This document shows, piece by piece, positions 1 to 64,000 of a stretch of DNA of 64,000 nt. This DNA is from an uncultured Acidimicrobiia bacterium (GTDB lineage: Bacteria > Actinomycetota > Acidimicrobiia > IMCC26256 > PALSA-555): contig CAVRGH010000003.1 of the NCBI GenBank assembly GCA_963720675.1, forward strand, positions 72,087 through 136,086, in the 5' to 3' direction. Every line of letters starts with the position of its first letter. The first letter of the stretch is position 1. Position numbers and translations under genes: made by a program. A model generated the notes under the pieces. That model was not told the origin of the DNA. It did no database searches and saw nothing but the letters and a program-made list of their open reading frames with translations.

Positions 1-421
1 GGCCCGGTTCCCGTTCTCGAACCGGCGTGCCCACGAACATCACCGCCACCTCGACTGGCTCGTGTCGAGCCTGGCCCGGCGCAGCAGGCTCGGCCCGAAG
101 GTGTACTCGTACCCGCGCTGGAGCAGGTACATCCCGACCGTGCGGCCCGACGAGCTGTCGTTCCCATCGATCCTCCCGGGCTGGGACAACACACCGCGTG
201 CCGGGCGCGGGGGGTCCGTGTACCACGGGTCCACCCCGGCTGCGTTCGCCGAGCAGGTGGAGCGGGCGGTCGCGCTGGTCGCAGATCGATCCTTCGACCA
301 GCGTGTCGTGTTCATCCGGAGCTGGAACGAGTGGGCCGAGGGGAACTATCTCGAGCCCGACCGCGAGTCGGGTCGCGGGTACCTCGAGGCGTTCCGCGAC
401 TCGGTGCTCGAGCGGCCCTGA
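1..421 (+). CDS. C-terminal fragment of a WbsX-like (GH99-like fold) glycosyltransferase; the 5' end lies outside the window
   Basis: Frame is open from the window edge to TGA 419-421. The translation ...LPGWDNTPRAGRGG...FIRSWNEWAEGNYLEPD... resembles the conserved WbsX C-terminus. Codons are GC3-rich. Confidence 0.6.
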   Translation, partial: ARFPFSNRRAHEHHRHLDWLVSSLARRSRLGPKVYSYPRWSRYIPTVRPDELSFPSILPGWDNTPRAGRGGSVYHGSTPAAFAEQVERAVALVADRSFDQRVVFIRSWNEWAEGNYLEPDRESGRGYLEAFRDSVLERP

Positions 422-437
422 CGAGCGGGTCGGGGGG

Positions 438-1415
438 ATGAGTCAGGCCGAGGCTCTGCTACGAATGGCACCGATGGTCGAAGCGGCCCCGGACGTTTTC
501 GTGGTTGGCGCGCCGAGGTCGGGGACGACCTGGCTCCAGGGCATGCTCGCTCACTGCAGTGTCGTGGTCGCCCCCCGCGAGACCGGCATCTTCAGCGCGA
601 ACCTCGCTCCGTGGGAGCGCGTCTGGGAGATCCACACCGCGACCTCGAGCTCTGGTGTCGGTCTCCCCGGGTTGATGACCGAGGACGAGTTCACGGCGCT
701 CCTGCGCGAGACCTACGCGATGCTCCGCTCGTACGTCGTGGGTGTGCGTTCCCCCGACACGATCGTCGTGGAGAAGACGCCTGCGCACTCGCTGCACATG
801 GCGTTGATCCGACGCGTCGTGCCGGGCGCCCGCTTCGTGCACATCGTGCGGGATCCCCGGGACTCGGTTGCGTCGATGCTGGACGCGGGTCACACATGGA
901 ACCAGATCGGTGTGCAGCACGGCCGGTGGCCTACGACCGTGGAGGACGCAACGACACGCTGGCGCGAGTACACGTCCGCCGCGTTGGCCGGTGAGCAGGA
1001 CGACGACACCATTCGAGTGCGGTACGAGGATCTCCGGGACGACACCGGCACCACCGCCGCCGGCATCTGGTCGTTCCTCGGCCTTCCGGACGGGCTCGAC
1101 GAAGCGCTTCGACTCGCTTCGGAGGCGCCGACGAACATCGCGGGAATACCTCCGCCGGGATTCTCGTTCCATACGCGCGCCGGGCCCGACCCCGGCTGCT
1201 CGCCGTTCCAGCGGCGATACATCGAGTGGCGGTGCGCGCCCCTGATGACCATCCTCGGATACGAACCGCTGCCCGATCACTCGCCGCTGCCCGGTGCGAG
1301 GACGAAGGCCCGAGCTCGGGTACGCGCCGGGTGCCGGTTCGTGAATCGGGGCATGCGGTCGATGGGCCGGGCCATCGGTGGGGAGCGGGTTCCCCGGGAC
1401 GCGGGTTCGTCGTGA
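438..1415 (+). CDS. PAPS-type sulfotransferase family protein
   Basis: ATG 438 follows a G-rich RBS. The N-terminal 5'-PSB-like loop is FVVGAPRSGTTWLQGML, followed by IVRDPRDSVASM (3'-PB-like). The stop overlaps the next start (GTGA). Confidence 0.8.
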   Translation: MSQAEALLRMAPMVEAAPDVFVVGAPRSGTTWLQGMLAHCSVVVAPRETGIFSANLAPWERVWEIHTATSSSGVGLPGLMTEDEFTALLRETYAMLRSYVVGVRSPDTIVVEKTPAHSLHMALIRRVVPGARFVHIVRDPRDSVASMLDAGHTWNQIGVQHGRWPTTVEDATTRWREYTSAALAGEQDDDTIRVRYEDLRDDTGTTAAGIWSFLGLPDGLDEALRLASEAPTNIAGIPPPGFSFHTRAGPDPGCSPFQRRYIEWRCAPLMTILGYEPLPDHSPLPGARTKARARVRAGCRFVNRGMRSMGRAIGGERVPRDAGSS

Positions 1416-2465
1416 GGATTCTCCTGGCCTTGCACTACCTCGTGCCGATGAACGGAACGGCCAGTCATGTCCTGACGGTCGCGGGCGAGCTCGCCGGACG
1501 GGGCCACGAGGTGAGCATCTTCGCGATCAGGTCGGGGGAAGAGACGGACGGGGAGCTCGGGCGGCGCGGGTTCGCGTTCGAACCACGCGTGCCCACGACG
1601 GGGGACGGTTTCGACGTCGTGCACGCGCACCAGAACACCGTGGCGCTGATCTGTCGGTCGGCCTACCCGGACATCCCGTTGTTCCTGACCGGCCATGGAG
1701 TCGTGGACCATCGGGATGCACCACCCAGCGTCGATCTGGGTGTCTCGAAGGTCTTCGCGGTGAGCGAGGAGGTCGCTCGTTGGCGCGCGCAGCAGTCGGA
1801 GGCCCCGGGCCCGGCCCGCGTCCTGCGGAATCCGATCGACTGCACTCGGTACCGTCCGCAGCGCGCGATCCGGGTCACACCCCGGCGGGCGCTGATCATC
1901 GGGCGCACGATCGAGGACGAGCGTTGCCGGTTGATCGCCGCGGCGTGTGCCGCGCACCGCATCGAGGTCCAGCGGTTCGGCACCAAACGGTCCCACCGCG
2001 AGCACCGCCGTCTGGCGGACGCGATCGATCGAGTGGACGTCGTGTTCTCCGTCGGGCGGGGTGCGCTGGAGGCCATGAGCTGCGGTCGCGCCGTGTACGT
2101 CATCGGCCGGTTCGGCGCGGACGGCTGGATGACCGCTGGATCGGTCGAGGCGTCGGGCCGGTCGAACTTCAGCGGCCGCGCCTCGGCTCGGCAACCTTCA
2201 CTCGACACCCTGCGTTCCGACCTCGACGAGTACGACGCCGGTATGGGCGCTTTCAACGCGTCGTACGTACGGCGTGAGCACGACGTCGTCGCGCACGTCG
2301 ATCTGCTGCTCCCGGAGTACTCGCGTTCGATCGTCGATCCGCGAACGCCGGTCGCGCCGCTCCCTGCTCGTGAGATCCTGGATCTCCACGCCGCCGCCGT
2401 GCGACGAGCACCGCCTTCGATCTTCGGGCGCGCCCGGAAGGCGCTCGGCGCCGGTCGCGCACGCG
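1412..2465 (+). CDS. Glycosyltransferase (GT-B, GT4-like); 3' end unresolved
   Basis: GTG 1412 overlaps the upstream stop. The N-terminus is VRILLALHYLVPMNGTASHVLTVAGELAGRGHEV, and VGRGALEAMSCGRAVYV is a GT-B C-domain motif. There is no in-frame stop before 2803, so the boundary with the following methyltransferase is a guess. Confidence 0.55.
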
Positions 2466-3159
2466 TGCTGCGACGTCGTCGCCCGCCGCGGGATGCGACC
2501 GACTGGGTTGGTTGGCATGCCGGGTACGACGACCCGGAGCTCGAAGCTGGGCGTTCGCCTCGAGATCGTCCAGCGGCGTCTCCGCGAAGCGCTGGACGTG
2601 GCGCGACCCGGACCGATCACGGTGACCAGCGTGTGCGCGGGACAGGGTCGGGACGTCCTTCCCGTGGTCGCGACACACCCGCGGCGGAGCGATATCCGGG
2701 TGAACCTCCTCGAGATCGATCCGACCAACGCGGAACGGGCGCGCCTCGACGCCGACGATCGCGGACTCTCGCAGGTCACGGTGAACGTTCGGGATGCCGG
2801 TAGCACCGACGCGTACGTGGAGCTCGGCCCGGCCGACGTCCTGCTCATGTCCGGAATGTTCCTCCACCTTCGGAAGCGGGACGTCGCCGCGTACCATCCG
2901 GGCCAGCCCCTCGCTCTGCGCCGCGGACGCCCGAGTCGTGTGGACTCGCGACAGGACGCCTCCTGACTTCACGACAAGAATCCGGCGGTGGTATCGGCGG
3001 GCGGGGTTCACGGAGATCTCCTTCGACGCCCCCGAGGACGCATGGTTGACCGTCGGCGTCGAGCAGCTCGTCGCAGCACCACGACCGTTGCGCCCCGGCG
3101 TGCGGTTGTTCACGTTCGCGGGAGATTCCGGGCGCAGGACACACCCTTGGCGGCGATGA
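2466..3159 (+). pseudogene. SAM-dependent methyltransferase, reading frame broken twice (frameshift or assembly indel)
   Basis: WHAGYDDP lies in frame 2. It continues as SSKLGVRLEIVQRRL...VTSVCAGQGRDVLPVV...LLEIDP...LLMSGMF in frame 0, with the shift near 2536. It then continues as RTIRASPSLCAADARVVWTRDRTPPDFTTRIRRWYRRAGFTEISFDAP in frame 1, with the shift near 2887. The stop is at 3157-3159. Confidence 0.6.
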
Positions 3160-3168
3160 TCTCCCGAG

Positions 3169-4014
3169 GTGCTCGTCCGACGCTCTGCTACGAATAGCAC
3201 CGTGGGAGCGTTCGCGTCGGGCACGGTGAAGCGACTTGCCGCGTTCTCGGACATCGTCGTTCGACCGCAGCACGGCGTGGTCCTGCTCGCGTACCACCGG
3301 GTGGGGGCGAACACCGGTGCGTCGGTCGATCTCGATCGCGGGCTGTTCGAGGGACAGATCGAGCGGCTCTCGCTCGACGGGTCCCCCGCGACGCTCGACG
3401 ACGCGCTTCTGGCACTCGCCGCGCCCACGCGCCCGGCGCGTGACCCGCTCGTCGTCACCTTCGACGACGGCACCGCTGACTTCGCGGAGCACGCCCTGCC
3501 GGTGCTGGTCGCGCACGGCGTGCCGGCGACCCTCTACGTCGCCACCGACTTCGTCGACTCGGGGCGACCCTTCCCCGGCGGTGCACCGATGCTCTCGTGG
3601 GCTGCGCTGCGCGACGCCGTGTCGACGGGGATCGTCACGGTCGGGTCGCACACCCACACGCATCGCCTGTTGCACGACGCACCCGCATCCGTCGCCGAGG
3701 AGGAGCTCGACCGGTCTTCCGATCTCATCGGCGAGCAGCTCGGGGTCGAGGTGCGCCACTTCGCCTACCCGAAGGCCCGGCCGGGTTCGCCCGATGCCGA
3801 GCGCGCCGTGCGGGCACGGTTCGTGTCCGCTGCGCTCTCGGGCATGCACAGCAACCGGTACGGCCGCACCGACCCGTATCGGCTCGCCCGATCGCCTGTG
3901 CAGCAGGCCGACGGCATGCGCTGGTTCCAGCACAAGGCTCGGGGTGGGATGCGCCTCGAGGGCGACCTCCGGCGGCTGCTCGATCGGCGACGCTACCGGC
4001 ACGAGGCCACGTGA
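3169..4014 (+). CDS. Polysaccharide deacetylase (NodB/CE4-like)
   Basis: Motifs VVTFDDGTADF, LPVLVAHGVPATLYV and VGSHTHTH are present. The start is GTG 3169 (alternative GTG 3202). Confidence 0.8.
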   Translation: MLVRRSATNSTVGAFASGTVKRLAAFSDIVVRPQHGVVLLAYHRVGANTGASVDLDRGLFEGQIERLSLDGSPATLDDALLALAAPTRPARDPLVVTFDDGTADFAEHALPVLVAHGVPATLYVATDFVDSGRPFPGGAPMLSWAALRDAVSTGIVTVGSHTHTHRLLHDAPASVAEEELDRSSDLIGEQLGVEVRHFAYPKARPGSPDAERAVRARFVSAALSGMHSNRYGRTDPYRLARSPVQQADGMRWFQHKARGGMRLEGDLRRLLDRRRYRHEAT

Positions 4015-4023
4015 GGATCCGCG

Positions 4024-5202
4024 CTGCCGCGGGTCCTGCTCGTCGGTCATCGCTCCGATCTGGTCGGTGGCGCGCAGATCTCGCTTGCCCAGCTCGCCAC
4101 GGCGCTCCAGCGTGACGGCCGGGTCGAGGTCGTGGTGTCCACACCCGAAGCCGGCCCGCTCTCGGTGTGGCTCGAAGGCAACGGCGTCGCGACGGTCGCG
4201 GTCGGGACTCCCGCATGGACCGTCTTCGTGTCGGACGAGCACACGCCCGGTCAGCGATGGAAGTACGTGAAGCGTCGGGCGCGACAAGTCGGGGCGACGG
4301 CACGGAGCGTCCGCCCGTGGCTCGCGGTGATCGATGCGGTACGACCCGACATCATCATCTCCACGACCGCGACCATCGCCACACCGGCGCTCGCCGCGAA
4401 GCGCCGACGGATCCCTCACGTCTGGTGGGTGCTGGAGCTCTGCACGCGCACGCAGGGCCTCGCGTTCGCGCTCGGTGACGGGTTCAGTCGCCGATGCATC
4501 GGATGGGGATCCGACGCGGTCGTCGCCAACTCCCGGGCCGTCGCGGCCCGGTTCTCGCCCCCCGTCCGGGCCGGGAAGATGCACCTGGTGCACAACGGAG
4601 TCGCGGCGTTCCCGATCGCCCCGAGTGATCCGAGTGGTGACGCGCTGCGCCTCCTGCTGTTCGGGCGACTCGAGCCGGCCAAGGGGTGCGAGCTCGCGAT
4701 CCGCGCCGTCGCCTGCACCGAGCCCGGGTCGGTGGAGCTTCGCCTCGTCGGGTCCGTGAGCGCTCCGTACCGTCACCGTCTCGAGCAGCTCGCGGCGACG
4801 CTGGGCATCGCGACCTGCGTCTCGATCTACGAGTACGAGGCGATCCCGGCTCGTCACCTCGAGTGGAGTGACGTCGTCGTGATGTGCTCCATCGACGAGG
4901 GGTTCGGCCGGGTCACGGCGGAGGCGCTCAAGAGCGGACGGACGGTCATCGGCGCGCGCAGCGGCGGCACGACCGAGCTCATCGAGGACGAGGTGGTCGG
5001 GCTGCTCGTCGAACCCGGCTCGGTGGCCGCGCTCGTGGATGCGATCAACCGACTCGCGGCCGACCGCGACCTCGTCCAGCGGCTGTCGACGACCGCAGCG
5101 GCGCGGTACCGCTCCACGTTCGAAGAAGCCGACGAGGTCGACGCGTTCGTCGAGCTGGTCCGGCGCCTGCAGCCGCCGTCGTCGGTCGCGGTGTCGTCGT
5201 GA
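4024..5202 (+). CDS. Glycosyltransferase family 1 (GT-B); start unresolved
   Basis: The conserved N-terminus PRVLLVGHRSDLVGGAQISLAQLATAL begins right after the upstream stop, with no ATG/GTG/TTG in frame. Only CTG 4024 is available, or GTG 4011 one frame off, which suggests a 1-nt indel. The C-domain reads EGFGRVTAEALKSGRTVIGARSGGTTELIED. Confidence 0.7.
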   Translation: MPRVLLVGHRSDLVGGAQISLAQLATALQRDGRVEVVVSTPEAGPLSVWLEGNGVATVAVGTPAWTVFVSDEHTPGQRWKYVKRRARQVGATARSVRPWLAVIDAVRPDIIISTTATIATPALAAKRRRIPHVWWVLELCTRTQGLAFALGDGFSRRCIGWGSDAVVANSRAVAARFSPPVRAGKMHLVHNGVAAFPIAPSDPSGDALRLLLFGRLEPAKGCELAIRAVACTEPGSVELRLVGSVSAPYRHRLEQLAATLGIATCVSIYEYEAIPARHLEWSDVVVMCSIDEGFGRVTAEALKSGRTVIGARSGGTTELIEDEVVGLLVEPGSVAALVDAINRLAADRDLVQRLSTTAAARYRSTFEEADEVDAFVELVRRLQPPSSVAVSS

Positions 5203-6207
5203 CCGACGTGCGTACCCGCTTGCCGTCGCGCTCGAAGCGGCTCGAGTTCGGGATGCTGCGCGCGTGGTTCCGGGCGGGTGCCCGGTTCCGCCGCCGCCGG
5301 GTCGTGGTGTACTGGCGGCACCCCGCCTTCGAGCGGAAGGCGGCCGTCCTCCAGGACCGGCTCCGGTCGCACGGCTTCCGCGTCCGGGTGCGCAGCGGGA
5401 TGTCGCTCGCGACGTGGGCATACCTGTCGGTGAGCGACGACCTGTGGGTCGGGTACTGGTACCTGGTGCCGCCCGAGCTGTTCCCGGCCTCCTACGTCTT
5501 CGTCAACACCGAGCCCCTCGCCGTGCGCGAGGCGCGCGGCGACGCCGAGTGGTTCGACGCGATGCGCGGCGCACGTGCGATCTGGGGGTACCAGCGCATC
5601 CGACGAGGTCATCGCAGATCGCCTGGGTGTGCCCTTCCGATACGTCCCGTTCGGGTACGCGCCGTCCCTCGAGCAGGAGTACCGCAGGAACGTCGGTGAG
5701 CCCGCACCCGAGGAGGACATCGATGTGCTCTTCTTCGGCAACCTGTCCGAGCGGCGTCGCGAGATGCTCGATCGCCTCGCCAGCGGCGGGATCGCCGTGC
5801 ACGTGGTCGACGTCGACTCGTGGGTCTTCGGTGCCGACCTCGACCGCCTGGTGGCCGGCGCCCGGATCGTGCTCGTGATCCACCAGTACGACGAGCCCAC
5901 CGCCCAGGTCGCGGATCTCGGGCGGGTCGATGTGCCGCTCGCCAACGGGCGGTTCGTGCTCCACGAGGCGCCGGCCGCCGTTGCCGCAGATCCCGACTTC
6001 TCGGCCCACGTGCCGACCTGCTCGTACGACGACATCCCCGAGGCCTGCCGGTACTTCCTCGACCACCCCGACGAGCGGGACGGCCGGGCGAGGGCCGCCC
6101 GGGAGTGGTTCTGCACCGAGCGGGTGCTCGACGCGGTCGTTCCGTACGAGGATGTAGCACGACTGCTGGAACGACCCGACCGAACCGGAATCCGCCATGA
6201 GCCGTGA
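5199..6207 (+). pseudogene. CgeB-like / GT-B-like polysaccharide biosynthesis protein, one frame break
   Basis: GTG 5199 overlaps the upstream stop. Frame 0 reads ...FVNTEPLAVREARGDAEWFDAMRGARAIWG and continues in frame 1 as SASDEVIADRLGVPFRYVPFGYAP...DIDVLFFGN.... The break is at the GGGGG run 5584-5588. Confidence 0.55.
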
Positions 6208-7263
6208 CCTCCCCGCGTTCCTCAACATCGACGTCGAGCCCGACGGGCTCCAGCTGCCACAGCACGGGCCCTCGACGTGGGCCGGTTACGACGCCCTGGA
6301 GCCGTTCCTGGAGGACCTCCGCGCCGCGATCGGCGAGGTTGCACCGTCGCCCCCCCGCTGGGCCTGGTTCCTGCGGATGGACCCGCAGGTCGAGGCCACC
6401 AGCCCGTCGGCCGCGCACGCCGTGACCGCATTTCGGGACCGGATCCGGCGGCTCGAGGACCGTGGCGACGTCTTCGGCATCCACGTGCACCCGTTGCGGT
6501 GGAACCCTGGGCGCGGCTGCTGGGTCCACGACTTCGTCGACCCGGCGTGGGTCTCGGAGTGCATCGTCCGATCCGCCGACGCCTTCGGCGACGCGTTCGG
6601 CGAGCGGCCGCTCCGCCACCGCGGCGTCGGCGCGTTCCTCGACGGCGCCGCAGGTCGTGACGCTCGACCACCTCGGGGTGAGGGTCGTGTGCTCGGCCGA
6701 GCCGCGCACCATCAAGGCGAAGGCGCGCGCCTCGCTCGCCAACGTCGAGTCCGGCATCGACGCCGCCCCCGCGGTGGGAGAGCCCCCGGAGACCGCGCAC
6801 ATCCCGGCCGGCGCGTACCGCCCGGTGCCCGCCGATCCGCTCCGGCCGAACGCGCGCGGTGGGCTCGACCTCGTGCTCCTGCCGCTCACGGCGAGCCGGC
6901 GGCGGGGCGACAAACCCCGGTGGTGGCGGGCGGCGTCGCTCGTGCAAGCACCGCGGCAAGCGTCCACCGGTGCGGATGATGTTCCCGTCGGTCGAGTGGC
7001 CGGACCCGAACCACTACTGGGACCTCGTCGAGGCCGAGGTCGCGGCGATGGACCGGCCGTTCGTGTCGATCGCCATCCGCACCGACCTCCCCGACTCCGG
7101 GAAGGGCATGCGGACCCGGGCGGTGCTCGCCGCACTCCCGTCGCACCGACTCGCGCGGCGCCTCCGCTTCACCGACCCGCTCGAGGAAGCGCCGTCGTTG
7201 CTGTCGCGTCGGGCGCGGGCCGGACTGTCCTGGGCGTCGAGCTCGGCGGTGGTGGGAACCTGA
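6197..7263 (+). pseudogene. Conserved hypothetical protein of the glycopolymer cluster, two frame breaks
   Basis: MSRDLPAFLNIDVEPDGL...VFGIHVHPLRW...RHRGVGAFLDG lies in frame 2. PQVVTLDHLGVRVVCSAEP...GLDLVLLPLTA lies in frame 0 (shift ~6645). VRMMFPSVEWPDPNHYWDLVEAEVAAMDRPFVSIAIRTD lies in frame 1 (shift ~6950). Confidence 0.5.
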
Positions 7264-7265
7264 CG

Positions 7266-8426
7266 GTGCCCCGACTCGTCCACGTCACGACGACCGACAT
7301 GAGTCTCGCCCTGTTGCTCGGCGCGCAGCTGCGCGCGTTCGCGGCCGCGGGCTACGAGGTCGTCGGCGTCTCCGCGCCCGGACCCTTCGTGGAGCGGCTG
7401 GAGTCGTGGGGGATCGAGCATGTCGCACTCGAACATGCGACGCGTGCCATGGCGCCGCACCGGGACGCGGCCGCGCTGTGGGAGCTGCGGGGCCTGTTGC
7501 GCCACCTCCGTCCCGACATCCTGCACACGCACAACCCCAAGCCGGGCATCTACGGCCGGATCGCCGGCCGACTGACCCATACCCCCGTGGTGGTGAACAC
7601 CGTGCACGGGCTCTACGCCGTGCCCGAGGACTCCTGGATCCGTCGCCGCGTCGTCTACGGGCTCGAGCGCCTCGCGGCCCGGTGCTCGCAGGCCGAGCTC
7701 GTGCAGAACCCCGAGGACGTCGAGACGCTCGCCCGCGTCGGCGTGCCCCGGGCGAAGCTCCACCTCCTCGGCAACGGTGTCGACCTGCACCGGTTCACGC
7801 GTGATGCCGTGGCCCCCCAGCGCGTTGCTGCGATGCGGAGGGAGCTGGGTGCCGGTCCGGACGACGTGATCGTCGGTGCCGTCGGACGGCTCGTCGTCGA
7901 GAAGGGCTACCGCGACGTCTTCGAGGCCGCTCGTCTGCTCCGAGGTCGGCATCCGGAGGTCCGCGTGGTCGTGATCGGTCCTGCCGACCCGGACAAGCAG
8001 GACGCGCTCACCACCGACGAGATCGGCGATGCCGAGCGGATCGCCGGTGTCCGGTGGATGGGTGCCCGTGACGACATGGTCGACCTCTACGCTGCGATGG
8101 ATCTCTACGTCCTCGCGTCCTACCGCGAGGGCTTCCCCCGCTCGGCGATGGAGGCAGCTGCGATGGGTGTGCCGGTGCTCGCGACGGACGTGCGTGGTTG
8201 CCGCCAGGTCGTCGACCACGACGTCACCGGCCTGCTCGTCCCCCCGCATGCGCCGCCGGCGTTGGCCGCCGCGATCGAGGCGTTGGTCGTCGATCCCGAC
8301 CGGCGGGCCGCGATGGGTGCGGCGGCGCAGGCGAAGGCGGCGCGTGACTTCGACGAGCAGGACGTCATCGATCGCACGCTCGCGGTCTACGGGGAGCTGC
8401 TGCGAGCACGGGGTCGCGCGGCATGA
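7266..8426 (+). CDS. Glycosyltransferase family 4 (GT-B)
   Basis: GTG 7266. The sequence reads VPRLVHVTTTDMSLALLLGAQLRAFAAAGYEV...HTHNPKPGIYGR...SYREGFPRSAMEAAAMGVPVLATDVRGCRQVV. The ORF is intact and its stop overlaps the next ATG. Confidence 0.85.
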   Translation: MPRLVHVTTTDMSLALLLGAQLRAFAAAGYEVVGVSAPGPFVERLESWGIEHVALEHATRAMAPHRDAAALWELRGLLRHLRPDILHTHNPKPGIYGRIAGRLTHTPVVVNTVHGLYAVPEDSWIRRRVVYGLERLAARCSQAELVQNPEDVETLARVGVPRAKLHLLGNGVDLHRFTRDAVAPQRVAAMRRELGAGPDDVIVGAVGRLVVEKGYRDVFEAARLLRGRHPEVRVVVIGPADPDKQDALTTDEIGDAERIAGVRWMGARDDMVDLYAAMDLYVLASYREGFPRSAMEAAAMGVPVLATDVRGCRQVVDHDVTGLLVPPHAPPALAAAIEALVVDPDRRAAMGAAAQAKAARDFDEQDVIDRTLAVYGELLRARGRAA

Positions 8427-9622
8427 GCGGCGCCGACCTCGCGGTGCTGGGTGCACCTCCTGCCTTTCCCGACGGCATCCCCTACGCCCGGCCGTCGTCG
8501 CCGGCCCTCGACCGGGTCATGGCGCGCGTGGCGCCGTCGTACGACGAAGGTCGGCTGACGAACGGTCCGCTGGTGCGGGAGCTCGAGGAGCGAGTCGAAG
8601 CGCGCCTGGGCGTGCGCCACGCGGTGGCGGTGGCGTCGTGCACGTCGGGGCTGATGCTCGCCGTGCAGGCGGTCGCGCCGGCCGGCGCGGTGCTGGTGCC
8701 GAGCTTCACGTTCTCTGCGACTGCGCACGCCGTCGCGTGGAACGGCCTCGATCTCGTCTTCGCCGAGTGCGACCCCGCGACCTTCCATCTCGCCGTCGAG
8801 GACGCGGCCGACCGCCTCGACGGCGTCGGCGCGCTGATCGCCAACCACGTCTTCGGGACCCCGTGCCCGGCCGAGGCGGTCGAACGGCTCGCAGCCACCG
8901 TGGGCGCGCGGGTGGTGTTCGATGCTGCGTCCGCCTTCGGCGCCGTGCGCGCCGGTCGACCGGTCGGTGGCTTCGGCGACGTGGAGGTCTTCAGCCTCAG
9001 CCCCACCAAGCCGGTGGTCGCCGGCGAGGGCGGCCTCGTCACGACCGACGACGACGACCTCGCGGCGCACGTGCGCATGGGGCGTGACTACGGCAACCCC
9101 GGCGACTACGACACCCGGTTCATCGGTCTCAACGCGCGCCTGTCCGAGCTGCACGCGGCGGTGGCCCTCGAGTCCCTCGCCGATCTCGACGAGCACCATG
9201 GCGCACGCGACGAGCTCGCTCAGCGTGCCCGCAAGGCGCTCGACGACGTCCCGGGGATCCGCACCCAGCACGTCGACGACGGCGACCGGCCGACGTGGAA
9301 GGACCTGGGGCTGGTGGTCGACCCGGCCGCCTTCGGCACCGACCGCGACGTGCTCGCGGCGGCACTGCGCGCCGAGGGGGTGGACACGCGGCGGTACTTC
9401 TCTCCGCCCGTCCACCGTCAGGAGGCGTACGCCGACCACGCCTCGACCGATCTCCCGATCACCGACGCGCTCGCCGCCTCGGTGCTCACCCTGCCCGTCT
9501 ACCCGCGCCTCTCGATCGAGCAGATCGATCTCGTGGTGGAGCTCGTCGCCCGGGTCCACCGGCGCGCACCGGAGGTCGTGGCGCGGGTGGCGGCGGTCAC
9601 GTCGGCGTCGGGCGAGGTGTAG
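8423..9622 (+). CDS. DegT/DnrJ/EryC1/StrS family sugar aminotransferase
   Basis: The ORF is intact at 399 aa. It reads LTNGPLVRELEERVEARLGVRHAVAVASCTSGLMLAV...FSLSPTKPVVAGEGGLV, where the SxxK lysine is the PLP site. Confidence 0.9.
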   Translation: MSGADLAVLGAPPAFPDGIPYARPSSPALDRVMARVAPSYDEGRLTNGPLVRELEERVEARLGVRHAVAVASCTSGLMLAVQAVAPAGAVLVPSFTFSATAHAVAWNGLDLVFAECDPATFHLAVEDAADRLDGVGALIANHVFGTPCPAEAVERLAATVGARVVFDAASAFGAVRAGRPVGGFGDVEVFSLSPTKPVVAGEGGLVTTDDDDLAAHVRMGRDYGNPGDYDTRFIGLNARLSELHAAVALESLADLDEHHGARDELAQRARKALDDVPGIRTQHVDDGDRPTWKDLGLVVDPAAFGTDRDVLAAALRAEGVDTRRYFSPPVHRQEAYADHASTDLPITDALAASVLTLPVYPRLSIEQIDLVVELVARVHRRAPEVVARVAAVTSASGEV

Positions 9623-10439
9623 CCCGGCGCGGCGCGCCGGCCAGCACCCCGAGTCCGAGCCCGACCACCAGGGCCGGCGCAAGGAGCACGATCGCCCGGC
9701 CGACCGAGGACTGCAATCCCGGGACGCGCCCGGCGTAGGCCGCGAGCGCGACCTGTCCGCCGGCCAGCACGACGAGTGCGGCCCGCCCGCGCACCGCCGC
9801 GGGGCGCGCACCGCGCAGTCGAGCGCCGACCGGCTCGAGCACCAGGAGTGCGAGCGCCCCGACCACGCCGACGAACGCCGCGTGGCGCCCGCGTGCGTCG
9901 GTGGCACCGACCCAGACGTACAGACCCACGAGGGGTGGGGAGCCCAGGGGTCCGAGCGCGTGCAGCCGAGGCAGGCGCGACGCCAGCGCGCCACCCAGGA
10001 GCACGACGGCGAGGACGATCGCCTCCTCGGTGTCGGGGACGCACACGTACACGCCGATGCCCGCGATCGCGAGGGCGACCGGGCCGCCACCGACCGAGGA
10101 CCAGTGGGCGTCGGCATCGGCGACGAGGGGCGCCGCGACTGCGATGGCGAGTGTCGCGGCGAGCGCGAGCGCGGTGGTGCCCGATCCCGACCGACCACCG
10201 AGGTCGCCGGCGAACCCGACCAGCGCCGCACCCGGGACGGTCAACACCATGCCCACGAAGATTCGGTCACGGGTGAGGGCCGCGCCGACGCCCAACACCA
10301 GGAGGCCGAGGAGCGCCGCCGGCGGGGGCGTACGGGCCGACGGCGCGATCGCGAGCGCGAGGAGCGCCACCATCGTGAGCACCAGCCCGAGGACGGGCTG
10401 CCGCACGAGCAGCGGGGGAACCTTTCGGCGGGCGGTCAC
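9597..10439 (-). CDS. Polytopic integral membrane protein, function unknown
   Basis: The sequence is hydrophobic Ala/Leu/Gly/Val-rich with several predicted TM spans. GTG 10439 is preferred over the ORF-track start 10559, whose first 40 residues are Arg/Ser-rich. Confidence 0.45.
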   Translation of the reverse strand: MTARRKVPPLLVRQPVLGLVLTMVALLALAIAPSARTPPPAALLGLLVLGVGAALTRDRIFVGMVLTVPGAALVGFAGDLGGRSGSGTTALALAATLAIAVAAPLVADADAHWSSVGGGPVALAIAGIGVYVCVPDTEEAIVLAVVLLGGALASRLPRLHALGPLGSPPLVGLYVWVGATDARGRHAAFVGVVGALALLVLEPVGARLRGARPAAVRGRAALVVLAGGQVALAAYAGRVPGLQSSVGRAIVLLAPALVVGLGLGVLAGAPRRATPRPTPT

Positions 10440-10594
10440 CAGTGAGCATGATGGCGGCCGCCGACGCCGGACACCATCTCGACCCGATGCGTTCACCGAT
10501 GCCGACACCTCGGGGGCGAGGTCGGATCGGGAGCGCGGCCGTCTACCATCGTCCGCCATGCGAGCCCGCCGCGTGATCCGCGGCCTCTGAGCCG

Positions 10595-13484
10595 ATGGTC
10601 GAGCGGATTGCGGTCGCCTTCCTGGCCGCGGCAGTGCTCACGCTGGGCGCGGGTGCCTGGCTGCGGGCCCAGTCGCGGCGCCGGGGCTGGCTGCGGCAGG
10701 CGGGTGGCGTCTGCCTCGTCATCGCGGCGCCGGTCGGCATCGTGCGTCGCCCCGACCCTCACCACGCGCTCCGCCGTCCTCGGGTTGGTCGCGATCGGCC
10801 TCGCGGTCGTCGGGGTCGTGCAGACCCAGCACGTGCTCCCGCGATGGGTGGTACCGGCCGCGATCATCGCCGCGTCGGTCGCGGGCACCGCGACGGGGCT
10901 GCGGTTCCACCTCATCGGCGTCCCGGCCGTCGACGCGGCCTGGACGGTCGCGTGGCTCGCCGGGGTGACGCTCGCGGTCGCCGGGTTGGGCAACGCCGAC
11001 GGCCTCACCGCGGGGGTCGTGAGCGCTGCCGGCGTCGGGGTCATGGCCCTGGCCGGCTTCGCGGACCAGGGTGGCGCCGCGACCGCGGCCGCGGCGCTGG
11101 TCGGTGCCGCGCTCGCGTTCCTCGCCTACAACCTGCGGCCGGCGTCGCTCTACATCGGTCGTGCCGGCGGGCTCTTCGCAGGGTTCTCGCTGGCCGCCGG
11201 CGCGCTCTGGTTGGAGCCCGCGATCGCGCAACCCGACGCGCTCGTCGTCCCCCTCTTCATCGTCGGTGTCGCGCTGCTCGACGGCATGGTCGTGGTCGCG
11301 AGTCGCCTCCGGCACCGGCGAAGCCTCGCGACCCGCTACCGCGACCACCTCGCGCATCGGCTCGTCGCCGTCGGGCTCCGCCCGTCCCAGGCGATCTCGG
11401 TGCTGATCGCGATCCAGGTGGTCATGACGGCGCTCGCCGTGTTCGTCGGCCGCGGTGTGCTCTCGCTCCCGATCGGCGCAGGAGCGGGCGTCGTGGTGCT
11501 CGGTGTGCTCTGGATCATCTCGATGCGGGCGACGGTCTCGTCGGAGGACGCGCCGGGCTTCAGCGCCAAGGTCTGGCTCACGGCGTTCGCCGTCCTCCTG
11601 CTGCTCGGGGCCGCGAGTGCCGGCGCCGGGTACCTCGCCTACCAGTCGCGCGACGACGTCACCGCCGGACGCGACTTCGCCCGCTCGGCGTTGCGCGCGG
11701 CCCGCAAGGGTGAGCCGAAGCGGGCGGCCGCGCTCTTCGCGAAGGCCGAGGACGCGTTCCGGAGCGCGCAGGACAAGGTCGACAGCCCGCTCGCGACGCC
11801 GGGCCTCCTCGTCCCGGTGGTCGGGGCGAACCTCAACGCGGCGCGGGAGCTCTCCGACATCGGGGCCGAGCTCGCCCGCGCCGGCCAGGCGCTGACCGCG
11901 TCGGTCGACCCGGACTCGCTCCGGATCGTCGACGGGCGCGTGCCGCTCGAGGCGGTCGCGGCCGTCGAGCCCAAGCTCACGGAGGCGGCGGACCTCCTCG
12001 TGGACAGCAAGGCCCGCCTGGACGAGCTGAACCGGACCTTCCTGGTCGACCAGATCGACGAGGCGATCGGGAAGCTCGAGCCCGAGCTCGCCAAGACCAC
12101 CGAGGACGCGGTGCACGGTGCGGCCGCGGCGCGCCTCGCGCCGAAGATCCTGGGCGGCGACGGCCCGCGGCACTACTTCCTCGCCGTGCAGAACCCGGCC
12201 GAGCTCCGGGGCACCGGTGGCCTGATCGGGAACTGGGCGATCCTCACCGCGGAGAACGGCAAGGTCACCGTCGGGGACGTCACGAAGCTGGGTGCCCTCA
12301 ACTACAAGGAGGGCGATCCCGACGCGGGTCCTGCACGCACCCGCCGACTACAAGCGGCGCTACGCGCGCTACCACCCCGAGACCGAGTGGCACACGGTGA
12401 ACATCTCGCCCGACTTCCCCACGGTCGGCAAGGTGGTCGGCGACCTCTTCCCGCAATCCGGCGGCATGCCGGTCGACGGGGTCATCGCGGTCGACCCGGT
12501 CGGGCTCTCGGCCCTGCTGGACCTCACCGGACCCGATCGAGCTCGCGTCGTGGCCCGACAAGATCACGTCGAAGAACGTCGTCGACGTCACCCTGCGCGA
12601 CGCGTACACCGTGTTCCAGGAGGACAGCCGCGAGCGCAAGGACTTCCTCGGGGATGTCGCGCACGCCGTCGTCGACAAGGCGACGTCGGGCGACCTCGGC
12701 CGTCCCGCGACGGTCGGGAAGGTGCTCGGCCAGGCTGCGCACGAAGGCCACTTCTCGCTGTTCTTCGCGCGACCCGGCGAAGAAGGCGTGGTGCGGGAGC
12801 TCAACGTGTCGGGCGGCGTGCCCCCGGCCGCCCACGACTCGCTCCTCGCCCTCGAGGTGAACGGCGCGGGGAACAAGCTCGACTACTACCTCGACCGCAG
12901 CATCGACTACTCCGTCGAGGTCGCGCCCGACGCGGACCTCCAGGCCGCCACGGTGAAGGGCACCGTGCAGGTGAACCTCACCAACACCGCGCCGCCGAGC
13001 GGCTTGCCGAACACCGTCGGTGGTCCGGCCGAGGGCACCGGCGACCGGTTCGTCGCCGGTCAGAACCGAGCGCTCGTCTCGGTGTACACGCCGCTCGAGG
13101 GGAGCACGGCGCAGGTCGACGGGCAGCCGGTCGGCGTGGAGCGCGACGTCGAGCTCGGTCGCCGGGTGTACTCGGCTGCGGTCGACGTGTTCGCCCAGCA
13201 GGCGCGCGTCGTTCAGCGTCGACGTCGCCGGTCGCGTCTCGCTCGTGCCCGACGGTTGGTACGAGCTCGAGCTGGTGAAGCAGCCGACGCTCGAGTCCGA
13301 GCCCGTGCACGTGAAGGTCTCGGTACCCGAGGGCTTCGAGGCCGTGGCGGCGACAGGGGGCCTCAAGCTGGTCGACGGAGGCGCCGAGGGCACGGTCACC
13401 CTGGACCGCACCCGCACCGTCCGGGTGCAGCTGGCCCGCACGGGGAGCCGGAGCCTCTGGGACCGGCTCGTCGACGGGCCCTGA
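10595..13484 (+). pseudogene. WecA/MraY-like polytopic membrane domain fused to DUF4012, at least four frame breaks
   Basis: N-terminus MVERIAVAFLAAAVLTLGAGAWL is in frame 2. The membrane domain is in frame 0 (shift ~10745), with GLGNADGLTAG and FLAYNLRPASLYIGRAGGLFAGF. DUF4012 motifs follow: LLVPVVGANL...GPRHYFLAVQNPAELRGTGGLIGNW. Further shifts occur near 12320, 12535 and 13205. The gene ends LVDGP, with TGA at 13482-13484. Confidence 0.65.
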
Positions 13485-13674
13485 GGCTCCAGAACTCCCG
13501 GATTCGTGCCGATATCGGGTGGGCCTGAAGGCCCGGGGACCGTGCTGGACGGGTCTGTTGCCGATGTGTGAATATGCGTCCCCGGAAGGCAAGAAAACAT
13601 GGGCTTCGGACCGCCTTCCGATTACAGTCTCCTGAAGAGCATTTCCTGCACCACCAGACGCTGAGGGGTATCCA

Positions 13675-14184
13675 GTGCGCAAGCTGACGACCACGGTCCT
13701 GTTCGCTCTCATCCTTGGGACCTGCGCCGCGGTGTTCGCGGCTCCTGCCGGTGCGCAGGAGGGTGGCCCCGGCCCGGGGAGTGTCATCTCCGGTTGCGCC
13801 ATCACGGTGAATCCCTCGCCGCTGCCCGGCATCACCGTGACGGTGGACGGCACCGGCTTCGACCTCACCGAGGTGCTGCCGATCGCCGTGAACGGCACGG
13901 TCGTGCAGGAAGTCACGACCGACGCCGCCGGCACGTTCACCGCCCAGGTCGACATCCCCGCTGACGCGTCGAAGCCCGTCACCATCACGGTGCCCTGCAG
14001 CCCCGGTTCGACCGAGGTCGCGAGTGCGACCGGTGCCGCCGACCCTGCTGCTGCGCTGGCGTTCACGGGTTCCGACACCTCGCCGATGGTCATCGGTGCG
14101 CTCTTCGCCATCGGTGTCGGTGCGATCCTCGTCGTCGGTGCTCGTCGTCGGAGCAGCGCCCAGGCGCACCGCAGCAACGCGTAG
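13675..14184 (+). CDS. Secreted cell-wall-anchored protein with LAFTG sorting signal (sortase-E type LAxTG)
   Basis: GTG 13675 sits 6 nt after GAGGGG. The signal peptide is MRKLTTTVLFALILGTCAAVFAAPAGA. The C-terminus carries LAFTG, a hydrophobic span and an RRRS tail. Confidence 0.75.
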   Translation: MRKLTTTVLFALILGTCAAVFAAPAGAQEGGPGPGSVISGCAITVNPSPLPGITVTVDGTGFDLTEVLPIAVNGTVVQEVTTDAAGTFTAQVDIPADASKPVTITVPCSPGSTEVASATGAADPAAALAFTGSDTSPMVIGALFAIGVGAILVVGARRRSSAQAHRSNA

Positions 14185-14228
14185 CACCACTGAAGTTCCG
14201 AGCTTGACCGCTTCGCGGTCGCGCCGCA

Positions 14229-14772
14229 GTGGCTGACGTCCTCGTCGTCTGCCACGCGAACCAGTGCCGCTCGCCCCTGGGTGAAGCACTGCTTCGGGCG
14301 CACCTCGAGCGCTCAGGCGTGCATGCCATCGTGTCGTCGGCCGGCTTCCTCGAAGGGGGCCGGCCGGCTGCGTCCGGCTCCGTGCCGCGCCGCGAAGCGA
14401 CGCGGCCTCGACCTCCGCGACCACCGGAGCCGCCAGGTCACGCCCGATCTCGTCCTCGAGGCCGGCCTCGTCCTCGTGATGGAGACGCGTCAGGTGCGCG
14501 AGATCGCGGTGCTCGCACCCGGGGCACTCGAGCGGACCTTCACGGTCAAGGACGTCGTGGCACGTGGGACGCGGCTCGGGCGCCGCCGTCCCGACGAGTC
14601 GGTCGAGGAGTGGATCGCCCGACTCCACGCCGACCGGCAGCACGCCGACCTCCTGCGCGACGACCCGGCCGACGACGTTGCGGACCCCATGGGCGGCACC
14701 GCGGCCGACTACGAGCGCACGGCCGACGAGCTCGACGTCCTGCTCGGCCGTCTGGTGGGCCTCGTCGACTGA
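14229..14772 (+). pseudogene. Low-molecular-weight protein-tyrosine phosphatase, one frame break
   Basis: VADVLVVCHANQCRSPLGEALL carries the CX5R(S) P-loop in frame 0. It continues as AAKRRGLDLRDHRSRQVTPDLVLEAGLVLVME...DVADPMGG in frame 1 (shift ~14380). Confidence 0.7.
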
Positions 14773-14789
14773 CGCGTCGCCACGCGTGG

Positions 14790-15634
14790 TCAGTCCTGCG
14801 ACGCCCTTGAAGCGTCGACGCCGTTCGAGACGGTCGGCCGCGAGGGTCGGTGGCGGTCCGTGCAGCAGCAGGTGGACCCGGCGCTTCAGGCGGATGAGGG
14901 CGGTGGACCGCGGGATCGGACCGGCGCAGGCCAGCAGCGCGGCCTCCGGGTCGGGGGAGGCGCGGATCTGCCCGAGCCACGCCTCCTGCTCGTGATGGGG
15001 CCGGGTCCGGTAGACGCCCTCCCGCGAGGCGCTCGGGATCTTGACGCTCGTGAGGTGGTGCACCCACGCCGGAGGGCCCGTGCGGTCGTGGATCGCGGCC
15101 CAGAGCGCGGTGTCGGGCATCACCTCTCCCGTCGCTTCCGGCCGGCGCCACCCACCCGCGGCCAGGGCGACGTCGCGTCGATGGGCCAGCGACGTCGGCG
15201 GGATCCCCAGGCCCGGCTCGTACTGCCAGGTCGGGCCGGGGATCACGTAGGGCTCGCCACCCGGCGGCACGAAGAGCACGTCGCCGTGGGCCCACGCTGC
15301 GCCCGCGTCGACGGCACCGGCGACGAGCTCGAGGTGTTGCGGCAGCCACAGGTCGTCGTGGCCGAGGTAGGCGACGACCTCGCCGCGCGCCGACCTCGAG
15401 CGCGGCCTGGTTCGGCCCGGACTGGTGGCGGGCGCGCTCGGGCAGGTTGATCCAACGCACTCGCGGGTCGGGGACGGCGCCGACGACTGCCTCGGACTCG
15501 TCGGTGCAGGCGTCACCGACGACGAGGAGCTCGAAGTCCTCGCGGGTCTGGTCGAGCACGCTGCCGATGGCGTGGGGGAGGACCGGCGCCCAGTTGTAGG
15601 TCGCGAGCACGACGGTGACGCCGGGAGCGCTCAC
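14790..15634 (-). pseudogene. Glycosyltransferase family 2, at least one frame break; 3' end uncertain
   Basis: GTG 15634. MSAPGVTVVLATYNWAPVLPHAIGSVLDQTREDFELLVVGDACTDES...GPNQAALEVGA continues as GEVVAYLGHDDLWLPQHLE in another frame (shift ~15390). The in-frame reading never reaches a stop before running antisense into the PTP gene. A TGA at 14790-14792 in the third frame is the likely true end. Confidence 0.6.
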
Positions 15635-16140
15635 CAGCGGAACGGCACGATCTCCTCAGCACGGGGTGAGTCGTAGGGGAGGTCGAGCGCATCGGGCTGC
15701 TCATGGCGGTACTCGTTCGACGGCATGTTGATGATGAACGCCTCGTCGACCCCGATGTTCTTCCACCCGTGGTACAGGTTCGGCGGGATCACCAGCAGCC
15801 CCGGGTTCCGCTCGCTCACCCGGAACTCGTTCAGGGCGCCGGCGGTCGGGGAGTCGATCCGGCCGTCGAAGACGACGATCGACACGAGACCGCTGACGAC
15901 GAAGAGCCGGTCGGTCGACGCCTGGTGCAGCCCCCAGGCGCGCACCCGGCCCGGGTATGTCGTCGTGAGGTGGACCTGGACGACCTCGGTCTCGATCTCG
16001 GGCCAGCTGGCGCGGGCGATCTCGGCGAGGGTGCCGTCCTCGTGGGGGACGGGTCGATTCGGGCGGAAGCGCACGCCGTCGATCGGCAGGTGGCGGAGTG
16101 CACCGCTCGCGTCGACCGCCGAGTGCTTGGGCGCGAGCAC
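15631..16140 (-). CDS. dTDP-4-dehydrorhamnose 3,5-epimerase-like cupin (RmlC family)
   Basis: The ORF is intact at 169 aa. It reads ...GTLAEIARAS...VQVHLTTTYPGRVRAWGLHQASTDRLFVVSG...LVIPPNLYHGWKNIG. The stop overlaps the GT2 start. Confidence 0.7.
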   Translation of the reverse strand: MLAPKHSAVDASGALRHLPIDGVRFRPNRPVPHEDGTLAEIARASWPEIETEVVQVHLTTTYPGRVRAWGLHQASTDRLFVVSGLVSIVVFDGRIDSPTAGALNEFRVSERNPGLLVIPPNLYHGWKNIGVDEAFIINMPSNEYRHEQPDALDLPYDSPRAEEIVPFRW

Positions 16141-16169
16141 CTCACGCCCGACGATGCGCGGCTCGTCGG

Positions 16170-16955
16170 TCAGCCGTCGGCCTTTGCTTCCTTGGCTTCA
16201 CCCTCGTCGGCCGGCTTCTCGCTCGGCGGTGGCGTGGAGAGGCCGAGCTCGCTGCGGAGCTCGCTGAGCCGGGCTTGGGCCTCGGCGCTGGCCTGGGCCT
16301 GCTCGACCTCGAGCATCTTGGTGTCGACCGTCGCGCCGGTGAGGTCGCTCGTGGCCTGCGCCTTGGAGAGGCGCTTCTCGATCTTGTCGCGCACCTGCTC
16401 GAAGGTGGGGATGTCGTCGCCGACCGTCTCGCTGAGCTGGGTCATCGCCTTGCTCATCTGCTCCTGCATCTTCGCCTGATCGAGCTGGCTCAGGAGCTTC
16501 TCGCGCTCGGCGAGCTTCTTCTGCAGGGCCGAGGAGTTCTGGGCGACCATCTGCTTCGCCTTCTCGGACTGCTGCGTCGCGTCGAGCAGGGTCTTCTTCA
16601 GGTCGTCGATCTGCTTCTCGAGGTTGATCAGCTTGTTCGCGAAGGCCTCCGCCGCGGAGCTGAACGACGCGGCCTTGTCGGCGTTGCCGGCGCGGGTCTC
16701 CTGGTCGGTGAGCAGGAGGGCCTGACGGGCCGAGGCGTTCGCCTTCTCGTACTCGTCCATGGCCCGGTCGAGCTTGAGCTGGGTCTGCTTCTGGTTGGCG
16801 ATGACGTTCGCGGCCTGCTCGGTGAGCTTGCGGTGCTGCTCCCGGGCCTCGGTGATCGCCTGCTCCAGCTGGACCTTCGGGTCGGCCGACTCCTCGAGCT
16901 TCAGCCCGAGCTTCGCCCCGAGGTACTTCCACCAACGCTTGATCGCTTTCCACAT
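16170..16955 (-). CDS. pspA: PspA/IM30 family membrane-stress protein
   Basis: The ORF is intact at 261 aa and coiled-coil throughout: MWKAIKRWWKYLGAKLGLKLEESADPKVQLEQAITEAREQHRKLTEQAANVIANQK... Confidence 0.9.
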   Translation of the reverse strand: MWKAIKRWWKYLGAKLGLKLEESADPKVQLEQAITEAREQHRKLTEQAANVIANQKQTQLKLDRAMDEYEKANASARQALLLTDQETRAGNADKAASFSSAAEAFANKLINLEKQIDDLKKTLLDATQQSEKAKQMVAQNSSALQKKLAEREKLLSQLDQAKMQEQMSKAMTQLSETVGDDIPTFEQVRDKIEKRLSKAQATSDLTGATVDTKMLEVEQAQASAEAQARLSELRSELGLSTPPPSEKPADEGEAKEAKADG

Positions 16956-17068
16956 GGGCGAGAGCCTACGCCAGCGCCCATCGGGTCTCGCCTCAGGGGG
17001 CGAGCGGTGATATTCGGCAGCAGCGAAGAGGTAGTGGCCCTGGGAGCAGACGGTCGCCGCGCCCGAGG

Positions 17069-17581
17069 CTAGCCGCCCGCGGTAGCTGTCGATGGTGGCG
17101 TGGTGGGGCGGGCTGTTCGAGCCAGGCGTTCAAGGCCTTGACCGCCCCGAACCCGTCGGAGGCGCAGTTCGTGGCTCCGGGGAAGTCCTGGCAGAACAGG
17201 TTCTCGGACCATCCGGCCGGAGGCGTGATGTGGGTGAGCGGCGTCGCGGCAGGTCGCGTTCGCGAAGCGGTCGACCGAGCTCTGCGCGAGCGAGGTCGCC
17301 GCGTCGATCGTGTATGGGTTGTACGGGTGGATCTTCGTGTGGCACTGGGCAAGCGTGTCGCCACCGCTGCCGACGTCGCTGCAGCTCTGCACCTGCGGCG
17401 CGGGCGGAGGCGGCGGCGGCGGCGGGGCACACGCCGCGGCGAACACCGCGCCGACCACGGTCACGCTCCCGAGGAGCACGCCCAGTCGAAGAAGCGTTCG
17501 TGCGCCTCTGGGTCTTCTGCATCGCTGTGGTACCTCTGCTGCTCGTCGGGGTCGAGCGTGGGACGAACTCACCGTACCCAC
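17069..17581 (-). pseudogene. Cys-rich lipoprotein, function unknown, one or more frame breaks
   Basis: The signal peptide plus lipobox is LLGSVTVVGAVFAAAC, followed by PPPPPPPP. ...SSVDRFANATC then continues in another frame as THITPPAGWSENLFCQDFPGATNCASDGFGAVKALNAWLEQ (shift ~17260). The C-terminal end is ambiguous. Confidence 0.45.
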
Positions 17582-17701
17582 GGCTCTTGTGAATCACTGG
17601 AATCATCGGCAGATCCCGGTGTCGTCTTGAGAACCGACGGGGCCCAGGGCCGATTTCAGGACTTTGGTCCCGCTTGGGGAAACGCTGGGGTCCTGTTTGC
17701 C

Positions 17702-18512
17702 TCAGCCGGCAGCGCCGGCGGCCGAGGCCGTGCCCTCGACGCCGGGCCCGGTCGCCCCGGCCGCGTCCGTCGTCTTCCCGGCTTCGTCGAGGGAGACCCG
17801 GAGGGTCTCGAGGTCGCTCACGAGGGACTCGATGTCCCCGCCGAGCCCGCCCAGCTCCCCGACGTCCTCGGCCCGGATGGAGAGCTCGACGGCCCGGGCC
17901 ACCGCCTCGTCGAGGCGGGCGTCGAGCAGGCGCAGCTTGTCCTGAGCCTCCGACGCGACGTTGATGAGCCGGTCGGCCGAGTCGGCCTGCGACTGGAGGG
18001 CCGCGACGGTGGCCTTGGCGTTTTCGCTGGGGTTGAGCTTCGCCGCCTGCTTCGCCGCGTCGAGCTCGCGCCGTCGCGCCGGCCGGGTCGAGGTTGCCGA
18101 TCGCGTCGACGAGCGCGTCACCTCGGCGGGCGACGCGCCAGCACTCCTGCACGCCTTCGTCGATGCGGTCGCCGATCTCGACGAGCCGGTCCTGGAGCGG
18201 TCCCGGGTTCGCGGTGCTCACCGCCTTGCGGTACCGCCGCTGCGCGTCGAGCGCCTCCCGCACGAACCTGCGCCACGGGTCGCCGATGCTCATCGGGTCG
18301 ACGCCGCCCTCGCGCTTCCGGCGTGGCATCAGCGTCGCCACCCGGGCGAGCCAGGCGAGCGACCCGACACCGATCACCGCGAGGGCGGGGAGCCCGAGGA
18401 CGACCGCGGCCGCTGCGCCGACGCCGCAGAGCACGATCGCCGACGGCGCCATGAGGGCGTCGGCGGTCTTCTGGGTCTTCCACTGCTCGGGGAGCTTGTC
18501 GACGACACCCAT
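17702..18512 (-). pseudogene. Membrane-anchored coiled-coil protein (PspA neighbour; TelA-like by eye), one frame break
   Basis: MGVVDKLPEQWKTQKTADALMAPSAIVLCGVGAAAAVVLGLPALAVIGVGSLAWL (two TM spans) ...DALVDAIGNLDP is followed, in another frame, by RRELDAAKQAAKLNPSENAKATVAALQSQADSADRLI... (shift ~18085). Confidence 0.6.
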
Positions 18513-18605
18513 GATCAGGACATCCTGCCCGATCTCGGGCTGCTCGGTCAGGCCGCAACTCCGGGCGCCCGTTCGGGGCGCCGTTCGGCGCTCGGTCTCG
18601 CCTGC

Positions 18606-20430
18606 TCAGAAGTTGCTGATCACGGCGTTGAAGACGTTGACGATCGTGGACGGATCGACCGCGCTGTACGCGGCGCCGTTGGTGGCCTCGGCGATGCGCT
18701 TGAGGGTCGCCTGATCGGCGTCGTTGCCGTACGCGATCGTGAAGATGCGCACCGCCGTGGTGGACTCCCCTTCGTTCTGGCCGCGGAGGAAGTCGAGCAG
18801 GTCCGCGAGGCTCTCGTTGCGGGGGTCCTCGTTGCGGCCGTCGGTGAGGAGCACGACGGCATTGATGCGCGTCGGGTCGTACTCGTCGACGAGCTTCGTG
18901 TACGAGTCCTCCGCGGCCGTGTAGAGCGGGGTGCCCTGGGTCGGCACCAGCCGCTCGATCTGGCTCTCGAGGTCCGCCCGGTTCGCCGACATCGGGCCGA
19001 CCGGCACGACGTCGCGGTAGTCGGTCGGCTCGGACTTGCTGATGTCGGTCGAGAAGATCCGCAGCCCGACTTCGTCCTCGGGCTGGAACTGCCCGAGCGC
19101 AGCGATCGCCGCCTTCTTCGCCAGGTCGAGCTTGGTCGCTCCCGACCCGGAGTCGGCCTCGTCGCCCATGGAGCCCGAGACGTCGATGACGAGCAGGGCC
19201 CTGGCCTTCTTGCGGACCTGGTTCCACTCGTCGATCACGCCGGCGAGCACCGGCGGCTTCGGCACCTCGAGCGTCGTCTGCGGCTCGTTCGGGTCGACGC
19301 CGTTCGCGGCGACGATCGGCTTGCCGATGGCGACCGCGGCGTTGCCGGGGCGGAACCCGTACTCGAGGACCTGCCGTTGCGCCTTGGGCTCGGTGACGAA
19401 CTTGGTGAACTTGCGGGCCGCCGCGGCTTCGTCCTTCGACACCCAGGGTGCGTCGAGCGTGATCAGCGGGTTGTCGGAGAAGAGCGTGCCCTCCTTCGGG
19501 TAGATCGCCACGAGGGGGACGCGCGGCTTGCGGGGCTGCTCACCCGGGTCGAGGATCCCGTCGGGGTTCCCCCGGTTGTAGTCGAGCAACGACTTCTCCT
19601 CGACGGCCACTGCCGAGGCGTAGCCGTAGGGGTTGCCACGCCGGTCGGCCCGGTAGAGGTTGTTCAGGAACGTGAGCGTGGTGTCGCCGTAGTGCACGAC
19701 CGCGGACTCGACCCCGCGGGCGAAGGCCTCGACCTCGGGCCGCGCGAGATCCTCGAGCGTGAGGTCGCTGGTCTTGCCCGTCGCCGCGTAGTACTGCGCG
19801 ACGGTCTGGGCGAGACCGCTCGTGGAGAAGTTGGGGTTGGTCTTGCCGAGGAGGAACGGGCCCCACTCGGGGTGTCCCTTGCCGGCCCAGCCCGACGGGT
19901 CCTGGGCGAGCGCCAGGATGTCGGAGAACCCGATCGGGGTCGCGGGGTAGCCGAGGGCGTCGGCCATGGGCTTCGGCATCGCGATCACGAGCGGTGTGAG
20001 CATGAACGACGTGCCGGGGGTCGTGACGTACGGCGTCTTGCCGGCGTCGGCGCGGCGCTGGTCGAGCACCGCGCCCCACGTGCTCGCCGACGGCGACCAG
20101 ATCACCGGTCGCACGCCGTTCTTCGCGGGCTTCGGCCAGTTGGCCGCGAGCAGGGTGGCCGCCGCACCCGACGACTGCTTCTGGATGTCGACGTTGATGC
20201 ACCTGCCGTTGACCGTCGCCTCGTCGGAGCGCTCGAAGCGCTTGGCGAGGCGCGGTGAGCAGCTCGAGCTTCTCGGGGGACGACGCGACGTTCACGGTCA
20301 CGCAACCGCCCGCCGCACCCGCCGGGCCGGAGCCCGCGGTCACGAACGCGCCCGCGAGCAGGCTCACCGCCAGCATCGTCGTGATCGTCCTGGCGAACCT
20401 GCTGCCCCGACTCATTCCGTCCCGCCTCAT
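18606..20430 (-). pseudogene. Secreted solute-binding-like domain fused to a von Willebrand factor A (vWA) domain, one frame break
   Basis: The signal peptide MRRDGMSRGSRFARTITTMLAVSLLAGA...CVTVNVASSPEKLELLT continues in another frame as ALAKRFERSDEATVNGRCINVDIQ... (extra C near 20258). The vWA MIDAS motif is LLVIDVSGSMGD, followed by TPLYTAA and VVLLTDGRNED. Confidence 0.75.
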
Positions 20431-20486
20431 TCCATCATTCCCGCTCTCGGCGCCGACGGCGCCGGGCCGCTCGGGCCACGCCTCGG

Positions 20487-20509
20487 GCGCCGCACGATAC
20501 GTGCGGCGC
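20487..20509 (-). terminator. 10-bp GC hairpin between two cistrons of the PspA-linked cluster
   Basis: The hairpin is GCGCCGCACG-ATA-CGTGCGGCGC. It lies 19 nt downstream of the stop at 20528 and 57 nt upstream of the next start at 20430. There is no U-tract. Confidence 0.35.
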
Positions 20510-20527
20510 TGCTCCTCGGCTCAGGCC

Positions 20528-21598
20528 TCATCCAGTGACCTCTCTCCAGGTCTCGAGCAGCGCCTCGAGCGAGCCGGCCGTCGGGAGGTTCGGGCGGGCC
20601 GGCAGGACCGGGGTGCTGCGCACACCCTTGGCCCGGGGCTCGCCGTCGACCCGCCATCCGGCTCGGGCGAGGGCTGCCCGTCCATCATCGCCGGTGAGGA
20701 GGTCGCGCAGGTCGTCACCCCCTGACCCGCCGGTGATCGGGGCGTACACGACATCCGCACTGGCCACCGGCGCCGGGTAGAGCAGCCGCAGCTGGGCCCG
20801 ACGGTCGGCCGACGCCGCCGCGAGCAGCGGGCCCGCCTCGGCCTCGGTGGTGCCCACCACGTCGTAGATCGCGGGTCCGCCGACGAGCATCCGCTCGAAC
20901 GCCGAGCCGGGGTCGAAGCGGATCGAGCGCTCGAGGCGGCCGAACCAGTCGAGGAACCCGTCGTCGGCGTAGTCGTCTCGGGAGAGGTCGGTGCGGCCGA
21001 AGTACTGCGTGGCCGCCTGGCCGATCACGAGGAGCCCGATCCCGTCGGTCGCCGGGTCGGCGTGACCCGGCTTCACCGTGCCCCACGCGGCCGAGCCGCC
21101 GATCGACGACCACGGTGCCCCCGCCACGTCACCGATGCACTTCCAGTCCAGCTGCTTGCCCCCGCACCGGGCCGCGAGGACATCCGCGCGGTCCTTCCAG
21201 ATCGCGAGCACGAGGGGCGACCGCCCGATCGGCGGAGACGGCGAGCCGACGATGCGGGGCAGGCCCGTGCGCTCCCGAGCGTCGCGCACGATCTCGGCCT
21301 CGCGGCCGAGGGTGAGCCAGCCGTCGTACGGGAGATCGCCGGGGTTGGAGCGGCTCAGCTCGTCGGCGCTGACCCCGGCCGGGGCGATCGTCACGTCGAT
21401 GCCGAGGTCCGAGCTCGCAAGCGTGTCGCACGCACCGAGCTCACTCGCGCACAGGAGACGCAGCGCGCGGTCCGGAGGACCGTCGCTGCCGCCACCCCCG
21501 CCGCCGTTGCCGTCGAGGAGCGCACGGATCCCGAACGCGCCGCCGATGAGCGCGAGCGCCACGACGACGGCGAGCACGCGCTTCGCAGCGATCGACAT
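20528..21598 (-). CDS. Membrane-anchored secreted protein, solute-binding-protein-like
   Basis: The ORF is intact at 356 aa. It has an N-terminal TM span (MSIAAKRVLAVVVALALIGGAFGI), a Gly-rich linker and a domain with the same architecture as the N-terminal half of the 18606-20430 protein. Confidence 0.65.
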   Translation of the reverse strand: MSIAAKRVLAVVVALALIGGAFGIRALLDGNGGGGGGSDGPPDRALRLLCASELGACDTLASSDLGIDVTIAPAGVSADELSRSNPGDLPYDGWLTLGREAEIVRDARERTGLPRIVGSPSPPIGRSPLVLAIWKDRADVLAARCGGKQLDWKCIGDVAGAPWSSIGGSAAWGTVKPGHADPATDGIGLLVIGQAATQYFGRTDLSRDDYADDGFLDWFGRLERSIRFDPGSAFERMLVGGPAIYDVVGTTEAEAGPLLAAASADRRAQLRLLYPAPVASADVVYAPITGGSGGDDLRDLLTGDDGRAALARAGWRVDGEPRAKGVRSTPVLPARPNLPTAGSLEALLETWREVTG

Positions 21599-21602
21599 CC
21601 GG

Positions 21603-23000
21603 TCAGACCTTCACGGGCGGCACGTCGGCGGCGACGAGTGTGACGAGCTGCTCGTTCGTCGGGTTGGCGTCGTCGACGATCCGCGAGGCCTGCCGCGTGA
21701 CGCACTCCTCGAACAGGTTGCGGGCGAGCCGACCGTTGCCGAACGTCTCGCCCCGCGGCTGCGCCGCGAGGTATGCCTTGACCGCGGCGCGCCCGGACTC
21801 GTCGAGCTGGTAGTGGTGCTCCTTGCCGATCCCCTCGAAGATCGCGACGAGCTCGTCGTCGCTGTAGTCGGGGAACTCGATGGTCTTCGGGAACCGCGAG
21901 CGCAGCCCGGGGTTCGACTCGAGGAACTTGTTCATCGGCGTGGGGTACCCGGCCACGATCACGATCAGGTCGTCGCGGTCGTCCTCCATGCGCTTCAGGA
22001 GCGTCGCGACGGCTTCCGCGCCGAAGTCCTGCTCGCTGTCCGTCGTGAGCGCGTACGCCTCGTCGATGAAGAGGATGCCGCCCTTGGCCTCGTCGCAGAC
22101 CTTGTTGACCTTGGTCGCGGTCTGGCCGACGTACCCGGCGACCAGCCCCGAGCGATCGGTCTCGACGAGATGACCCTTCGAGACCACCTTCAGCACCTTG
22201 TAGAAGCGAGCGAGCAGTCGCGCCACGGTCGTCTTGCCGGTGCCCGGGTTGCCGACGAACACGAGGTGCAGGCTTCGGTCGACGACCGGCAGCAATCGCT
22301 CGCGACGCAGGTTCTCGACGCGCACGAGGTTGGTGAGCAGGCGGACCTCGGTCTTCACCGCCTCGAGACCGATGAGGCCGTCGAGCTCCGCGAGGAGGGA
22401 CTCGACCGTGTCCGCAGGCTTCTCGGGGGCACCGGGCTCGCCCGGCGGACGGGGACCGGAGTCGGCCGGCCGCTCGATCGCCGCTGCGGTGATCCGGCGC
22501 AGCATCATCGCCCGGAGCGTGTCGACCGCGAGCAGCTCCTCGCGGGTGGGGGTCGGGTCGATCGCGCACGACGCGTGGGCGACCCGCAGCGCGGCGTCGT
22601 AGTAGCGCCACGAGTGCGCCGTGTGCTCGCGCTCGTCGGTGGCGACGATGGTCTCGAACAGCGGCGACGGTGTGACCGTGAAGCCCCGGTGCTGACCGAT
22701 CGCCGCGCTGTCGCGGAGTGAGGCGGGGGTGGCACCGCGTAGCGACTCGAACCAGGGCGCGAGCGCCTCCGCGAACGCGGCGAGCTCGGCGTCGCTGGGG
22801 TGGCCGTCGGCCGAGATCACGCTCGCGGCGACTGCCTGGGCTTCGAGCGCCGCGTCGCGCTCGATCGCGGCCGGGTCGGGAGGCGTGGCCGCGTGCTGCT
22901 GGAGCTCGCCGAGGACCTGGGTCAGCTCGGTGACGAAGGCGCGGACGGGCTCGCCGAGGAGGCCTCCGCCGGACCCCGCCCCACTGTCCGTGTCGGCCAT
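21603..23000 (-). CDS. CbxX/SpoVK-type AAA+ ATPase with a helical N-terminal (TerB-like?) domain
   Basis: ATG 23000 (MADTDSGAGSGGG). The AAA core reads LIGLEAVKTEVRLLTNLVRVENLRRERLL...HLVFVGNPGTGKTTVARLLARFY (Walker A), GGILFIDEAYAL (Walker B) and NPGLRSRFPKTIEFPDY. The N-terminus carries SADGHPSDAELAAFAEAL. Confidence 0.85.
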   Translation of the reverse strand: MADTDSGAGSGGGLLGEPVRAFVTELTQVLGELQQHAATPPDPAAIERDAALEAQAVAASVISADGHPSDAELAAFAEALAPWFESLRGATPASLRDSAAIGQHRGFTVTPSPLFETIVATDEREHTAHSWRYYDAALRVAHASCAIDPTPTREELLAVDTLRAMMLRRITAAAIERPADSGPRPPGEPGAPEKPADTVESLLAELDGLIGLEAVKTEVRLLTNLVRVENLRRERLLPVVDRSLHLVFVGNPGTGKTTVARLLARFYKVLKVVSKGHLVETDRSGLVAGYVGQTATKVNKVCDEAKGGILFIDEAYALTTDSEQDFGAEAVATLLKRMEDDRDDLIVIVAGYPTPMNKFLESNPGLRSRFPKTIEFPDYSDDELVAIFEGIGKEHHYQLDESGRAAVKAYLAAQPRGETFGNGRLARNLFEECVTRQASRIVDDANPTNEQLVTLVAADVPPVKV

Positions 23001-24014
23001 GCTTCCCTCGAGTCCGATCCGTCGCGAGGCCCCATCCTTCCATTCGCGGGGCGCTCGCCCGAGGGCGTGGCGTCGCCGGCGCCCCGGTCGGGAGCGCCGT
23101 CGTGGGTGCCGTCGAGGAACGCCGCCACCGTGTCGACGAACCACTCGGGCTCCTCGAGCTGGGGTGCGTGGCCGACGCCCTTCGAGCACGCAGAGGTCGA
23201 GCGTGGCGTGGCGCGCCGCGGCAGCGTGGGCGAAGCCGACGCTGACGAGCTGGTCCTCGGCGCCGTGCAGCAGGAGGGTGGGCCGGGCGGACGCAGCGAG
23301 CGCGAGGTCGGCGTCGAAGTCGCCGGCGACCTCCTGGAGGAGCGTCCGCGCCGCGTCGGCGTAGGCGGCCGCGGCCTCCGGGTAGGCATAGCGCTCGGCG
23401 GCGAGGAGGACGATGCGTCGGCGCAGGTCGGGGTCGAGGCGCTCCGGGTCGTGAAGGGTCATGCCGAGGCTCAGGTCCACGAGCCGCTCCGGGCCGAGCA
23501 TGCGCGCCCGCGCCGACACCGTGCGACGCCCGAGCGACGGCATCATCACCGGCATGTAGCGCGCGGCCCGCAACCACGATGACGGGGGGATCCGGCCCCA
23601 GGGCAGTGCGGGGTTCACGAGGACGAGCGCCTCGACGAGGTCGGGCCGTCGGGCGGTGACACCGGTCGCGATCACGCCGCCCATCGAGTTGCCGAGCACC
23701 GTGGCCGGCCCGGTCTGCTCGAGCAGCGTGAGGACGAGGTCCCGGTTCGACTGCACGGTCGCGGCGCGCTCGGGTGCGCGTGTGCGACCGAACCCGATCA
23801 GGTCGATGGCGGTCACCGTGGCGTCGAAGCGGTCGGCGAGGAGCTGTCCGACGGGTTGCCACGAGAGCGTGTTCGCGCCGAGGCCGTGGACGAGGAGCAT
23901 GCGGCGCTCGGGCCGGTCGGAGCGACGCGGGGACGTCCGAGCTCCAGGGACCCACGCCATGCTGTGCACGCGCACGCCATCGACGTCGAGGTACTGCACG
24001 GTTCCGGGGGCCAC
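22922..24014 (-). pseudogene. Alpha/beta hydrolase fold protein, one frame break near the C-terminus
   Basis: It reads MLLVHGLGANTLSW...VLGNSMGGVIA (GxSxG)...LLLHGAEDQLV...LDLCVLEG, then continues as VGHAPQLEEPEWFVDTVAAFL in another frame (GGG/CCC run at 23178-23180). In the ORF track it is artificially fused to the AAA+ ORF. Confidence 0.7.
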
Positions 24015-24093
24015 GGCACCAGGCTACGTGGTGGCGCGCGAGGCTGACGCCGTGCCGAAGCCCAGCCGCGCGTGGTCACTCGAGTTCGCGCAG

Positions 24094-24777
24094 ATGGATG
24101 CCGGACCCTGGGTCGCGGGCTTCGTGCGACTCGAGCTCCGACCGGATGACGGTGTCGCGTGGTACTGGGCCTACGTCCTCGGCGGCGACGTCGGACTGGT
24201 CGTCGTGCGTGACCACGAGGTGCCGCTCCCGCGAGGCGACCAGCTCGTCGTGCGGGCCGAAGGACTCTGGGCGGAGCTCGTCTGCGAGACACCCGCCGAG
24301 CACTGGAGCATCGGGCTGGAAGCGTTCGGGGTGCGGCTCGACGATCCCGCGGACGGCCTTCGCGGTGAGATCGGGGAGCGACTCGCGGTTGGGCTCGACC
24401 TGGAGTGGGAGGTGGCACCGGACGCCGCGCCGCGAGGAGGGCCGGTCGATGGAACGGTCTTCGGCGAGGTGCTCGTCGGCCGGGACCGGATCGCAATCGA
24501 CGCCCCGGGCACGTTCCGCGAGGAGGACGGCCCGTCCGACTGGGTCACGACGGCCGGCTTCGCAGCCGAACGGGATGCGGATGGTCTGCCGCGGTCGGTG
24601 ACCCGGGTGGGCGGGGACCAGCCGATGCCGGTCGAGGTCCTCGGGCTGGCGGTCCTGCCGCTCACCGGGCCCGGAACGGAGGCGCCCGCAGCCTTGGTCC
24701 GCGTCCTGGGTCGGTGGACGGACGACGATGGGGCGACCAAGGTGGGCTGGGTCGACCTGGTGGAGCAGCGATCATGA
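24094..24777 (+). CDS. Hypothetical protein
   Basis: The start is ATG 24094 (alternative GTG 24028). Codons are GC3-rich and the translation is non-repetitive (WYWAYVLGGDVGLVVVRDHEVPLPRGD...). The stop overlaps the next ATG (ATGA). Confidence 0.55.
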   Translation: MDAGPWVAGFVRLELRPDDGVAWYWAYVLGGDVGLVVVRDHEVPLPRGDQLVVRAEGLWAELVCETPAEHWSIGLEAFGVRLDDPADGLRGEIGERLAVGLDLEWEVAPDAAPRGGPVDGTVFGEVLVGRDRIAIDAPGTFREEDGPSDWVTTAGFAAERDADGLPRSVTRVGGDQPMPVEVLGLAVLPLTGPGTEAPAALVRVLGRWTDDDGATKVGWVDLVEQRS

Positions 24778-25934
24778 GCGAGACGCCAACCGAACCGCCC
24801 GCGCCGCAGCAACCGGCCGAGCGTCCGCCCGCCGCACCCGAGGCGTCCCCGCCGGAGCCCGTCGCGCCGGAGTCCGTCGCGCCCGAGCCCGTCGCGCCAC
24901 CGGCGGCCGCGCACCACCCGGCCGCGCTCATCGTCGCCGGGACGCTCGCGTTCGTGGCCGCGGCGGCCACCATCGGGGGTCTGTTCCCCGACTTCTGGGA
25001 CAGCGGCACGTTCGCGCTCGTCGAACTCACCGGTCCGCTCGCGCAGCAGCTGGTGTTCGCGGCGAGCTTGTTCGCGGTCGGCGTCGCGCTCCTGAGTCGC
25101 CGCACCTCCGCCGCGGGTGCTGCTGGCGCAGCAGTCGTGGTCCTGATCGGTCTCCAGCCACGCGTCGTCGACGTGGTCACGCTCACCGACGAGCGCGGCC
25201 CGCGTGGCGGTGCAGGCTTCTCGCTCACGGTCGGTGGCTTCGTCCTCGCGCTCGTGGCGGCGGCGTTGGCGGCAGCCGTGGAGCTCCGGCCGCGGGCGTG
25301 GACCCTGCGCGGCGGTGCGCGGGCGTGGACGACGTTCGCCGCGTTGTTCGGCTTCGCCGCGGCCGTGGGGTACACGATGGAGCCGTTCCAGGCCTCCGTG
25401 TCGCGCCGCTCACCGTTCTTCTTCTCCTACGGCAGTCCGTTCGAGACGATCGGGGGCCCGCGCTCGCTCTGGGTCGCGGTGCTCGTGGTCGTGCTGCTCG
25501 CGGTCGTGCCGCCGACCTCGGTGGCGGTCGGGCGGTCGATCGGTGTCGGTCTCGCGTTCGGGCTCCTCGGCGCGATGGGCGGCATCACCGCCCTGCGGCT
25601 GGGGGAGACGTTCGGCACGTCGAGCACCGACTTCACGGGCGTCGGTGGCGCGGAAGGGACGTGGACGTTCCTGGCCGCGTCGGGGGCGACGCTGCTGGCC
25701 GTGTTCGGCGGCCTTGCCGCCGGCCGCGGCCGGATCCCGAGGCGTCCGGCGTCGGCCGCACGCCCGGTCGCCGACGCCGCAACCGAGGCCACGCCCACAC
25801 TCGTGCCGCCCGAGGGTGCCCCGGACCCGGGATCCGACCCCGGAGCACCGGGCGCGCCCGCCGCCGCGCGGCCCGAGCCCGTCCCCGCCTGGGGAAACCC
25901 GGTGGATCCGCAGCCCCCGAAGGCGACACCATGA
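24774..25934 (+). CDS. Polytopic membrane protein with Pro-rich N- and C-terminal tails
   Basis: ATG 24774. A PEPVA/PESVA/PEPVA repeat is followed by at least 6 hydrophobic spans. The stop overlaps the next ATG. Confidence 0.6.
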   Translation: MSETPTEPPAPQQPAERPPAAPEASPPEPVAPESVAPEPVAPPAAAHHPAALIVAGTLAFVAAAATIGGLFPDFWDSGTFALVELTGPLAQQLVFAASLFAVGVALLSRRTSAAGAAGAAVVVLIGLQPRVVDVVTLTDERGPRGGAGFSLTVGGFVLALVAAALAAAVELRPRAWTLRGGARAWTTFAALFGFAAAVGYTMEPFQASVSRRSPFFFSYGSPFETIGGPRSLWVAVLVVVLLAVVPPTSVAVGRSIGVGLAFGLLGAMGGITALRLGETFGTSSTDFTGVGGAEGTWTFLAASGATLLAVFGGLAAGRGRIPRRPASAARPVADAATEATPTLVPPEGAPDPGSDPGAPGAPAAARPEPVPAWGNPVDPQPPKATP

Positions 25935-26410
25935 CCGGCATGTTCGAGGGCCGGGTCGTCGCCATCTACACCGCGCCCGGCGAGGGCACGCCGATGGAGG
26001 CACGCGACGAGGCCCTGGCCCTGGCCGGCATGGGGCTCGACGGTGACCGTTACGCGATCGAAGCCGGCAAGTACTCAGGTACCAAGGTCGGCAAGCGCGC
26101 CGTCACACTCATCGAGCGCGAGGCCGTCGCGATGGCGAACGACACGTACGACCTCGGGATGACCGAGCAGGAGACGCGCCGCAACGTGGTCGTCGAGGGC
26201 GTGCCGCTCAACCACCTGGTCGGGCGCGAGTTCCTCGTCGGCGGTGTCCGGCTGCGCGGCTTCGACCTGTCCGAGCCCTGCGTCTACCTCGAGGAGCTCA
26301 CCGGCAAGCCGGCCCGCAAGGCCTTCCTGCACCGCGGCGGGCTCCGGGCCGAGATCCTCGAGGGCGGTCCCATCCGCATCGGTGACGCCGTGCGTCCCGA
26401 CGCGACCTGA
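25931..26410 (+). CDS. MOSC domain-containing protein
   Basis: It reads MTGMFEGRVVAIYTAPGEG...GMGLDGDRY...TLIEREAV...RRNVVVEGVPLNHLVGREFLVGGVRLRGFDLSEPCVYLE...GGLRAEILEGG. Confidence 0.85.
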   Translation: MTGMFEGRVVAIYTAPGEGTPMEARDEALALAGMGLDGDRYAIEAGKYSGTKVGKRAVTLIEREAVAMANDTYDLGMTEQETRRNVVVEGVPLNHLVGREFLVGGVRLRGFDLSEPCVYLEELTGKPARKAFLHRGGLRAEILEGGPIRIGDAVRPDAT

Positions 26411-26432
26411 CCCTCGCGGGAGGGGCGACGCC

Positions 26433-26864
26433 ATGAGCCTCGACCCGCAGGCGCTGGATGCGGCCGCCCTCGCCTTCCTCGCCGAACGCCACGTCGGCAC
26501 GCTCACGACGTTGCGGCCCGACGGCTCGCCGCACGTCTGCGCGATCGCGTTCACCTGGGACGACGACGCGAAGCTCGCGCGCGCCATCACGTCCGAGGGC
26601 AGCATCAAGGTGCGCAACGTCGAGTGGGCCGACGCCGGGGGCGCGCCTGGCGCGCGCGTCGTCGCGGCGCAGGTCGACGGCCCGCGCTGGCTCGCCCTCG
26701 AGGGGCGAGCCCGCGTGACGCGAGATCCCGACGCGGTCGCCGAAGCGGTGCGACGGCACGGTGCGCGCTACCGCGTCCCCGGAGAGAACCCCCGGCGGGT
26801 CGCGATCGAGATCGCGGTCGACCGGGTCCTCGGTCGGGCGTCCACGCCGAGCGCGGGGCGTTGA
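26433..26864 (+). CDS. PPOX-class (pyridoxamine 5'-phosphate oxidase-like) probable F420-dependent enzyme
   Basis: ATG 26433 follows GGGAGGGG. It reads FLAERHVGTLTTLRPDGSPHVCAIAFTWD...RWLALEGRARV. Confidence 0.75.
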   Translation: MSLDPQALDAAALAFLAERHVGTLTTLRPDGSPHVCAIAFTWDDDAKLARAITSEGSIKVRNVEWADAGGAPGARVVAAQVDGPRWLALEGRARVTRDPDAVAEAVRRHGARYRVPGENPRRVAIEIAVDRVLGRASTPSAGR

Positions 26865-26886
26865 TCACCCTCTAGCGTGCGGACCC

Positions 26887-27978
26887 ATGGCTGACAAGCA
26901 GTACGAGACCGGCGCGGTCGTGCGCGAGCTCATCGAGACGCTGGGCTCGCTCGACCAGCAGTTCCTCACCGGGCCCAACGCCCTCACCGACGAGCAACAG
27001 GTGCTCGAGGGCTACAAGTGGATGTTCTCCATCCTCCAGGTCGCGCTCGACGTGCAGGTGTGGGCCGACCCTGCGAACCCACGGTTCGTGGAGATCGTCG
27101 GGCCCTACAAGAAGTGGGGCGGCGACAACTCCGACGCCTACTACCAGCACGCGCCGGTCGATCCGGCCCGCACGTACCGAGTCAGCGGGAAGATCGGTGA
27201 CGCGGTGTACCTGTCACTCACCGTGTACGGCGGTCCGCGTGACGGGCGGTACTCGGAGCGGATCGTCAAGTCGTTCAACGACCGTGACGACCTCGACCTC
27301 GGGCCCGATGGGTCCTTCGAGTTCATGATGGCGAAGCAGCGACCGGCCGGATGGGACGGTCCGTTCCTGCAGCTCGAGGACGACGCCGTCGTCGCGATCA
27401 CACGCGACTACCTCGAGGACCCCTTCAAGGGGACGCGCTGTACCTGGCACATCGAGTCGCTCGACCCGCCGGCAACCTTCCGGGAGAGCGACGCCGACCT
27501 CGCCCGCCGGTTCCGTGCCGCGGTGACCTGGCTGCAGGAACAGTCCCAGATGGTGCCGCTCGGGCTCGGTGAGACGAACCAGATCGACGAGCCCTACGGC
27601 GTGCAGAAGGTGACCTTCGGGTGGGCCGCGGGCGACGCCGCGTACGCCATGGGGAGCTTCGACCTCGCCGACGACGAAGCCCTCGTGATCAAGGGGCGCT
27701 CGCCCGAGTGCGCGTTCTGGAACTGCTGCCTCTGGAACCAGTTCATGCACACGTACAACTACGACTACGAGCAGGTCACGATCAACGGCGCGCAGACCAC
27801 CTACGAGGACGACGGATCCTGGACGATCATCGTGGCGGCGCAGGACCCCGGCCGACCGAACTGGCTCTCCACCGCGGGGCACCCGCGCGGCCGGATCTGG
27901 TTCCGGTGGTTCTACCCGTCGGCCACCCCCGACCGTCCGACCACCGAGGTCGTGAAGGTCGCCGCGCTGCGGGGTTGA
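26887..27978 (+). CDS. Conserved hypothetical protein (DUF1214-like, tentative)
   Basis: The ORF is intact from ATG 26887. The translation is globular and non-repetitive (GYKWMFSILQVALDV...AFWNCCLWNQFMHTYNYDY...). Confidence 0.6.
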   Translation: MADKQYETGAVVRELIETLGSLDQQFLTGPNALTDEQQVLEGYKWMFSILQVALDVQVWADPANPRFVEIVGPYKKWGGDNSDAYYQHAPVDPARTYRVSGKIGDAVYLSLTVYGGPRDGRYSERIVKSFNDRDDLDLGPDGSFEFMMAKQRPAGWDGPFLQLEDDAVVAITRDYLEDPFKGTRCTWHIESLDPPATFRESDADLARRFRAAVTWLQEQSQMVPLGLGETNQIDEPYGVQKVTFGWAAGDAAYAMGSFDLADDEALVIKGRSPECAFWNCCLWNQFMHTYNYDYEQVTINGAQTTYEDDGSWTIIVAAQDPGRPNWLSTAGHPRGRIWFRWFYPSATPDRPTTEVVKVAALRG

Positions 27979-27986
27979 GGGGCGGC

Positions 27987-29258
27987 TCAGTGCTCGAGGG
28001 TGACGTCGAACCGGTCCGTGTAGTCGCGGAGCCGCTCGCGGAGCTCGGCGGGATGGAGATCGAAGTCCCCCTCGGGGTCGTAGATCACGCTGCCGTGGAC
28101 GCCGCGTGGGTGCGTGGCGATGAACGCCTCCATCGCGACACGTCCTTCGTCGGTGAACGGTTGGCCCGCGACCTCGTAGATCCGCTGCACCATGGCGAGA
28201 TCGTCGGCCATGAACTCGTCGAACCGGACGTCGATGGTGCGGTCGACCGGGAGGAGGTCGTGGTCGCGCATGCCGGCTCGGAGCATCTCCTCGATGCGGT
28301 CGGCCCAGTACTGTCCGATCTTCGGCGGGTCGACATGCGCGGCGCTGAAGCGTGCGGTGTACGCGATCATCTCCGCGTTCGACGCGATCACCGCGACGGG
28401 ATCGCGGTGGGTGAACACGAACGTCGCATCGGGGTACACGTTGAGCAGGGGTTGGATCTGCTCGAGGTGCTGCGGTGACTTCAGCACCCAGCGGTCCCCG
28501 CCGCGCAGCCACTGCGCGCACTGCAGGACGCGCTTGAGGTAGGCGTAGGCCGGAGTCTGGTCCGACTCGACGTACCACTCGCGCCAGCTCGGCATGATCC
28601 CCATCGTCTCGAAGAGCATCGATGACCCGGCGATGCCGAGCAGCTGGATCTCTTCGTGCACGTGCTCGACCGTCATCTCGTGCATCCGCTTGAAGTACGG
28701 GAGCGCATCGTTGAGGATCGTGAGGCCCATGGCGCAGCGCTCGAGACGCGGGTCAGGGGCACCAGCCGCTACCGCGGCCCGTTCCGCGGCCGGCGGGACG
28801 GGCTCGAGGCTCTCCCAGTAGCGCAGGGACCGCAGCGCCGGGTCTTCGGCCATGAGGTTGTGCAGGTGCGTCGTCCCGGTGCGCGGCTGACCGACGATCA
28901 CGATCGGTCGCGGGACTTCGACGTCGAGGATCTCGGGGTGCTCGTGCACGATCGCCTCGACCTGGAGCCGGTTCTTCATGTGCGTGAGCATCTGGCTCTG
29001 CGAGCTGATCCGTCCCCAGGCCGACAGCCCGGCCTCCGTGTCGAGCGCGCGCAGGATCACGCCCATGGGCTCGCGGAACCAGTCGTCGCCGAAGTCGTCG
29101 AGACCCGTCTCCGCGCTCGCCTGGGCGAGCAGGTCGTCGAGGTCGAAGCTGATGTCGGCCGCCATCGGCGCGACCGCATCCATCATCTCCGTGATGTGGG
29201 GCGGGAAGGCGGGTGTCGCGAGGTCGTCGATGCGGACCGGTGCCGGCCGTTCAGTCAT
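27987..29258 (-). CDS. Sulfotransferase family protein
   Basis: ATG 29258 (MTERPAPV). The PAPS loop is IVIVGQPRTGTTHLHNLM, followed by FVFTHRDPVAVIASN. The ORF is intact. Confidence 0.85.
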   Translation of the reverse strand: MTERPAPVRIDDLATPAFPPHITEMMDAVAPMAADISFDLDDLLAQASAETGLDDFGDDWFREPMGVILRALDTEAGLSAWGRISSQSQMLTHMKNRLQVEAIVHEHPEILDVEVPRPIVIVGQPRTGTTHLHNLMAEDPALRSLRYWESLEPVPPAAERAAVAAGAPDPRLERCAMGLTILNDALPYFKRMHEMTVEHVHEEIQLLGIAGSSMLFETMGIMPSWREWYVESDQTPAYAYLKRVLQCAQWLRGGDRWVLKSPQHLEQIQPLLNVYPDATFVFTHRDPVAVIASNAEMIAYTARFSAAHVDPPKIGQYWADRIEEMLRAGMRDHDLLPVDRTIDVRFDEFMADDLAMVQRIYEVAGQPFTDEGRVAMEAFIATHPRGVHGSVIYDPEGDFDLHPAELRERLRDYTDRFDVTLEH

Positions 29259-29426
29259 GCCGGGCAGCGTCGCAGTCGATCCTTCCCGGAGTCCAGTGCG
29301 GTCACCGGGCGTGCGGCGGGGGGTCGTGCGCTCCACGCCCGAGCGTCGGCGTGGCGGTGACTCCCGATCCCCCTCGCGCCCTCACCGCCGCGCCGATCTC
29401 GGGTGCTCGCCCCTGCGGGGACGGCC

Positions 29427-30872
29427 TCAGAACTCGAGGGCCGAGAGCGCGGGGATCCAGCCCCCGGCGCGATCCACCGCGTCGCGCCACCGGGCGCGAT
29501 CGGTCGGGGCGCCGGGCTCGACGACCCGGGCGGGGCGCCAGGTCTCGGCGATGTCGTCGTCGCCCGACCAGATGCCGGCAGCAAGTCCGGCGCAGAACGC
29601 GGCTCCCAAGGTCGTCGCCTCGCGCACGGGCGCGACCTCGACCGTGCGCTGGCACGCATCGGCGAGCGCGCGGAGGAAGACGCCGTTCGCCGCCATGCCG
29701 CCGTCGACCCTCAGCCGTTCGATCGTCGCACCTGCGTCCGCCATCGCGGCCTCGAGCAGGTCCGCCCCGCGGTGCGCGACGCCCTCGAGCACGGCGCGCA
29801 CGATCTGGGCGCGGTCGGTGCCGCGGGTGAGGCCGAGGAGCGCACCCCGCGCGCCGTAGTCCCAGTGCGGCGTCCCGAGCCCCAGCGGTGCCGGGACGTA
29901 CCAGACGTCGCCGGTCTCGTCGCACGTCGCGGCCACGGCATCGGACTCCTCGGCTGACGCGACGAGGCCGAGGTCGTCGCGCAGCCACTCCACGTTCGTG
30001 CCGGCGGCGAGCATCACCGCTTCGAGGCCCCAGGCATCCACGCCCGCGGTCCGGCGCGTGACGATCGGGAACGTGCCGCCGTCGCCCTGCTCGAAGTCGG
30101 GTCGGGTGCCGCCGATGACGACGTCGAGCATGCCGCCCGTGCCGAACGTCGCCTTCGCGTCACCGTGGCGCACGCAGCCCTGGCCGAGGAGGGAGCCCTG
30201 CTGGTCGCCGATGATGCCCGCGATCGGCGGCTCACCCGGCAGCACGGTCGCGGGGCCGAGCAGCCCGGTCGAGTCGACGACGTGGGGGAGCGCGGCCGCC
30301 GGGATCCGGAGGGTGTCGAGGAGCTCGGGGGACCACCCGTCGTTCGCCTTCGTGCGGAGCGCGGTCACCTGCGCGTTCGTGGCGTCACTGACGTGCAGCA
30401 CCCCACCCGAGAGCGACCACGCGAGCCAGCTGTCGACGGTGCCGATGCACAGGTCGCGGCTGCGGTCGGGGTCGGCGACGTCGAGGAGGTGCTCGAACTT
30501 GGTCGCCGAGTGGTTCGGGGCGACCCTGATCCCCGCGCCCGACAGCTCGAGGCACCGACCGACCGTCCGCAGGTCCTGCCAACCGAGGCCCGGACCGACC
30601 GGGGTTCCGGTCGCCCGGTCCCAGACGACCGTCGATGCCCGCTGGTTCGCGATTCCGAGCGCGTCGACGGGTCCGTCGGTCTCGAGTGCGCGCGTCGCGA
30701 GCTCGATCGCGACGCCCGCCATCTCGGTGGCGTCGAACTCGACGAGCCCGGGCGCGGGGGAGTCGGGGAGCAGTGGCGCGCGGTGCTCGGCGACCACGTT
30801 GGCGTCGCCGTCGACGATCGTGGCGCGCACCGACGACGTCCCCACGTCGACCACCAGCACCCGTCCCCTCAT
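29427..30872 (-). CDS. glpK: Glycerol kinase-like FGGY carbohydrate kinase
   Basis: It reads MRGRVLVVDVGTSSVRA..., LGWQDLRT, IGDQQGSLLGQGC and KATFGTGGM. The start is ATG 30872 (alternatives GTG 30878 and 30881). It is co-oriented with glpD. Confidence 0.75.
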   Translation of the reverse strand: MRGRVLVVDVGTSSVRATIVDGDANVVAEHRAPLLPDSPAPGLVEFDATEMAGVAIELATRALETDGPVDALGIANQRASTVVWDRATGTPVGPGLGWQDLRTVGRCLELSGAGIRVAPNHSATKFEHLLDVADPDRSRDLCIGTVDSWLAWSLSGGVLHVSDATNAQVTALRTKANDGWSPELLDTLRIPAAALPHVVDSTGLLGPATVLPGEPPIAGIIGDQQGSLLGQGCVRHGDAKATFGTGGMLDVVIGGTRPDFEQGDGGTFPIVTRRTAGVDAWGLEAVMLAAGTNVEWLRDDLGLVASAEESDAVAATCDETGDVWYVPAPLGLGTPHWDYGARGALLGLTRGTDRAQIVRAVLEGVAHRGADLLEAAMADAGATIERLRVDGGMAANGVFLRALADACQRTVEVAPVREATTLGAAFCAGLAAGIWSGDDDIAETWRPARVVEPGAPTDRARWRDAVDRAGGWIPALSALEF

Positions 30873-30885
30873 GACCACCACCCCC

Positions 30886-30940
30886 GAGGCGTTCTGGCGT
30901 CAGTATTGGGTGCCTGACACACCCTTATCGACGCCAAAGC
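30886..30940 (-). repeat. Copy A of a ~55-nt nested-hairpin intergenic element
   Basis: In transcript orientation it reads TTTGGCGTC-GAT-AAGGGTGT-GTCAG-GCACCCAAT-ACT-GACGCCAGAAC. It starts 1 nt after the stop at 30942. A second copy lies at 55345-55400. Confidence 0.6.
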
Positions 30941-30941
30941 T

Positions 30942-32461
30942 TCACCCGGGCCAGGCGAGGTCGGGGACGAAGGGGTTCGGGAGCCCGAGCTTGCCGGGGT
31001 TGAGGATCCCTGCCGGGTCGAGCGCCTGCTTCGCCGCGACGAGCACGGCGAAGGACTCGCCGAGCGCTTCGGCGACGAAGCGGGCCCGGTTGAGGCCGAC
31101 CCCGTGGTGGTGGCTGAGCGCGCCGCCGTGGCCGAGCACCGCGCGCGTCCCCGCGTCCCACGCGTCGCGGTAGTAGGCGTCGCGCCCGTCGGCGGGCGGC
31201 TGGCCCGCGAACGTGAAGTAGAGGCAGGCGCCGTCGGCGTACGAATGCGACTGGTGCGCGGAGACGACCATCGTGTGCTCGACGCCACCGATCGCGTCGG
31301 TTGCGGCTGCGTAGATCGACGGCAGATCGCGCCACCGAGCAGCGATCTCCATGGTGTCGACCACGTAGCCGCGTGAGATCAGCGCCTCGAGCGCGGAGAC
31401 GTCGTTGCGGTGTTCGAGCCAGCTCGCGAGCAGGTCGTTGCCGTCGAGGTTCGTGGTCCAATCGCATTCCTCACGCACGACCGTCATCACCGCGTCGACG
31501 ACGTGCGGGTCGCCCTCGTCGAGCACGAGGAGCGGATGCACGTCGGCGCCGGTCTGGAAGTTCCGGTCGCCCTCGATCGCGTCGTACAGCCGCAGGACCG
31601 CCGGCGTGGCGCCCCGTTGCAGGATCTTGCGGCACGCGTCGAGCCCGGCCGCGAACGACGGGAAGCCGTACGCGGCCCGCCGCTCGGAGTGCGGCGCCTC
31701 GTGGAGGCGGAGTCGGGCCCCGGTGATGATGCCGAGCGTCCCCTCACTCCCGACGAACAGCTGGGTCAGATCCGGGCCGACCGCGGCACGTGGCGCACCG
31801 CCGGTCGTGATCGCTCGGCCGTCGGCGAGAACGACGTCGAGCCCGACGACGATGTCCTCGATCTTCCCGTACCGGGTCGAGTACTGCCCGCGCCGCGGCA
31901 GGCGAGCCAGCCCCCGACGGTCGACAGATCGACCGACTGTGGCCAGTGTCCGACGGTGACGTGGTGTGCGCTGCGCAGCTCGTCCTCGAGCACGTCGCCG
32001 AACGTGCCGGCGCGCACGTCGAGGATCATCGAATCCCGGTCGACCTCGACGATCCCCGTGATCCCGCACAGGTCGAGGAGCACGCCGCCCGCCAGCGGGA
32101 TGCTCGCGCCGCAGACCCCGCTGCGGCCACCAGCGGCCGTGACCGGGATGCCGGCCTCGTGACAGACGCGCAGGACGTCGGCGACCTCGGATGCGCTCGT
32201 CGGAGCGGCCAACGCGGCCGCACGAGCGGCCACCTCGCCGTCGAGGGCCCAGATCATGGCCAGCGGCCACCAGTCACGACTCGCCTCGCTCAGGGCGGCC
32301 GGGTCCTGGGTGACCGACGCGCACGCACCGCGCAGTCGCTCGAGCAGCACGGCGTCGACCTCGACGCGGCGGGCCGCGAGATGGGCGGTGACTTCCGCCG
32401 CGTCGCGACCGAGCGCGATGGGCGGTGTCGGTGCACCGCGCCGGGCCTGGATCCCGCTCAT
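30942..32461 (-). pseudogene. FAD-linked oxidase (GlcD / alkyl-DHAP-synthase-like), one frame break
   Basis: The FAD domain ...VLRVCHEAGIPVTAAGGRSGVCGASIP...STVGGWLACRGAG continues as QYSTRYGKIEDIVVGLDVVLADG... in another frame (missing C near 31878). The C-terminus reads HHHGVGLNRARF. Confidence 0.75.
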
Positions 32462-32468
32462 CGCCAGG

Positions 32469-34175
32469 TCAGGCGCCCAGGGACGCGTCGAGCGCGGTCT
32501 CGGGGAGCTCGGCCGCGACGCGCTCGTGCGTCACCGCGGCGCGGTAGGTCTCGACCTGGCGTGCTGACTCATCGGCATCCCAACCGAGCTCCGGCCCGAT
32601 GAGCAGCGCGACGGAATCGGCGGCGGCCGCCGACGCGTCGCGGGCCAGGAGCCGCGCCCGGGTGCGGCGCGAGAGGACGTCGTCGAGGGTGCGCGCCATC
32701 TCGTGGCGGACGGCGTGGACCGCCTCGGCCCTCAGGTAGGGCAGCCCGGGGACGAGGGGTTCGCCCAGCTCGGGATCGGCCGCGATCAGGTCGAGCACGA
32801 GTCGGCTCTCGGTGCCGTAGCGACCGGCGAGGTGGTCATGGAGGCTCGGCTCCATCGACTCACCGGGGTGTTCGTAACCCTCGGCGCCGATGATCGCCAC
32901 CTTCTTGGTGCGGCAGTGCGTCCGCCTCCGGAGCACGCGCGACGCCTGGTCGACGGTCTCGGCGGCCATCCGTCGGTAAGTCGTGAGCTTGCCGCCGGTG
33001 ATCGTGATGACGCCACTGTCCGAGACGCGCACGCCGTACTTGCGCGACAGGTCCGCGGTGCGCTGCGTGTTCGCGGTGCGCAGCAACGGTCGCAGCCCGG
33101 CCCAGGTGCCGACGACGTCGGCGCGGGTGACCGGTTCGTCGATCGCGAAGTTCAGGGCGCGGAGCAGGTAGTCGACGTCCTCGGGCGTGCACTGGGGATC
33201 CTCGATCGACCCGTCGTAGTCGGTGTCGGTGGTGCCGACGTACGTGGTGTCGCCCCACGGCACCACGAACACCGAACGCTTGTCCTTCGGGACCGGGACG
33301 ATCGCGGCGATGTCGTTGCGAACCTTCGACCACGGGACCGTGATGTGGATGCCCTTGGCCGGTCGGATCGAGTCGGGGTCGGCGCCCTCGTCCATCGTGC
33401 GCACTTGGTCGGACCAGACACCGGTGGCGTTGATCACGACGCGCGCCCGGACCTCGAGGTCGGCGCCGTCGGCCTCGACGCGCGCACCTCGGAGGTTCCC
33501 GTCGGGCCCCTTCAGCAGGCCGGTGACCTTCGCGTAGTTGGCGACCGTGGCGCCGTGCGCCGCGGCGGTGCGCGCGATCGCGAGCGTGAGCCGGGCGTCG
33601 TCGGCGCGGGCGTCGTAGTAGAGGTATGCACTCGCGACGCTGTCGCGTCGCAGCGTCGGCATGTGCCGCAGGGCCTCGTCCTTGTCGATGCGCTTGTGGG
33701 CCTTGCGGATGCGCAGCCCGCCGGTCAGGTCGTACATCCACATGACGCCGCCGAGCGCCCGGGCGACCCGCCGATCGATCAGCCCGTCGCGGGTGAGGAT
33801 CGGGATGAGGAAGGGGAGCACGCGTACGAGGTGCGGTGCGTTGCGCAGCGCGATCTGGCGCTCGTGGAGGGCCTCGTAGACGAGGAGGAACTCCTTCTGC
33901 TGCAGGTACCGGATCCCGCCGTGGATGAGCTTCGAGGACTTGGACGACGTGCCCGACGCGAAGTCGTCGCGCTCGACGAGCGCCGTACGCAGGCCGCGGC
34001 TCGCGGCATCGAGGGCGCAGCCGACGCCCGTGATGCCGCCACCGACCACGAGGACGTCGAACTCCTCCGTGCCCAAGCGGGCGAGGGACGCGGCCCGGTC
34101 GGAAGCGCCCTGGTCGGAAACGGCTGAGTCGGAGGGCATCCTCGGCTGGTTCCGCGCCTCCGACCTTCGAGCCAT
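32469..34175 (-). CDS. glpD: Glycerol-3-phosphate dehydrogenase (FAD-dependent)
   Basis: The ORF is intact at 568 aa. It reads FDVLVVGGGITGVGCALDAASRGLRTALVERDDFASGTSSKSSKLIHGGIRYL. Confidence 0.9.
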   Translation of the reverse strand: MARRSEARNQPRMPSDSAVSDQGASDRAASLARLGTEEFDVLVVGGGITGVGCALDAASRGLRTALVERDDFASGTSSKSSKLIHGGIRYLQQKEFLLVYEALHERQIALRNAPHLVRVLPFLIPILTRDGLIDRRVARALGGVMWMYDLTGGLRIRKAHKRIDKDEALRHMPTLRRDSVASAYLYYDARADDARLTLAIARTAAAHGATVANYAKVTGLLKGPDGNLRGARVEADGADLEVRARVVINATGVWSDQVRTMDEGADPDSIRPAKGIHITVPWSKVRNDIAAIVPVPKDKRSVFVVPWGDTTYVGTTDTDYDGSIEDPQCTPEDVDYLLRALNFAIDEPVTRADVVGTWAGLRPLLRTANTQRTADLSRKYGVRVSDSGVITITGGKLTTYRRMAAETVDQASRVLRRRTHCRTKKVAIIGAEGYEHPGESMEPSLHDHLAGRYGTESRLVLDLIAADPELGEPLVPGLPYLRAEAVHAVRHEMARTLDDVLSRRTRARLLARDASAAAADSVALLIGPELGWDADESARQVETYRAAVTHERVAAELPETALDASLGA

Positions 34176-34237
34176 GCGTCCAGGTTACCGACGGGTAGCC
34201 GGGGGCACACGCCTGCCCGGACCGGCGTCGCGCCGGT

Positions 34238-34639
34238 TCAGCTGCCGCGTGTGCCGGTGTCGCTCCCGCCCGACCCGCCGTCGCGGCCCGGGGTCGGTGA
34301 GTCGCCGCGGTCGGAGTGGTGCTCGCCGTCGAGCACCTCGTCGAGCAGCCCCGTGACCACTGCGACCAGCAGGTCGTCGGGCGGCTTGCCGGACGCTTCG
34401 GGGCGGCTGCGCTCGGCCGGCGCGGTCGCGGTGACCACGCTTCCGCTCCCACCCTCGTGGGTCAGCGCCATCGTGAGCGCGAGGGCAACGGCCAGGGCGA
34501 CGCTGGTGCCGGCGACCACCACCCGGCTGGTGCGGAAGCGGGAGCCTCGCGGGGAGCCGGGCGTTCGGGGCGCGGAGGACGCCGTGGCGGATGAGGGCAC
34601 TGTGGGATTGGGCACTGCGGAGTCGGTCACAGTGGTCAA
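34238..34639 (-). CDS. Hypothetical membrane-anchored protein
   Basis: It has a single TM span (VVVAGTSVALAVALALTMAL). It is co-oriented with and close to the upstream ferric-reductase-like gene. Sequence complexity is modest. Confidence 0.4.
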   Translation of the reverse strand: MTTVTDSAVPNPTVPSSATASSAPRTPGSPRGSRFRTSRVVVAGTSVALAVALALTMALTHEGGSGSVVTATAPAERSRPEASGKPPDDLLVAVVTGLLDEVLDGEHHSDRGDSPTPGRDGGSGGSDTGTRGS

Positions 34640-34687
34640 GAACGACGCTGCGCCCGGATTGGTTCCGCGGCTCCCGCTCGGCAGCGC

Positions 34688-35266
34688 TCAGGCGCCGACG
34701 CGGACCCGGGCGGCTGAGCCGGCAGTCCGGGTCACGCTGCTCCGGGTCCACCACATGATGCCGCCGAAGAACACCGCCGCGGCGCCGATGACGACGGCGG
34801 CCGCGGTCGGGAGCAGCGCGTTCGTGTCGGTGCCGGCCAGCAGCCCGTGGACGGTCGTCGTCGCGAGCAGGGCGTAGCTGAGGAGGTGGACTTGCCGCCA
34901 CGCGCGCTGCGACATGCGATTGCGCAGCTGCGAGGTGATCTGGACGGCGAGGAGCAGGTACATGCCGACGATCCCGAGCGCGACCGCGAACGGCTGCCAC
35001 GACGACGTGAAGGGGACGAGCACCTGGGTGATCCCGAAGTCGACGTACTCGTCGGCGACGATCGCGACGACGTGCACCGCGGTGAACACGACGGCGAGCA
35101 CCCCGAGGAACCGGTGCAAGGAGAGCAGCCAGGCCGGCGATGCCTTGCGGCCGAGCACGCGGGTGGCGAGCAGCAGACCCCAGGCGGCCGAGGCGACGAT
35201 CAGGGCCCAGGCGACGATGCCCGCCGACCGGGCGACCAGCCAGGACAGGTTCACCGCGCCGAGCAC
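34688..35266 (-). CDS. Ferric reductase-like transmembrane domain protein (MsrQ/YedZ-like)
   Basis: It has six hydrophobic spans with conserved His residues (LLSLHRFLGVLAVVFTAVHVV; VHLLSYALLATTTVHGLL). Confidence 0.7.
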   Translation of the reverse strand: MLGAVNLSWLVARSAGIVAWALIVASAAWGLLLATRVLGRKASPAWLLSLHRFLGVLAVVFTAVHVVAIVADEYVDFGITQVLVPFTSSWQPFAVALGIVGMYLLLAVQITSQLRNRMSQRAWRQVHLLSYALLATTTVHGLLAGTDTNALLPTAAAVVIGAAAVFFGGIMWWTRSSVTRTAGSAARVRVGA

Positions 35267-35269
35267 GGA

Positions 35270-35566
35270 TCAGCTGCCGCGCGACGAGGTGTCGGCGCTC
35301 GATGACGAGCTGGAGCCCGACGATGCGCTCGGTGACGCGCTGCTGCTCGAGTTGTCCGAGCCGTAGCCGTAGCCATAGCCGTAGTCATCGTCCGAGTACG
35401 ACGTGCCGCCGGAGCCGGACGTGCTGCCGGAGCCGGACGTCCGGTTGACCGTCGTGGTGTCGGCGCCGGCCTTCGAGCTGCTCGTCGCGGCCGCGCCGGT
35501 CGTGCCGCCGACGGCCATCGCCACCGCGAGCGCGACCGCTGCGGTCGCGCTCGTGACCGCAGCCAC
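35270..35566 (-). CDS. Small Ser/Gly/Thr-rich secreted protein with a DDDYGYGYGYGSD core; N-terminus possibly longer
   Basis: The hydrophobic N-region VAAVTSATAAVALAVAMAV is preceded in frame by a basic stretch (RRNRARARSGRFRKSRT) with no start codon. A different-frame ATG at 35778 suggests yet another indel. The stop lies 3 nt before the downstream gene start. Confidence 0.35.
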   Translation of the reverse strand: MAAVTSATAAVALAVAMAVGGTTGAAATSSSKAGADTTTVNRTSGSGSTSGSGGTSYSDDDYGYGYGYGSDNSSSSASPSASSGSSSSSSADTSSRGS

Positions 35567-35904
35567 CGTGCGGCTCTTCCGGAAGCGGCCCGAGCGCGCC
35601 CGGGCGCGGTTGCGCCGGGCCCGGGCCCCGGGGAGCGGAGCTGCGGCGGGGGAGGGGCGAGTCGATGGGGCACGTGGGACTGCTGGTGCTGGAGCGGGAC
35701 CGGACCAGGCGCCGACGCCGAGGGGGACGGCGGGCGGCGGGGCGGTGGTGGCGGGGTGGCGATCGGCTCGTCGGTCATCGGGCGACTCCTGGGGTGCGGC
35801 CTCCCGGGGCTGGAGGCCTGCCTCGAGGTGCGGGCTCGACCGCAGTCAACTCCCCGGGCTTGAGAACTTCCTGAGAATCGGGCCAGGAACAGGCCAAGTC
35901 GGGC

Positions 35905-36243
35905 TCAGGCCACCGTGCCGGGGGCCCCGTCGTCCGTCACGACCGGGTGGCCGTCGGCCGCCCAGGCCACCATGCCGCCGGCGAGGTTCACGGCGTCGTA
36001 CCCGGCCCGGACGAGGGCCTCCGTGACCCTGCCGGAGCGCGCACCACTCCGGCAGATCACCACGATCTCGCCGCCGTCCGGGAGCTCGGCCTGGCGGCCC
36101 GCGACCTCACGCATCGGGATCCACTGGGCAGCGCCGGCGTGCCCCGCGGCCCATTCGTTGGCCTCGCGCACGTCGAGCAGCGCGGCGCCGGCCGCGACCC
36201 GCCGCTGCGCCTCGTCGATGTCGATCTCGGGGATGTCGGGCAT
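35905..36243 (-). CDS. Single-domain rhodanese (sulfurtransferase)
   Basis: ATG 36243 (MPDIPEIDIDEA). The active-site loop is VVICRSGARSGR. Confidence 0.8.
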   Translation of the reverse strand: MPDIPEIDIDEAQRRVAAGAALLDVREANEWAAGHAGAAQWIPMREVAGRQAELPDGGEIVVICRSGARSGRVTEALVRAGYDAVNLAGGMVAWAADGHPVVTDDGAPGTVA

Positions 36244-36342
36244 GGTGCTCCTCGCGGTGCGTCGTGCTCCGTCGGTGGACGTGCATTCTCGCCCGCCGAC
36301 GACGTCCGCCCAGCCTCGCGTGCCCGCTCGCTGCATCGCCGG

Positions 36343-37493
36343 TCAGGGGGCCCTTCCGGGCGGTCGCAGGTCCCAGGTGCCGGGCTGTCCGGTGACGGTC
36401 CAGTTGCAGTGGGTCTTGAGGAGGTGGTGCTGGTGGCAGAGGCGCCAGAGGTTGGGGGCTTCGGTCGGGCCGTGGCGTTCGACGGGGATGATGTGGTCGA
36501 TCTCGAGCCCGCGGTCGACGTCGCATCCCGCCACGCCGCAGACCGGGTAGGTGGTCTCGACCCAGCGGCGCAGGGCCGCGGGGATCGTGCGCTCGGGGCT
36601 CGAGATGGTGGTGATCTCGGTGCCGGTGCGCAGCATCGTGGTGATGGTCGCGTCGTTCATCAGGGCTCGGGCGTCGGTGACCGGGATCGCACCGCGGCCG
36701 GCGATCTCGCACGTCTCGCCTTCGATCACGTAGCCGCGCTCGATCGCGATGGCATCCGCGGTGAGGCGGACGTCGACGGGCTTGCAGGGGCCGTCGTCCA
36801 TCAGCGCGACGAGGGCGTCGGCGGCGTAGGCGTCGCGTGGCTCGCGACGCCCGGCCTTTCGGGCTTCGCGGAAGATCCGGTCCTCGTGGGCGTCGAGCGC
36901 GGCGAAGAGTCGCGCGCCCGCTGCGGGGGCGAGGCGGAAGTCGCCGCAGTAGGAGCCGTCGAGGTCGGTCCACTTGTGGAGGTAGCGCTGCTCGTGCAGC
37001 TGGCGGGCCCACGCGGCGTCGTCGGGCTGCGCCGCGGCGCGCACCTCACGACACCGGTCCTTGAGCCCCTTCACCGTCGAGGACTTCGCCGTGCGCAGCA
37101 ACCGCGCCTCGGACGAAGGGTCCTCGACTGGCGGCGCCGGTGATCTGACGGGCCTGGGTCTCGGACAGCTCCCCGGCCCGGAACGCCTCCGCGGTCGCGG
37201 GCAGCTCGTCCAAGGACCGCGCGGTCTCCAGCGCCCCGACCGCCGCACCGACCGTCGTCCCGGTCTTGGCCGAGAGCCAGTGCCCCGCCGTGCGGTAGCC
37301 GCCGTCGCGATAGGCGCCGGTCTCGTCGACCCGACGGGCCAGGCAGCGCTTTCAGCGCCGCACAGACGTGCTCCCCCTGCGCCACGAGCTCGACCAGCCG
37401 CGACCGCGTCCCGCGCCATCGAGCAGCCCAGGCTCGAGCTCGCGTGCAACCCGCTTCGAGGGTCGCCACGGCGGTGCGGACTTCGTCGAACAC
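36343..37493 (-). pseudogene. DUF222 / HNH endonuclease (mycobacterial REP13E12-like family), several frame breaks in the N-terminal half
   Basis: The C-terminal HNH region reads TYPVCGVAGCDVDRGLEIDHIIPVERHGPTEAPNLWRLCHQHHLLKTH. The DUF222 N-terminus MFDEVRTAVATLEAG...RSRLVELVAQGEHVCAALKA is in another frame, and a third frame carries VDETGAYRDGGYRTAGHWLSAKTG. Confidence 0.75.
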
Positions 37494-37546
37494 AGGCCTT
37501 CCCCTTCGGATGATGAAACCGTTCGGGGGAAGTGCTGGGTACTCTA

Positions 37547-37562
37547 TCGAACGTATGTTCGT
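37547..37562. promoter_or_regulatory. LexA (SOS) box candidate
   Basis: The site is TCGAAC-GTAT-GTTCGT, a 15/16 match to the actinobacterial TCGAAC-N4-GTTCGA palindrome. It lies 54 nt upstream of the DUF222-HNH start at 37493. Confidence 0.55.
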
Positions 37563-37609
37563 GTGTCAAGCACCAAGACCGACGAACACGACGTGCGTGA
37601 CGCGAACGC

Positions 37610-39004
37610 TCAGGCGTCGACGGACGCGGGGCCGGCCTCGGCGTTCCACGCCGCGAACCCGCCGAGCACGTCGGACACGTCGGCGAAGCCGTGGGCGTCG
37701 AGCACGCTCATGGCGACTGCGGAGCGCCCACCGCCGGCGCAGTACACGACGGTCGGCGTCGCAGGGTCGAGGCTGTCGAGCTGTGCGACGAGGCGCGGCA
37801 GGGGGATCGCCTGGGCGCCGGGCACCGAGCCGAGCGCGACCTCACCCGGATCCCGCACGTCGATGACCTGCAGCTCGGCGACGTCGCGCCGTCGCTCCTC
37901 GAGCTCGCGTGCGCTGAGGCGTGACGAACGTTGCGTCGCATCCGGATGTGTCGCGAACGCGGCGTGCATGCCGTCGAGGAACCCGATGACGTGGTCGAAG
38001 CCGATGCGTCCCAGTCGGACCTTCGCCTCGAGCTCGGTCCCCGGGTTCCCCACGAGCACGATCGGCGTGTCGTGGGTGAGGATGTCGCCCGTCCACTCGG
38101 AGAAGCGGCCCTGCAGGTCGACGTTGACGCTCCCGCGCAGGTGCCCGGCCGAGAACTCCATCGCGTCGCGGGTGTCGAGCACCGCCGCGCCCGTCCGCAT
38201 TGCCGCGAGGACCTCGTCGATGTCCATCGCCGGGGGCGCGTGCACCTCGTCGAGGATCGGCCGCGCTTCGCGGTTCCGTGCCGCGTCGAAGGCGAAGTAG
38301 CCGGGAGCGGTGGGCTGGCCCTCCGTGACGATCGCGACGAACGCCTCCTCGCTCATCGGCTGCAGCGCGTAGTTCACCCGGCGCTGCTCACCGATCGTGG
38401 ACTGCGTCTCGGTGGAGAGCTGCTTCCCGCACGCCGAGCCGGCGCCGTGCGCAGGGAAGACGCGCGTCTCGTCGGGCAGGGTGAGGAGCTGCTCGTGCAA
38501 CGAGTGGTACAGGCGGCCCGCGAGCTCGTCGGCGCTGACACCGATCGACGACAGGAGGTCAGGGCGTCCGACGTCCCCGATGAACAGGGTGTCGCCGGTG
38601 AGCACCGCCGACGGTGTCGCGTCGTCCGGGTGCTCCCAGACCACGATGCTGATCGACTCCGGCGTGTGCCCGGGCGTCGCCCGGATCTCCAGGGTGACCT
38701 CGCCGAGCGAGAGTCGCCGGCCGTCGGCGAGGGCCTCGAACGGGAACCCGATGCCGGTGACGGCTTCGCCGTAGGAGATGGTCGCCCCGGTGCTCGCGGC
38801 GAGCTCGAGGTGCCCCGAGAGGAAGTCGGCGTGGACGTGGGTCTCCAGCACCCGCTCGATCGTGAGGCCCTGGGAGGCGGCGTCGGCCAGGTACTGGGTG
38901 ACGTCACGCTGGGGGTCCACCACGACGCCCCGGCCGGTCGACTCGTCGCCGATCAGGTACGAGGCGTGTGAGAGGCACTCCAGGTAGTACTGCGTGAGGA
39001 TCAC
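37610..39004 (-). CDS. MBL-fold persulfide-dioxygenase-like domain fused to two rhodanese domains (CstB/ETHE1-rhodanese type)
   Basis: GTG 39004 (VILTQYYLECLSHASYLIGD). The metal motif is ETHVHADFLSG, followed by ATPGHTPES. The C-terminal rhodanese loop is VVYCAGGGRS. Confidence 0.85.
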   Translation of the reverse strand: MILTQYYLECLSHASYLIGDESTGRGVVVDPQRDVTQYLADAASQGLTIERVLETHVHADFLSGHLELAASTGATISYGEAVTGIGFPFEALADGRRLSLGEVTLEIRATPGHTPESISIVVWEHPDDATPSAVLTGDTLFIGDVGRPDLLSSIGVSADELAGRLYHSLHEQLLTLPDETRVFPAHGAGSACGKQLSTETQSTIGEQRRVNYALQPMSEEAFVAIVTEGQPTAPGYFAFDAARNREARPILDEVHAPPAMDIDEVLAAMRTGAAVLDTRDAMEFSAGHLRGSVNVDLQGRFSEWTGDILTHDTPIVLVGNPGTELEAKVRLGRIGFDHVIGFLDGMHAAFATHPDATQRSSRLSARELEERRRDVAELQVIDVRDPGEVALGSVPGAQAIPLPRLVAQLDSLDPATPTVVYCAGGGRSAVAMSVLDAHGFADVSDVLGGFAAWNAEAGPASVDA

Positions 39005-39042
39005 CGGTCGAACGTAGCCCCCGCAACGGTCCCACCAGCCCC

Positions 39043-39073
39043 AGGAACCACACGTTCCTCGTGTTCCGCGGAA
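39043..39073. promoter_or_regulatory. Two adjacent palindromes in a divergent promoter region (candidate operator)
   Basis: AGGAAC-CACAC-GTTCCT occupies 39043-39059 and TTCCGCGGAA occupies 39064-39073. They lie between the MBL-rhodanese gene start (39004, minus) and the 39179 gene (plus). Confidence 0.3.
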
Positions 39074-39178
39074 TCCGCTGGGAAAATCCCGTCGGCGGCT
39101 CAAGTCGGGCCCACTGACGTGACGACACAAGGTTGGGCTTCTCGAAGCGGCACCGGTCCCGGACACCTGGAAGGGACG

Positions 39179-39835
39179 ATGGCGATGCGCACGAGATCGA
39201 TGATCGCGGCTGGCATCCTCGCCGCCTGCTTCGGCGCGCTGGGCGTCGGCATCGATGCTGTGCCGGCGAGCGCGCACGACGCGGGCCCCGGCGTCGAGTT
39301 CTGGTGCTCCTTCCCGCCGCCCTACCGTCCCTCGTGGTGCCCGGGCTGGCACGGTCACGGCCCGCCGCCGACCACGACCACCAGCACCACGACGACCAGC
39401 ACGACGACGACCTCCACCACCACGACGACCACGACGCCGACGACCGCGCCGCCGGTCGTCGCCCCGGGTCCGCCGCCGTCGCCCCTCACGCAGGGTGACG
39501 GCGCGACGCTCGCCGACGGCGTCTCGACGACCGCCGGCGCGGCGACGGACGCACGGATCGCGTCCGCCGCGGTGGCGGCCGACCGCGCCGCGCTACCCCC
39601 GGCTGCGACGATCACGCCATCCGGGGTGTTCACTCCCACCGCGACCCCGGCAGCACCCTTGCCGAGCGTCACGCCGATTCCGGCGACCTTCCCGTCGCCG
39701 ATCGGGCCGGGCGGCGGCACGGTGCCGCTCGGGGTCGCCGTGGGGATCGGGATCGCCGGACTGCTGGCGGGTGTGCTCGTCGGGCTCGGCGCCCTCGGGC
39801 ACCCGTGGCGGCGCCGTCCGAGCTCGCCCTCATGA
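39179..39835 (+). CDS. Secreted Thr/Pro-rich protein with a C-terminal membrane anchor
   Basis: ATG 39179 follows GGAAGGGA. It has a signal peptide (MAMRTRSMIAAGILAACFGALGV), a Cys motif (EFWCSFPPPYRPSWCPGWHGHG), a poly-Thr linker and a C-terminal TM span followed by RRR. Confidence 0.6.
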   Translation: MAMRTRSMIAAGILAACFGALGVGIDAVPASAHDAGPGVEFWCSFPPPYRPSWCPGWHGHGPPPTTTTSTTTTSTTTTSTTTTTTTPTTAPPVVAPGPPPSPLTQGDGATLADGVSTTAGAATDARIASAAVAADRAALPPAATITPSGVFTPTATPAAPLPSVTPIPATFPSPIGPGGGTVPLGVAVGIGIAGLLAGVLVGLGALGHPWRRRPSSPS

Positions 39836-39854
39836 TCAGGAGCGAGTGAGCTGA

Positions 39855-41438
39855 TCAGGAGCGAGTGAGTTCGGTCGCGAGCGCGCGCAGCTTCCGGTAG
39901 TCGGCCTTCCCCGCGGCCGAACGGGCGAGCGTGTCGACGAGCAGGAAGCGCTTCGGGCGCTTGTACCCCGAGAGCCGGCCGCGACACCACCCGTCGAGCG
40001 ACGCTGCGTCCGCGCCGTCGTGTGCGTTGGGCACGACGAGCGCGACGACGAGCTCACCGAACCGTTCGTCGGGCACGCCGACGACCAAGCAGTCGAACAC
40101 GCCGGGGTGCTCGCGGAGCAGGAGCTCGACCTCCTCGGGATAGACCTTCTCGCCCCCGGTGTTGATGCACGCGGAACCCCGACCGAGGAGCTGGATCGTG
40201 CCGTCGGCCTCGACCGTCGCGTAGTCGCCCGGGATCGAGTACCGGACACCGTCGAAGGTGCGAAAGGTCGCGGCCGTCTTCTCCTCGTCCTTGTAGTAGC
40301 CGAGCGGGATCGGGCCGGTGACGCCGACCATGCCGATGTCGCCGCTCCCCGGTGCGACCTCGGCGCCGGTGTGCTCGTCGAGCACCTTCACCTTGTCGTT
40401 CACCGCGAAGCGGGCGGGCCTGATGGCGCTGTCCGACCGCGACGCAGTGCGCGACATCATCCCTTCGGACGCACCGAGCGAGTCGATGAGGGTCACCGTC
40501 GGGAGGTGGCGGAGCAGGCCCGCCTTCACCTCCGGGCTCCAGGTGACCCCGGACGAGGTGATCGCACGCAGTGCCGAGAGGTCCCACCGCGTCGGTTCGG
40601 CGTCGAGGGCGTCGAGGATCGGGCGGGCGAAGACGTCGCCGACGATGGTGAGCACCGCGACCGCGTTGCGATCGATCTCGGACCAGAGCAGCTGCGGGTC
40701 GAGGCCTGGCTCGTCGACGAGGACGACCGTGCCCGCCCCGGCAAGCGTCGAGAGCGCGATGAAGAGCCCGGTGCCGTGCATGAGCGGGCAGGCGGGGAGC
40801 GCGGTGCCGGTGCGCTTCCCGGCGCGTGCCGCGGCGATCGGGTCGGGGGGTTCGGCGCCCGGGCGTGCCATCTGCCAGAGCGCACGGTACAGGTCGTCGT
40901 TGCGCCACATGACGCCTTTCGGCATGCCCGTGGTGCCGCCCGTGTACAGGAACAGCAGGTCGTCGCCGTCGGGGGGGCGCTCGGCCCACGCGCCATCGGG
41001 CGCCGCGGCCGCCACCGCCGCCTCGTAGGCCACGCCCGTCTCGAGCACCACCGCAGGGCGTCGGGCTGCGGGCATGCCGGCGATCGCCTCGTGGGCCGCG
41101 GTCGCGAACGCCGGATCGTGGACGAGGGCGCGCGCGTCGCTGTTGTCGAGGACGTAGCGGACCTCCTCGGCGACGTACCGGTAGTTCACGTTGACCGGCG
41201 TCGCACCGACGAGCCAAGCGGCGAACATCGTCTCGAGGTACTCGGGTCGGTTCGTCGCGTCGATGGCGACCTTGTCGCCCGGTCGGACCCCGGCGCCGAA
41301 CAGGTGGGTCGCGAGGCGCCGGGCCCGGTCGGCGAAGTCGCCCCAGGACAGGCGCCGCCCCCCGCACACGATCGCGTCGCGGTCGGGGACGGTCTCCGCG
41401 ATCCCGGTCCACACTTCGGCGTAGCTCCAACCCGGCAC
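39855..41438 (-). CDS. AMP-dependent acyl-CoA synthetase/ligase (FadD-like)
   Basis: The ORF is intact at 527 aa. It reads LLFLYTGGTTGMPKGVMW, YATVEADGTIQLLGRGS and INTGGEKVYPEEVE. Confidence 0.9.
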   Translation of the reverse strand: MPGWSYAEVWTGIAETVPDRDAIVCGGRRLSWGDFADRARRLATHLFGAGVRPGDKVAIDATNRPEYLETMFAAWLVGATPVNVNYRYVAEEVRYVLDNSDARALVHDPAFATAAHEAIAGMPAARRPAVVLETGVAYEAAVAAAAPDGAWAERPPDGDDLLFLYTGGTTGMPKGVMWRNDDLYRALWQMARPGAEPPDPIAAARAGKRTGTALPACPLMHGTGLFIALSTLAGAGTVVLVDEPGLDPQLLWSEIDRNAVAVLTIVGDVFARPILDALDAEPTRWDLSALRAITSSGVTWSPEVKAGLLRHLPTVTLIDSLGASEGMMSRTASRSDSAIRPARFAVNDKVKVLDEHTGAEVAPGSGDIGMVGVTGPIPLGYYKDEEKTAATFRTFDGVRYSIPGDYATVEADGTIQLLGRGSACINTGGEKVYPEEVELLLREHPGVFDCLVVGVPDERFGELVVALVVPNAHDGADAASLDGWCRGRLSGYKRPKRFLLVDTLARSAAGKADYRKLRALATELTRS

Positions 41439-41498
41439 GGCGACTCAGGGTACGCGCCCGGTTGCCGCGCGCCTCGCTCTGGCCGCCATGATGGACGC

Positions 41499-42398
41499 AT
41501 GGGACTGCCGGATCCGCTCGGGGTCGTCGGCGCCGCGTCCGACATCGTCCGCGGCGGCGTGGCCCGCGCGTTCCGCTTGCGCCTCTCCGGTGCGCCGAGC
41601 GGTCCCCCGGTCGCGGTCAGCGGCGACGCGGGATGGTTCGGTCCCGACTCGGTCGCGTGGCGAGTGCACGCTGACCTCGGGACCGTCATCGGCGGCCTGC
41701 GTGCCCTCCTGTACCAGACGCTGCATCCGCTCGCGATGGCCGGCGTCGCCGAGCACTCCGACTACCGCAGCGATCCGTGGGGAAGGTTGCACCGGACGGC
41801 GGAGTTCGTCGCGGCGACCACGTACGGCACGAGCGCCGAAGCCGGTGCGGCCGTGGCACGGGTGCAGCACGTGCACGAGCACGTGCGCGGGACCGCGCCC
41901 GATGGCCGGCCATACGCCGCGGACGATCCCGCGCTGCTCGCGTGGGTGCATGCGACCGAGGTCGACAGCTTCCTGGCCGCGTACCGACGCTACGGCGGCG
42001 GCCTCACCGACGCCGAGGCGGACCAGTACGTCGCGGAGATGGCGATGATCGCGATCGCGTTCGGCGCCGATCCCGTGCCGACGAGCGTCGCCGAGCTCGG
42101 CGAGGTCCTCGGGGGCTACGCACTGCACGCCACGCGTCAGGCGCGCGACGCCACGCGCTTCCTCCTCTTCCCGCCGCTGCCGCTGTCAGCGCGCGCGACC
42201 TACGCACTCCTCGCGACTGCAGCAGTCGAGCTCCTGCCGGTGCGCGCGCAGCTCGAGCTCCGACTCGTGATCCCACCGCTCGCGGGCCCGCTCGCCGTGC
42301 GCCCGGCGACCCGCGCGCTCTTCGGCACGCTCCGTTGGGCGTTGGGTGAGTCGCCGACCTTGGCGGCAGCACGCGTTCGGGCCTCCGCGCCGGCGTAG
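41499..42398 (+). CDS. DUF2236 / MpaB-family oxygenase
   Basis: ATG 41499. It reads GPDSVAWRVHADLGTVIGGLRALLYQTLHPLAMAGVAEHSDYRSDPWGRLHRT. Confidence 0.75.
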   Translation: MGLPDPLGVVGAASDIVRGGVARAFRLRLSGAPSGPPVAVSGDAGWFGPDSVAWRVHADLGTVIGGLRALLYQTLHPLAMAGVAEHSDYRSDPWGRLHRTAEFVAATTYGTSAEAGAAVARVQHVHEHVRGTAPDGRPYAADDPALLAWVHATEVDSFLAAYRRYGGGLTDAEADQYVAEMAMIAIAFGADPVPTSVAELGEVLGGYALHATRQARDATRFLLFPPLPLSARATYALLATAAVELLPVRAQLELRLVIPPLAGPLAVRPATRALFGTLRWALGESPTLAAARVRASAPA

Positions 42399-42401
42399 CC
42401 C

Positions 42402-42773
42402 TCAGGTGCCGGCCGAGCCCTCGGCAACGGGTGAGCGCACCGCGTCGGCCGATCGCCGGTGCCGCTGGACGATCCCGCCGGCGATGATCAGTGCGGTCGT
42501 GCTCACGATCGCCACGAGCGGCGCCATCCAGAGGACCGCGAGCGCCACGGCGAACACCTCGAAGACCACCGCGGCGGTGCCCGCCGAGGGGTGGCCGTCG
42601 GCGACACCGAGCGCGATGCCGCCGGCCATGAGGGCGAGCACGAGGAAGAGCAAGCCCACCCCGACGCGCAGGGGTGTCGAGCCGAAGCCGACGCCGGCGA
42701 GCGCGACGAACCCGATGATCGCCAGGGCGAGGGACTGGGCACCCAGGATCAGGGCGGTGACGGTGGCTCCCAT
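42402..42773 (-). CDS. Small integral membrane protein (4 predicted TM spans)
   Basis: The ORF is 123 aa and strongly hydrophobic. The only other frame-consistent alternative is Arg-rich. Confidence 0.5.
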   Translation of the reverse strand: MGATVTALILGAQSLALAIIGFVALAGVGFGSTPLRVGVGLLFLVLALMAGGIALGVADGHPSAGTAAVVFEVFAVALAVLWMAPLVAIVSTTALIIAGGIVQRHRRSADAVRSPVAEGSAGT

Positions 42774-42899
42774 ACCGGCGCGCTCCCGAGGCTCGGGGGA
42801 AGGACGGGCTGATGGTCGTGCTCACCAGCTGGTCGCCAGCATCCGCGCCGGACATCAGAGGCTCATGAAGCCCCGGTGAGGGGTTGCTGGGAACGCGCG

Positions 42900-43778
42900 C
42901 TACGCGGGAGCGATGTCGATGACGCCGCGAGTGCGATCCAGCGCAGCGAGACGCTCGTCGAGCACGGTCGAGCGAGCCGGGAGCGGCAGCGCGCGGATCG
43001 CGTCGACGGTGCGCTGGGTGTCCCAGCCGGCGTACGCGATGCCGACGAAGGGCACGAACCCGGCGCCCCACCGTGCGAAGAGGCGGGCGGCGACGACGCG
43101 CACGACGTGCTTGGTGACGTGACGGCGCACCGCGGTGCCGGACGGCGACTCGCCCGTCATGGCGAAGATCACGTCGTCGGCGACCTGCTGAGGATCGACC
43201 ACGAGGCCGGCCGCCTCGAGATCGTGGACGCGGAGCGACGCGGCGACGTAGAGCTCCATCGCGACGGCGACGAGGTTCGCGCCGATGATCACCGGCAGTG
43301 ACGGCGGGACGATCGACCCGGCCGACACGATCGCCGCGATCGTCTCGATCTCCTCACCGGCGGCGGCGAGCCCGCCCGCGGCGGCGAGGATCGTCTTGGC
43401 GCTCGTCGTGCGCTGCACCGGCAGCGGGTGCGCGACGAGCAGCGGCGTGATGACGGTGAGCAGGCGCTCGGTCTCGGTCTCCGCGGCGGCGTGAGCCTGC
43501 GCGGGCGTGCGGACCTTGCGGAGTCGGTAGACCGACTTCGCGAGCTCGGGCACCGCTTCCTTCGGTAGCGATTGGAGCGAGAGCACGGTGGCCTCGCGCA
43601 CCTTCGACGCGGTGGCGACGGCACTCGACGCGGCCGCGGTCCCCCGGGAGCGGGCGACGTCGAACGCGGGCTTCGACACGTCGCGGGCCACCGAACGGGC
43701 CGAGGCGGCGAGGTCGCGCGTGGCGCCCTTCACCTTGCTGGTGAAGCCGGGCCGTGGGCGGATCGTGGTGCCGGGCAT
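42900..43778 (-). CDS. Hypothetical protein
   Basis: The ORF is intact at 292 aa. AGGAG lies 7 nt upstream of ATG 43778. The translation is non-repetitive with a hydrophobic central region. Confidence 0.55.
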   Translation of the reverse strand: MPGTTIRPRPGFTSKVKGATRDLAASARSVARDVSKPAFDVARSRGTAAASSAVATASKVREATVLSLQSLPKEAVPELAKSVYRLRKVRTPAQAHAAAETETERLLTVITPLLVAHPLPVQRTTSAKTILAAAGGLAAAGEEIETIAAIVSAGSIVPPSLPVIIGANLVAVAMELYVAASLRVHDLEAAGLVVDPQQVADDVIFAMTGESPSGTAVRRHVTKHVVRVVAARLFARWGAGFVPFVGIAYAGWDTQRTVDAIRALPLPARSTVLDERLAALDRTRGVIDIAPA

Positions 43779-43894
43779 CGCAGTGCTCCTGGTGGGGTGC
43801 GTACGGAGGAGCCGTACCCAGGGAACAACGCCTCAATCATGCCCGTCGTTCCCACCACTCAACGCGGGTCCGGGCGCGTCCATGGTCAATACAT

Positions 43895-44689
43895 CTAGGC
43901 GGGCGGGGCCACCTTGGGCCGGCGGGGGACGAAGGGGCTGGTGCGGGCCACGTAGTCCTCGTAGCCGGGGCGACGCTTGGCCATCCCCTTCTCGAGGAGG
44001 GTCACGCCTGACACCCGCCGCAGGAACACGGTCATGGTGAGGGCGCCGAGGAGCCCGATCGCGCCGAGGCCGCTCTCGGCCGCGACCAGGGCGATGCCCC
44101 ACCAGACACAGGCGTCGCCGAAGTAGTTGGGGTGGCGGGTGTACCGCCAGAGGCCGCGGTCCATCACGAGGCCCCGGTTCGCGGGATCCGCCTTGAACCG
44201 GACCAGCTGCGCGTCGCCCACGGCCTCGAACGTGATGCCCACGGTCCAGACGAGGATGCCGAGGACGCCGAGCACGCCGATCCCGGGGTCGTCGGGCACC
44301 TGCCCGAGCTGCACCGGCAGCGACACGATCCACATGAGCGTGCCCTGGAGCGCGAACACGGTGAAGAGGCTCACCCACCAGAAGCGGTCGCCCCAGTGGC
44401 GGCGCATCGCCTGGTACCGGAAGTCCTCGCCCGAGCCGTGGTTGCGCCAGTACAGGTAGATCGAGAGTCGCAGGCCCCAGATGGTGGTCAGGGCGACGAG
44501 GATCCACTGGCGGGTCGGGTTCCCGTCGACGGTCGCGCGCACGGCCCACGCGACGAGCACGAAGCCCAGGCCCCAGATCGGGTCGACGATGGAGGCGTCG
44601 CGCTTGATGACGCTCACGACCCAGGTCACGGTCATGAGCACCGCGATCGTCGAGACCGCGACGAGCAGCGCGGTTGCCGCGTCGCTCAC
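43895..44689 (-). CDS. DUF1295 (steroid 5-alpha-reductase-like) membrane protein
   Basis: GTG 44689 overlaps the upstream stop (GTGA). It reads GLWRYTRHPNYFGDACVWWG. Confidence 0.8.
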   Translation of the reverse strand: MSDAATALLVAVSTIAVLMTVTWVVSVIKRDASIVDPIWGLGFVLVAWAVRATVDGNPTRQWILVALTTIWGLRLSIYLYWRNHGSGEDFRYQAMRRHWGDRFWWVSLFTVFALQGTLMWIVSLPVQLGQVPDDPGIGVLGVLGILVWTVGITFEAVGDAQLVRFKADPANRGLVMDRGLWRYTRHPNYFGDACVWWGIALVAAESGLGAIGLLGALTMTVFLRRVSGVTLLEKGMAKRRPGYEDYVARTSPFVPRRPKVAPPA

Positions 44690-45699
44690 GTCGTGATCGG
44701 CTCGGCGGCGGGACCGGGTTCGGCCGCGGCGCGGTCGGCCGCCAACGCCGCGTCGATCTCGGCGTCGAGCTGCAGCCACACCTCGTCGAGCCAGATCGTG
44801 AACGCCGGGTCGTCGGACGGGACCTCGGCGCGCGGGATGCGCCGCAGCCACGCGCGCACCGGCCGCCGGCGGGGCACGACGCGCAGGATCCCGCCGAAGG
44901 TGTCGAGGCCCTCGAAGCCGATGTGCCCGAGGACGACGATGTCGGCGTCGGGCGTGCCGGCGAGCAACGCCGCACTGCCCGCGGGCCGCGGGGGGAGCAG
45001 GTGCTGCAACCCCGCGAGCCGAGCCGCGCGCTCGGGATCGCGCTCCCCGATCTTCTCGAGCGCTCGAGCGCGCTTCTTCGGGTTCGCGCGCGTGCCTTCC
45101 GGGAAGATCACGGCGATGTCGTGCGCTCCCATGCCCCGGGAGAGGGCGGTGAGCGCCGCGAGCTCGGGCCCCGAATCTGTTGCCCCACGATCGAGGAAGT
45201 GGTTCGGGATCACGTTGCCGGCGATGTCGAGGCAGGGATCGGCGAGGAGCTCCCGTTTGAGCACGTAGCGCGGCAGCATTCCGGCGTCCGGGGCCACGAT
45301 GAACAGCGACGCGATCGAGTCGGCGAGGCTGCAGTGCCGACCGAGGACGACCACCGGACCCGGTCGTGCGACCTCCGCGCCCTCGACCTCCATCCGGAAC
45401 CCGCACACGAGTCGGAGGGAACCCACGATCCTGGCGGCCCACCAGCGCTGCAGTGCGTACCAAGGGCCCAGGTCCCGCCGCGTCGACCAGAGGACGAAGG
45501 CGGTGACGACGCCCGCCGTCTCGATCCACGTCCAACACAGGGCGAACAGGAGGAGCCGGGCGCGGGGGAGACGCCGCGGTGCCGTGACCAGGTCCACCAG
45601 CAGCGCGATCGGGAGCCAGATCGGGAGCAGCAGGGTGAGCAGCACCGCGCCGATGAGCAGCGCGGGCACCGACACCAGTCGACGCCGGTACCTCCGCAT
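44686..45699 (-). CDS. Lysophospholipid (1-acyl-sn-glycerol-3-phosphate-type) acyltransferase
   Basis: ATG 45699. It has an N-terminal TM span. The sequence reads VVVLGRHCSLADSI (HX4D) and VIFPEGTR. Confidence 0.75.
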   Translation of the reverse strand: MRRYRRRLVSVPALLIGAVLLTLLLPIWLPIALLVDLVTAPRRLPRARLLLFALCWTWIETAGVVTAFVLWSTRRDLGPWYALQRWWAARIVGSLRLVCGFRMEVEGAEVARPGPVVVLGRHCSLADSIASLFIVAPDAGMLPRYVLKRELLADPCLDIAGNVIPNHFLDRGATDSGPELAALTALSRGMGAHDIAVIFPEGTRANPKKRARALEKIGERDPERAARLAGLQHLLPPRPAGSAALLAGTPDADIVVLGHIGFEGLDTFGGILRVVPRRRPVRAWLRRIPRAEVPSDDPAFTIWLDEVWLQLDAEIDAALAADRAAAEPGPAAEPITT

Positions 45700-45713
45700 G
45701 CGGTGGCTCGGGC

Positions 45714-46904
45714 TCACGCGGTGCGGCGAGTGTTGAGCTCCATCGCGTTGTCGCGCAGCACCAAGCGGCGGTCGCTGTCGTCGAGCTCCTTGAGCTCCTG
45801 GACGTAGTCGAGCGGCTGGGGCATCCCCTCGATGTGGGGCCAGTCGGAGCCGAAGATGACGCGGTCGGCGCCCATGAGCCGAATGACCTCGTAGACGTCG
45901 TCCTCCCAGAACGGGTTGATCCACACGTTGCGGCGGAAGGTCTCGCCCGGATCCTCGGAGAAGTAGCCGATGAGCTTGTTGGACGTGGAGCGCAGCTTCT
46001 TGAAGAGGTCGGCGAGGAACTCCGACCCGTTCTCGACCGACGCAACGCGCACGTTCGGGAAGCGGTCCCAGAGCTTGTCGAACGCGAGCGAGATCAGGAA
46101 GTCGTACGCGGCCCGCTCGATCGCGAACATGCGGATCGATGGACGGCCCGCGCCGGCACCGAACGCGGCACTGAACGAGTCGTCGGCGTATCCCTGGCTC
46201 GAGTAACCGCTGTCACCCGCGTGTACCACGACGGTGATGCCGGCCTCGTTCACGCGGGCCCAGAACGGATCGAACATCGGGTCGGCGGGCGTGCGCTGCC
46301 CGACCGCGGTGTGCGGCGCCGCCGGTCGGAGGACGACCGTGCGCGCGTCGTGCTCGAGTGCCCACTCGAGCTCCTTGACCGCCCAGTCGACGTCGCACAG
46401 CGAGATGTAGGGCGACGCGTAGATGCGGTCCTGGTAGTTGCAGCCCCAGTCCTCGTCGAGCCACCGATTGAACGCGGTGCACATCATCGTGACTGCTTCG
46501 ATGTCGTGCTTCAGCAGCTCCTCGTAGAGGATGCCGAGGGTCGGGAAGAGCCAGATCTTCTCGAGGCCCTGCTGGTCCATCACCTGGAGCCGAACGTCCC
46601 GGTCGCGGTACTCGGGACGGATCGGCTCGCGCTCGCGCAGCATCTCCACCGGGTTCTTGCCCTCGGGGTTGCCGCGGAAGTAGTCGTGCAGCGCGCCCGC
46701 CTTGGCGACCGGGTCGAACGTCGGGTTCACGACCGCGTGGCTCACGCGGCCGCCGATCACGTGGTACTTGCGGCCGTCGATCTCGCACCACTGCACCACG
46801 CGCGGCCCCTGCTTGGGGTCGAGGTGGCGGGTGAAGGCGTCGATCGCCTCGTAGTAGTGGTTGTCGGCGTCGAAGGCGTCGTAGCCCAGGTTGTCAGCAT
46901 CCAT
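45714..46904 (-). CDS. Amidohydrolase-2 family metal-dependent hydrolase
   Basis: The ORF is intact at 396 aa. It reads YDAFDADNHYYE...VVVHAGDSG...RVIFGSDWPHIEG. Confidence 0.85.
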   Translation of the reverse strand: MDADNLGYDAFDADNHYYEAIDAFTRHLDPKQGPRVVQWCEIDGRKYHVIGGRVSHAVVNPTFDPVAKAGALHDYFRGNPEGKNPVEMLREREPIRPEYRDRDVRLQVMDQQGLEKIWLFPTLGILYEELLKHDIEAVTMMCTAFNRWLDEDWGCNYQDRIYASPYISLCDVDWAVKELEWALEHDARTVVLRPAAPHTAVGQRTPADPMFDPFWARVNEAGITVVVHAGDSGYSSQGYADDSFSAAFGAGAGRPSIRMFAIERAAYDFLISLAFDKLWDRFPNVRVASVENGSEFLADLFKKLRSTSNKLIGYFSEDPGETFRRNVWINPFWEDDVYEVIRLMGADRVIFGSDWPHIEGMPQPLDYVQELKELDDSDRRLVLRDNAMELNTRRTA

Positions 46905-46979
46905 GCCACGAGCGTAGATCGCCGGCCGCCGGTCGGGCCCGAAGCGGGCGCACCGGCAGCGCCGAGCAGGGGCGACGCG

Positions 46980-47555
46980 TCAGCCGCCCTCGCCCGACTC
47001 GCCGCCCTCTCCACCTTCGCCGCCACCCTGGTCGATCTTGACCTGCGTCTTCTCCCAGGTGGCCTTCGCCCCCGAGTGCCCGATCTCGTAGACCCAGTAG
47101 GTCGCCAGCGCGCCGGAGACGATCGCCAGGGCGCAGAGCCCGAGCCCGACCCGACGGGCGGTGCCCGCAGTGACGGTGCGCCCGCCGTGCGCGGCTGCCT
47201 CCTCGACCTGCGTCTCGGCGGTGTGCTGCTTCGCCCACCAGTCCCACAGCATCACGGCGAGCGCGAAGCCGAACAGGAGCAGGGCCCACGGCCGCAGGTT
47301 CTCGCCCTGCTCGACGTGGCGCCGGACCAGCGCGGACTCGGGGACGTGCTCCTCGAGCGCCTGCCCGCTGCCGATCGCGAGCTGGGTGAACACCAGGCCC
47401 ACGAACGAGATCACGACCGTCGCCCAGCCGAACTTGGCGCGGAGCCCGGGCCAGAGCATCAGGACCGCGCCGATGGTCGCCAGCGGGACCAGCACGACGG
47501 GCACGTGCACGAAGAGGGGATGGGCGGGGAGCCCGAAGATGGACGTGATCTCCAC
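46980..47555 (-). CDS. DUF2231 membrane protein
   Basis: It reads FGLPAHPLFVHVPVVLVPLA, has 4 TM spans and ends in a GGEGGEGGESGEGG tail. Confidence 0.7.
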   Translation of the reverse strand: MEITSIFGLPAHPLFVHVPVVLVPLATIGAVLMLWPGLRAKFGWATVVISFVGLVFTQLAIGSGQALEEHVPESALVRRHVEQGENLRPWALLLFGFALAVMLWDWWAKQHTAETQVEEAAAHGGRTVTAGTARRVGLGLCALAIVSGALATYWVYEIGHSGAKATWEKTQVKIDQGGGEGGEGGESGEGG

Positions 47556-47699
47556 GGTGACCTCATGCTCTGGGGGGACGGCCGCCGTTGGACGGGCGTC
47601 TGGAGGGCGGGGCCCGAGTCAAGCCGACCGATTGCCAAGTTTCGTCCAACCTGTGTCCAGGCCGCGCCCAAGTCGCCCGGCGAGGCGGGCGGGAGGACG

Positions 47700-48893
47700 T
47701 CAGGGCCCGACGGGTGGGCTCGATGCCGGCTCGATGTGGGTTCGCCGGCGGAGCCGGTCGGCGAGGGCAGCGTGCACCAGCGCAGCGACGGCGAGCGCTG
47801 CGCTGGTGACTTCCACCCCGAGGCCGATCCGCCAGATCGCGATCCCGAGGAGGGCGACGACGAGCGCGGACCCCAGCCGGAGGAGCAACAGCGGGCGGTG
47901 GGGTACCCGACGTGTGCAGACGCCGAGCAACGCGAGCGCGAGGTACGCGCCCACCACCGGCCCGTCGCCGAGCAGCAGCCGGTCGCCGTCGACGGTGACG
48001 CCGTGGTTGAGCGGCAGGAGCTTCGCGAAGCCGACCGCGATCCCGACCAGGAACGTCTGGAGCAAGAGATGCCCGAGCAGCCAGCCGCGCATGCGCCCCG
48101 TGCTGCCCGGGAGCCCGGACCGTGGGATGTCGTCGAAGTACGCCCACCACATCGCGAACACGAGGAGGAAGAGCGCGACGAGCACCTCGAGGTCGAGCCC
48201 ATCGAGGCTGCCGTCCGCCGCGAGCAGCGAGACCTTCACGAACGACTCTCCGCACACGATGATCGTGAGGAGCCCGAGCCGCTCGACGAGGTGGCGCTCG
48301 TCGATCCCGACCTCGCCGGCGCGACGCCCGAAGCGATAGCCGAGTGCGGGCAGGACGATGACGAGCACGGCGATGCTCCAGCACACGTAGCGCCCGGGCC
48401 CGCCGACGAGCGTGGCGACGACCATGGGGACGACGGCGACGGCGTACTCGTTGCGCCGCTGGGCCGCGAACCGACGGAGCGCGGCGTCGGGCTCCTTGAC
48501 GGCCCCGATCCCTGCTCCGCGCGCGGTGCGCCCGTACATGATCGCGACGTCGGCGATGAGCAGGCCGTAGACGACCGAGACGAAGCCCTCGTGGAACTCG
48601 ACCCCGTCGCCGATCGCGAGCGCGGTCATGGTGAGCAGCACCATCTGGGCGAGGATCAGCGCGCGGTGCACGCCGTCGTCGGCCCGGAAGCGGTTGGCGA
48701 AGAACGTGGTCGCCAGCCAGATCCACCAGACGGCAGCGAACGCGGCGAACACGGTCGCGATGACGCGCGGCTCGGGATCGATGCTCACCGCGTCGCTGAA
48801 GGTGACGATCGCGGCGACGAAGACGAGGTCGTAGAACAGCTCGAGCCAGCTGACCCCGTTGGGTGCGCCGGTGTCGCCTTCCGGGATCGCCAT
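47700..48893 (-). CDS. Low temperature requirement protein A (LtrA) family membrane protein
   Basis: ATG 48893. It reads VSWLELFYDLVFVAAI...IWLATTFFANRF and is polytopic. Confidence 0.8.
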   Translation of the reverse strand: MAIPEGDTGAPNGVSWLELFYDLVFVAAIVTFSDAVSIDPEPRVIATVFAAFAAVWWIWLATTFFANRFRADDGVHRALILAQMVLLTMTALAIGDGVEFHEGFVSVVYGLLIADVAIMYGRTARGAGIGAVKEPDAALRRFAAQRRNEYAVAVVPMVVATLVGGPGRYVCWSIAVLVIVLPALGYRFGRRAGEVGIDERHLVERLGLLTIIVCGESFVKVSLLAADGSLDGLDLEVLVALFLLVFAMWWAYFDDIPRSGLPGSTGRMRGWLLGHLLLQTFLVGIAVGFAKLLPLNHGVTVDGDRLLLGDGPVVGAYLALALLGVCTRRVPHRPLLLLRLGSALVVALLGIAIWRIGLGVEVTSAALAVAALVHAALADRLRRRTHIEPASSPPVGP

Positions 48894-48998
48894 CGGGGCA
48901 GTCTCCCTGAAAGGCTCGCCGGACAACGGCGTTTCCCCTCGGCAGCCCGCTTCGGGGCCTGTTTCGGAGGGGACCACCCTGTTACTGTTGTTGCTCCT

Positions 48999-49778
48999 GT
49001 GATCAAGCACCTGCGGACCTCCCGCGCCCTGCGCGTCGCCCTCGCCACCGCCGCGGGCGCGGTGCTCCTCGCCGCGTGCATCCCGGCTCCGCCTCCGCCG
49101 CCGGCCGAGGTGTCGTGCAGCAACCCCTGGCGGGGCTACGTGGTCGCGAGCGACCACAACTACGCCGGGATCGGCGCGTACAACGGCAGCACCCGTTTCA
49201 TGTGCAAGCCGACGCCCAGCCAGGGCATCCGTGCCCACCTCCAGCACCTCCGCAACTACGCCGACCCGGCCTCCACGCCGTACAACCTCGGCCTGCCCTT
49301 CGAGCCGCGCCCGGGCTACACCGAGGCCAACTTCGGCACGTTCGTGTACCACGGGCAGGCCCCGCGCTGGATCGACCTCAACGGCCGCTGGGCGGTGCCG
49401 GGCACGACCTACGCGCAGACGTTCATCGGGATCTACAACCAGATGGGCGGGCCCCAGGTCGACGTCAACACCGTCACCATCATGGGGCCGAGCCAGCTCA
49501 CCGCCGCGCAGATGGCCGCGCACGTCTGCGCGGTCGGTCGGTGCGCGACGTGGAAGCCCGAGATCTCACCGCAGAGCATGGCGCAGCTCTACATCGACGA
49601 AGGCAAAGCGGTCGGTGTGCGCGGCGACATCGCGTTCGCCCAGTCGATCCTCGAGACCGGCTGGTTCTCGTGGCCGGGATCGCCCAGTGCGACTGCGCTC
49701 ACGCCATCGCTCGGCGGAGAGCCGGATCCCGTGATGGACGCGTACTTCGAGCTGCAGTCCGTCACCGCCCGGAACTGA
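48999..49778 (+). CDS. Lipoprotein with a glucosaminidase (mannosyl-glycoprotein endo-beta-N-acetylglucosaminidase-like) domain
   Basis: GTG 48999. The lipobox is LLAAC. The C-terminal region reads [29 protein letters not shown]. Confidence 0.65.
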
Positions 49779-49791
49779 GCCAGGCGAGGCG

Positions 49792-49810
49792 AGGCGCGTG
49801 CCCCGCGCCT
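49792..49810 (+). terminator. GC hairpin after the glucosaminidase gene
   Basis: The hairpin is AGGCGCG-TGCCC-CGCGCCT, 14 nt after the stop. There is no U-tract. Confidence 0.35.
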
Positions 49811-50011
49811 GGTAGGCTGGACGTCAGTTCACCGGTGAGCACTGTTGTCATGCCGGAAACCGAACGTACGCAACGGGCTAGCCGGCTTCTTCACGTCTCC
49901 AGGTTCGGTGGCACTCAGCCACGAACACCGGGTCAGCGTCACGAGGTTCGTCCCGCCCCTCGTGAGACCTGTCCCCCAGCCCGCACCATTCGCGGGCATC
50001 CCATTGGAGCT

Positions 50012-51153
50012 GTGAACTCAGTGTCACCCACCTTTGCCGATCTCGGCACTCCCGACGATCTCGTGCGCGCCCTCTCGGCGCGCGGGATCGATTCCCCCTT
50101 CCCCGTCCAGGCGATGACCCTGGCCGACGGGCTGGCCGGACGCGATGTCTGCGGCCGGGCCCCCACCGGCTCGGGCAAGACCCTCGCGTTCGGGATCCCG
50201 CTCGTCGCCCGCCTCGGACGGGCCAAGCCGCGCCGTCCGCTCGGCCTCGTGCTCGTCCCGACCCGTGAGCTCGCAGCGCAGGTCGCCGGCGAGCTCGAGT
50301 GGCTCGGCGGCCCTCGCAAGCTCCGCGTCGCCTCCGTCTACGGCGGGGTCGGCTACGGCGCACAGCGCAAGGCACTGCAGCGCGGCGTCGACGTCCTCGT
50401 GGCGTGTCCCGGTCGGCTCGCCGACCTGCTCGGCACCAAGGACGTCTCGCTCGACTCGATCCAGGTGGTCGTGCTCGACGAGGCCGACCGCATGGCCGAC
50501 ATGGGCTTCCTGCCCGCGGTCCGCAAGCTGCTCGACCTCACCCCCAAGGACCGCCAGACGCTGCTGTTCTCCGCAACGCTCGACGGCGTCGTCGACACGC
50601 TCGTGCGCCGCTACCAGCACGACCCGGTCAAGCACGAGCTCGCCGAGGACCCGGAGAACGCGGTCAACGCGACGCACCACTTCTGGAAGGCCGAGCGCGA
50701 CGACCGCCTGCGGATCACCGCCGACGTCGTGCACGCCACCGGTCCGACGATCGTGTTCTGTCGCACCAAGCGTGGCGCCGACCGGGTCGCGAAGCGCCTC
50801 GAGCAGGGCGGCCTCACCGCCGCCGCCATCCACGGCGACCGGTCGCAGGGCCAGCGCGACCGTGCGCTGCACGACTTCACCAATCGCAGGGTCGAGGCGC
50901 TCGTCGCCACCGACGTCGCCGCACGTGGCATCCACGTCGACGAGGTCGCGTGCGTCGTGCACTTCGATCCGCCGGCTGACGCGAAGGACTACACCCACCG
51001 ATCCGGGCGCACCGCGCGCGCCGGGTCGGCCGGGACCGTCGTCTCGCTCGTCGGCAACGAGCAGGCCCGTGACGTCGCCCGCCTCCAGCGCACGCTGGGG
51101 CTGCCGGTCGGCCTCATGGCACCGAGTCGCGACGCACTCACCTTGGTGGGTAG
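50012..51153 (+). CDS. DEAD-box ATP-dependent RNA helicase; 3' end unresolved (no in-frame stop before cspA)
   Basis: GTG 50012 follows GGAG. The Q motif is FPVQ. Other motifs are [18 protein letters not shown] (VLDEADRM), SAT and [10 protein letters not shown]. The frame stays open through to 51457. The first stop in any other frame is TAG 51151-51153. Confidence 0.8.
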
Positions 51154-51253
51154 CGTCACGCAGACAGATCGACCGTCAAGACGCGAAGCGCCTCGTCGGG
51201 AGAGCAAGCAAGAGCACCACCAACCAAAGCATCAGCACCAGAGGAGCAACACC

Positions 51254-51457
51254 ATGCCCACCCAAGGGACAGTCAAGTGGTTCAACGCCGAGAAGGGTTT
51301 CGGCTTCATCTCCCGTGAGGGCGCCGACGACGTGTTCGTGCACTTCTCGGCCATCGAGGGCACCGGCTACAAGTCCCTCGAGGAAGGCCAGCGCGTCGAG
51401 TTCGAGGTCGGCCCCGGTCGCAAGGGCGACGAGGCCCGCGACGTGAAGGTCATCTGA
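51254..51457 (+). CDS. cspA: Cold-shock protein (CspA family)
   Basis: AGGAG lies 7 nt upstream of ATG 51254. It reads [34 protein letters not shown] (RNP1/RNP2) and is 67 aa long. Confidence 0.95.
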
Positions 51458-51478
51458 ACCGATCTCACCGGGTTTCTT

Positions 51479-51515
51479 GGCACGCTGACCGGCGCTCTGC
51501 GCCGGTCAGCGTGCC
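51479..51515. terminator. Perfect 17-bp hairpin between convergent genes
   Basis: The hairpin is GGCACGCTGACCGGCGC-TCT-GCGCCGGTCAGCGTGCC. It lies 21 nt after the cspA stop and 30 nt after the convergent stop at 51546. Confidence 0.7.
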
Positions 51516-51545
51516 AGGTTCCCGAAGGCTTCCTCCGACGCGGCC

Positions 51546-52173
51546 TCAGGCGGCGTCGACGTGCGCGACGCGCCATGCAGCCGTCGCGGTATCGAGCTCG
51601 ACGAGTCGCTGCATCTCCGCGAACGTCGCCCGCAGCTCCTGGGTGAGTGAGCCTCGCGGATCGCTGCGCGTCAGCACCTGCAGCAGCACGCGGTAGCTGT
51701 CGAGCTGCTGGCTCGGCGGCGTGCTGAATCGTGCGAACGCGATGCTTCCGGCCCGACGCAGGTCGTGGACGAGCGCGGCGCAGCTCGCGCAACAGGTCGG
51801 CGGCGAACACGCGGCGGAGCGACGGGTTCTCGTCGTCCTCGAGCCGATGGATCCGCTCCTGCAGGTCGTCGCCGGCGCGTGCCTCGGCGCACGCGGCCAC
51901 GAGTCGTGCGGTCTTCTTCCCGAACTTCGCGCGCAGCTCCGCGACCGGTGCCTCGTCGGCCCCGATCGCGTCGAGCAGCATCGCCGCGATCGCCTCCCGC
52001 TCGGTACCCCCGTCCTCGAGCACCAGGGACGCGATCCCCAGCACCTGCCCGATCGAGGGCCGCGTCGTCGGGTCCGCGTCGGGCGCGGCCGCGTGGCGTG
52101 CGGTGGCCCACTCCGTCGCCGTGAAGAACCGCTTCGAGAGGTGGACGTCGTTCCCGTCGGCCTGAGCACTCAT
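51546..52173 (-). pseudogene. HD-superfamily-like hydrolase (tentative), one frame break
   Basis: MSAQADGNDVHLSKRFFTATEW...GTEREAIAAMLLDAIG...VFAADLLRELR continues as ALVHDLRRAGSIAFARF...ELRATFAEMQRLVELD in another frame (shift ~51780). Confidence 0.5.
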
Positions 52174-52218
52174 CGTGGCGAATGTAGCGAGCCCGCGCCG
52201 GTTCCGGCGGCTTTTGGC

Positions 52219-53046
52219 TCAGGCACCCCCGCCGCCGCGGTCGCGGCCACCGTCGCCGCCTCCCTCGACGGCGCGGATCGCGGCCCGGTCGCTGACGCCG
52301 GGCTCGCCGAGCCCGAGGCCTTCGGGCAGCTCGACGTGCAGCTCGTCGACCCCCTCGACCGATGCGGTGCCCTCCACGAGCGTGAGTCCGAGCACATGGC
52401 CGCCATGCTCGCGGTCGTCGGACAGGAAGTGGAGGTGGTAGCCGGGCACCTCCAGACCTGCGGTGGCATCCGGGAAGCGGAAGCCCACGAGGCTCCCGCT
52501 CGCCCCGTCCAGGTGCCACTCCGTCTGGTGGCGGGTCACCTCGGCGAGCGGCGGGTACGGCGGGCGTTGCGCCGCGACGCTGCGCAGGGTGAGGTCGGCG
52601 AACGCGCCGTCGACGCGCACTGCCTCGACCGGCTCCTCGCTGCCGGCGGCGAGCGCATCGAGTGCCGTGTGCAGCTCGAGCAGCCCGAGTGGCCCGACGA
52701 GGCGTGTCGCCGCGCTCGGATCGAACGGACAGAGCACGGCGAACGGCGTGCGCGTCTCGGGTGGCACCCGCCTGACCCGACCAGCGTGGTCGATCACCCA
52801 GCACTCGCCGTCGAGCACGACCATCTCGCCATCGAGGTGCTGGAGGGTGCCGATGCCGTGATCACCATGGGCCAGCAGCTCGCCGACGGTGATGTCGCCG
52901 TCGTAGCGGCCGTCCATGAGGGCGTCGAGCGTCCCCGCCTGCCACACCACGTGCTCGCGCGCGCGATCGTGCGCGAGTCCGGCGCGGTCGAGCGCGCGTA
53001 CGTGCAGCGCGCCGATCAGCCGGTGGTCGATGATCTCGATGGCCAC
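52219..53046 (-). CDS. budA: Alpha-acetolactate decarboxylase
   Basis: It reads QAGTLDALMDGRYDGDITVGELLAHGDHGIGTLQHLDGEMVVLDGECW, followed by GFRFP...GYHLHFLSDDREHGGHVL. Confidence 0.85.
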   Translation of the reverse strand: MAIEIIDHRLIGALHVRALDRAGLAHDRAREHVVWQAGTLDALMDGRYDGDITVGELLAHGDHGIGTLQHLDGEMVVLDGECWVIDHAGRVRRVPPETRTPFAVLCPFDPSAATRLVGPLGLLELHTALDALAAGSEEPVEAVRVDGAFADLTLRSVAAQRPPYPPLAEVTRHQTEWHLDGASGSLVGFRFPDATAGLEVPGYHLHFLSDDREHGGHVLGLTLVEGTASVEGVDELHVELPEGLGLGEPGVSDRAAIRAVEGGGDGGRDRGGGGA

Positions 53047-53055
53047 GACCCGACG

Positions 53056-53727
53056 CTAGGGCGTCTGGTCGCGGGGAGTGAGGTGCGCGGCGTCGAGGTT
53101 CGAGAGGGAGGCGAGCACGACGTCGGCGGTCTCGCTCACCGCGACCTCGTGACCCGGAGCGGGCACGGCCACGCACCACATGCCGGCGTTCTTGGCGGAC
53201 GTGGCCCCGGCAGGGGAGTCCTCGAGCGCCGTGGAGCGCCGGGCGTCCACGCCGAGGTCCTCGGCCGCAGCGAGGTAGACCGCGGGGTCCGGCTTCCCCT
53301 TCGGGAGGTGCTCGGCGGACACCACCACGCCGAACGCGTCGGCGACGCCCAGTCGGCCGAGCGCGGCCTCGATGATGCGCTTCGGTGACGACGATGCGAT
53401 CGCGAGCGGGACGCCGAGCTCCCCACTCACGGCGATGGCGTGGTCCGCGCCCGGCATCGCGACGCCGGACGTGGCGATCGCGGCGACGACTGCGTCGACG
53501 AGCTCCGCGGCGACGTCGGCCGGCGACGGCCCCGACCACGGGCGACGCCGATACCAGTGCTCCGCGACCTCGTCGACCCGCATGCCGATCGTGGTCGCGA
53601 GGTCCGCGTCGCTCAGCGCGATCCCGACTGCGCCGAACACCACCCGCTCCGACGCTGCCCAGAGCGGCTCGGAGTCGATGAGCAGACCGTCGAGATCGAA
53701 GACGATCGCGTCGGGCCCGTCCGTCAC
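53056..53727 (-). CDS. HAD-superfamily hydrolase (subfamily IA phosphatase)
   Basis: GTG 53727 overlaps the upstream stop. It reads AIVFDLDGLLIDSEPLW (DxD), then KGKPDP and ALEDSPAG. Confidence 0.8.
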   Translation of the reverse strand: MTDGPDAIVFDLDGLLIDSEPLWAASERVVFGAVGIALSDADLATTIGMRVDEVAEHWYRRRPWSGPSPADVAAELVDAVVAAIATSGVAMPGADHAIAVSGELGVPLAIASSSPKRIIEAALGRLGVADAFGVVVSAEHLPKGKPDPAVYLAAAEDLGVDARRSTALEDSPAGATSAKNAGMWCVAVPAPGHEVAVSETADVVLASLSNLDAAHLTPRDQTP

Positions 53728-54380
53728 TCGGGCGGGTCGAGCCCGACCATCTGACGGAAGTCCGACGTGGTGTTCGTGTTCGGGAAGGGTTCGTCGGGCA
53801 CGGAGACGTCGAGGAACGCGCAGAGCGGCTCCCACCCGTCGGCGACGTCGTAGACGAGCAGCGCATCTGTCGGGACCGAGTCGATGACGTCCTGCTCGTG
53901 GGCCGCCAGCATCGCGAGCGTGTGCTCACGGCTGAGGTCGCCGCCCAGCGTGCGCTCGAAGATGAGCGCGCGCGTCATCCGTGAGTGCGCGGCCATCACC
54001 GGGTCGTCCTCGTCCTCGATCGGGCGCTGGAGCGACTCGAGGATGGTCTTGCTGAAGCTGGCGTACCACGCGTCCGGGTCGCGACGGGTCAGCACGATCT
54101 TCGCGTCGGGGTTCGCGGCGCGCAGCTCCCGCCAGAACGTGCACGCGGGCCAGTCGCAGGTGGATCGGTACCCGTCGAGGAGGGTCGCCCAGTCGACCGC
54201 CTCACCCGCGATCGCCGCCGCCCAGGTCGCGACGTGATCGTCCTTCCCGAAGACCTCGAGCATGTGGTAGCAGGGCCCGAACCCGAGCTGCTCGAGTGCC
54301 TGCTTGAACGACAACGTGCCAGTGCGTCCCCACCCGGCACCGATCACCGCGAGCGTCACGGCGTCCTCCTCTCGACCCAC
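53724..54380 (-). CDS. Sulfotransferase family protein (Stf0-like)
   Basis: It reads AVIGAGWGRTGTLSFKQAL...KIVLTRRDPDAWYASF. The ORF is intact at 218 aa. Confidence 0.75.
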   Translation of the reverse strand: MGREEDAVTLAVIGAGWGRTGTLSFKQALEQLGFGPCYHMLEVFGKDDHVATWAAAIAGEAVDWATLLDGYRSTCDWPACTFWRELRAANPDAKIVLTRRDPDAWYASFSKTILESLQRPIEDEDDPVMAAHSRMTRALIFERTLGGDLSREHTLAMLAAHEQDVIDSVPTDALLVYDVADGWEPLCAFLDVSVPDEPFPNTNTTSDFRQMVGLDPPE

Positions 54381-54441
54381 GGACGCTACCGCCGTGCCGC
54401 GCCGATCGCTTCGGGACCGTCAGGGACCTAGCCTTGCCGCC

Positions 54442-55344
54442 ATGCGCATCGGGATCTTCGGCGGGGACACGGCAAACGGTCCGATCGACACGATCGTCGA
54501 CGCGGCGCGCGCAGCCGCCGACGACGGGTTCGCGTCGTACTGGCTGCCGCAGATCTTCGGGATGGACGCGCTCACGGCGCTCGCCGTCGTCGGCCGGGAG
54601 GTGCCGGGGATCGAGCTGGGCACCGCGGTCGTCCCCACCTACCCGCGGCATCCGGCGATGCTCGCCGCGCAGGCGATGACGACGCAGTCCATCATCGGTG
54701 GCCGGCTCGCGCTGGGCATCGGCCTGTCGCACCAGCTCGTCATCGAGTCGATGTTCGGGATGTCGTTCGAGAAGCCGGTGCGTCACATGCGCGAGTACCT
54801 CGAGATCCTCGTGCCGCTGGTGCAGACCGGTGGCGTCTCGTTCGCGGGCGAGACGCTCACCGGCCACGTCGGGCTCGACGTCAAGGGCGCGACCCCGTTC
54901 CCGGTCCTCGTCGCGGCGCTGGGCACCAAGATGCTCGAGCTCGCGGGCACGGTGGCGGACGGCACGGTCACGTGGATGACCGGGCCGGCGACGATCGAGT
55001 CGCACATCGTGCCCACGATCTCCGCTGCGGCGACCGCCGCGGGCCGTCCCGCTCCCCGCATCGGGGTGGGGCTCCCGGTGTGCGTCACCGACGACGAGGC
55101 CGCGGCCCGAGCGCGGGCCGGCGAGCTCTTCCAGATCTACGGCACCCTGCCGTCGTACCGGGCGATGCTCGACAAGGAGGGGGCCGGCGGGCCCTCCGAC
55201 GTGGCCATCGTCGGCGACGAGGCCTCGGTCAGGGCCCAGGTCGAGCACCTCGGTGCGGTGGGGACGACCGACTTCGTCGCCAACGTCTTCGGGTCCTCCG
55301 CCGAGCGCACCCGCACCCGCGAGCTGCTCCGAACCCTGCTCTAG
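54442..55344 (+). CDS. LLM-class (luciferase-like) F420-dependent oxidoreductase
   Basis: ATG 54442. It reads FASYWLPQIFGMDALTALAVVG...LGTAVVPTYPRHPAMLAAQA...LGIGLSH. Confidence 0.8.
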   Translation: MRIGIFGGDTANGPIDTIVDAARAAADDGFASYWLPQIFGMDALTALAVVGREVPGIELGTAVVPTYPRHPAMLAAQAMTTQSIIGGRLALGIGLSHQLVIESMFGMSFEKPVRHMREYLEILVPLVQTGGVSFAGETLTGHVGLDVKGATPFPVLVAALGTKMLELAGTVADGTVTWMTGPATIESHIVPTISAAATAAGRPAPRIGVGLPVCVTDDEAAARARAGELFQIYGTLPSYRAMLDKEGAGGPSDVAIVGDEASVRAQVEHLGAVGTTDFVANVFGSSAERTRTRELLRTLL

Positions 55345-55400
55345 AGGCGTTTTGGCGTCAGGAAGGGTGTCTCGGACACCCAATGCCGACGCCAGAACCC
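55345..55400 (+). repeat. Copy B of the ~55-nt nested-hairpin intergenic element
   Basis: It reads TTTGGCGTC-AGG-AAGGGTGT-CTCGG-ACACCCAAT-GCC-GACGCCAGAAC. It starts directly after the stop at 55342-55344. Its orientation relative to transcription matches copy A. Confidence 0.6.
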
Positions 55401-55448
55401 CTTCGAACACCGGTGTGCCCCGCTCCCAGGGTGGTGCGCGAAGAGCGG

Positions 55449-55454
55449 TAAACT
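55449..55454 (+). promoter_or_regulatory. Candidate -10 hexamer for typA
   Basis: TAAACT fits TANNNT and lies 35 nt upstream of GTG 55489. GGAAAGG sits 9 nt before the start. No convincing -35 was seen. Confidence 0.3.
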
Positions 55455-55488
55455 GGGTGTTCCCCGGCTCCACCGGAAAGGCCCTGCT

Positions 55489-57348
55489 GTGCGCGCGCGT
55501 GCCGACCTGCGGAACGTGGCGATCGTCGCCCACGTCGACCACGGAAAGACCACTCTCGTCGACGCCATGCTGCGTCAGACCGGGGCCTTCCGCGCCCATG
55601 AGGAAGTCGTGGACCGGGTCATGGACTCGACCGACCTCGAGCGCGAGAAGGGCATCACGATCCTCGCCAAGAACACGGCGGTCCGCTACGGCGACGTGAA
55701 GATCAACGTCGTCGACACGCCGGGCCACGCCGACTTCGGGGGCGAGGTGGAGCGTGGCCTCACCATGGTCGACGGCATCCTCTTGCTCGTCGATGCGAGC
55801 GAGGGTCCGCTCCCCCAGACCCGCTTCGTCCTCCGCAAGGCGCTCGAGGCGCGGCTCCCTGTCATCCTCGTCGTCAACAAGGTCGACCGCTCCGACGCCC
55901 GCGTCGCCGAGGTCGTGCACGAGGTGGAGGAGCTCTTCCTCGACCTCGACGCCGACGAGCACCAGATCGACTTCCCGATCGTCTACTGCAACGCCCGTGC
56001 CGGCCGAGCGTCGCTCGACGCTGCGGATCCCGACCTGCTCCTGCCCGAGTCGTCGCCCGAGGGCGGGCTCAAGCCGCTGCTCGAGCTGCTCCTCGAGCGC
56101 ATCCCCGCGCCCGAGTACGACCCCGACCATCCGCTGCAGGCACTCGTCACCAACCTCGACGCATCGCCCTACGTCGGTCGGCTCGCGCTCTGCCGCGTGC
56201 GCCACGGTGTGCTCCGCAAGGGCGAGCAGGTCGCGTGGTGCCGCGCCGACGGCACGATCGAGAACGTCAAGATCACCGAGCTGTACGTGACCGAGGCCCT
56301 CGACCGCGTCGACGCACAGGAGGCCGGCCCGGGCGAGATCTGCGCGATCGCCGGACTCCCGGAAGTCACCATCGGTGAGACGCTCGCCGATCCCGAGGAT
56401 CCTCGACCACTCCCGGTGATCCACGTCGACGCCCCGAGCCTGTCGATGACGATCGGGATCAACACGTCCCCGCTCGCCGGCCAGGACGGCTCCAAGCTCA
56501 CTGCGCGGATGGTCAAGAACCGGCTCGACGCCGAGCTCGTCGGCAACGTGTCGCTGCGCGTGCTCAACACCGACCGTCCCGACGCGTGGGAGGTCCAGGG
56601 CCGTGGCGAGCTCCAGCTCGCCGTGCTCGTCGAGATGATGCGTCGCGAGGGCTTCGAGCTCACGGTCGGCAAGCCCGAGGTCGTCACCCGCGAGGTGGAC
56701 GGCAAGATCCACGAGCCGGTCGAGCGCGTCGCCATCGACGTCCCCGAGGACTACCTCGGCGTCGTCACCCAGCTCCTCTCGATGCGCAAGGGTCGCCTCG
56801 AGCAGATGGTCAACCACGGCACCGGCTGGGTGCGGATGGAGTACCTCGTCGCCGCGCGCGGTCTCGTCGGGTTCCGCACCGAGTTCATGACCGAGACGCG
56901 TGGTACCGGGATCCTGCATCATGTGTTCGAGCGGTACGAGCCGTGGCACGGCGATCTCCGCACCCGACCGACCGGCAGCATGGTGTCCGACCGTCGTGGA
57001 CAGACCAACTCGTACGCGCTCATGAACCTGCAGGAGCGCGGGCAGATGCTCGTCGGCCCCGGGATCGAGGTCTACGAGGGGATGATCGTCGGGGAGAACG
57101 CCCGGTCCGATGACATGGACGTGAACCCCACGAAGGAGAAGAAGCTCACGAACCACCGTGCTTCGTCGGCCGACGAGATGGTGCGGCTCGTGCCGCCGCG
57201 CCCGATGTCACTCGAGCAGGCGCTCGAGTTCGTCGCATCCGACGAGTGCGCAGAAGTGACACCCGAGAACGTCAGGCTCCGCAAGACGGTGCTCGACGCG
57301 ACCATCCGCGGACGCGAGCGCGGGCGGGCGAAACCGCCGCGCCGCTGA
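55489..57348 (+). CDS. typA: Translational GTPase TypA/BipA
   Basis: The ORF is intact at 619 aa. It reads [36 protein letters not shown] and NKVDR. Confidence 0.95.
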
Positions 57349-57386
57349 CGCGACCGACCGACACCGACGACGAGAGGGGACAACCG

Positions 57387-57725
57387 ATGGCTGGGAGACA
57401 GCGCACGACGTTCGCGAAGCTCCAGAAGGAGCGCGCCCGCCAGGAGAAGCAAGCCGCCAAGCGCGCCCGGCGTCAGGGGCTCGCGCCCGAGCCGGTGATC
57501 CAGGACGACGGACCGCCGGTCGACATCAACGACCCGTCGACCTGGCGCTACGCCGACGAGATCGCGGCCGAGAAGGAAGCGCCGGCCGAAGCGGCCGACG
57601 CCGAGGCCGAGGCCGAGGTCAAGGACGAGGTCGAAGGACGAGGCGAAGGCCGAGGCGACGCCCGAGGCCTGATCGACCGAGCCACAACCGCGGATGCGTT
57701 GCGCACCCTGGGATGCCGGGGTTGA
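57387..57725 (+). CDS. Small hypothetical protein, basic N-terminus and acidic C-terminus; C-terminus uncertain
   Basis: GAGAGGGGA lies 7 nt before ATG 57387. It reads MAGRQRTTFAKLQKERARQEKQAAKRARR. A +1 frame near 57630 gives ...DEAKAEATPEA and a stop at 57669-57671, which looks more natural. Confidence 0.5.
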   Translation: MAGRQRTTFAKLQKERARQEKQAAKRARRQGLAPEPVIQDDGPPVDINDPSTWRYADEIAAEKEAPAEAADAEAEAEVKDEVEGRGEGRGDARGLIDRATTADALRTLGCRG

Positions 57726-57774
57726 GCAACGCACGCCCGTCGGTGCGCGAGCGTGCCGACGAGCAGTGTGGGTG

Positions 57775-58410
57775 TCAGCGGCGGCGCAGCTCGTCGAGCT
57801 CGGCGAGCGCGCCTCGTGGGTCCGTCTCCACGACGATCCCGTGGAGCCCGAGGTCCCGCGCCGCGACGACGTTGTGCTCGAGGTCGTCGAGGAACACCAC
57901 CCGTGACGGGTCCGAGACTCCGACACGCTCGAGTGCGGTTGCATAGATCGCGGGGTAAGGCTTGCGTACGCCCTCGAGGCACGAATCGACGACGGCGTCG
58001 AACAGCGCGTCGACGTCGAGCTGCTTTCGCCACGTGTCGCCGTACTCGCGGATGTTGTTCGTGACGATCGCGTTGCGCACGCCGTCGACCCGCAGCGTAC
58101 GGACATAGTCGACGACGACCGTGCGATCCACGTCATCGCCGGCCATGCTCCCGAACATCTCGCCGATATCGAAGCGCATCCCGGCGGCGTCGGCCTCGGC
58201 GGCGATCTCCGTGAGTGCGTCGGCGAACGTCATCTCGCCCCGTTCGAGCCGGTGCCAGGCATGCTCGGTGTCGGCGTCGTAGGACCCGAACACCAGCCGC
58301 ACGAAGCCGTCGGGGTCGGCCCCCTGCGCGTGGGCGTACGCGTGTGCGGCGTCGAACGGCGACGGCGTGAACACCCCGCCGAAGTCCCACAGGACGGCCT
58401 CGATCTCCAT
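57775..58410 (-). CDS. HAD-superfamily hydrolase
   Basis: ATG 58410. It reads AVLWDFGGVFT (DxG variant of motif I), IVTNN, VRKPYP and VFLDDLEHN. Confidence 0.75.
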   Translation of the reverse strand: MEIEAVLWDFGGVFTPSPFDAAHAYAHAQGADPDGFVRLVFGSYDADTEHAWHRLERGEMTFADALTEIAAEADAAGMRFDIGEMFGSMAGDDVDRTVVVDYVRTLRVDGVRNAIVTNNIREYGDTWRKQLDVDALFDAVVDSCLEGVRKPYPAIYATALERVGVSDPSRVVFLDDLEHNVVAARDLGLHGIVVETDPRGALAELDELRRR

Positions 58411-58443
58411 GCGCCGTAGGGTACGGGACGAGGAGGCTCGCCC

Positions 58444-59238
58444 GTGACGCGCAGCGACGACACCGCAGTGCCCGACTACCCGGGGCTCCTCCGGCTCGAC
58501 GGGCGACGCGTGCTCGTGCTCGGGGCCGGACAGGGGATCGGGCGTCAGACCGCCCACGCCCTCACCGCGGTCGGCGCGCGGGTGGCGTGCGTCGACCTCG
58601 ACGCCGACCTTGCCTCGGACATCGCCCGAGAGGTCGACGGGCTCGCGATCGTCGGTGATGCGACGCAACGGGCCGACATGGAGCGCATCTTCTCCGAGGC
58701 GGCCGGGCCGGGCCCGCTCGACTGTGTCGTCGACATCATCGGCATGGCGCGCTACGCGGCGCTCACCGACATCACCGACGGCGACTGGGACTGGCACCAG
58801 GACATCGTGCTGCGCCACGCTTTCTTCGCGATGCAGCTCGGAGGGCGCGCGCTCGCGGCGCGCGGTGGCTCCATGGTGTTCGTCGCTTCGGTGTCCGGCA
58901 TCACGTCGGCCCCGCAGCACGCGGCGTACGGCGTCGCCAAGGCCGGACTCATGTCGTTGGTGCGCACCGCGGCGACCGAGCTCGGGCCGCAGCGAGTGCG
59001 GGTGAACGCGGTGGCGCCCGGCGTCGTCTGGACGCCTCGCATCTCGGTCGCGCTCGGCGACGAGGGGCTTGCCCGAAACACAGCCAACGCGCCGCTTCGC
59101 CGCGTCGCGCAGCCGGCCGACATCGCTGCCGCGATCCTCTTCTTCTGCTCCGATCTGTCGTCCTACGTGACCGGGCAGACGCTCGTCGTCGACGGCGGAG
59201 TCGGCGTCAAGTTCCCGTACCCCATGGCGGACGCCTGA
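58444..59238 (+). CDS. Short-chain dehydrogenase/reductase (SDR)
   Basis: GTG 58444. It reads VLVLGAGQGIGRQTA, then SVSG...YGVAKAG (YxxxK). The ORF is intact. Confidence 0.85.
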   Translation: MTRSDDTAVPDYPGLLRLDGRRVLVLGAGQGIGRQTAHALTAVGARVACVDLDADLASDIAREVDGLAIVGDATQRADMERIFSEAAGPGPLDCVVDIIGMARYAALTDITDGDWDWHQDIVLRHAFFAMQLGGRALAARGGSMVFVASVSGITSAPQHAAYGVAKAGLMSLVRTAATELGPQRVRVNAVAPGVVWTPRISVALGDEGLARNTANAPLRRVAQPADIAAAILFFCSDLSSYVTGQTLVVDGGVGVKFPYPMADA

Positions 59239-59269
59239 TCCGTCATCCTGGTGCGCTCTCGCGCACGAA

Positions 59270-59874
59270 TCACTCCGGTGCGCGCCTGCGTACGGTCGGG
59301 TCGTCGAGCCACTGCTCGAGCGTTGGCGCGGGATAGGCGGTGAGCCCGGGCCGCCAGCCGGCGTCGAGCTTCTGCTCGCCGATGCCGGCCTCGGCCCAGA
59401 TGTGGCAGCTGTTCCGGAGCCAGGGGCTCGAGCCGGTCGGGGAGGCCGCGACGACCGGCGTGTCGCCGGCGCTCCGGTGCCGGGTCGACACCGCGGACTG
59501 GATCGCCGCTGGGCCGAGCGCACGGACGAGCTCCACGAGATGGCTGCAACCCGAGACCCCGCCGAAGCGCTCGCGTACGACCCGGGTGTAGCCGGCGCCG
59601 ATGGCGACGCCCACGAGGCCGCCGAACGCGGGCGCGATGTCGGCGCACTCGGTGTGGGGAACGCGTGCATCGTGGCCTCGGCCTCGATGATCGTGAGGTC
59701 CGGAATCCGGACCGTCACGGCGAGCTCCATGTCGTGCACCACTTCGGCCCAGGTGCCCTCGGCCCAGGGTCGTGAATCCCGGAGATGCCCCACCACCCGC
59801 AGGGCATCGGGGAGCTCGGTGCTCTCGAACTCCAGGGTGCGACGGTGGACGGGGACATCGTGGGGTGTCGTCAT
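59270..59874 (-). pseudogene. DUF2889 domain protein, one frame break
   Basis: MTTPHDVPVHRRTLEFEST...IIEAEATMHAFP continues as HTECADIAPAFGGLVGVAIGAGY...GVSGCSHLVELVRALGPAAIQ in another frame. One base is missing in the C/G run at 59655-59658. Confidence 0.7.
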
Positions 59875-59920
59875 CGTGCTGCGACCGTAGCGACCGCGGC
59901 GGAACCGCCGCGGCCGTCAG

Positions 59921-59926
59921 TAGAAT
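59921..59926 (+). promoter_or_regulatory. -10 hexamer TAGAAT positioned for a leaderless PBP transcript
   Basis: TAGAAT ends 6 nt before GTG 59933. There is no SD sequence between them. Confidence 0.4.
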
Positions 59927-59932
59927 CCCCCC

Positions 59933-62070
59933 GTGTCCGGAGCGCATCGGCTTGTCGCCTGGTTCCAGGACCTCCCCCCGAGGCGCAGCCTGCTGCTCAC
60001 GATCGGTGCCGGCGGCCTGGTGATCGGTCTCCTCGTCGCGGCCCTGCTCCCGAGCGCGGCGGTGCTCGCCGAGGCCCACGCGTACCACGCGGACGTTCCG
60101 AAGCTCCGCGATCTCGCCCAGCGCTCGACGATCTACGACTCCGCGGGCACCGAGATCGCCCGGGTGGGGACGATCAATCGCGAGGACGTGCCCCTCTCCG
60201 AGGTACCGAAGGTCATCCAGGACGCGGTGATCGCGGTCGAGGACCAGACGTTCTGGACGAACGACGGCATCGACCCCAACGCACTGCTGCGCGCGGCGAT
60301 CGAGAACTTGAGCAAGGGCCGAATCGAGCAGGGCGGCTCCACGATCACCCAACAGCTCGTGAAGAACCGCATCCTCACCAACGCGCGCGACCTGGACCGC
60401 AAGGTCCGGGAGGTGCTGTACGCCGTGCGGCTCGACCACAAGTACTCCAAGCGCGAGATCCTCGAGCAGTACCTCAACACCGTGTACTTCGGGCAGGGGT
60501 CCTACGGCGTGAAGTCGACCGTCGAGCGGTTCTTCCTGACGGCCGACCCGGGCGCGCCGTTCCCGCGACCAAAACGACTCGACGAGATCACGGTCGGGGA
60601 GGCCGCGCTGCTCGCCGGCCTCATCTCGAATCCGGAGGGCAACAACCCGTTCGTGAACCCGGACGGGGCCCGTCGTCGTCGCACGTTCGCGTTGCAGCGG
60701 ATGGTCTCGCAGCACTACATCACGCAGGCCCAAGCGGCGGCCGCCGACCAGGAGCCGCTGCCGACGATCAAGCCCGAGCCCGAGCTCCGGCCGCGTACCT
60801 CGTGGGCCGAGGAGGTCCAGGACCGCCTCTTCAACGATGACGTGTACAAGGTGCTGGGCAAGACGCCGCAGGAGCGCGAGCAGAAGGTGCTCACCGGCGG
60901 GCTGAAGATCACGTCGACGCTCGACCCGAACCTGCAGCTGCTCGCGCAGGACGCGATGAACGAGATCCTGCCGGAGAAGCCGGGCTTCACGGGCGCGCTG
61001 GTCTCGATGGATCCGTCGAACGGACCAGGTGAAGGCCATGGTCGCCGGGCCCGGGTTCGAGTCGAGCCAGTACAACATCGCGACGAGCTACCCGGGACGC
61101 CAGGCCGGCTCGACGTGGAAGGTCATCACGCTCGCCGCGGCGCTCGAGAGCGGCTTCTCGCCGAAGGACTCGGTGAGCGGGAGCTCACCGTGCTCGTTCA
61201 AGGAGTGGGGACGCACCCAGAACGCGGAGGGCGGCGGCGGAACCATGACCCTGCGCTCCGCCACCGCACACTCGGTGAACTGCGCGTTCGCTCGCACGGA
61301 GCTCGCGGTGGGCTTCCCCAAGGTGATCGAGACGGCGCACTCGCTCGGCATCACGCAGGAGACGCTCAAGCCCGTCCTCACGCTGACGCTGGGTGCAGTC
61401 GAGTCGACACCGCTCGAGATGGCGACCGTCACCTCGACCATCGCCAACGGCGGCATCCACCACCCGCCCGTGTTCGTCTCGAAGATCGTCGCACCGAACG
61501 GCGACGTGATCTTCGACGCGTCGAAGGATGTCAAGGGCGATCGGGCGATCTCGGCCGACACCGCGGCGTGCGAGACCGACATGCTGCGCGGAGTCGTCAC
61601 CGGCGGGACGGGGACCGCGGCGCGACTCGTCGGCAACCGCCCGGTCGCCGGGAAGACCGGGACCACCGACGAGCGAACCGACGCGAACTTCCTCGGCTTC
61701 ACCCCGCAGCTCGCGACATTCGTCTGGCACGGCAACGCGCTCGCACGGGTGCCGGGGGCGGGCTTCGGTGGTCAGATCCCGGCGCGCATCTTCAAGAAGT
61801 TCATGGATTCGGCGTTGTACGGGCAACCGACGGAGGAGTTCCCCGCGCCGGGCCCGACCTGCGATCGGCCGGGCGCCGCGATCTCGGAGAACGGTCGGGG
61901 GGTGCCGCGAGGCGGCACGACCTACACCGGGCCGGGGACGGTGCCCACCCAACCCCGCACGACGGTCACGACGCAGCCACGCAGCACGACCGCCGTCGAC
62001 GACCGAGTCGACCACGGCGACAACGGTGCCCAGCGACCACGACCGTCGACGCACTCCGCCGCTGCCCTAG
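59933..62070 (+). pseudogene. Class A penicillin-binding protein (transglycosylase + transpeptidase), one or two frame breaks
   Basis: The N-terminal part (frame 2) is not in the ORF track. It has a TM span (LLLTIGAGGLVIGLLVAALL) and GT51 motifs (AVIAVEDQTFWTNDGID, GGSTITQQLVKN, RKVREVLYAVRLDHKYSKREILEQYLN). VSMDPSNG then continues as QVKAMVAGPGF...GSTWKVITLAAAL (SxxK)...SVN...GKTGTT in frame 0 (extra C ~61025). The C-terminal end is either 62070 (frame 1) or 62180 (frame 0). Confidence 0.8.
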
Positions 62071-62869
62071 TCAGACGCACGCGGCGGTACTTGCGCACGG
62101 CGAGCGGCGCGCAGACCGCGACGATGCCGACGATCCACGCGATCGCACCGAGCACGTCGCCGGAGTTCGGGCCTCCGTAGGTGAGGCCCCGCACGGCGTC
62201 ACAGACGACCGAGACCGGCTGGTACTCCGCGAAGGTCTGCAGCCAGTCCGGCATGGTCGCGATCGGCACGAACGCCGACGACGCGAAGACGAGGGGTGCC
62301 AGGATCGGGAAGGAGATCGCCTGGGCTGTCTCACTGTTGCGTGCGCTCAGCCCGACGATGGCGAACAGCCACGACAGCGAGTACGAGAACGCGAGCACCA
62401 ACCCGAGCCCGGCCAGGATCGACAGCGCGCTCTGGTCCGGACGCCAGCCGACGAGGTAGCCGACGACGGCCATGAGCGCGACGACGAACGTGTTGCGCAG
62501 CAGGTCGGCGAACGTACGGCCGACGAGCACCGCCGAGCGTGCCATCGGGAGCGAGCGGAACCTGTCGATGACACCGGTCTGGAGGTCGTCGGCGAGCCCG
62601 ACGCCGGTGGTGAGCGCGCCGAAGACGATGGTCTGCACGAAGATCCCCGGCATGAGGTAGTCGATGTACGGACCGCCGGGTACCGCGATCGCGCCGCCGA
62701 AGACGTAGCGGAACATCAGCACGAAGATGACCGGCTGGATCGTCGCGAAGACGAGGAGCTCCGGGTTCCGGCGAAGGTTCAGGACGTTCCGCCATGCGAT
62801 CGTCGACGCGTCCGCGAACCACCGGGGTTTGCCGACGTGGAGCGTCGACGGCGTCGTGACGGCGGTCAT
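61922..62869 (-). CDS. ABC-2 type exporter permease (DrrB-like)
   Basis: It has six hydrophobic spans (FVLMFRYVFGG...; LLRNTFVVALMAVVGYLVGW). The start overlaps the ATPase stop. The last ~45 residues after ...LAVRKYRRV are Arg/Val-rich, overlap the PBP 3' end and may be an artefact. Confidence 0.75.
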   Translation of the reverse strand: MTAVTTPSTLHVGKPRWFADASTIAWRNVLNLRRNPELLVFATIQPVIFVLMFRYVFGGAIAVPGGPYIDYLMPGIFVQTIVFGALTTGVGLADDLQTGVIDRFRSLPMARSAVLVGRTFADLLRNTFVVALMAVVGYLVGWRPDQSALSILAGLGLVLAFSYSLSWLFAIVGLSARNSETAQAISFPILAPLVFASSAFVPIATMPDWLQTFAEYQPVSVVCDAVRGLTYGGPNSGDVLGAIAWIVGIVAVCAPLAVRKYRRVRLTRAAAECVDGRGRWAPLSPWSTRSSTAVVLRGCVVTVVRGWVGTVPGPV

Positions 62870-63909
62870 CGGCCGGCTCCTTCCGGTGCGGGGCGGTGCC
62901 CGGTCTTGGCACGCCGACGCCGACGCCGACGCGATCCGTCGCCGTCCTCCTCATCGTCGTCGTCCTCCGGCTCCGTGATCTCGGCCGCGTGGCCGGTGAG
63001 CGAGAGGAACACGTCGTCGAGCGTCGGCTCACGGAGCGCCATCGAGACCGGCTCGATCTGTTTGGCGTCGAGCGCGCGCACGGTCTCGAGCATCGCCTTC
63101 GCGCCGTCGGACACACTGAGGCGGACCTCCTGCCCGTTGACGCTGATGCCACCGACGAGCGCGAGCGTCTCCGCGGCACGCGCGGCGGCGTCGGAGTCGG
63201 CGAACGCGACCTCGATCACCGTCGAGCCGAGTCGGCCCTTGAGCTGCGAGCTGGTGCCCTCCGCGATCACCGAGCCGTGGTCGATCACGACGATCGAGTC
63301 GGCGAGGCGGTCCGCCTCCTCGAGGTACTGCGTGGTGAGCAGCACGGTGGTTCCACCGCCGACGAGGTCCTCGATCACGCCCCAGAGGTCGGTGCGGCTT
63401 CGAGGGTCGAGCCCGGTCGTCGGCTCGTCGAGGAACAACACCGGAGGCTGGTGCACGAGGGACGCTGCGAGGTCGATCCGCCGGCGCATCCCCCCGGAGT
63501 ACGTGCGCACGAGTCGGTGCTGCGCCCGTGCGAGGTCGAACCGCTCGAGCAGCTCGTCGCTGCGCCGGGCGATCTCGTCGGCCGGCAGGTGGGTCAGACG
63601 ACCGACCAGCCGCAGGTTCTCGCGACCGGTCAGGTTCTCGTCGACCGCGGCGTTCTGTCCTGCCAACCCGATCGACATGCGCGTCGCCATCGGATCGGTC
63701 GTCACGTCGCGACCGAGCACCTCGGCGCGGCCGGAGTCGGGCCGCAGCAGTGTCGTGAGGATGCGCACGGCCGTGGTCTTGCCGGCACCGTTCGGGCCGA
63801 GGAGCCCGAGCACGGTGCCGGTGGGCACTGCGAACGAGACCCCCTTGAGTGCCTCGACGTCGCCGAACGTCTTGACGAGATCTTCCGCGAGGATGGCAGG
63901 GGTGCTCAC
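62866..63909 (-). CDS. ABC transporter ATP-binding protein (DrrA-like)
   Basis: The ORF is intact at 347 aa. It has GLLGPNGAGKTT (Walker A), YSGGMRRR (signature) and VLFLDEPTTGLD (Walker B), with an acidic then basic C-terminal tail. Confidence 0.9.
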   Translation of the reverse strand: MSTPAILAEDLVKTFGDVEALKGVSFAVPTGTVLGLLGPNGAGKTTAVRILTTLLRPDSGRAEVLGRDVTTDPMATRMSIGLAGQNAAVDENLTGRENLRLVGRLTHLPADEIARRSDELLERFDLARAQHRLVRTYSGGMRRRIDLAASLVHQPPVLFLDEPTTGLDPRSRTDLWGVIEDLVGGGTTVLLTTQYLEEADRLADSIVVIDHGSVIAEGTSSQLKGRLGSTVIEVAFADSDAAARAAETLALVGGISVNGQEVRLSVSDGAKAMLETVRALDAKQIEPVSMALREPTLDDVFLSLTGHAAEITEPEDDDDEEDGDGSRRRRRRRAKTGHRPAPEGAGR

Positions 63910-64000
63910 AGGAGCCGATGCTATGGCGCCGGTGATTCGTCTCCGTCATCGTTCGTCGCCGGTGGCGTGGCGCGCCGCACGATCGCGATCGTGCGCTCCG

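Follow-up and report, generated by a model that had tools for sequence, protein, structure and literature searches.

We found that the window, a 64,000-nucleotide stretch of DNA from an uncultured Acidimicrobiia bacterium, carries a conserved three-protein core with pspA nearly always just downstream and, in about two-thirds of genomes, a gene for an AAA+ ATPase upstream. The core is formed by a TM-anchored SBP-like protein (SBP1), a protein that joins an SBP-like domain to a vWA domain whose MIDAS is invariant (SBP-vWA), and a helical-bundle protein with two TM segments (TMCC). Judging from gene order and domain content, there is about an even chance that these genes constitute an envelope-associated PspA module that is lineage-wide in Acidimicrobiia and Nitriliruptoria, with the sensing-to-PspA mechanism proposed below. 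Profile searches of the window products confirmed the seven genes on the minus strand and the domain content given for them. Recomputing the spacing from the gene boundaries of the original prediction gave the same gaps of 4, 97, 93, 120, and 113 nt from the AAA+ gene onward and a 79 nt overlap between the 3' end of the hydrolase gene and the start of the AAA+ gene. Several of the genes with those boundaries are not uninterrupted reading frames in this sequence.

The same gene order was seen in 80 species-representative genomes from Acidimicrobiia, Nitriliruptorales, and Egibacteraceae at 59-100% identity, and the cluster occurs in hundreds of uncultured Acidimicrobiia-type actinobacteria. The synteny extends well past close relatives. 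The flanks of the cluster vary between clades although the core order is kept; because the order recurs while the flanks change, the arrangement is far beyond chance. In raw locus counts that ignore kinship and come mostly from genomes of one class, SBP1 is immediately upstream of SBP-vWA at 66 of 70 loci and TMCC immediately downstream of it at 63 of 69. Downstream of the core, a co-directional pspA gene is found within 2 kb at 26 of 43 loci and within 10 kb at 38, leaving five with none within 10 kb. The AAA+ gene precedes SBP1 at 41 of 63 loci, 40 of which encode its N-terminal domain, and it co-occurs with a directly adjacent pspA (24/32 versus 1/17). One MAG (L036) has a second SBP1-SBP-vWA pair lacking both TMCC and pspA. 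Another locus (L088) has no stand-alone TMCC; there the genes for SBP1, SBP-vWA, and PspA directly adjoin one another, and 1.4 kb away lies a kinase-TMCC fusion accompanied by FHA and Band_7 genes. Of the proposed members, SBP1, SBP-vWA, TMCC, and pspA are mostly kept, whereas the hydrolase is restricted to the closest clade (upstream of the core at 18 of 58 loci) and the lipoprotein is not conserved.

All cluster features in the window are on the minus strand. The alpha/beta hydrolase gene (22922..24014) is predicted to encode a protein with a GNSMGG nucleophile elbow and a C-terminal GHAPQLE motif (Pfam Abhydrolase_1, 5e-20, in the 21603-24014 ORF). The AAA+ ATPase (21603..23000) contains AAA and AAA_lid_6 domains with an intact Walker A (22230-22253), Walker B (22053-22076), and AGYVGQT pore loop in which YVG is intact (22119-22139). 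It matched the profiles TIGR02881 (5.8e-84), TIGR02880 (7.5e-71), and TIGR03922 (1e-70), all under the equivalog cut-offs, and its nearest solved relatives are CbbX (3ZUH/3SYL, 4e-58) and EccA1 (9e-48). This places it in the CbbX/SpoVK/EccA class, in agreement with its original assignment to the CbbX/SpoVK type rather than to the MoxR type. The protein has an extra N-terminal, all-helical domain of approximately 160 aa and eight helices (22485..22967), which is kept in about 40 species and was modeled confidently by AlphaFold2 (pLDDT 88, pTM 0.84). This domain had been likened to TerB, a reading that was not supported: there was no Pfam family among 29 members, no PDB profile match at E < 0.1 and, despite the confident model, a top Foldseek PDB match of only E 0.34. 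Similarity of the domain to TelA, Snf7, or PspA was not detected either.

SBP1 (20528..21598) is predicted to be extracytoplasmic, with an N-terminal TM anchor, a Gly-rich linker, and an SBP-like domain that has a weak Pfam match to SBP_bac_11 (1e-3). The secreted SBP-vWA fusion (18606..20430) has a signal peptide in the frame starting at 20430, and Pfam found SBP_bac_11 and VWA in 18606-20114. Conserved Cys pairs occur in both proteins. The vWA domain of the fusion (18630-19193), for which the closest solved sequences are BatA/BatB-type, contains the MIDAS elements DVSGS (19164-19184), T (18921-18944), and D (18825-18851); the corresponding residues D405, S407, S409, T489, and D519 were invariant in 25 sequences. 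Intact homologs are about 596 aa long, and species-representative genomes contain approximately 590 matching stretches. Alignment of SBP1 with the SBP half of SBP-vWA (hhalign 97%, E 8e-11, 278 columns) bore out the suggestion that the two modules are paralogous.

TMCC (17702..18512) is predicted to consist of two TM segments in a hairpin and, after them, about 170 aa of cytoplasmic helical bundle. It is conserved in an alignment of 33 homologs, and AlphaFold2 modeled the bundle well (pLDDT ~90) and the TM region poorly (pLDDT ~40-55). We found no Pfam family, no PDB relative, and no Foldseek match at E<1e-3 for it. A comparison of the product with TelA had been suggested; Pfam profiles, Foldseek, and hhalign gave no support to a TelA reading. 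Profile and structure comparisons likewise detected no similarity to TerB, Snf7, or PspA (hhalign with Snf7/PspA, 2.9%; ESCRT-III absent from the top 50 Foldseek matches) and, PspM aside, revealed no homology to the PspA partners already described. The TMCC module comprises 1007 clusters at 50% identity and elsewhere is fused to a Ser/Thr kinase, SARP regulators, or TerD, which suggests a membrane signaling role.

Between TMCC and pspA lies a lipoprotein-like ORF (16993..17581) with a signal peptide, an AAAC lipobox, a Pro-rich linker, and a Cys-rich region, for which profile searches found no family. Contrary to the original grouping, its membership is not conserved: it is absent from L003 and from L085, which lacks the entire 17701-16978 segment, and this slot is variable. 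Other genomes have MurJ, GH3, L,D-transpeptidase (YkuD), or CMAS methyltransferase genes there, in keeping with the envelope theme originally proposed from domain content, and some have unrelated or opposite-strand genes such as GCS2. At 10 or more loci, no more than 10-13 nt separate the stop codon of TMCC from the pspA ATG. The pspA gene in the window (16170..16955) is intact and encodes a PspA/IM30 protein of 261 aa (PF04012, 4.6e-28, 98.8 bits versus a cut-off of 33.9) whose homologs are publicly annotated as 'phage shock protein A'. No Shine-Dalgarno sequence was found ahead of it; there is a -10-like TANNNT hexamer, TAGGCT (16963..16968), at -13 from the ATG. A TANNNT box at -15 to -12 is present in 48 of 55 distinct pspA upstream regions, as compared with 2 of 23 TMCC starts and none at the starts of other genes, and six of the seven exceptions have a GGAG/AAGG-type ribosome-binding site instead. 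Because this box is conserved, pspA probably has its own leaderless promoter. A second hexamer of the same -10-like type, TAGCCT (24021..24026), which precedes the hydrolase GTG by 6 nt, is a predicted leaderless promoter for the upstream transcription unit; in-frame TANNNT followed by 6-7 nt and a start codon also occurs in L003, L010, L011, L012, and L035, and L005-L009 have TACACT, 10 nt, and ATG. The cluster may thus be transcribed in part separately, which would weigh to some degree against the original reading of it as one set.

At least four of the seven genes are interrupted in the source sequence by single-base frameshifts, which we mapped from shifts in GC3 phase and from tblastn searches that used intact orthologs. 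The stretches 18606-20430 (1825 nt) and 17702-18512 (811 nt) are not divisible by three. Breaks are located at ~23177 in the hydrolase, where tblastn to the L001 and L003 orthologs ends at 23178, at 20250-20253 in SBP-vWA, at 18074-18077 in TMCC, which spans two frames, and at one or both of 17245-17248 and ~17493 in the lipoprotein-like ORF. Five breaks within ~6.3 kb could indicate that the cluster is decaying to pseudogenes, but we regard this as very unlikely. Both sides of every break keep a GC3 of 0.9-1.0, and genes outside the cluster are broken as well (e.g., GT2 at 14546-15634). The short-read assemblies L001 and L003 carry intact orthologs (327/314, 596/595, and 252/253 aa), and L085, the closest relative found and the same kind of assembly, is itself rich in split genes, including the housekeeping genes Ldh, Iso_dh, and AICARFT. 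The breaks were therefore most likely introduced by a noisy long-read assembly.

Several known systems resemble the cluster in part. Ravi et al. 2024 (PMC11237479, Table S3) list PspA near secreted PBPb(+OmpA), TM-anchored Snf7, and tandem classical AAA+ proteins, for example in Candidatus Handelsmanbacteria (OGG56892.1) and Archangium (AKJ06548.1). Those neighborhoods similarly combine PspA with an extracytoplasmic binding fold, a membrane-anchored helical protein, and AAA+. Here, by contrast, the SBP is of the SBP_bac_11 type, occurs as two paralogs, and is joined to vWA/MIDAS; TMCC is not detectably Snf7 or PspA; the AAA+ has a single domain of the CbbX/SpoVK/EccA class and a novel N-domain; ABC transporter genes are absent; and the phylum is different. 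The clgR-pspA-pspM-pspN system of Mycobacterium tuberculosis is also actinobacterial with a two-TM partner encoded beside pspA, but no ClgR-like or DUF3046 gene is found here; PspM is reported only from mycobacteria and corynebacteria (PMC11237479), and TMCC differs from its description in preceding pspA and in having the helical bundle. In Escherichia coli pspF-pspABCDE and Bacillus subtilis liaIH and pspA-ydjGHI, a PspA-family effector likewise cooperates with small, stress-sensing membrane proteins that recruit it. However, profile searches found no PspF, PspB, PspC, or ClgR, and LiaI and SPFH are likewise missing from the window cluster (only near the L088 variant does a Band_7 gene occur); nothing in the E. 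coli and B. subtilis systems corresponds to the extracytoplasmic SBP-vWA pair or the CbbX-type AAA+. This agrees with the original view that the cluster differs from pspFABCDE and clgR-pspA-pspM. The terms vWA, CbbX, SpoVK, and TelA do not appear in the text of large Psp comparative-genomics papers (PMC11237479, PMC9239133), consistent with an architecture not described before. From its gene order, the cluster looks like an undescribed envelope-stress module. The original interpretation is supported in part.

The AAA+ ATPase invites further comparisons. The proximity of genes for an ESCRT-III-superfamily polymer (PspA) and an AAA+ recalls ESCRT-III/Vps4 of archaea and eukaryotes, as do the N-terminal helical domain and aromatic pore loop of the ATPase. 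However, this AAA+ is CbbX-like, three genes separate it from pspA, and its N-domain shows no significant likeness to MIT (in Foldseek, LIP5 and spastin MIT came up only at E>1). A 2025 review considers Vps4-like ATPases seemingly absent from bacteria (PMC7619361). MoxR-vWA/Bat (aerotolerance) operons likewise pair AAA+ and vWA/MIDAS genes; here the AAA+ is not MoxR-type, and since export takes the vWA out along with an SBP domain, it and the AAA+ cannot share one compartment. AAA_lid_6 and the YVG pore loop are shared with CbbX (red-type Rubisco activase), EccA (type VII secretion), and SpoVK, but no Rubisco, ESX, or sporulation genes are nearby and the N-domain has no TPR match relating it to that of EccA. 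Ter systems (TerD, TerB, TelA, TerY-vWA) are also membrane-associated stress systems with vWA and helical membrane-proximal proteins, and some TMCC homologs are fused to TerD.

This last resemblance raises the idea that the cluster senses or maintains a divalent cation (Ca2+/Mg2+) or an anion, with MIDAS/vWA and SBP binding the ion outside, TMCC signaling inside, and PspA an incidental downstream effector. TerD is a Ca2+-binding Ter component; P0322 and P0325 carry TMCC-TerD fusions, and in L086 a second TerD gene lies just upstream. An invariant MIDAS, an MgtE gene adjoining SBP1 in L088, and the molybdate/sulfate-type SBP_bac_11 family would also fit. We consider this improbable: TerB, TerC, TelA, and TerD were not found in the window cluster, only a small fraction of the TMCC clusters have TerD fusions, and no transporter is consistently linked. 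Even less probable is that the SBP-like proteins, which match SBP_bac_11 and SBP_bac_8 in Pfam and are annotated as 'extracellular solute-binding protein', serve an uptake system with permease and ATPase encoded elsewhere, the AAA+ and hydrolase being unrelated housekeeping proteins. The clusters of the window, L001, and L003 contain no permease or ABC ATPase gene, profile searches found no solved SBP relative, and the constant partner is a 2TM helical protein, no permease; a vWA/MIDAS fusion and a TM-anchored paralog are atypical of uptake SBPs.

A possible, though doubtful, explanation is that two unrelated neighbors, an SBP-vWA-TMCC (±AAA+) system with a different function and a solitary, independently transcribed pspA, are adjacent through slow rearrangement of genomes in this lineage. 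The conserved -10 box without a ribosome-binding site, the variable and sometimes opposite-strand genes ahead of pspA, the loci lacking it, and the second pair in L036 are consistent with this, as is the finding of Popp et al. that classical partners are usually missing beside pspA (PMC9239133). Against it, pspA keeps its strand and downstream position at 38 of 43 loci, which come from two classes, despite varying outer flanks, TMCC closely abuts pspA in the loci noted above, and in L088 pspA abuts SBP-vWA with the moved kinase-TMCC fusion still within 1.4 kb. In assessing the single-module model, we counted for it the conserved order, the invariant MIDAS, the intact Walker motifs and YVG pore loop, the paralogy of the two SBP proteins with their signal or anchor sequences and Cys pairs, the co-occurrence of AAA+ with an adjacent pspA, the lack of permease and ABC ATPase genes, and the envelope-gene inserts. 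Counted against it were the one-third of loci missing AAA+, the predicted pspA promoter, the separation of pspA from TMCC in some genomes, the 5 of 43 loci with no pspA within 10 kb, L036, the kinship-blind counts drawn mostly from one class, and the poorly modeled TM region of TMCC.

In the single-module model, SBP1 and SBP-vWA would bind or sense an envelope component or divalent cation outside the cell rather than act in uptake, since the cluster has no transporter genes. The TM helix of SBP1 and the TMCC hairpin would relay this state through the membrane, and the TMCC bundle would recruit or regulate PspA there, a role like that of PspB/C, LiaI, YdjI, or PspM in other systems. The AAA+ pore loop may remodel or recycle TMCC assemblies, PspA assemblies, or both. 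The displacement in L088 and the TMCC fusions to kinase, SARP, and TerD fit a membrane signaling module. With pspA on its own predicted leaderless promoter, the cell could adjust effector levels separately from expression of the sensor genes.

The minus-strand genes at 16170-24014 had been read as a cluster linked to PspA, and profile searches confirmed the domain calls for this region. The genes include an open reading frame matching an alpha/beta hydrolase and an AAA+ ATPase with an AAA_lid_6 domain (21603-24014), a membrane-anchored SBP-like protein with a weak SBP_bac_11 match that we call SBP1 (20528-21598), an SBP_bac_11 domain fused to a vWA domain that we call SBP-vWA (open reading frame at 18606-20114), a predicted membrane-hairpin protein that we call TMCC (17702-18512), and a PspA/IM30 protein (16170-16955; PF04012, 4.6e-28). 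The intergenic gaps and a 79-nt overlap between the hydrolase and AAA+ genes follow from the boundaries originally assigned. The observation as a whole is real, but the reading frames of several "genes" are interrupted. In the window, which has a G+C content of about 72%, the GC3 phase jumps within several cluster genes and intact orthologues align with them in two frames. These breaks fall in the genes for the hydrolase (at about 23177), SBP-vWA (20250-20253), TMCC (18074-18077), and a lipoprotein-like product (17245-17248 and about 17493). The coding signal is strong on either side of every break, frame breaks also affect genes beyond the cluster, such as a GT2 glycosyltransferase gene (14546-15634, also 13396-15516) that loses its frame after approximately 80 aa, and housekeeping genes are shredded in the closest relative found (L085). 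This makes assembly errors a likelier cause of the breaks than gene decay. The cluster orthologues are intact in other assemblies. The window appears to derive from an indel-prone long-read assembly, so that readings based on its open reading frames need frame correction.

We scanned one genome per species and found approximately 590 stretches matching SBP-vWA, of which the 80 best (59-100% identity) were analyzed. These 80 loci are mainly from Acidimicrobiia, with additional loci from Nitriliruptorales (L058) and Egibacteraceae (L072). The SBP1 gene lies directly upstream of SBP-vWA in 66 of 70 loci, and the TMCC gene lies directly downstream in 63 of 69, with five more at a greater distance. 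The AAA+ gene is upstream in 41 of 63 loci, 40 of which carry an extra N-terminal domain, and the hydrolase gene is upstream in 18 of 58, all in the closest clade. On the same strand downstream of SBP-vWA, pspA is found within 2 kb in 26 of 43 loci and at 2-10 kb in another 12; it is absent within 10 kb in the remaining five. The outer flanks vary from clade to clade. This recurring gene order indicates that the cluster is conserved, so the synteny beyond the window on which the original prediction depended is present in the 80 best loci.

One proposed member did not hold its place. The lipoprotein-like open reading frame is a lineage-specific insert in a variable slot rather than an equal member of the cluster, and the whole segment at 16978-17701 is missing from L085. 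In other loci the slot between TMCC and pspA contains genes encoding a CMAS-type methyltransferase (L001, L005-L007), MurJ (L032, L033, L069), a GH3 glycosidase together with a YkuD L,D-transpeptidase (L024, L030), or YkuD (L040). All of these genes serve envelope biogenesis and lend further weight to the envelope theme. We discarded P0379 (604 aa) as a fusion of TMCC; it is a frameshift-merged chimera with out-of-frame stretches, made of the vWA C-terminus, TMCC, and the MurJ N-terminus, that still shows the vWA-TMCC-MurJ gene order independently. Beyond pspA, the synteny between the window and L085 stops exactly after the pspA stop codon (window 15631-16166 versus L085 from 11488 onward). 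Here the window has a dTDP-sugar-epimerase-like cupin gene and a GT2 gene; in L085, L001, and L003 this place is taken by MGMT and malate/lactate dehydrogenase genes. This difference points to insertion of polysaccharide genes or a rearrangement beside pspA. Two of the loci (L005, L007) are titled 'uncultured Bifidobacteriaceae bacterium' and encode SBP-vWA proteins 84-100% identical to that of L001 (P0010); the public records appear to be taxonomically mislabelled.

Alignment of SBP1 with the SBP half of SBP-vWA using hhalign (97%, E 8e-11, 278 columns) showed that the two are paralogues, as had been proposed. Each protein begins with a hydrophobic stretch for export or anchoring and contains conserved pairs of cysteines, from which both are predicted to reside outside the cytoplasm. 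The vWA domain (PF00092, 1.1e-11) contains the motifs DVSGS, GT, and TDG, and the residues D405, S407, S409, T489, and D519 do not vary among 25 sequences. Judged from its sequence, it has the DxSxS...T...D metal site of a MIDAS. The closest solved sequences to this domain are BatA/BatB-like, and we found no solved sequence relative of the SBP half. SBP-vWA has thousands of relatives, with an intact length of approximately 596 aa and labels that are mostly Acidimicrobiia; the product of the window itself has no entry on record. One genome (MAG MFD01916.bin.2.63) contains two SBP1-SBP-vWA gene pairs, one (L036) without TMCC or pspA within 10 kb and one (L040) with an ABC-2 exporter inserted ahead of TMCC. 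Thus, the SBP pair can occur without its cytoplasmic partners.

The AAA+ protein (21603-23000) has an intact Walker A (GNPGTGKT), Walker B (ILFIDEAY), and pore loop (AGYVGQT), and matches PF00004 (4e-20) and the AAA_lid_6 profile PF17866 (5e-17). Among solved sequences, CbbX (4e-58) and EccA1 (9e-48) come closest. By these profile and solved-sequence matches it belongs to the CbbX/SpoVK/EccA class, and its original assignment as CbbX/SpoVK-type rather than MoxR-type was correct. CbbX, SpoVK, and EccA were each rejected as its equivalog, all three scores being under the NCBIfam cut-offs (TIGR02880, 238.7 versus 459.25; TIGR02881, 281.2 versus 422.95; TIGR03922, 238.9 versus 466.65).

The N-terminal domain of this protein (22485-22967), about 160 aa long, is conserved across approximately 40 species and is confidently predicted to form eight helices (pLDDT 88, pTM 0.84) in a model built on a fairly shallow alignment (A3). 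We took its orthologues from the compared loci; a word-indexed search with the domain alone gave 18 fragmentary proteins. A resemblance to TerB had been suggested. Neither the window sequence nor any of 29 orthologues matched a Pfam family at E<=10, a profile search of PDB sequences gave nothing below E 0.1, and a Foldseek search of the PDB with the confident model gave a best E of 0.34 (myoglobins) with no TerB entry among the top 50. We therefore rejected TerB (PF05099), and the likeness of the 'ADGxxxDxEL' stretch to TerB appears to be a motif-level similarity only. The conserved first helix of the domain (GLLGEPVRAFV…, window 23000-22922) precedes the annotated AAA+ starts of L001 and L003. 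The true AAA+ start is therefore placed within the 3' end of the hydrolase gene, in a different frame, which makes the public annotations of these two proteins N-terminally truncated.

TMCC is predicted to consist of a membrane hairpin of two helices, a basic PRRKR stretch, and a bundle of helices spanning some 170 aa, modelled at a pLDDT of approximately 90, that is placed in the cytoplasm by the positive-inside rule. The family contains 1007 clusters at 50% identity (E<=1e-3). A comparison with TelA and PspM had been suggested for this product. TMCC has no Pfam family, and neither TelA (PF05816) nor an XpaC-like family was among the hits at E<=10 of 33 members or among those of the L001 orthologue. 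The top 50 Foldseek matches in the PDB all had E>8e-3 with no ESCRT-III, Vipp1, or PspA entry among them, and hhalign against PspA gave a probability of 2.9%. These results led us to reject TelA, XpaC, Snf7, or PspA as the identity of TMCC. PspM (Rv2743c) is restricted to mycobacteria and corynebacteria according to the literature (PMC11237479).

Some TMCC homologues also occur as C-terminal modules joined to cytoplasmic signaling domains. They are fused to TerD (P0322/P0325; L086, L087, L090), to a Ser/Thr kinase (P0335; L088 3006-4511), and to SARP regulators with Trans_reg_C and BTAD domains (P0374, L089 5861-7420; P0357). A second TerD gene is immediately upstream of the TerD-TMCC fusion in L086. 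The L088 locus has no stand-alone TMCC gene, and its SBP1, SBP-vWA, and PspA genes adjoin one another; at a distance of 1.4 kb there is an FHA gene and, after it, the kinase-TMCC fusion, with a Band_7 gene alongside. A fused TMCC has here replaced the free one with the partners unchanged, and this context is good evidence that TMCC works with the SBP-vWA/PspA set and that it acts in signaling across or at the membrane.

Beyond the final conserved helix of TMCC (…ESLRxALEE) there is a C-terminal tail of low complexity, made of Gly, Ala, and Thr (e.g. GTAQAAGAGG; L003-L084). This tail is longer when the locus contains the AAA+ gene (median 12 versus 6 aa; Mann-Whitney p=0.002, ignoring phylogeny). 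Likewise, pspA directly follows TMCC in 24 of 32 loci with the AAA+ gene versus 1 of 17 without it (Fisher p=3e-6, ignoring phylogeny). Both associations fit a link of the AAA+ protein to the TMCC-PspA end of the cluster, and both may simply reflect clade structure; the tail as a handle for the AAA+ protein is only a lead.

The PspA protein is 261 aa long, a size typical of membrane-binding PspA, and its match to PF04012 (98.8 bits, cut-off 33.9) covers profile positions 4-218 of 220, making it a full-length family match. Its N-terminus, MWKAIKRWWKYLGAKL, is an amphipathic, basic and aromatic helix typical of membrane-binding PspA that is kept in the orthologues. Upstream of pspA we found a TANNNT hexamer at positions -15 to -12, counted from the first base of the ATG, in 48 of 55 distinct loci (TAGGCT at 16963-16968, minus strand, in the window), with unconserved positions around it. 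The corresponding figure is 2 of 23 for TMCC starts and 0 for the other genes. Six of the seven pspA loci without it have a GGAG/AAGG-type ribosome-binding site instead. Such spacing between a -10-like box and the start codon is a mark of leaderless mRNA in actinobacteria. In many genomes (L015, L016, L020, L026, L029, L057, L060, L061, L064, L068, L073, L074) TMCC ends 10-13 nt before the pspA ATG in a TAG stop codon that supplies the opening TAN of TANNNT, so that the 3' end of TMCC also serves as part of the -10 element of pspA. A similar hexamer, TAGCCT, lies 6 nt upstream of the hydrolase GTG at 24014. A scan of 15500-24600 for sigma-70 promoters and terminators, which is ill-suited to this GC content, gave none above shuffled expectation, and no tRNA or Rfam family was found anywhere in the window. 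The likely layout is one unit of hydrolase, AAA+, SBP1, SBP-vWA, and TMCC genes plus a separate, leaderless pspA. Separate transcripts had been named as grounds against the cluster, and they are predicted in part, for pspA. This weakens the claim of an operon and leaves that of a conserved neighbourhood as strong as before. The cluster adds a clear case of a conserved, predicted leaderless pspA promoter.

The arrangement was weighed against known systems. The classical Psp regulons (pspFABC, clgR-pspAMN, and liaIH) differ in having PspF, PspB, PspC, ClgR, DUF3046, or LiaI, none of which was detected in the cluster products or approximately 10 kb of flanks, in agreement with the original view that this is not a described Psp architecture. 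Neither vWA nor CbbX/SpoVK nor this arrangement appears in the accessible main text and supplementary material of two large surveys of Psp systems. Of the described systems, the closest in theme is that of Handelsmanbacteria and Archangium, where PspA occurs with a secreted PBPb(+OmpA) protein, a TM-Snf7 protein, and a tandem classical AAA+ protein (PMC11237479); the logic is the same with different, non-homologous parts. An AAA+ gene near a vWA gene resembles a MoxR-vWA chaperone pair, but the AAA+ protein of such pairs is MoxR-type (AAA_3/AAA_5) whereas this one is CbbX-type, with AAA_5 at only 5e-4, below the cut-off. SBP-vWA has an N-terminal signal sequence, and the AAA+ and vWA proteins are predicted to be in different compartments. 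We rejected this pair on both grounds. The SBP genes could indicate an ABC-type solute uptake system, which is unlikely because no permease or ABC ATPase genes occur in 16170-24014 or in the neighbourhoods of L001 and L003. A known anti-phage defence system was rejected because the PADLOC models gave generic similarity to the AAA+ protein (IetA 2e-9, TRIP13) and no match to the other four proteins.

We class the cluster as a PspA-centred envelope-stress system, a previously undescribed variant that is widespread in Acidimicrobiia and contains two unclassified domains. The original interpretation is partly supported, for the conserved, envelope-themed neighbourhood, with a weakened operon claim and without the TerB and TelA readings. 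What the analysis shows is domain content, predicted topology, paralogy, conservation, and fusions; the mechanism that follows is inferred. With no transporter genes linked to it, the exported SBP1/SBP-vWA pair may bind an envelope component or a divalent cation. The SBP1 anchor and the TMCC hairpin could carry the signal across the membrane, and the TMCC bundle might recruit or regulate PspA, by analogy with PspB/C, LiaI, YdjI, and PspM elsewhere. The AAA+ protein would remodel TMCC assemblies, PspA assemblies, or both.

In bacteria the ESCRT-III superfamily is represented by PspA/Vipp1. How PspA/Vipp1 polymers are targeted to damaged membrane and disassembled is understood, to our knowledge, for only a few model organisms. 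A bolder proposal, which we consider improbable, is that the CbbX/SpoVK-class AAA+ protein, with its private helical N-terminal domain, remodels PspA in the manner of Vps4. Brought in by TMCC or by direct recruitment, it would drive the ATP-dependent disassembly or recycling of PspA polymers at the membrane, and the exported pair would sense the envelope and trigger assembly. If true, this would supply the nucleotide-driven step that reviews call missing for bacterial PspA; a Vps4-like ATPase 'appears absent in bacteria' according to a 2025 review (PMC7619361).

Two protein domains without Pfam or PDB relatives, TMCC and the AAA+ N-terminal domain, come out of this cluster. A large, mostly uncultured actinobacterial lineage gains concrete, testable candidate partners of PspA: TMCC, a new membrane module (1007 clusters at 50% identity) also joined in evolution to Ser/Thr kinase, SARP, and TerD proteins, the putative exported SBP-vWA sensor pair, and an AAA+ protein with what may be a new adaptor domain.
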